24,000 nt of DNA from an archaeon HR01 (GTDB lineage Archaea > Thermoproteota > Nitrososphaeria_A > Caldarchaeales > Caldarchaeaceae): assembly GCA_002898355.1 (NCBI GenBank), contig BEHD01000013.1, positions 39,424 through 63,423 of the forward strand, given 5' to 3'. The notes below the pieces were generated by a model that was not told the origin of the DNA, searched no databases, and saw only the letters and a program-made list of their open reading frames with translations. The position numbers were made by a program, and so were the translations under genes. This document shows positions 1 to 24,000 of this stretch, piece after piece. The stretch's first letter is position 1. Each line of letters starts with the position of its first letter.

Positions 1-578
1 GATGTGGAAGAGATTTCAACAGCGATAATGCCTTGAAAAACCATGTTAAGGCAAAGCACACCGGATACTATATACTCAGATATGTCATGCCTGTAGTCTT
101 AACCGTTGTTCTAGTAGCGTCGGCCCTGGCTTTGGCGGCGTCCACATACCTCACAACACCCAGAACATCCATTACAACATCCCAGGTGGATAAGGAGGAG
201 CTGCTCAGCAGATATCTAACAGGGCATGACAGTCTCTCAATGCATATCCACCCCGTGTTGAAGATATTTGTGGATGGGAGGGAGATAGAAATCCCTGCCA
301 ATATAGGTGTAGAGCCTGACGGCCGGACAAGATATATACACACCCATGACGCTACAGGCGTCATCCACATCGAGTCACCGGTCTACGCAGAATTCACGCT
401 TGGAGACTTCATGAAAATCTGGGGTAAGAGACTGGACCCTGAGTGCTTCGATATCTACTGCGGCACTGTAAAGGTGTCAGTGAATGGGTCTCCCATCTCA
501 AACCCAGCATCATACGTGTTGAGGGATAGGGACAATATCGTGGTGGAGGTCACTACGGGCGGGCATGGCGAGGGCTAA
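1..578 (+). CDS. Membrane-anchored protein with an N-terminal C2H2-type zinc-finger motif; 5' end runs off the window
   Basis: The frame of the 33..578 ORF stays open back to nt 3. Codons 3-59 read CGRDFNSDNALKNHVKAKH, which fits C-x3-F-x5-L-x2-H-x4-H (the first Cys would lie outside the window). One TM helix follows (YYILRYVMPVVLTVVLVASALALAAS), then a His-rich domain (HIHPVL..IHTHDATGVIHIES). The 3' end overlaps the polB start by 14 nt. Confidence 0.6.
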   Translation, partial: CGRDFNSDNALKNHVKAKHTGYYILRYVMPVVLTVVLVASALALAASTYLTTPRTSITTSQVDKEELLSRYLTGHDSLSMHIHPVLKIFVDGREIEIPANIGVEPDGRTRYIHTHDATGVIHIESPVYAEFTLGDFMKIWGKRLDPECFDIYCGTVKVSVNGSPISNPASYVLRDRDNIVVEVTTGGHGEG

Positions 579-2043
579 AATAGTTGCCAGAGATCTAATC
601 GCCACAGCTCTTAGGGAGGGTTATCAGCTCTCAGAGGATGCCCTAACATGCCTCGAGCAAAGCCTGACACCATTGGAAGACCTGCGAAAAGCCATCGACC
701 ATATCAGAAAGAAGAATCTAGATGTTATAGTGATAGAGGCTGGACATATTTTGGAGGTGTCCAGCCAGAAGCCCGATGCCATACCTCCCCCCCAGCCTGA
801 GGTGGAGACTCCTCCCCACATACACCGGTTCAGTATCGAGAATTTAGTGGCTGATGATGCGAGGATAGAGGGCACTCTGGAGGAGTTTCAGAGATATTTT
901 CACAGCCGCTACATCAGGCTGAGAAGGTTGCTGGAGAGGAGGGGTGTGGGCTTCATACCTGTGGCTGAGGCTGCGAGGCTCAAAGACGGTGAGGAAGCCT
1001 ACATGGCTGTAATGGTGATGAACAGGGTCGAGACCTCTAAATCGGTTATGCTGGAGTGCGACGACTTGACGGGCGACATTACAGTGGTCGCACCTTTCAG
1101 AGATGAGGAACTAGTCAGGAACATCTCCAGCATATTGCTGGACCAGGTTGTAGGTATCAGGGTGCGGAGGGTTGGTCAGACATTCATCTTACAGGAGGTT
1201 TTCCAACCCGACGTTGAGAGCGGGAGGAACGTGCCACGGCTCAACATGCCGGAGACATATGCGTGTCTAATCTCAGACACACATATTGGGAGCAAAAAGT
1301 TTGTCTCTGAAACCTTCCAAACCTTTCTAGACTGGCTTAACCGTGGCAGGGATGGCGTGGCCAAGAGGGTCCGCTATCTAATCATCGACGGTGATCTGGT
1401 GGATGGAGTCGGTGTATATCCGGGGCAGGAGAAGGAGCTCGACATAAGGGATGTGGAGGAGCAGTTTAGGGCTGCCGCCCAGCTCCTTAGAGAGGTCCCT
1501 CCACACATCCAGATACTATACTGTCCAGGAAACCATGAGCCGGTGAGGAGGGCGATACCTCAGCCACCCATCCAGGAGAGATATAGGAGGATTCTTTCAT
1601 CGGCCAGGACTATGAATTTCGCCACCAACCCCTTCACAGCCATAATCGAAGATAGACGTTTCCTAGTATATCACGGGCAAAGTCTCGACGAGATTATACA
1701 GTCTCTACCCGATGCATCCTACAGCACACTGGAGAAGGACGTTGGACGTGTCTTAACCACAGTCATAAAGGCTAGGCATCTAGCACCCATCTACGGTGAG
1801 AACACACAGATACTCCCCTTGCAGGAGGACCATTTGGTGATAGATACCCTACCAGACCTCCTCCATACAGGCCATATCCATAGGGTTGCGTCGATCAGCT
1901 ACCATGGAGTGAGTCTGGTCAACAGCGGTGCTTGGCAGGAGCAGACAGAGTATCAGAAGCTCCTAGGTGTGGAGCCGTCGATAGGGACAGCTGTTCTAGT
2001 GGAGCTATCGTCTATGAACACATTCATCCGCTTCTTCGGGTAG
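565..2043 (+). CDS. polB: DNA polymerase II (PolD) small subunit DP1, with a calcineurin/Mre11-like phosphoesterase (proofreading exonuclease) fold
   Basis: 492 aa. Ordered phosphoesterase motifs LISDTHIGS, IIDGDLVDG, CPGNHEP and LHTGHIH lie in the C-terminal half, preceded by an OB-like region. Length and layout are typical of archaeal DP1. Confidence 0.9.
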   Translation: MARAKIVARDLIATALREGYQLSEDALTCLEQSLTPLEDLRKAIDHIRKKNLDVIVIEAGHILEVSSQKPDAIPPPQPEVETPPHIHRFSIENLVADDARIEGTLEEFQRYFHSRYIRLRRLLERRGVGFIPVAEAARLKDGEEAYMAVMVMNRVETSKSVMLECDDLTGDITVVAPFRDEELVRNISSILLDQVVGIRVRRVGQTFILQEVFQPDVESGRNVPRLNMPETYACLISDTHIGSKKFVSETFQTFLDWLNRGRDGVAKRVRYLIIDGDLVDGVGVYPGQEKELDIRDVEEQFRAAAQLLREVPPHIQILYCPGNHEPVRRAIPQPPIQERYRRILSSARTMNFATNPFTAIIEDRRFLVYHGQSLDEIIQSLPDASYSTLEKDVGRVLTTVIKARHLAPIYGENTQILPLQEDHLVIDTLPDLLHTGHIHRVASISYHGVSLVNSGAWQEQTEYQKLLGVEPSIGTAVLVELSSMNTFIRFFG

Positions 2044-2051
2044 AGAAGGTT

Positions 2052-3302
2052 TTAGATACGGAGACCGTAGACAGACCTCTCAAAAGTTATCTCCTCAAAC
2101 TTTAATCCAAGCTCGGCAGCGTATCTGTAGGACTCCATTATCTCCTCCTGTGAGGGATAGCGGGCCATGGACTGATATCGCCTGTCGAAGCGCGGGTCTG
2201 AAGGGCTGCAGTAGCAGTCGGGATGGTACTGGTCCATAATGTTGACGAGGGCGTCGGGCATGTTCTCGGCTATCCAGCGGAGGACAGGCTTAGTACAACA
2301 CTGTACATGTCCAGGCATGATGAGGTGGCGGATGACGATATCCTCGCCCCAGTCATAGATGAGCTTGTGATTCTTAGAAACAGTCTCGAAATACCAAGGG
2401 GTCCTAGACAGCCATATCGCGCAATTGTCGTTTCCAAACTTGAAGTCTGGGAGCCAGATATCCACCAGCTCTTTCAGGATGGTCATGGTCTCCTGACTCA
2501 TGTACATGTTGCTGTTCCATAGTATGGGTGTGTTGAATTCACCCATGTAGGAGGCGTTACGGACATCCATCTTATATGGGAGATAGAGGTCGGCCTTCGC
2601 CTCTAACGCGGCCGAGTCAACCGTTTTAAAGAATTTGAGGAGGCCGATCGCCTCCACAATCGTGTGGAGATGTATGGTTGGCTCACCTCCTACCAGGTTT
2701 ATGTTATGGCATCCCTCCATCCTCAACTGCCACATGGTCCAGGCTAGCCTTTGGGGGGTGAAGACGACGCCGTTATCCTTGTCGTGGGATATATCTGCAT
2801 TTTGACAGAATGCGCATCTCATGTTGCATGATGTGAAGAAGATGGTTCCGGAGCCTTTGGTGCCCCTTATGGGGAGCTCTTCTCCTCTGTGGTGGAAGTA
2901 GCTGGATACCCTCGACTCCTCCTCCAGCTGGCATGTGCCATGCTTTCCACCAGCCACCCTGTCAACACGGCAGTTCCACCTACAGAAGTTGCAGTGTCTT
3001 AGCATCTTCTTAACGAGGGCCACCTTCAAGTCAAGGAGACTTGGCTTGACAGGCTCCATCCTTCCCAGTTCTAGACCTCCATCCTTTACCTCCCTGAAGA
3101 TTTTTGCGAATTCTTCCGAGGCCCTAGCATGGAGCTCCCAGAGCTCCCCCTCGCCAAGGTTCTCCAGCTCCTCACCGGCTGTTACACGCCTACATATGAG
3201 ATACTTGGCCGGCTTGAAATTGTTGGCCACAGCATAGTACCAGCCCAGCCTCTCCCTCACCTCGGGTGAGGACCATACGCTGAGGGCTGCGAAGGCCGCC
3301 AT
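2052..3302 (-). CDS. Radical SAM protein, PflX-like (COG1313, related to PFL-activating enzymes)
   Basis: CNMRCAFCQN is a CX3CX2C radical-SAM cluster motif. It is preceded by GSGTIFFTSC and an upstream Cys cluster, LRHCNFCRWNCRVDR..GTCQ, which is typical of PflX. I chose the ATG at 3302 (M31 of the track ORF). The longer ORF would overlap the divergent E1-alpha start, and an AT-rich TATA-like box lies about 40 nt upstream of 3302. Confidence 0.8.
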   Translation of the reverse strand: MAAFAALSVWSSPEVRERLGWYYAVANNFKPAKYLICRRVTAGEELENLGEGELWELHARASEEFAKIFREVKDGGLELGRMEPVKPSLLDLKVALVKKMLRHCNFCRWNCRVDRVAGGKHGTCQLEEESRVSSYFHHRGEELPIRGTKGSGTIFFTSCNMRCAFCQNADISHDKDNGVVFTPQRLAWTMWQLRMEGCHNINLVGGEPTIHLHTIVEAIGLLKFFKTVDSAALEAKADLYLPYKMDVRNASYMGEFNTPILWNSNMYMSQETMTILKELVDIWLPDFKFGNDNCAIWLSRTPWYFETVSKNHKLIYDWGEDIVIRHLIMPGHVQCCTKPVLRWIAENMPDALVNIMDQYHPDCYCSPSDPRFDRRYQSMARYPSQEEIMESYRYAAELGLKFEEITFERSVYGLRI

Positions 3303-3332
3303 ACCCACTATATCTGGGTGGATAGTTGTTCT

Positions 3333-3352
3333 AAAACATTTATTTTGATAAG
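3333..3352. promoter_or_regulatory. Shared AT-rich TATA-like region between divergent genes
   Basis: aaaacatttattttgataag is the only AT-rich block in the 64-nt divergent spacer. It lies about 20-30 nt upstream of ATG 3367 (+) and about 35-45 nt upstream of ATG 3302 (-). Confidence 0.35.
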
Positions 3353-3366
3353 TTGTTCCCAGCCGC

Positions 3367-4362
3367 ATGGTTGAGGGGGAGAAGCTTCTCACGATGTATA
3401 GGGATATGGTGATGGCCCGTGTTTTTGACAGCTGGATGGTGAAACTCCAGAGGATGGGGAGGGTTGCGGCCTATACATCGTCTGAGGGGCAGGAGGCCAT
3501 AGCTGTCGGGGCCGCCCACGCCTTAAGACCTGATGACTGGATATTCCCAACCTACAGGGAGACGGGGGCCTACATCGCGAGAAGGGTGCCTTTGGAGGTT
3601 TTGGTGGCCCGCCAGCTGGGGTCCGTCTTAGACCCTCTCAAAGGCCATGAGGTTCTCCTCTTCGGTGGTAGAAGATTTAGAATAGTAACTGGTCCGGGAC
3701 CTGTTGCCGCCCATCTCTGCACCTCGGTAGGATTCGCCCTAGCAGCGAAATATCGCGGAGAGGACACGGTTGTGCTGGCCTTTTTCGGGGATGGCGCCAC
3801 ATCCAAGGGTGACTTCAACGAAGGATTGAATATGGCCGGTGTCACAGATGCCCCCGTAGTCTTTATCTGCCAAAACAACCAGTACGCCATCTCTGTCCCC
3901 CTATCAAGGCAGACAGCCTCCGAATCTATTGCCGTAAAGGCTAAAGCCTATGGTCTTGATGGTGTCCGGATTGATGGTAACGACATCCAAGCATGCTATC
4001 TAACCACTTTGGAGGCTGTTGAGAAGGCCCGGAGAGGCGGTGGCCCAACCCTCATCGAGGCCTTCACATACAGGCTCGCCCCCCATTCAACCGCCGACGA
4101 CCCAAGCAGATACATCTCTAGAGAGGAGCTGGAGGAGTGGAGAAAGCGTGACCCTCTCAAACGTCTGAAAAAAGAGCTGGTGAGTAGGGGACTATGGGAT
4201 GAGGAGAGGGACAGGCAGCTCTACAGCGACTGCGACCGGCTTATCAGCTCGAAGATTGAGGAGGTGGAAAAGGCAGCCCCACTACCCATACAAGCAATAC
4301 TGGAGGATGTATATCACACTCCTCCATGGCATCTAAAGGAGGAGCTTGAGTCCCTAAAGTGA
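3367..4362 (+). CDS. Thiamine-diphosphate-dependent 2-oxoacid dehydrogenase E1 component, alpha subunit
   Basis: 331 aa. The TPP-binding block is FFGDGATSKGDFNEGLNMA...VVFICQNNQYAIS, and the E1-alpha signature is TYRLAPHSTADDPSRY. No E1-beta, E2 or E3 ORF follows. Confidence 0.85.
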   Translation: MVEGEKLLTMYRDMVMARVFDSWMVKLQRMGRVAAYTSSEGQEAIAVGAAHALRPDDWIFPTYRETGAYIARRVPLEVLVARQLGSVLDPLKGHEVLLFGGRRFRIVTGPGPVAAHLCTSVGFALAAKYRGEDTVVLAFFGDGATSKGDFNEGLNMAGVTDAPVVFICQNNQYAISVPLSRQTASESIAVKAKAYGLDGVRIDGNDIQACYLTTLEAVEKARRGGGPTLIEAFTYRLAPHSTADDPSRYISREELEEWRKRDPLKRLKKELVSRGLWDEERDRQLYSDCDRLISSKIEEVEKAAPLPIQAILEDVYHTPPWHLKEELESLK

Positions 4363-4381
4363 AATCTGTAAAAACGTTTAT

Positions 4382-5701
4382 ATGCATGCCGGAACTGTCA
4401 TCAGTATGCCGTATGATAAATCTCCGGGAAAGATAAGTAGGAGGAAGGCAATTAGCAGTGCAGCAGCGGCCGGAGCTATAGTGGGCGTCGGTATTGTGGC
4501 CGGCTTGGGAGGATATCTCGCCGGGGCCTCCACAGGAGGTAGGGTTGAGACAGCCACCGTGACCAATGTCCAGACCCAGACACAAACCGTTACAGCCCCA
4601 CAGCTTCCCAGAGAAGTGAAGATAGGAGTGATTCTGCCCCTAAGCGGTGAGCTAGGCCCGATAGGCATTAAGATGCTCAACGGCGCTAAGCTGGCTGAGA
4701 CCCTTATCAATAGATGGGGAGGATTATCCGGTAGTACAGTCACAGTGGTGGCGGAGGACAGCCTCGCCCTCCCCGACAAGGCTCTGGATGCTGTGAAGAA
4801 GCTAGTTGAGGTGGATGGCGTGCAGGTTATAGCCGGCCCAGCCACCAGCGTAGAGGTTTTAACTGTTGCAGACTACGCCACCTCTAGAAAGGTCCCGCTC
4901 ATCAGCATGTCGGCCACCGCAGCGTCCATCTCGAGGATTGGCGGACAATACATCTTCAGAGTTGTGCCCAGCGATGCGGTACAGACACAGGCCCTAGCAG
5001 ACCTTATAAGGTCTCAGGGCATCCGACGGCTAGCCACATTCGTGGTATCCAACGACTACGGAATAGGAATTGAGGGGGGTGTGAAGGCCCAGCTTGGCGA
5101 TATTGTGGTACTTAGCATACGGTATGACCCGGCCAAGGGTGACTATAGGGAGGAGCTGAGCAGGATAAAGGATGCCAACGTGGATGCGATACTCTGGGCC
5201 ACATGGGTTGAGAGCGGTATAGTTGCTATGAAGCAGGCCTCAGACCTAGGCCTCACCAATATCAGAAGCTTCGGAGCTGAGGGGATGAGGGACACATCCT
5301 TCTTCGCAGACGCGAAAGCCGCCGAATACCTACTCCAGACCAATATGATGGGAACAAGCCCCAGCGCTCCAGCGGAGACACTCGCATCTAAACAGTTCGT
5401 GGAGGATTATAAGCGGGAGTTCGGTGAAGAGCCAGGCCTCTTCGGCGACACCACATACGATGCCACCATGGTCGCCGCACTCGCTATAGCCAGGGCTGGA
5501 GTATACGATGGAGCCAAAATCGCCAGCCAAATCAAACCAGCAGCATACCACTATGTGGGCCCCAGCGGCCACAAGATGATGAACGAGTCAGGGGACGCCG
5601 TGCTAGCCACATATGATATATGGCGGGTTGCAAAACGGGGAGACGAATACGTCATAGAGTCTATGGGAAGCTGGGACACGGCTGCAGGACTTAAAATATA
5701 A
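4382..5701 (+). CDS. ABC transporter substrate-binding protein, Leu/Ile/Val-binding (type 1 PBP) family, membrane-anchored
   Basis: KIGVILPLSGELGPIGIKMLNGAKLA...VQVIAGPATSVEVL...IFRVVPSD is the LivJ/K-type pattern. The N-terminus SRRKAISSAAAAGAIVGVGIVAGLGG is a Tat-like/TM anchor followed by a TQTQTQT linker. An alternative start at ATG 4406 (MPYDK..) sits about 26 nt downstream of the TATA-like tttatatg (4377-4384). Confidence 0.85.
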   Translation: MHAGTVISMPYDKSPGKISRRKAISSAAAAGAIVGVGIVAGLGGYLAGASTGGRVETATVTNVQTQTQTVTAPQLPREVKIGVILPLSGELGPIGIKMLNGAKLAETLINRWGGLSGSTVTVVAEDSLALPDKALDAVKKLVEVDGVQVIAGPATSVEVLTVADYATSRKVPLISMSATAASISRIGGQYIFRVVPSDAVQTQALADLIRSQGIRRLATFVVSNDYGIGIEGGVKAQLGDIVVLSIRYDPAKGDYREELSRIKDANVDAILWATWVESGIVAMKQASDLGLTNIRSFGAEGMRDTSFFADAKAAEYLLQTNMMGTSPSAPAETLASKQFVEDYKREFGEEPGLFGDTTYDATMVAALAIARAGVYDGAKIASQIKPAAYHYVGPSGHKMMNESGDAVLATYDIWRVAKRGDEYVIESMGSWDTAAGLKI

Positions 5702-5709
5702 AACTCATA

Positions 5710-5720
5710 ATTTTTTATTT
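5710..5720 (+). terminator. Oligo-T tract (possible intra-operon attenuator/terminator after the binding-protein gene)
   Basis: ttttttatttt lies immediately downstream of the stop at 5701, in a 54-nt spacer before the permease gene. Archaeal terminators are oligo-T runs. Confidence 0.3.
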
Positions 5721-5755
5721 TCCCTATTTCTCTTTCCCAGCTTTGGGAGAACGAT

Positions 5756-6664
5756 GTGGTTTTAGAGCCGTCAACCCTACAGACAGTGACCAACGGCCTC
5801 ATTACGGGAAGCATCTATTTTCTTGCAGCTGTAGGGCTTACACTGCAGTATCAGCTGATGAAGTTTCCTAATCTCTCCCATGCGGAGCTTTTCGCCGTGG
5901 GAGCCTTCGTCACCTATCTGCTGGCTGATGTGGTGAAGCTGGGGTTCTGGCCAGGCCTAGCCTTCAGCATGTTATTCACTGGCGGTGTTGCCGCCGCTCT
6001 CTACATAACAGTCTTTAAAACCCTTATCAAGCGTGGGGCTACACTTTTACATCTTATCATAGCATCTGCGGGTCTGGGTATACTTCTGAGGTATTTGATG
6101 TGGGAGATTGCGGGGAGAAAATCTTATTTCTACTCCCATGTATTCTCTCCCTTCGATGTGGGTCCTGTTAGGCTTACGACCCTATGGCTCGCCATGATTG
6201 TGGTGGCTGTTGCCTCGCTAATCGCTCTTCTCCTATTTCTCTCTAGAACTAGGGTTGGTAAGGCTTTACGCGGTCTTGCCAGCAACCCCGTTCTCGCCAG
6301 ACTCTCTGGGGTTAGATCTGAAGCAGTCATAGTTCTAGTCTGGGCGGTTTCGGGTATGCTGGCAGCCCTGGGAGGAACACTCCGAGCAGCCGATACAAGA
6401 ATTATCCCTGAACTGGGGGTGGAGGTTCTCATACCCATGTTCGCTGTCTCAATCCTAGGAGGAATCGGGAGCGTAAGCGGGGCCTTTGCAGCGGCCTACA
6501 TCATAGGATTGTCGGAGAGCTTCGGGGTTGTTGCTCTAAGTCGGATGGGGCTGTCAACAGAGTATAAAGCGTTAATAGCCTTCGCAGCTCTGGTGGCCAC
6601 TATAATAGTCCTGCCCACAGGTTTAAGCTCTCTCATCTCTAAAGAGAGGATGAGACGTGACTAA
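5756..6664 (+). CDS. livH: Branched-chain amino acid ABC transporter permease (LivH-type)
   Basis: 302 aa, polytopic. The N-terminus LQTVTNGLITGSIYFLAAVGLTL is typical of the LivH family. GTG start. The next gene overlaps it by 8 nt. Confidence 0.8.
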   Translation: MVLEPSTLQTVTNGLITGSIYFLAAVGLTLQYQLMKFPNLSHAELFAVGAFVTYLLADVVKLGFWPGLAFSMLFTGGVAAALYITVFKTLIKRGATLLHLIIASAGLGILLRYLMWEIAGRKSYFYSHVFSPFDVGPVRLTTLWLAMIVVAVASLIALLLFLSRTRVGKALRGLASNPVLARLSGVRSEAVIVLVWAVSGMLAALGGTLRAADTRIIPELGVEVLIPMFAVSILGGIGSVSGAFAAAYIIGLSESFGVVALSRMGLSTEYKALIAFAALVATIIVLPTGLSSLISKERMRRD

Positions 6665-7562
6665 TCTAGACCTCTTCATATTGGATAGCGTCATAACGGC
6701 TGGCTACTTCGCTATACTCGCCCTCAGCCTCAACATAGAGTATGGGTATTCGGGGCTTATAGATTTCGGCAAGGCAGCCTTCTTCGCATTGGGGGCGTAT
6801 ACCTCTGCGCTTCTAGCCATCAACGGCTATCCAGCGGCCCTGGCTGTAGCCGTGGCCATGCTTGTCTCAGGACTTGGTGGACTGGCGATATCGGTGCCTG
6901 CCATCAGGGTGAGAAGTGACTACCTCGCCATCATAACCTTGGTTTTCGCAGAATCTATCAGGGTTGTTCTCAAGAATGAGAGCTGGCTGGCCGGAGGTGT
7001 TCTGGGGATACGTGGAATACCACCCATGATAGACCTGCGCAACATATCCTATGACATTCACTTGGTCGGGCAAGCCATATTCGTCCTACTACTCTTCACG
7101 GTCTTCGCAGTTGTGGGCTGGCTTCTCACCAACTCCCCATTCGGCAGAATATTGAGGGCCATCAGAGAGGATGAGCTGGCCTCCAGCGTCTATGGCAAGA
7201 ACAACACAGCCGTCAAGGCGGTTGTATTCAGCCTAGCCTCAGCCATGTCCGGCGCTGCGGGGAGCTTCTACTCACAGTATGTGGGCTTCGTCTCACCCGA
7301 CCTCTTCATACTAGCCATCACTCTGCAGATATGGATTATGAGTATTCTGGGTGGGCCTGCCACAATTCTCGGCGGCTTGGCTGGGGCTATTTTATTCACC
7401 TCTATCGGGAGAGGGACGAGGATATTGAAGGACTACCTCAACCTCCCCATAGACGCCAACAACATGATGTTCATACTCACCGGCGTCCTACTGGTCTTGG
7501 TGGTTACCTTCAGGCCGACTGGGTTGCTGAAGGAGGGGAGAATAAGGAGTGGGGGACGCTGA
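6657..7562 (+). CDS. livM: Branched-chain amino acid ABC transporter permease (LivM-type)
   Basis: 301 aa, polytopic. GYSGLIDFGKAAFFALGAYTSA is a LivM-type motif. GTG start inside the livH 3' end. Confidence 0.8.
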   Translation: MTNLDLFILDSVITAGYFAILALSLNIEYGYSGLIDFGKAAFFALGAYTSALLAINGYPAALAVAVAMLVSGLGGLAISVPAIRVRSDYLAIITLVFAESIRVVLKNESWLAGGVLGIRGIPPMIDLRNISYDIHLVGQAIFVLLLFTVFAVVGWLLTNSPFGRILRAIREDELASSVYGKNNTAVKAVVFSLASAMSGAAGSFYSQYVGFVSPDLFILAITLQIWIMSILGGPATILGGLAGAILFTSIGRGTRILKDYLNLPIDANNMMFILTGVLLVLVVTFRPTGLLKEGRIRSGGR

Positions 7563-8340
7563 CACCATCCTAGAAACTAGGAGCCTCAGCCTATCCTTTG
7601 GAGGGCTAAAGGCTGTAGATGATGTAAGTCTCAAAGTAGAGCGTTCCAAGATATTCGGCCTCATAGGACCGAACGGCAGTGGGAAAACCTCCCTCTTCAA
7701 CTTGATAACTGGAGTCTACAGGCCTGAAGTGGGGCGGATATTCTTCGATGGGCGGGAGATAACGGGGCTCCCACCACATAAGATATACAGGCTGGGTATC
7801 GTGAGAAGCTTCCAGTTTCCCAGACTCTTCTACAGGATGTCTGTATTGGACAACCTCGTCTTCGCTGCCAGAAACCAAAGGGGTGACAACCCTGTTGCAG
7901 CAGTCTTTGGTAGAAATATTTACCGGAGGCAGGAGAGGTTTTTCATGGAGAGGGGGCTGGAGATTCTAGAGAGGCTGGGCCTCGCAGAATATGCGGATAA
8001 AGTTCCCAGCGAGCTCTCTGGAGGTCAGCTCAAGCTTCTGGAGCTGGGCCGTGCTATTATGGCTGAGCCAAAGCTGCTTCTCCTAGATGAGCCGGCGGCC
8101 GGAGTAAGCCCCATCCTAGTATCGAAAATATTTAAGACAATATCACAGCTCAGGGAGAGGGAGGGGCTGACCGTTTTCATAATTGAACACAGGCTTAACG
8201 TGGTGGAGGAGTACACTGACTGGGTATATGTAATGCATCGTGGAAGGCTATATCTTAGCGGGCCCCCCGGAAAGGTGCTGGGGGATAGACGTCTCATGTC
8301 CATATATGTAGCGGGGGATGCTGCGGTTGACGAGGCTTGA
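7549..8340 (+). CDS. livG: Branched-chain amino acid ABC transporter ATP-binding protein (LivG-type)
   Basis: Walker A GPNGSGKTS, signature LSGGQLKLLELGRA, Walker B LLLLDEPAAG, H-loop IIEHRL. GGAGG lies about 10 nt upstream of the GTG start. Confidence 0.9.
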   Translation: MGDADTILETRSLSLSFGGLKAVDDVSLKVERSKIFGLIGPNGSGKTSLFNLITGVYRPEVGRIFFDGREITGLPPHKIYRLGIVRSFQFPRLFYRMSVLDNLVFAARNQRGDNPVAAVFGRNIYRRQERFFMERGLEILERLGLAEYADKVPSELSGGQLKLLELGRAIMAEPKLLLLDEPAAGVSPILVSKIFKTISQLREREGLTVFIIEHRLNVVEEYTDWVYVMHRGRLYLSGPPGKVLGDRRLMSIYVAGDAAVDEA

Positions 8341-9052
8341 GATAAGGAATCTCCGCGCTGGATACGGACGTGTAGAGATAATACATGGCGTGGATTTGGA
8401 GGTGGGTGAGAGGGAGATTGTGGCTATTATAGGGCCGAATGGTAGCGGCAAATCCACCCTCCTAAAGAGTGTGGTGGGCCTCACGAATATTTTCTCAGGA
8501 AATGTGCGACTGGATGGTTTGGAGCTTGTCGGGCGTAGCACGGAGGATATAGCTAGGGCGGGCGTGGCTTTCACACCTCAGGTAGACAACATATTCACCA
8601 ACCTAACATGCGATGAGAATCTTGAGTTGGGAGGATACAACATATCGGATAAGAGGTTACTGGACAGAAGGAAGGCTGAGATGTATAATATCTTCCACGA
8701 GATTGGCAGGCTCAGGGATAGGAGGGCCGGTTTATTGAGTGGTGGTGAGAGGCAGATGGTGGCATTAGCGAGGGCTTTGATATCGAAGCCCAAGATTCTG
8801 ATGTTGGATGAGCCTACCGCCAACCTCTCCCCCAAGGCAGCCTCATCCGTGGCCAAGAAGGTGTTGGAGATAAAGGAGGGAGGCATACCGGTTGTTCTTG
8901 TGGAGCAGAACGTCAAATTCGCCTTGGACCTGGCCGACAGGATGTGCGTCCTAGTTTCAGGTGTTAAAACATTTGAGGGGAGTCCACAGGAGCTGATGGA
9001 GATGGACCTCCAGCAAGTGTTTCTGGGGTTGAAGGGTAGGTCGGGTGGTTAG
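8318..9052 (+). CDS. livF: Branched-chain amino acid ABC transporter ATP-binding protein (LivF-type)
   Basis: Walker A GPNGSGKST, signature LSGGERQMVALARA, Walker B ILMLDEPTANL, and VLVEQN. It overlaps livG by 23 nt. Confidence 0.9.
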   Translation: MLRLTRLEIRNLRAGYGRVEIIHGVDLEVGEREIVAIIGPNGSGKSTLLKSVVGLTNIFSGNVRLDGLELVGRSTEDIARAGVAFTPQVDNIFTNLTCDENLELGGYNISDKRLLDRRKAEMYNIFHEIGRLRDRRAGLLSGGERQMVALARALISKPKILMLDEPTANLSPKAASSVAKKVLEIKEGGIPVVLVEQNVKFALDLADRMCVLVSGVKTFEGSPQELMEMDLQQVFLGLKGRSGG

Positions 9053-10392
9053 AGGGATGGCTTCATCGTAGGCTCTGCCCCAAGTTTCGTGTCTGATATC
9101 TTCCGGAGGGCGTTCTCATAAGCCTCTATAATCCTTCTTATCTCTTCATCTCCGTGGCTGAAAGTGATTCCATGGTGGAAGAGCTTATAGGGTAGGTAGA
9201 AGACACCGTCGGCTAGCAGGCTCTCCCTGAAGAGTTTATAGGCAGAATCGTTTGCCTTCACCGCGTCTCTGTAGTTGTAGACAGGCCTATCTATGAAATA
9301 GTTTTGAAACTGTCCAGCCAGTCCCTGCGCCCTTGCAGCCACATTCAGCTCAGCAGCCATCTCATTGAACCTTCTCACCAAGAAATCTGTCTTCTCATGT
9401 AGATGGCTTGGGACATCTCTCTTCACTATCTCGGATATTGTGGCCTCGGCGGCGGCAAGAGCTAGCTGGTATCCATTGAATGTTCCCGAGTAGGAGACCC
9501 TACCAGTAACAGGGGCCGAGATATTCATCACATCTTCAACACCGGCCACTGCGCTTAGTGGAAAGCCGTTGGACATGGCTTTGCCTAGTGTGGTGATGTC
9601 TGGCCTCACCCCATAGTATTGCTGGGCGCCTCCAGGAGACGGTCTAAAACCCGATATTATCTCATCAAAAATAAGAAGCACATTGTATCTCTCGGTCAAC
9701 TCCCTAATCTCCCTGAGATATCCATCTCTAGGAGGTATGACACCCATACCATGAGCCACAGGCTCCAACAAGACACATGCTATATCGTGATGCCTCTTTC
9801 TCAGAAGCTTCTCCAGCACTTCAGAGTCGTTGTAGGGAACCACCAGAGTCTTCTCAACACCATCCATCAAACCCTTGGTCTCTACGACGGTTTTTGGCTC
9901 TTCATACTGTCCCGCATCCTCTAAGGATGGGAAGAGGCTTACGTGGACGGGGTCATACCATCCATGATATTCTCCCTCACACTTGACAATCCACTGCCTG
10001 CCTGTGTATCCTTTAGCTATTGTGACAGCTTTAGCTACAGCCTCGCTTCCTGTACATGCGAACCTAACCACCTCCGCCGAAGGCACTATATCATGGATAA
10101 GCTTAGCTACTCTGTAAGCCAGCTCCGTCTCGTAGGATGTGGTTATACCTGACTCGAGGGCTGCCTCCACAGCCTCCAAGACCGTTGGATACTGGTATCC
10201 TAGGATGACGCCACTATGGCTTATGACGCAGTCGATATACTTGTTCCCGTCTATATCCCAGATGTAAGGGCCCTCAGCCCTGCGGAAGTAGATTGGGTGG
10301 GGTGGATAAAATCTAAGATTGGAGTTTACGCCGCCGGGTATTATTTTAGACACTTTGTTGAAGTGCTCCCACGAACGGTTCAGCCCTACCAT
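9049..10392 (-). CDS. Class-III PLP-dependent aminotransferase, glutamate-1-semialdehyde 2,1-aminomutase-like
   Basis: IIPGGVNSNLRF..P.PIYFRRAEGPYIWDIDGNKYIDC matches the HemL-like N-terminus. DEIISGFR and TTLGKAMSNGFPLSA carry the PLP-lysine region. I chose the start at ATG 10392 (M34 of the track ORF), which clears the upstream THUMP stop at 10418. Confidence 0.8.
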   Translation of the reverse strand: MVGLNRSWEHFNKVSKIIPGGVNSNLRFYPPHPIYFRRAEGPYIWDIDGNKYIDCVISHSGVILGYQYPTVLEAVEAALESGITTSYETELAYRVAKLIHDIVPSAEVVRFACTGSEAVAKAVTIAKGYTGRQWIVKCEGEYHGWYDPVHVSLFPSLEDAGQYEEPKTVVETKGLMDGVEKTLVVPYNDSEVLEKLLRKRHHDIACVLLEPVAHGMGVIPPRDGYLREIRELTERYNVLLIFDEIISGFRPSPGGAQQYYGVRPDITTLGKAMSNGFPLSAVAGVEDVMNISAPVTGRVSYSGTFNGYQLALAAAEATISEIVKRDVPSHLHEKTDFLVRRFNEMAAELNVAARAQGLAGQFQNYFIDRPVYNYRDAVKANDSAYKLFRESLLADGVFYLPYKLFHHGITFSHGDEEIRRIIEAYENALRKISDTKLGAEPTMKPSL

Positions 10393-10417
10393 GCACTTAT
10401 GAGTGTGGACGTGTCTA

Positions 10418-10936
10418 TTAAGATGATTGCTTGAAGGCGTGGAATATCTGCCCTGGCCGCAGGACCGATATGCCTGACACCTCACCCACAACCTCCACTA
10501 GTATAATCCAGTCTGGGTTCTCCAAATCCACCCTCCTGTCAACCCTAGCCGCCACCGCCTTGACTATCTCCATACTGTGGATAGTTGTTCTCCTCTTCTC
10601 CACCGTCACCCGGAAGGACTCGTCAACACCTATCTTACCCTTCAACCTCTCAACACATTCAGCTATCTTTACCGGGTCGGTATCGGTCAACACCTCTATC
10701 GGTATAACCCTTATCAGATATCTAACGCTTAAGGGGTCATCACGAAATTTTGAGGCTATCCCAGAGACTACGTCGAAAGGATTCAGAGATGTCTGGGCCA
10801 GCACAAGCCCTGCCAGAGAAACAGTCACGGCGTCGGCAGCCTCATCACCCATCAGATACAAGAGATCCAGAAGCTCCCTCCTAGCCCTCCTCTCGGCTCC
10901 CCTATCCGTGGTGGCTATGAGGTTGAAGGCTATCAT
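10418..10936 (-). CDS. Small THUMP-domain protein (putative RNA-binding)
   Basis: 172 aa. The N-terminus FNLIATTDRGAERRARRELLDLL and the overall size resemble stand-alone archaeal THUMP proteins. This is a motif-level call only. Confidence 0.5.
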   Translation of the reverse strand: MIAFNLIATTDRGAERRARRELLDLLYLMGDEAADAVTVSLAGLVLAQTSLNPFDVVSGIASKFRDDPLSVRYLIRVIPIEVLTDTDPVKIAECVERLKGKIGVDESFRVTVEKRRTTIHSMEIVKAVAARVDRRVDLENPDWIILVEVVGEVSGISVLRPGQIFHAFKQSS

Positions 10937-11020
10937 ACCCTACCACTAAGACGTCATACCTCCTTAATAATTGTCGGATGCCGCCTATGCTATAGATATG
11001 CCATCCTAGGAAAGTTCTTC

Positions 11021-11036
11021 ATTTAAAACTATATAG
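11021..11036 (+). promoter_or_regulatory. TATA-like box upstream of the UbiD-family gene
   Basis: atttaaaactatatag lies about 30-40 nt upstream of the TTG start at 11063. Confidence 0.35.
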
Positions 11037-11062
11037 CCGTCACAGCCGCATAACATGGAGCC

Positions 11063-12595
11063 TTGGCAGAAACCCTCGGTGGATGGCTTAGAAAACTGGA
11101 GGAGAACAACCTATTACAGCGTATCAGCCAGCCAGTATCGATTCATGAAGTGGCTGACATCATCTCCAGAAACTATATGAAGGCTACACTTATTGAGAGA
11201 ATAGACGGTTATGATATTCCTCTGGCGGCCAACATCGCCTCCAACAGGAAGATGATAGCCTTGGCCTTGGGTGTGGGAGAGGATGAGGTTGTTGGGGAGC
11301 TGGAGAGGAGAACGCAGAGGAGGATACCGCCTGTCCTGGTGGATGATGGGCCGTGTAAAGAAGTTGTGAAGACGGGAGATGATGTGGACCTCACGGTCTT
11401 CCCCCTACACCTGCAGCACGAGCTAGATGCCGCACCCTACATCACGGCCTCTGTGGCAATAGCTAAAGACCCGGAGAGGGGTGTGTATAACCTTGGAATC
11501 TATAGGATGATGCTTAGAACAAGCCGGGAGACAGGGGTTGATGTAACAGCACCCCACAAGCTAAGGGCCTACTATCAGAGGGCTCTGGAGATGGGCAAGC
11601 CCCTAGAGGTGGCCGTGGTGGTAGGCCTCCCCACAATAGATCTTCTGGGCTCTCTTATCTCCTCGCCCTATGACGTGGATGAGTATGAGGTCTTGGGCGG
11701 CATCCGCGGAGAGCCTGTGGAGCTGGTAAAATGCGAGACAATAGACGTATACGTTCCATCCAATGCCGAGATTGTTCTGGAGTGTGAAATGCCTCCAATA
11801 GGGTGGACGGTGGATGAGGGGCCTTACGGGGAATTCACAGGCACCTATGGCGGGCTAAAGATGAACCCGGTGATGCGGGTTAAGGCGATAACCCACCGCC
11901 GTAACCCCATTTTTCTCTCAGCCACCCATGGTGGTAGAAGGCCGGGCCGGACAGACCTTCACCTACTTTTCCCCATCATTGAGCTAGACCTTTACAGAGC
12001 CCTCAGACAGGCGGGAATAGATGTGAGGGGGATAAGGCTTCATCCAGGTGGCGCCGGAATGTGGGCTATTGCCAGCATTAGGCCAAGGGCGCCTGGCGAC
12101 TCTAAGACAGCGCTGGCCCTTCTGCTTACGGCGTCGAGACAGGCGTTCCCAAAATACGCTGTTGTGGTGGATGAGGATATAGACATCTATGATGATGAGC
12201 AGGTGGTGTGGGCTATGACGTATAGAGCCCAGCCGTCCGAGGACATCCTCATCCTTGACGGCCTCAAGGCCATCCCGCTGGACCCCTCTCTCCCATCTGA
12301 TATGCCGCCAGTCACAACATCCAAGATGGGTTTCGACGCCACCATACCTGTAGACCGGCCGAGACAGAGGTTTGAGCCATGCCTACCACCCAAACCAATA
12401 ACAGAAGACCGAAAACAAGAGGTATCGGAAGAGGACCTTCTAAAAATGCTGGATAAGCCAAGATACTTAGCAGAGCTGGCCCGGAATTATACAGGCACTG
12501 CCTACCGTAAATTCCTCAAAACAATGGCAAATCTCAGGGAGAGAAACCTCATAGCCCGAGACCAGCAGGGCAGATATGTGAGGAAACAGGGATAG
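11063..12595 (+). CDS. UbiD-family (prFMN-dependent) decarboxylase with a C-terminal extension of about 65 aa
   Basis: 510 aa. The UbiD hallmark EGPYGEFTGTYGG is present, with core similarity throughout (..NLGIYRMM.., ..GFDATIP..). The tail EEDLLKMLDKPRYLAELARNYTG..LRERNLIARDQQGRYVRK looks winged-helix-like. Confidence 0.85.
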   Translation: MAETLGGWLRKLEENNLLQRISQPVSIHEVADIISRNYMKATLIERIDGYDIPLAANIASNRKMIALALGVGEDEVVGELERRTQRRIPPVLVDDGPCKEVVKTGDDVDLTVFPLHLQHELDAAPYITASVAIAKDPERGVYNLGIYRMMLRTSRETGVDVTAPHKLRAYYQRALEMGKPLEVAVVVGLPTIDLLGSLISSPYDVDEYEVLGGIRGEPVELVKCETIDVYVPSNAEIVLECEMPPIGWTVDEGPYGEFTGTYGGLKMNPVMRVKAITHRRNPIFLSATHGGRRPGRTDLHLLFPIIELDLYRALRQAGIDVRGIRLHPGGAGMWAIASIRPRAPGDSKTALALLLTASRQAFPKYAVVVDEDIDIYDDEQVVWAMTYRAQPSEDILILDGLKAIPLDPSLPSDMPPVTTSKMGFDATIPVDRPRQRFEPCLPPKPITEDRKQEVSEEDLLKMLDKPRYLAELARNYTGTAYRKFLKTMANLRERNLIARDQQGRYVRKQG

Positions 12596-12874
12596 CGTCA
12601 TCCCCCTCTTTTCTGGATGGCATCTTGGTGTTGAGGTTGGTGATAATCAAATGCTTGCTAACAGGAATCGCAGCCGACATGGCGTTCGGATAGCCATGGC
12701 TTGTGAAAGGGGGGCTTGACGTATATAAGTTGGCTTTAATGGGGTTTCCTCTGGTGCTGTTCTGTTGATGCCTCCAGCCGGCCACCCCATTTTCTCCTCT
12801 CCACTATTCTTCGGGATGGCATTCACGGTCCGCCATACATATAACTTGGCTCGGTCGTGTGTGTAGGTGATGCT

Positions 12875-13855
12875 ATGGCCGTTTCTAGGGTGAAGTTTGC
12901 GATTCCGAAAGGCTCCCTCGAGGCCGCTACATTGGATATACTGTCTAGGGCTATGCTCAAACTCCATGGTGCAGACAGGACATACAGGCCTGTTGTGGAC
13001 GACCCGCTCCTTGAAGTGAAGATTTTAAGGCCTCAGGAGATACCTGTTCTCGTCGAGTCCGGCGCCTACGATATAGGGATTACTGGGCTGGACTGGGTGA
13101 GGGAGACAGGTGCCGATGTGCTTGAGCTGATGGACCTTGAGTATGGACGTGTGCAGCTGGTGGTGGCAGAGCCCAACACCAAGAACCATCAGTCGCTGGC
13201 CGAAATCATAATGGACCATCCCAGCCTCAAGATATCTACAGAATATCTTAACACCACCTTAAAACATGTCATGGCCAACCCTGTATATAGACGGCTTTAC
13301 GGCAGCCTCCAACCCATGGTTGTTACGCCTTGGTGGACGAGGGGTGAGAATGAGAAGGTGAAGATATTTCTAAGTTTTGGAGCTACCGAGGCTAAGCCTC
13401 CCGAGGACGCCGACATTATAGTGGACGCATCCCAGACAGGTATTACGCTGGAGAAGAACAACCTAAGGGTTGTGGAGGTTATAGGCGAGTCTACGGCCCG
13501 GCTTATAGCCAACCGGGAATCCTACAAGGATGCCGAGAAGAGGGAGAAGATACTGGATATAGTGACGCTTCTGAGGGGTGTTGTGGAGAGCGGCAAGAAG
13601 CTTCATGTTTTTGCCAACGTTAGAGAGGAGAATCTATCCCAGCTACTCACGCTTCTCCCCAGCCTGAAAAGCCCTACCATCAGCCCGCTCTCGGTTAAGG
13701 GATGGTACGCTATAAACACGGTGATACCTAAAGGAGAGCTTCTCAAGATATTACCCACACTGAGAAGGCTAGCCCAAGGCCTTGTCATACATGAGCCACA
13801 ACTCATCCTACCCCTGGAAGACATTGTGAAAGAGAGCGAGAAGAACAACCCCTGA
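12875..13855 (+). CDS. hisG: ATP phosphoribosyltransferase
   Basis: FAIPKGSLEAATLDIL...RPQEIPVLVESGAYDIGITGLDWVRE...FGATEAKPPEDADIIVDASQTGITLEKNNL matches the HisG pattern. The ATG at 12875 is preceded by aGGTGA (12865-12870). Confidence 0.8.
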   Translation: MAVSRVKFAIPKGSLEAATLDILSRAMLKLHGADRTYRPVVDDPLLEVKILRPQEIPVLVESGAYDIGITGLDWVRETGADVLELMDLEYGRVQLVVAEPNTKNHQSLAEIIMDHPSLKISTEYLNTTLKHVMANPVYRRLYGSLQPMVVTPWWTRGENEKVKIFLSFGATEAKPPEDADIIVDASQTGITLEKNNLRVVEVIGESTARLIANRESYKDAEKREKILDIVTLLRGVVESGKKLHVFANVREENLSQLLTLLPSLKSPTISPLSVKGWYAINTVIPKGELLKILPTLRRLAQGLVIHEPQLILPLEDIVKESEKNNP

Positions 13856-14041
13856 ATAGTATAGCGTCTTTGGAGGCATCAGCAGGCATATCAACAAGTT
13901 GAAGATGAAAAATAGCGACGTACAAAATAGGGGAGTTGCCGAATCTAATTTTTCCATTTTTTGCCCTAAATCTGAGGTCAGCATCACCATCGGCTGAACC
14001 TCCACCACATTCCGTTTCCTTGGGTATGTTGGAATAATGTG

Positions 14042-14133
14042 TGCGGCCGCCGGGATTTGAACCCGGGATCCCCAGCGTGGCAGGCTGGTAACAGGTATTA
14101 TGCTATGTCCTGACCAGACTAGACTACGGCCGC
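14042..14133 (-). tRNA. tRNA-Gly (anticodon GCC) with a 17-nt non-canonical intron; CCA not encoded
   Basis: The reverse complement folds as follows. Acceptor stem GCGGCCG/CGGCCGC. D-arm GTCT-AGTCTGGTCA-GGAC. Anticodon arm CCAGC-CTGCCAC-GCTGG (U33, GCC, A37). Variable loop GGATC. T-arm CCGGG-TTCAAAT-CCCGG. Discriminator A. The mature length is 75 nt after removing the 17 nt inserted between the D-arm and the anticodon stem. Confidence 0.9.
14090..14106 (-). other. tRNA intron at a non-canonical position (about 25/26), relaxed bulge-helix-bulge
   Basis: The intron is ATAGCATAATACCTGTT. CAGG (5' exon) pairs with CCTG (intron) as the 4-bp central helix. This helix is flanked by ACA and TTA bulges, and CTGG/CCAG forms the outer helix. 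Cutting after the 2nd nt of each bulge regenerates GGAC-A-CCAGC. Confidence 0.7.
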
Positions 14134-14158
14134 ACACCATGCGTCATATGATTGGAGG

Positions 14159-14170
14159 TTTTTAAATATT
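14159..14170 (-). promoter_or_regulatory. TATA box of the tRNA-Gly gene
   Basis: The minus strand reads aatatttaaaaa, centred about 29 nt upstream of the mature tRNA 5' end (14133). Confidence 0.55.
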
Positions 14171-14241
14171 CATCTTCGTAGGAATATAAATAACTACATG
14201 CTCCAAGCGCTTCTACCTACCGTAGCAGATATCCCTCTTTA

Positions 14242-14562
14242 TCATCCTCGTCTCCTCATGGTTGAATAGGCGGCCAACACCGCTAGAAAGACCAAGGCGA
14301 CGCCGGCTGCGATGAAGGGGTTCACTATGTTGGAGGCTGCTAGGCCGACCCCGATGACCAGTGATATCCCGCCCCATAGGATGTAGTAGAGCTGGTCCTT
14401 AGAGGAGGCTCCGTACACGGCCGTATATATCCCGAATATCGAGAGGACCAGGCCCAGAGCCGTTAGAGGTTCGACAGACACAGCTCCAGACCCTCCCAAG
14501 ATGAGGAGTGCCCCAGCTGAGACTAGTATGGTGACAAGGGCTCCGGCTCCATACTTTATCAT
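14242..14562 (-). CDS. Small 4-TM membrane protein (last gene of the Zn-ribbon/SPFH cluster)
   Basis: 106 aa from ATG 14562, which overlaps the upstream stop as ATGA. Four hydrophobic helices (GAGALVTILVSAGALLILGG, LTALGLVLSIFGIYTAVYG, LYYILWGGISLVIGVGLAA, FIAAGVALVFLAVLAAY) and a basic C-terminus, RRRG. Confidence 0.6.
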   Translation of the reverse strand: MIKYGAGALVTILVSAGALLILGGSGAVSVEPLTALGLVLSIFGIYTAVYGASSKDQLYYILWGGISLVIGVGLAASNIVNPFIAAGVALVFLAVLAAYSTMRRRG

Positions 14563-15584
14563 GATATCTGGGCACCGCATTCGGGGCAGAATTTGGCGCC
14601 CGGCTGTACTGGATGACCGTTAGGGCATGTGGAAGCCATCTTTGCACCGCACTCTGGGCAGAACTTGTACCCCTGAGGTACTTCATGGCCGTTGGGGCAT
14701 CTCACCGTCGGCAGCTGTGGTGTTATCGGCTTGCCGCAGCTCCCGCAGTATCTGACACCTTGTGGGTTTTGGAAGCCGCAGTGGGGGCATGCCACAAGGA
14801 CTGTTTGGGCCTGCTGTGCGGGGGGCTGGAAGAGGGGAGGTATCACAGCTATTCCCGCGCCAATGGCCGCACCCTGGCTCTGGGAGAGGGCCTCAGCCGT
14901 CTTGGTGACGGTCTGCATCCTCAGAACCTCAGCCGCCGGCACGCCCTGCCTCAGGAAGAATATCCTATCCCTCCACTCGGAAGTCGTGTCCAACCCCTCA
15001 AACTTGACATCTATCAGCTCAAGCCCTATCCTAGAGAAGGCTGAGCCGACAGCGTTCCTAGCCATGAAGCTGGTCTCATCCAGCTTTCCGTAGACATCCA
15101 CTATGCTGTGCTGGCTCAGCTCGTCGATGAAGGATTGGTTGAAGTATCCCCTGATGAAGTCCTGAAGCTGTTCCGTGGAGTAGGCTCCCTGGGAGCCGAC
15201 CACCTCTTGGACGAAGAGGTTGGGCTCTGCAACCCTGAACCAGAAGCTTCCAAAGAACTTCAGGGGCGCCAGCTCCTTCGTCTGCCCCTGCGAGCCGAAC
15301 TTACCCTGAAACTGCTTGAGCGAGACAAAGATAACTGAGGCTTTGAAAGGCACCCTGTCGAAGCCGGTGAAGGCGGATAACAGCTTGCCTAGGAGGGGTA
15401 GGTTGGCTGTTGTGATAACATGCCTGCCAGCCCTGAAGACATCGTAGGCTTTCCCATCCCTGAGAAAGACCGCAGCCTGCGACTCCTCGACGATTAGGCT
15501 GCTCCCCCACTCTATCTCATCTATAGGATATCTCCATACGATGTCGGAATCTCTAGCACCTGTCCACTGTATAACCTTTGGCAT
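14559..15584 (-). CDS. SPFH-like protein of the YdjI/COG4260 (Band_7_1) type with three C-terminal zinc ribbons
   Basis: The N-terminus VIQWTG..DIVWRYP..EIEWGSSLIVEESQAAVFLRDGKAYDVFRAGRHVITTANLPLL matches my recollection of the YdjI-family pattern. The C-terminus carries CPHCG-x9-YCGSCG plus two CPNGH-x8-FCPECG units. The ATG overlaps the upstream stop as TGATG. Confidence 0.75.
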   Translation of the reverse strand: MPKVIQWTGARDSDIVWRYPIDEIEWGSSLIVEESQAAVFLRDGKAYDVFRAGRHVITTANLPLLGKLLSAFTGFDRVPFKASVIFVSLKQFQGKFGSQGQTKELAPLKFFGSFWFRVAEPNLFVQEVVGSQGAYSTEQLQDFIRGYFNQSFIDELSQHSIVDVYGKLDETSFMARNAVGSAFSRIGLELIDVKFEGLDTTSEWRDRIFFLRQGVPAAEVLRMQTVTKTAEALSQSQGAAIGAGIAVIPPLFQPPAQQAQTVLVACPHCGFQNPQGVRYCGSCGKPITPQLPTVRCPNGHEVPQGYKFCPECGAKMASTCPNGHPVQPGAKFCPECGAQIS

Positions 15585-16093
15585 CAGCCTGTCACCTCCA
15601 CCAGACCCTTCAGTATTCCCGCCCTCACATCTATAAGATGGTCCAGCTCGGCGACTGCGGCCCTCACCTCGTTGAGTTTAGCCCTCCAACCCTCAGAGCC
15701 GGTATCCATGGCTACGAGGTCTGAGACCAACGCCTTGACAGACTCTGCCTTTTCTATAAGCTTGAGGTCGTGGTTCAGCACTTCGTCCAACCTGTCCTCC
15801 CGGACCTTGACCGCGTCGAAGAGTCCAGCATATCCTGAGACGGCCTTGTCGATGCGCTGGGTAGCCCTGTCCAGCTCCGCCCTGAGGTTCTCGAAGGTGA
15901 ATCTGATGTCCTGGTCGTTGGCCAGGGTTCTCGCCGCTGAGGGGGTTAGGGGCCTGTTGAGAATCGATCTACTCTCCATGAGAGCCATGCTTACTCTTCT
16001 CCTGACGAGGATATCGGCCTCCCGCCTCATCTCCTTCTCCTTATACCCCCTATACCCCGGTATGTAGCTGGCTATCCTTTCAAGAAGCCCCAT
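15584..16093 (-). CDS. All-helical, charge-rich protein of unknown function with an amphipathic N-terminus
   Basis: 169 aa from ATG 16093, which is preceded by aGGAGGgag. The track ORF begins at a TTG 27 nt upstream (16120), where I see no RBS. The sequence is rich in heptad-like E/R/K/L/A segments, with no TM helix and no Cys. Confidence 0.6.
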   Translation of the reverse strand: MGLLERIASYIPGYRGYKEKEMRREADILVRRRVSMALMESRSILNRPLTPSAARTLANDQDIRFTFENLRAELDRATQRIDKAVSGYAGLFDAVKVREDRLDEVLNHDLKLIEKAESVKALVSDLVAMDTGSEGWRAKLNEVRAAVAELDHLIDVRAGILKGLVEVTG

Positions 16094-16157
16094 CTCCCTC
16101 CTAATACGCTCAACACTCAACGATTACACTCTCCCCCGGATAAACATCGAGAGGCAT

Positions 16158-16174
16158 CATATAAGTCATATATC
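16158..16174 (-). promoter_or_regulatory. Tandem TATA-like boxes inside the cluster spacer
   Basis: The minus strand reads gatatatgacttatatga (two TATATGA units), 65-80 nt upstream of ATG 16093, in the only sizeable gap of the cluster (125 nt). Confidence 0.3.
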
Positions 16175-16245
16175 GTCTGCGGTCCTCGGTTAACCGTATC
16201 ATGGCTTCTCGATGCAACACCCTAAAATCTGCCATCCTTCCAGTG

Positions 16246-17244
16246 CTAGCGTCGCAGCTCTTTCAACAGTTCCCTGCCCAAGTCCGAGGTTGTTCTCCCC
16301 GTAAGTTTCTCTCTGGCTTTGGTGGGTTTGAGGCTTCTCCAGAAGTAGATGATGGCTGCGGCTAAGAATCCCAGGAAGGCCGACGTAGCTGGCAGGGTGC
16401 CGAAAGACCATAGTAGAGCCGCCATCAAAACCCCCGCTATAATATGCGCTGCCCCCATTCCTGCATAGCTTGCCTTCTCCAGAATGTCGGGCGGATAGGT
16501 TGCCTCAACCACCCTTGACGACGATGCGTCTATCAGGGCCCTGTACTGCCGGCCCTTAAAAATGTATACCACCTCCCAGACAGGGACGTAGACAAGTACG
16601 AGGTCTGATATCTTGATTTCATCGTTTCTTGATGTGACCTCGACGACCTCTCTTCCTATCATCTTGGTCAGCTCCGAGGCCGCAATCTCCCTAAACATTT
16701 TTTCAGCCTCATCCCTTGTAACTGTTGCACCATGTAGTACGCCACCTTTCTGCTTAACGTATTCGTGGCTGAAGTAGAGCCTGCCTCTGGAGACCGCCGT
16801 CATCTCATCAATCTTTATCTCTGGGGAGGCTGGTATGGCTGCCTCGATGTATTTCTCGAATACGCCAGATTCCTGCTTTGTGATTGTTCTTACTGTTCGA
16901 TATCCTCCCATTTCCGGGTTTCCGTATTCCAAGTCTTCTCCCACCCCCGTGAATGATGTCTTCGCCTCAACCGTGGCGGTCCAGAAGGGTAGGAAGTGGA
17001 GCTTCACATCCTTGAGTATGATGTTGAAGGGCAGCGACTCCTCATAACCTGTCTGCTTCTTCACCCATAGAAGGAAGTTCTCTATCGCCCTGCTGCTATC
17101 GTAGTGGACCGGCAGCACGTATCTCTGCTCGTCTTGGAAGGTTTTGAAGGAGAAGCCGCAGTACCTGCATTTTATCGCCACATCACCCTCCCTCACCTCG
17201 TGGAGTGCGCCGCAGTTGGGGCATTGGTATTCTGTGTTGGTCAT
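16246..17244 (-). CDS. Zn-ribbon / soluble domain / C-terminal 2-TM protein, paralog B
   Basis: 332 aa. The ribbon is YQCPNCGALHEV..IKCRYCGF. The motifs LPFW and LVYVPVWEVVYIFKGRQYRALID are present. The C-terminal helices are ASYAGMGAAHIIAGVLMAALLWSF and ATSAFLGFLAAAIIYFW. The ATG lies 1 nt after the upstream stop. Confidence 0.7.
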   Translation of the reverse strand: MTNTEYQCPNCGALHEVREGDVAIKCRYCGFSFKTFQDEQRYVLPVHYDSSRAIENFLLWVKKQTGYEESLPFNIILKDVKLHFLPFWTATVEAKTSFTGVGEDLEYGNPEMGGYRTVRTITKQESGVFEKYIEAAIPASPEIKIDEMTAVSRGRLYFSHEYVKQKGGVLHGATVTRDEAEKMFREIAASELTKMIGREVVEVTSRNDEIKISDLVLVYVPVWEVVYIFKGRQYRALIDASSSRVVEATYPPDILEKASYAGMGAAHIIAGVLMAALLWSFGTLPATSAFLGFLAAAIIYFWRSLKPTKAREKLTGRTTSDLGRELLKELRR

Positions 17245-17245
17245 T

Positions 17246-18247
17246 TCAGGCCACCACCATCAAATCCCTTTCCTCACCGGCCTTCATCAGCCTCTGCTCC
17301 TGAGACGCCGTATATGCACCTACGGCTCCCGCTATCATCGAGGCCACTGGAGGGCCGGCTACTATGGCCAGCTTGAGCTCGTCCGGTATTTCCTCTATCC
17401 AAATCAATGGCTGGAGCGCTACAGTGGCTAGGGAGATGGCTAGGATGGCGGCCGCTGCTGCGATGGATCTCACCGCCCTACCTTTCATGGTTAACGGTAG
17501 CTCGGCCATGAGGGGCTTGACAGAGCCTCTGACGCCGTCAAATGAGAGCCTGTAGGATTTTCCAGCCGACTCGTAGCGGGCTTCGACGATAGGATAGAGT
17601 ACAAGCAAAGCCGTTGACTGGGTAGCCTCAGTATAGCAGTCGAAGACCTTGGTGGCCATAGCCTCAACCCTCCTCCTATGCTCTTCGGCGGCTCTTGTCT
17701 TCGCAGCCTCCACAGCCTCTTTCATGTCAAGCTCGGAGCCTATGGCGGCCCAACCCTTCAACATCTGCGGGTTGATTGGCTGAGACTCCGTCCGCCGTCT
17801 CAGGACACTGTTCTTCACCAGTCCCAGGCCGAAAACGGATTCAAACCTTCTCCCGTAAACCGCCACCGCTACCTTCTCTCTAATGACTCCTTTAACAGGA
17901 ATGTACACGGTGTAGGTGGTTGTCCTTCTTCCGGTAGTCTTGGTTCTAATCTCCCTTCTATAGCCGTTATATCTAGTGCTGACATCCATCTCCACCACCC
18001 AGAAGGGAACCATGACCGCTCTTACCTCCCTAACCGATGCATCACCTACTCGAGACCTGACGAAAGAATCTACTGCCGTCCTGACAGCTCCCCAGTCTTC
18101 ACACTCAATCATCAAAGGCTTGACCTGAACCCCCTCAAGAGTCGTGGCCAGCCCGCAGTAGTTACAGATCAGAACCACTGTATCGGGTGAGAGCTCTATT
18201 GGCGCACCGCAGTTGGGGCATTTTCCCGCCAGCCCTTCCCTCTCCAT
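17246..18247 (-). CDS. Zn-ribbon / soluble domain / C-terminal 2-TM protein, paralog A
   Basis: 333 aa. The ribbon is GKCPNCGAPIEL..LICNYCGL. The motifs VPFW and LVLYPIVEARYESAGKSYRLSFD are present. The C-terminal helices are AVRSIAAAAAILAISLATVAL and LKLAIVAGPPVASMIAGAVGAY. Confidence 0.7.
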   Translation of the reverse strand: MEREGLAGKCPNCGAPIELSPDTVVLICNYCGLATTLEGVQVKPLMIECEDWGAVRTAVDSFVRSRVGDASVREVRAVMVPFWVVEMDVSTRYNGYRREIRTKTTGRRTTTYTVYIPVKGVIREKVAVAVYGRRFESVFGLGLVKNSVLRRRTESQPINPQMLKGWAAIGSELDMKEAVEAAKTRAAEEHRRRVEAMATKVFDCYTEATQSTALLVLYPIVEARYESAGKSYRLSFDGVRGSVKPLMAELPLTMKGRAVRSIAAAAAILAISLATVALQPLIWIEEIPDELKLAIVAGPPVASMIAGAVGAYTASQEQRLMKAGEERDLMVVA

Positions 18248-18271
18248 ATTGGCATGACATAAATCCGGCTG

Positions 18272-18280
18272 TTAATAATG
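18272..18280 (-). promoter_or_regulatory. TATA-like box upstream of the first cluster gene
   Basis: The minus strand reads cattattaa, centred about 29 nt upstream of ATG 18247. This would give a leaderless or very short-leader mRNA. Confidence 0.3.
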
Positions 18281-18309
18281 TATGTGCTTAGAGCTGGATA
18301 GGCTTAGAG

Positions 18310-18912
18310 TCACCGGGGCGATATATCATTCCTAATCCTCTTCAAAGCTATCCCTCTCGCAGTACCTTCAACATATCTCGATGTAAGCTCTATCTCCTCA
18401 AGCCACTTGATGCTCTGATAGCAGTGCTGCCGTGGGAAAACAAGCCTCAAGGGCCCCCCATGCTCGTGGGCCAGCACCTCTCCACGATGTTTATAGGCTA
18501 CAACCATGTCACCTATCTCGGATAGGGGAAAACATTCGGAGTACTCCCCGGACTTGAAGACCACGTATCGTGCATCCGGCAGGGGGCCGGCCATCTCCAG
18601 CAAGGTGCCAACCCTGACACCGAGCCATTCCGTGTCGGGCACCACCCAACCCTCCAAACATCGGAAGTCAAAGGTGAGGGATGTTGGAGGAAACCGCATT
18701 ATCTCCTCCAAGGATAGCTCGAGGGTCTTCAAGACCTGGCCACAGATCTTCAGACGCCATCTACTGGCTGGTGGCTGTGATGCTGGGAATGTTGGGAGCC
18801 TTTCGAGAATATGGTCCATACACCGGTTAGATGTCACCGCCAGGATATATTTTTTATCGGCGGCTAGGCGCTCTATCCCTGAAAGACATGAATAGGGTCT
18901 GCTTCGAGACAT
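18310..18912 (-). CDS. Small molybdopterin-binding oxidoreductase-like protein (sulfite oxidase/YedY-fold Oxidored_molyb domain)
   Basis: WRLKICGQV..LELSLEEI..FP..SLTFDFRCLEGW..TEWLGVRVGTLLEMAG...VVAYKHRGEVLAHEHGGPLRLVFPRQHCYQSIKWLEEIEL follows the Oxidored_molyb domain pattern. The N-terminal start is uncertain, and I see no obvious signal peptide. Confidence 0.7.
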   Translation of the reverse strand: MSRSRPYSCLSGIERLAADKKYILAVTSNRCMDHILERLPTFPASQPPASRWRLKICGQVLKTLELSLEEIMRFPPTSLTFDFRCLEGWVVPDTEWLGVRVGTLLEMAGPLPDARYVVFKSGEYSECFPLSEIGDMVVAYKHRGEVLAHEHGGPLRLVFPRQHCYQSIKWLEEIELTSRYVEGTARGIALKRIRNDISPR

Positions 18913-18957
18913 CTCTCGTTAAAGGGGTTAAATTATGTTGGAGATTTCTCTCAGGCG

Positions 18958-20166
18958 ATGAGGGAGAGGTTATCAGCTGATAGGAGGGTTGCGATTCCCG
19001 GGATAGCTCTGGCTACTCTCACAGGGTTAGCTGGAGTCTTCCTAGGTGCTCTCTGGCTACTCTCCATCTCCAACCCCCAATTATCCACGGCATATGTTAT
19101 ACATCATCCTAAGCTGGTGTTGTATGGTTTTGTCTACACATTCATAGCCTCTGTCGCGTCAGTTCTTGTCCCAAGGTTCAGAGACATACCTCCGGAGCAG
19201 AATGTAAGACTTAGGCAGGTCTCTATTGTACTACTGGCTGGGGGTGTGGCCCTGTCCATCACTGTCTACCCTTTCAACCTTCTAGGGTATCTGTCTGCGT
19301 TCTCGGGAGCGCTGGTCTTGGCGGTTCACACTGCAAAGGTACTGGGCAGGCCTAAAGGATGGCTGGCCCCTGCTGATCCTTTGATTGTTCTCTCGATGGT
19401 TTTGATGGCTGTTGCCATAGCAGTCCACGGCTGGCTGGAGCTATCGGGGGTCAGCCCCTTCTTAAGGGAGGGGATGCTACAGCTCGCCCTTTACGGAGCC
19501 CCAGCCTCCATGATTTTCGGCATAGGCATCAAGACCGTACGCTTCCGGATTAACCCCACCATGAGGAGGGATCTATGGTGGATGCTCACACCCACCCAAC
19601 TTCTCACATCGTCCACAGCATTAGCTGCTATCGTAAGTGGCAGCCAGCCCCTCGAGACGCTATCATCCACGTTTTTCCTCGCCTCATCGGTTTTGTGGGT
19701 CTTCTCCGTTGATGCTTTTCGCCGAATTCCGAGCGGGCTGTGGATATCTAGGATGGATGAAAGGGATAGGGCTAGATACCTCTATTTTTCCATGCTCTAC
19801 GTCATCGCCTCAGCCTGGCTCCTAGCAGCCTCAACCCTAGGGCTACTGACCCCACTAAGCAGGTTAACATATCCGACGGCCTGGTATTATCTTAGAGACA
19901 GCTTCATACACTCATTTACTGTAGGCTTCATAGCCAACATGATACTGGCCTACTCACCGATAATTCTTCCAAGCCTTCTATCTGGCCGGACACCCTACAT
20001 CGGACTAAGCTATCTTCCCGCCATCATGCTGAACACGGGAAATATAGCGAGGATTGCATGGTTTCTCTCTGGGGCTTCACCGGAGACAATCATTACAGCA
20101 GGCATATCACTCCTGTATTTCTCCTCGATTGGTCTAACGTTAGCCATGATGCACAGGCTGCGTTAG
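18958..20166 (+). CDS. Polytopic membrane protein (about 12 TM), possibly NnrS-family
   Basis: 402 aa. The His-containing blocks VIHHPKLVLYGFVYTFIASVASVLVPRF and FIHSFTVGFIANMILAYSPIILPSLLSGR resemble the NnrS H-x-H-E-M-x-F-G and H-x-x-x-x-G...GR blocks as I recall them. This is a weak, motif-level call. Confidence 0.4.
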   Translation: MRERLSADRRVAIPGIALATLTGLAGVFLGALWLLSISNPQLSTAYVIHHPKLVLYGFVYTFIASVASVLVPRFRDIPPEQNVRLRQVSIVLLAGGVALSITVYPFNLLGYLSAFSGALVLAVHTAKVLGRPKGWLAPADPLIVLSMVLMAVAIAVHGWLELSGVSPFLREGMLQLALYGAPASMIFGIGIKTVRFRINPTMRRDLWWMLTPTQLLTSSTALAAIVSGSQPLETLSSTFFLASSVLWVFSVDAFRRIPSGLWISRMDERDRARYLYFSMLYVIASAWLLAASTLGLLTPLSRLTYPTAWYYLRDSFIHSFTVGFIANMILAYSPIILPSLLSGRTPYIGLSYLPAIMLNTGNIARIAWFLSGASPETIITAGISLLYFSSIGLTLAMMHRLR

Positions 20167-20185
20167 AGGGATGATTTTCCATCTA

Positions 20186-20722
20186 CTAGATTTCGTCTGC
20201 AAGCTCCTCAAGCCTGTGATGCTCCCCCTCACCCAACTCCCTCAACTCGACATCCTCATAACAACTATTCGTTCTCTCTCTATCCCCCTCATCGGCCACC
20301 TTCTCACCCATGGGGAAAAGAATGTCATTCTCTTTCGCTATATGCTGTCTTATCAGGTTGATATAGTCCTCACAGATATTAAGCACCTCATCCAACCCCC
20401 TACCCTCAGCAAAGTACATCTCTGCGGCTTTCTCTAAACGCCCTATCAGCTGGCGGCCTATCTCATGCTCATACAACATCACCCCAATGGGCCCACCTTC
20501 ACGAGGTATACCCCTCCTCTCCAAGCATGGGAAAAGACATCTCTCTTCCTTACCATGATGACATCTATCCGTAAAAAGTTTCGCAAACTCGATAAACTTC
20601 TCCAGACTCTCTCGTTCTATGTTATTCGTCCGCCTCCATTCCGCCACCCTAGTCTCAAGCCTGTCAACAACCCTTAGGATAACATCATGGTCTCTCGCAA
20701 GGGAATATGTTAAACCCTCCAT
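20186..20722 (-). CDS. Hemerythrin-like (HHE cation-binding) domain protein, COG3945-type
   Basis: DHDVILRVVDRLE...FTDRCHHGKEERCLFPCLERRGIP..GGPIGVMLYEHEIGR...IRQHIAKENDILFP. The H/HH/E/H/E spacing is typical of hemerythrin-like di-iron domains. Confidence 0.75.
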   Translation of the reverse strand: MEGLTYSLARDHDVILRVVDRLETRVAEWRRTNNIERESLEKFIEFAKLFTDRCHHGKEERCLFPCLERRGIPREGGPIGVMLYEHEIGRQLIGRLEKAAEMYFAEGRGLDEVLNICEDYINLIRQHIAKENDILFPMGEKVADEGDRERTNSCYEDVELRELGEGEHHRLEELADEI

Positions 20723-20821
20723 GCCAACAGCCTGTCAAGCTCAGTATTAGGTTTTAATGATGTAATATCCGGAACCTACTTCATGGGAAAGGTGATTAAT
20801 CTCCTAAACGGTGAATAATTC

Positions 20822-21238
20822 ATGGAATATAGATGGGTGTTTTTCGTTCTCTTGACACTTCTGGTCTGGGGTTGCTGGGGTTTTCTTACTCGTGTGGCTG
20901 CCGCATCTCTTGGCTGGCGTGACACGACCGCTATTGCGGCCATAGGAAACATGATTGCGGCAGTATCCTTTATCATGTTATCGAGGGCAGAGCTGGCCCC
21001 CCAGTCTCCATCATGGTTTGCAGCATTGTCTGCTGGTGTGCTAGGCTTTCTCGGAGCCCTCACATTCTACGTCGCCGTAGACCAGAACCCATCCAGCTTG
21101 GTCATAGTAGCCACCTCCCTCTACCCAATCATAACCATCATATTGTCAGTGCTACTGCTGGGTGAGAACATGTCAGTGAGGCAGATGGTAGGAGTTGCCT
21201 TCGCCATCCTAGCCCTCATCCTGATTTCTGGCAGATAG
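20822..21238 (+). CDS. Half-size EamA/DMT-family membrane protein
   Basis: 138 aa with 4-5 TM helices. The C-terminal block LYPIITIILSVLLLGENMSVRQMVGVAFAILALILIS is typical of a single EamA domain. GGTGA lies 9 nt upstream of the ATG. Confidence 0.6.
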   Translation: MEYRWVFFVLLTLLVWGCWGFLTRVAAASLGWRDTTAIAAIGNMIAAVSFIMLSRAELAPQSPSWFAALSAGVLGFLGALTFYVAVDQNPSSLVIVATSLYPIITIILSVLLLGENMSVRQMVGVAFAILALILISGR

Positions 21239-21331
21239 CCGTGTAACGGTTTTCAGCCAATATTGCTAAAGATTTGGCGGCCCCGGATGAATCATAAAAA
21301 GATTTATAGGTCTAAACCGAGTTAGAAGGTA

Positions 21332-21997
21332 ATGCTTGTGGTTCCACCTCTCCATGAGTGGGGCTACACTGCCATCCTCCTCGCCTGGGTTCTCTTCACA
21401 GCCCTCATACTGACTAGGTGGACATACAACGTGATGAGGGGCAGAGGCCTTGAACATAACGTGGCGGTCTATTACAACAGGAAATTGATTCACGTCCTAG
21501 CAGGTGCCACAGTAGCTCTTGCAACACCGTTCGTCTTCACCTCATACCTTCCCATAGCAGTTATGGTAATCATCCTAGCTGTCGGGAACTACATACCCCA
21601 CAGAACGGGAAAACTAATGCACTGGTATCAGGTGGCTGAGAACATGTATGAGGTGAACTTCATCATCATGTGGGGGATTATCATGGGGATAGGGTTCCTG
21701 CTGGGAAATATCCTGCTTAGCATAGTGGCGATAATGTTTATGGCCGTAGGTGACGGTGTGACAGGGCTGGTCCGCAACCTACTATATCGGCGACGGACAA
21801 AAGCGTTTGCGGGGAACCTGGCCATGATGGCTTTCTGCATACCCGCAGGTTTTATGGCCTTCGGCTTTGCTGGAGCTGTTGGAGGGCTTCTGGCATCGCT
21901 GGTGGAGAAGTTCGAATTCGGCCCCATAGACGACAACATAACCGTCCCCACAGTCGGTCTAGCCTCAATCCTGCTACTCCACCCAATCCTACCGTAG
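21332..21997 (+). CDS. Polytopic membrane protein, CTP-dependent polyprenol (dolichol/phytol) kinase / CdsA-superfamily-like
   Basis: 221 aa. NRKLIHVLAGA and AVGDGVTGLVR...RRRTKAFAGNLAM resemble the RK..H..G and GD..A...G...K..EG blocks of dolichol-kinase-like proteins. The TATA-like gatttatagg lies about 30 nt upstream. Confidence 0.45.
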   Translation: MLVVPPLHEWGYTAILLAWVLFTALILTRWTYNVMRGRGLEHNVAVYYNRKLIHVLAGATVALATPFVFTSYLPIAVMVIILAVGNYIPHRTGKLMHWYQVAENMYEVNFIIMWGIIMGIGFLLGNILLSIVAIMFMAVGDGVTGLVRNLLYRRRTKAFAGNLAMMAFCIPAGFMAFGFAGAVGGLLASLVEKFEFGPIDDNITVPTVGLASILLLHPILP

Positions 21998-22025
21998 CAG
22001 ATGCAAATATTTAGAAAAAACTTTT

Positions 22026-23123
22026 TTGATAGTGAACATATGTAAAAATGTGGATGCAATACTCCGCTACTTCGGTGTCCACATCATAACCTCCCGGCAA
22101 ACTATAGAGAGAACCCTCCAGCTCACCACGTTTGTCGACAGGCTCTCCTACGACCATGTAAGAGTGGGCGACCACATCCTCATACCCGACACCGGAGCCG
22201 TGTACCCCAACGCCCACACAATCCTAAGCGCCATGGCCGTCCTCACAAAAAGAGTCAGACTCTCGACAGCTGTCACCGACAGCTATAGACGGCATCCAGC
22301 CGAGATAGCACAGGCGGTAGCGACCCTCGACGTGTTGACCTCGGGGAGGGCGATGTTGGGGATAGGGGCAGGTGAAGTGATGAACCTGGAGCCGTTTGGA
22401 ATCGAGTGGGTCTCACCGGTTAGAAGGCTCAGAGAGGCTGTGGAGGTTATTAGACTTCTATGGTCAGCGACACCGGATAAACCCGCAACATACAGGGGGA
22501 GAATCTTCCAGCTCAGAGACGCCTTCCTACAGGTCAGCCCACTCCAGAAGCCTACACCACCGATATACATAGGTGCCGCAGGACCTAAGACTCGTGAACT
22601 GGCGGGGATGATAGGCGACGGCTGGCTTCCAGTAGCCGTTGAAACCCCAAAAACACTGAAGAGACATCTGGAGGATGTGGAGAAAGGTGCGGAAAGGTCA
22701 GGTAGAAGGGCTGACGAGCTAGATATCGATGTCACAGTATATACGGCCATCAGCGACGATTTTGAAGAATCCTACCAATGCGTGGCGCCGTCGGTGAAGG
22801 GGGTGCTAGTCCAGCAGAGAGAGGTGCTGAAGGAGCTCACCGGTATAGAGATCCCCGAAAGCTTATCCCTTCAGAGGATGGACCCAACGGATAGGAGCAG
22901 CCTCGAAGCAATGAATGAGCTTGCTGGGAAAATCCCAAGGTCCGTTGTTGAGGAGGTTGCGGCATTCGGAAGCCCTGACTCATGCATCAAGAAGCTGGAA
23001 GAATTCCTAAAAAGCGGGGCTACAAGCATCACAATATGCAACCTTAGTCCGGAACCAGAAAAAACCTTCCGCATATACTCGGAGAAGATAATCCCGTACA
23101 TGAGGGAGATTTATAGTGGATAA
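22026..23123 (+). CDS. Luciferase-like (LLM class) flavin/F420-dependent oxidoreductase
   Basis: FGVHI...DRLSYDHVRVGDHIL...LSAMAVLTKRVRLSTAVTDSYRRHPAEIAQAVATLDVLTSGRAMLGIGAGE is the canonical LLM N-terminal half. The start is ambiguous between TTG 22026, GTG 22032 and GTG 22050. Confidence 0.75.
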   Translation: MIVNICKNVDAILRYFGVHIITSRQTIERTLQLTTFVDRLSYDHVRVGDHILIPDTGAVYPNAHTILSAMAVLTKRVRLSTAVTDSYRRHPAEIAQAVATLDVLTSGRAMLGIGAGEVMNLEPFGIEWVSPVRRLREAVEVIRLLWSATPDKPATYRGRIFQLRDAFLQVSPLQKPTPPIYIGAAGPKTRELAGMIGDGWLPVAVETPKTLKRHLEDVEKGAERSGRRADELDIDVTVYTAISDDFEESYQCVAPSVKGVLVQQREVLKELTGIEIPESLSLQRMDPTDRSSLEAMNELAGKIPRSVVEEVAAFGSPDSCIKKLEEFLKSGATSITICNLSPEPEKTFRIYSEKIIPYMREIYSG

Positions 23124-23152
23124 CATCTGGGTGGAGGCCTTGTACATATTCA

Positions 23153-23830
23153 CTATATACGACCATCCCATTCCCTTTTCACTACAAGCGGTATCAGAGA
23201 TGATATGATAGCTGTAATCATTATTACTTGTATAGTCACAACTCGAATGGTATCCGTTATGGGTAGTTGATATGTTAGGCTAGCGAGGACCGCCGCGGCT
23301 AATCCTCTAGAGCATAGCAGTGTCATGAGGATTCTTTCCTTCCTAGTGATTTTGGCTCCAAAGCTTGCCACGTAAATCATAAGATATCTGGCCAGAAGTA
23401 GTAGAGCGACAATAGCGATGCTGAGGAGAAACATCAATATGTTGGGAAGGTGGAACATCATGCCTAGCAAAGCGAAGAAATATGTCTTCATCAAAAAAGC
23501 AATCTGGGCGTGGAACTTTTTATCTGCGAACCCGCTGAATAAGGGGTTTTGAAAACCCCTCGTTCTGCTCTCCGATAGGAGCCCTGAACCGTTGAGGGCC
23601 TGGTTTATCTGCTGCATATTGCCGAGAACGAGGCCGAAAGCGAAAACGCTTACCACACCATTCCCACCAAACTGTTCTGCTAGACCATAAACCATTATGA
23701 CAATACCTAGGGTGAAGGCGTCTACGAAAAGCTTCTGATGTATCTTTCTGAATATATGCGTGAAGAGAAAGGCGAATAAGACGCCTACTATAATGCCGAT
23801 GATTAGAGAGCCCACGACCTCGCGGGCCAC
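23153..23830 (-). CDS. Cation:proton antiporter (CPA1/NhaP-like), C-terminal-half-sized ORF; may be truncated
   Basis: 225 aa with about 6 TM helices. LAEQFGGNGVVSVFAFGLVLGN and LLCSRGLAAAVLASL resemble the second half of Na+/H+ exchangers. The reading frame is closed by a stop 66 nt upstream of the GTG start, and no N-terminal half is adjacent. Confidence 0.5.
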   Translation of the reverse strand: MAREVVGSLIIGIIVGVLFAFLFTHIFRKIHQKLFVDAFTLGIVIMVYGLAEQFGGNGVVSVFAFGLVLGNMQQINQALNGSGLLSESRTRGFQNPLFSGFADKKFHAQIAFLMKTYFFALLGMMFHLPNILMFLLSIAIVALLLLARYLMIYVASFGAKITRKERILMTLLCSRGLAAAVLASLTYQLPITDTIRVVTIQVIMITAIISSLIPLVVKREWDGRI

Positions 23831-23852
23831 GCCAGTTAAGTTAAGCGCCGTC

Positions 23853-24000
23853 TCAGGTAGTGAGAGTATACGTATAAAGGATTGCCGGCGGGCCGTTCAC
23901 AGGGTCTGACGTGTATGCTATGTATTGGAGGGCTTCGTAGACCTGCTCATCACCCATGTATGTTGGCGTGTCTATCCTGAAGACCCCAGCCTCCGGCTCG
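23853..24000 (-). CDS. C-terminal fragment (48 codons) of an unidentified gene continuing beyond the window
   Basis: My own translation of the minus strand from 23999 gives EPEAGVFRIDTPTYMGDEQVYEALQYIAYTSDPVNGPPAILYTYTLTT followed by a stop (TGA, 23855-23853). The composition looks protein-like and the frame is open to the window edge. I recognise no family. Confidence 0.35.
   Translation of the reverse strand, partial: EPEAGVFRIDTPTYMGDEQVYEALQYIAYTSDPVNGPPAILYTYTLTT

Follow-up and report, generated by a model that had tools for sequence, protein, structure and literature searches.

SPFH proteins are universal membrane organisers. To our knowledge, those of the soluble YdjI type have been studied in Bacillus alone, always alongside PspA. 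The Bacillus proteins YdjG and YdjH anchor YdjI, which in turn recruits PspA (Scholz et al. 2021, PMC8581546), and SamI restrains SamGH signalling (Baur et al. 2026, bioRxiv 10.64898/2026.02.06.704340). The central domain of YdjG has been described as an NTF2-like/YpeB-related fold (Ravi et al. 2024, PMC11237479). A second point of comparison is provided by the archaeal 'Meth_adaptin' ESCRT loci, in which SPFH, coiled-coil and Zn-ribbon proteins are encoded together with ESCRT-III/Vps4, adaptin-appendage, GOLD and ProX genes (Makarova et al. 2024, PMC11188069 / PMC10936438). Here a five-gene cluster is described which, judging from sequence comparison, appears to be the archaeal form of the YdjG/YdjI (SamG/SamI) membrane-stress module of Bacillus and is widely conserved in archaea of hot springs and sediments. 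The host organisms are known mostly from metagenomes. A literature search turned up no paper on this module in archaea, which agrees with the initial annotation of this DNA, where the genes were said to have no described archaeal function.

The cluster in archaeon HR01 and its YdjG- and YdjI-type proteins

The window, that is the whole stretch of 24,000 nt analysed, derives from archaeon HR01 (Aigarchaeota/Caldarchaeales). Its ORF list contains five tightly coupled minus-strand genes, here termed A to E, which lie at 14242-18247, exactly where the initial annotation had put them (Table 1). All five are genuine genes rather than chance ORFs, since conserved homologues of each are numerous. Inspection of the sequence bore out the junctions reported earlier: TGAaATG at 17248/17244 holds the stop of A and the start of B, TGATG at 15586/15582 the stop of C and the start of D, and ATGA at 14562/14559 the stop of D and the start of E. 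The sole spacer within the cluster separates B from C and carries two TATATGA copies (16166-16172 and 16157-16163, 9 nt apart), with no further copies on that strand anywhere in the window. The gap and its tandem boxes are thus as first described, while the label "AT-rich" was overstated, the spacer being mildly AT-richer (48% GC) than the cluster (55%). The boxes may constitute an internal archaeal promoter, and the TATA-like ATTATTAA ahead of gene A is a candidate for the operon promoter. The length of C, earlier given as 169-178 aa, was resolved to 178 aa from a TTG start: the residues ahead of the internal ATG are conserved in orthologues, and the public record is also 178 aa. E starts at the ATGA overlap and its 106 aa are identical to the public record; a 112-aa version was absent from the public protein collection searched.

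Table 1. Positions of the five genes and associated non-coding features within the window.
Feature	Position	Strand	Identifier	Length	Description	Evidence
Gene A	17246..18247	-	HRbin01_01448	333 aa	YdjG-family protein	ORF, paralogy with B, orthologues, YdjG profile match
Gene B	16246..17244	-	HRbin01_01447	332 aa	Second YdjG-family paralogue	ORF, profile, AF2 model
B-C spacer	16121..16245	-		125 nt	Two TATATGA boxes; putative internal archaeal promoter, this genome only	
Gene C	15584..16120	-	GBC69742.1	178 aa	TTG start; soluble four-helix bundle, unnamed family	
Gene D	14559..15584	-	GBC69741.1	341 aa	TM-less YdjI-type SPFH protein, PF13421	
Gene E	14242..14562	-	GBC69740.1	106 aa	4-TM protein, unnamed family	
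Upstream region of A	18248..18309	-		62 nt	TATA-like ATTATTAA (18272-18279), 32 nt upstream of the start codon	

D had been expected to match PF13421, and a Pfam search returned that family at 103.7 bits (cut-off 24) over residues 16-199. The similarity to YdjI is full-length, with residues 1-340 of D aligning to 8-322 of Bacillus stercoris YdjI (BLASTP, 5e-18). Its C-terminus (~264-340) contains three Zn ribbons, one C4 and two C-H-C-C (Pfam Zn_Ribbon_1 three times, plus DZR), and a Kyte-Doolittle scan found no hydrophobic stretch in D that reached the TM threshold. D is thus a soluble SPFH protein of the YdjI/PF13421 type with Zn ribbons, as proposed. A near-identical MAG protein carries the name 'SPFH domain-containing protein'.

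Profile comparison indicates that A and B are true YdjG-family proteins, which was not recognised in the initial annotation. A profile built from 30 sequences of the A/B family matched Bacillus YdjG at 99.4 bits, spanning Zn ribbon, central domain and TM; the match consists of one 84-bit domain (profile 3-281 on YdjG 51-335) and a second on the first Zn ribbon of YdjG. B alone also finds YdjG (BLASTP, 3e-07, B residues 5-278). The two proteins are paralogues (23% identity, E 4e-10), and hydropathy together with an AF2 model of B upheld the earlier description of a CPNCG...C.YCG ribbon and two C-terminal hydrophobic helices in each. In A, an N-terminal C4 ribbon (C10..C31) is followed by a central domain of alpha+beta type, and two TM helices form a C-terminal hairpin (hydrophobic helices 256-274 and 291-309 in a hydropathy scan). 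In B, a ribbon (C8..C29) and the central domain precede TM helices at ~254-281 and 283-305, and the C-terminal tail is rich in K/R; the model of B (pLDDT 81.9) gave no meaningful Foldseek match in the PDB. An exhaustive search found 8923 cluster representatives in the A/B superfamily. Among the best 148 of these 8923, 110 are built like YdjG, with two Zn ribbons and a single C-terminal TM, compared with 22 that have the one ribbon and two TM helices of A and B.

E has the four hydrophobic helices first ascribed to it (hydropathy scan), and none of 23 family members has a Pfam match. The family alignment contains a single conserved polar motif, YT..Y....KD..YY..WG, between TM2 and TM3. As the positive-inside rule would place the RRRG C-terminus in the cytoplasm, this motif is predicted to form a cytoplasmic loop.

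Gene order and neighbourhood across genomes

Loci related to the HR01 cluster were compared, 59 of them with enough sequence to be informative and 45 of them complete. D lies downstream of C, either adjacent or after one A/B-like gene, in 59/59 informative loci. Of the 45 complete loci, 43 carry E, either ahead of C or after D, and 23 carry one or more YdjG-like genes. At least six gene orders were found for these families (AB-AB-C-D-E, AB-E-C-AB-D, E-C-D, AB-E-C-D, E-C-AB-D and C-D-AB-AB), with junctions that are mostly 1-4 nt overlaps or spacings of a few nucleotides, the longest listed being 70 nt (AB>E). The synteny that the initial annotation had proposed to look for was therefore found in many other genomes; the five-gene order of HR01 itself recurs in other Aigarchaeota beside different flanking genes. 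No recurrent extra gene family was found in the flanks of the loci.

These data contradict the view that the five genes are functionally unrelated neighbours clustered by accident, a reading that is now scarcely credible. The 125-nt spacer with its TATA-like boxes could mean two transcription units. However, the spacer is peculiar to the HR01 genome, the B-C junction in orthologous loci being 3-10 nt; of the four HR01 junctions, three are overlaps or one-base separations; and the families stay together, in their several orders, across 42 non-redundant C lineages.

The invariant core is E-C-D, with YdjG-like proteins as accessory partners, because C-D is found in every informative locus and E in nearly all complete ones, and YdjG-like genes in about half. 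Moreover, the YdjG-like proteins of a common arrangement, AB-E-C-AB-D, are without TM segments. The role of the YdjG-like partners is thus not uniform across loci. Being missing from about half of them and sometimes lacking TM segments, A/B-like proteins cannot be the general membrane dock, a part that the Zn-ribbon paralogues had been given together with the 4-TM protein, and E is the better candidate for it.

PspA was found neither in the HR01 window nor in 91 related loci (phmmer with Bacillus PspA), nor in the neighbourhood Pfam tables. There was likewise no match resembling the TPM protein YdjH outside the Bacillus loci, and no TPM family in the neighbourhood tables.

It is also conceivable, if unlikely, that the module is not a stress sensor but a cage like that of HflK/C or stomatin/NfeD, in which an SPFH oligomer encloses and regulates a membrane client. 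E would be that client, such as a protease substrate or a small channel, or a gatekeeper. SPFH proteins are generally scaffolds around membrane complexes (bioRxiv 10.64898/2026.02.06.704340), a 24-mer HflK/C cage is cited in PMC11188069, and E accompanies D as its constant partner in the membrane. However, the neighbourhoods contain no recurrent gene for a protease, NfeD or a transporter, D is without the TM anchor of cage-forming SPFH proteins, and E belongs to no recognisable family.

The helical protein C

The family of C is unnamed and numbers more than 1300 homologues; between Aigarchaeota and Bathyarchaeia, C keeps ~50% identity and its length. Neither C nor E has a relative that has been characterised. 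As anticipated, the protein is all-helical and charge-rich (34% charged residues). The AF2 monomer model (pLDDT 82.8, pTM 0.80) has helices at 28-54, 60-93, 108-136 and 143-174. Two motifs are conserved, YIPGYRGYKEKExRRExD (residues 19-36) and RIDxAVxGYAGxFDAVKVxEDxLD (89-112), and the dips in model confidence coincide exactly with the invariant segments 19-36 and 93-112. A distant relative is the Leptospira 'LIMLP_15305 family protein' (NCBIfam NF047596), which is of similar length (175 vs 178 aa) and matches C-family members over their full length with E-values of 1e-12 to 1e-14. C itself scores 30.2 bits and its relatives reach 46-52 bits, far short of the equivalog cut-off of 210 bits; membership of NF047596 is ruled out, and C is a distant homologue only. 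A divergent C-D-YdjG-YdjG locus of unassigned taxonomy also exists. Given this locus and the match of C relatives to a Leptospira family, the module is probably not purely archaeal.

The initial annotation had cast C as a PspA-like effector, that is, a membrane-remodelling protein of the ESCRT-III superfamily recruited by the SPFH scaffold. Such a role has some appeal: C adjoins the SPFH gene, it is all-helical and highly charged, and in related bacterial loci helical membrane-stress proteins are encoded beside YdjI/YdjG-type genes, namely PspA upstream of ydjG in Bacillus and XpaC and TelA in another locus. However, we consider it improbable, as nothing in profiles, hhalign, model or Foldseek ties C to PspA, Vipp1 or ESCRT-III. 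None of 44 family members matches PF04012 or PF03357 at E<=1, and the C profile compared with PspA gave an hhalign probability of 0.08% and 2 bits in hmmsearch. The AF2 monomer is a compact bundle of four ~30-residue helices, not the long alpha1-alpha2/3 hairpin of the ESCRT-III fold. The best PDB matches in Foldseek were non-significant generic helical bundles (E>=0.09), with no PspA or Vipp1 among the matches and a single ESCRT-III entry, CdvB2, in 47th place (TM 0.25). A place for C in the "PspA slot" would therefore be an analogy of gene position only.

The initial annotation had also raised an antiviral alternative, in which the cluster acts on membrane integrity as a defence or abortive-infection module. 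The unit is compact and looks mobile, with differing flanking genes. However, there was no significant PADLOC match for A-E (best E-value 0.0013, to a Zn ribbon only), no relatives of C were found in phage genomes, plasmids or IMG/VR contigs, and the flanks consist of housekeeping genes and not of defence islands. Moreover, the even conservation of C in identity and length between Aigarchaeota and Bathyarchaeia is what a core function passed on by vertical inheritance would show, and not a patchy defence gene. Together these results make a defence role very improbable.

A wider reading, which we put forward tentatively and regard as fairly unlikely, is that the E-C-D triad represents an ancient, PspA-independent SPFH system. 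The C family would then constitute a new type of effector or regulator coupled to SPFH proteins (a four-helix bundle with invariant PGYRGYKEKE and AGYAGxFD motifs), common to Thermoproteota and some bacteria, including relatives of Leptospira LIMLP_15305. If this were true, one shared YdjG/YdjI platform would dock PspA, TelA/XpaC or C as cargoes that can replace one another.

Proposed function and comparison with known systems

On balance, the cluster probably codes for an SPFH complex that is membrane-associated, belongs to the YdjG/YdjI (SamG/SamI) type and takes a form typical of the archaeal Thermoproteota. The earlier suggestion of a rewired counterpart of Bacillus ydjGHI has thus emerged strengthened, A and B themselves being YdjG homologues. 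Within such a complex, D would oligomerise beneath the membrane like other SPFH proteins and would be held there by E. In Aigarchaeota, an A-B heterodimer could provide an additional hold, as YdjG/YdjH do for YdjI in Bacillus. C, presumably translated together with D, may bind it via the two most conserved segments of C, which are the lowest-confidence interior parts of the model and which the up-down order of the helices would bring to one end of the bundle. C could then serve as an adaptor, regulator or effector of the scaffold, and the complex may sense or buffer membrane or envelope stress. Both this stress function and the part assigned to C are inferences, and function is not simply transferable from Bacillus because PspA and YdjH, two of the four Bacillus components, are missing.

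The YdjG/YdjI pair is thereby seen to reach into uncultivated archaeal lineages, where YdjI-type D is joined almost without exception to C and E. As the pair occurs there without PspA in the operon, it offers a natural experiment on the SPFH/YdjG platform alone. Two abundant families of 'hypothetical proteins' are also placed in a concrete context that can be tested. Members of the Caldarchaeales are now in culture (PMC9246946, PMC12979851), and expression under membrane stress is therefore testable.

Among described systems, SPFH-NfeD pairs and the HflK/C-FtsH cage resemble the cluster in that an SPFH scaffold is genetically coupled to a small membrane protein. However, D is without a TM anchor, E without an NfeD/OB domain and the cluster without a protease; the size, four TM helices and missing Pfam match of E do not fit an SPFH-NfeD pair. 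The Meth_adaptin loci likewise place a Zn-ribbon SPFH protein in a conserved membrane-related neighbourhood. The accessible text of PMC11188069 / PMC10936438 does not report C, E or YdjG-like genes, and none of the ESCRT-III/Vps4, adaptin-appendage, GOLD or ProX genes was found in the neighbourhoods of the archaeal module. The closest system is the Bacillus subtilis pspA-ydjGHI (pspA-samGHI) operon. In each case the genes form a tightly linked operon. D and YdjI are soluble SPFH proteins of PF13421 whose C-termini bear Zn ribbon(s), and A/B and YdjG combine a Zn ribbon, a central alpha+beta domain and a C-terminal TM. In contrast to Bacillus, the archaeal cluster has neither PspA nor the TPM-domain YdjH, HR01 has two YdjG paralogues (one ribbon and two TM each) in place of one (two ribbons and one TM), and many archaeal loci either lack YdjG-like genes or have ones with soluble products. 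The archaeal loci add C and E, which are almost always present and which Bacillus lacks; these two families take the places that PspA and YdjH have in Bacillus.

Gene layout and neighbouring features

The five genes, designated A to E, lie on the minus strand of archaeon HR01, a metagenome bin of the Aigarchaeota/Caldarchaeales. In public records their products (HRbin01_01444 to 01448) are each annotated as 'hypothetical protein'. The junctions TGAaATG, TGATG and ATGA described in the initial annotation match the sequence exactly. The sole spacer of the cluster, 125 nt between B and C, does carry the tandem TATATGA boxes reported for it, 9 nt apart and found nowhere else on the cluster strand in the whole window; its description as AT-rich is only mildly apt (GC 48%, compared with 55% for the cluster). 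Just 3-10 nt separate the same genes in orthologous loci, and therefore the spacer is a local peculiarity and not a design element. An internal ATG of C, which might expose a PspA-like N-terminal 'MGLL..R' helix, was rejected as the start, since orthologues conserve the residues upstream of it and not the methionine itself; the 178-aa form is therefore real.

Features of the HR01 window and of comparison loci (L-numbers)
Feature	Locus	Position	Strand	Description
Gene A	Window	17246-18247	-	ORF, 333 aa
Gene B	Window	16246-17244	-	ORF, 332 aa
Gene C	Window	15584-16120	-	ORF, 178 aa, TTG start
Gene D	Window	14559-15584	-	ORF, 341 aa
Gene E	Window	14242-14562	-	ORF, 106 aa
tRNA gene	Window	14041-14133	-	93 nt; 108 nt downstream of E; Rfam 49.6 bits
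Spurious ORF	Window	13808-14140		110 aa; overlies tRNA gene
Molybdopterin oxidoreductase domain protein	Window	18310-18912	-	200 aa; PF00174, MsrP/YedY-like
Polytopic membrane protein	Window	18958-20166	+	402 aa; no Pfam match
Uptake cluster	Window	3367-9052	+	E1 dehydrogenase, periplasmic binding protein, two BPD_transp_2 permeases, two ABC ATPases
A-like/B-like pair	L016	5989-8002		2-TM hairpins; beside TFIIB and Gar1
A-like/B-like pair	L017	3277-5290		As L016
CxxC protein	L008	6554-7120		188 aa; N-terminal CxxC
Zn-ribbon protein	L044	8911-9969		352 aa; C-terminal Zn ribbon
Zn-ribbon protein	L088	8542-9600		As L044
Arrestin_N-like protein	L004	9557-10147		196-205 aa across the four loci; C-terminal Zn ribbon
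Arrestin_N-like protein	L005, L006			As L004
Arrestin_N-like protein	L089	8942-9559		As L004
XpaC/TelA locus	L007	2244-8125		XpaC (PF10112) - TelA - DUF2927 - Band_7_1+GYF - (CZB) - double-Zn-ribbon YdjG-like protein

The tRNA gene is called 'Tyr (ata)' by ARAGORN, and is therefore probably a mis-parsed intron-containing archaeal tRNA. The polytopic membrane protein, encoded divergently to the molybdopterin oxidoreductase gene, may be an unrecognised membrane partner. The uptake cluster is one for branched-chain amino acids (BCAA), in agreement with the BCAA specialisation reported for Calditenuaceae (PMC12979851).

Synteny of the C loci

Neighbourhood look-ups and 80 metagenomic loci found with the C alignment were scored with purpose-built profiles for A/B, C, D and E; at 90% identity, the loci counted fall into 42 C lineages. 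All 59 loci whose sequence extends 2.6 kb or more beyond the downstream end of C carried D. Among complete loci, D was found in 45/45 and E in 43/45, with at least one YdjG-like (A/B-like) gene in 23/45 and at least two in 17/45. The order E-C-D was the most common (32 loci), followed by AB-E-C-AB-D (17 loci, AB denoting a YdjG-like gene), AB-AB-C-D-E (6), AB-E-C-D (5), E-C-AB-D (5) and C-D-AB-AB (2 loci, L008 and L009, with a C protein 35% identical). Most junctions are overlaps of 1-4 nt or gaps of a few nt, the longest listed being 70 nt (AB>E). The five genes, which the initial annotation had read as one module, recur together elsewhere: the AB-AB-C-D-E order is that of the window and is shared by other Aigarchaeota, whose flanking genes differ. 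That membership stays constant while the order is shuffled argues strongly for a functional unit, and a merely accidental cluster, contradicted by this synteny, is scarcely credible. From the gene orders, E-C-D forms an invariant core, which YdjG-like proteins join often but not always. Those of the AB-E-C-AB-D arrangement (250 and 413 aa) lack a TM segment, leaving E as the sole integral membrane component there.

No further family was found to recur in the flanks of the C loci, and the context of P0156 was uninformative. Loci L016 and L017, from another archaeon, carry an A-like/B-like pair with no C, D or E nearby, which makes the YdjG-like pair a sub-module that can stand apart from the rest. 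At L008 both YdjG-like genes are followed by one for a CxxC protein with no match in Pfam or NCBIfam. At L044 and L088 a gene directly upstream of C-D replaces E and the YdjG-like genes; the N-terminal half of its product is apparently helical, and it matched the A/B profile probably by its C-terminal ribbon alone, with weak, sub-threshold Pfam ribbon matches. The Arrestin_N-like gene, encoding an extra Zn-ribbon protein, lies convergently and immediately after the SPFH gene in 5/42 C lineages.

An anti-viral role had been offered initially as an alternative. This finds no support: there was no significant PADLOC match, no relatives of C were found in plasmids or phages (tblastn) or in IMG/VR (scan), the flanks contain housekeeping genes and inheritance looks vertical. 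A defence system is consequently very improbable.

Homology of the encoded proteins

D matches PF13421 (Band_7_1) at 103.7 bits. Its C-terminal part contains three Zn ribbons, one of the C4 and two of the C-H-C-C type, and it has no hydrophobic stretch reaching the TM threshold in a hydropathy scan, bearing out its initial description as a TM-less SPFH protein of this type; phmmer found no match among PDB sequences. The ydjG cloning primer of Scholz et al. 2021 (PMC8581546), used as an exact DNA pattern, retrieved the pspA-ydjG-ydjH-ydjI operon of four Bacillus species. The alignment of D to YdjI (5e-18) is full-length and takes in the Zn ribbon. A and B are paralogues (23% identity). In each, a C4 ribbon at the N-terminus is followed by a central domain of ~220 residues and then, at the C-terminus, by two TM helices. 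Searched with a profile built from 30 members of the A/B family, YdjG scored 99.4 bits, equivalent to E ~1e-23 even at a library size of 1.8 billion proteins; profile positions 3-281 align with YdjG 51-335, and the first YdjG ribbon is also matched. Judged by these alignments, A and B are homologues of YdjG and D is a homologue of YdjI. The initial annotation had correctly seen D as YdjI-like and had missed the relationship of A and B to YdjG. An exhaustive HMMER search recovered 8923 cluster representatives of the YdjG superfamily (E<=1e-3), and among the best 148 of these, 110 are of the YdjG type (two ribbons, one TM) and 22 of the A/B type (one ribbon, two TM). Neither Pfam nor NCBIfam has a model for the central domain. 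A Foldseek search of PDB with the B model gave only long-beta-hairpin toxins and secretins (TM ~0.1), and with the C model only generic helical bundles; all are non-significant and were given no meaning.

C has more than 1300 homologues, nearly all of 172-181 aa, with ~50% identity to C in Aigarchaeota, Bathyarchaeia and other Nitrososphaerota MAGs. It belongs to no family in Pfam (44 members scanned) or NCBIfam, and its profile hit no PDB sequence below E 0.05. However, C-family members align over their full length with NCBIfam NF047596 (LIMLP_15305 family), whose Leptospira proteins are equally long and uncharacterised, at 1e-12 to 1e-14, although far under the family cut-off, which places C in a wider superfamily of uncharacterised function that includes bacteria. 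The sole paper naming LIMLP_15305 gives a table entry without a function. The AF2 model of C (pLDDT 82.8, pTM 0.80) has two short helices followed by a four-helix bundle. The best-conserved stretches, YIPGYRGYKEKExRRExD and RIDxAVxGYAGxFDAVKVxEDxLD, fall in its low-confidence regions; since the four helices run up-down, both would lie at one end of the bundle, as a putative partner-binding surface.

C had been proposed as a PspA-like effector. No homology to PspA was found: PF04012 and PF03357 signals were absent from the 44 members, hmmsearch gave 2 bits and hhalign a probability of 0.08%. With every homology test against it and pure analogy remaining, such an effector is decidedly unlikely. 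A weak similarity of C to an XpaC-like protein (BLAST, E 0.07) was dropped, PF10112 signal being absent. The analogy is one of gene position, real but weak: helical membrane-stress proteins adjoin YdjI/YdjG-type genes, namely PspA upstream of ydjG in Bacillus and XpaC with TelA at L007, with C in the corresponding place here. L007, a probably bacterial locus, adds a third type of helical stress protein to those known in this position.

E has four hydrophobic helices and no family in Pfam (23 members scanned) or NCBIfam. Its C-terminus is RRRG, so by the positive-inside rule the conserved motif KD..YY..WG is predicted to lie in a cytoplasmic loop.

Proposed complex and comparison with known systems

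In Bacillus, YdjI is anchored by YdjG and YdjH and recruits PspA (PMC8581546); a later study reports that SamGH (YdjGH) signalling is restrained by SamI (YdjI) (bioRxiv 10.64898/2026.02.06.704340). Homology, the elements of membrane topology and the obligatory E-C-D linkage are shown; the rest of the mechanism suggested here is modelled on Bacillus. D would assemble beneath the membrane and be docked by E, with help in Aigarchaeota from the A-B pair, the K/R-rich tails of which would likewise face the cytoplasm. C would bind D as adaptor, regulator or effector, and the whole complex would buffer or report membrane stress. A cage enclosing a membrane client is plausible for SPFH proteins, but a client gene other than E is absent, making this unlikely. 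The cluster probably encodes a YdjG/YdjI-type membrane-associated SPFH complex; the proposal as a whole, with its role in membrane stress, is somewhat favoured.

Searches of the literature with COG4260, PF13421, Band_7_1 and SPFH together with archaeal lineage names gave no account of an E-C-D(+YdjG) module, and the C and E families were not found described. For Firmicutes, the way in which YdjG and YdjI are built from domains has already been described (Ravi et al. 2024, PMC11237479), and Makarova et al. 2024 (PMC11188069) place SPFH/Zn-ribbon proteins in another archaeal context, that of ESCRT. Set beside these, the cluster is not a categorically new system; what appears new is the E-C-D(+YdjG) module, with its C and E families.
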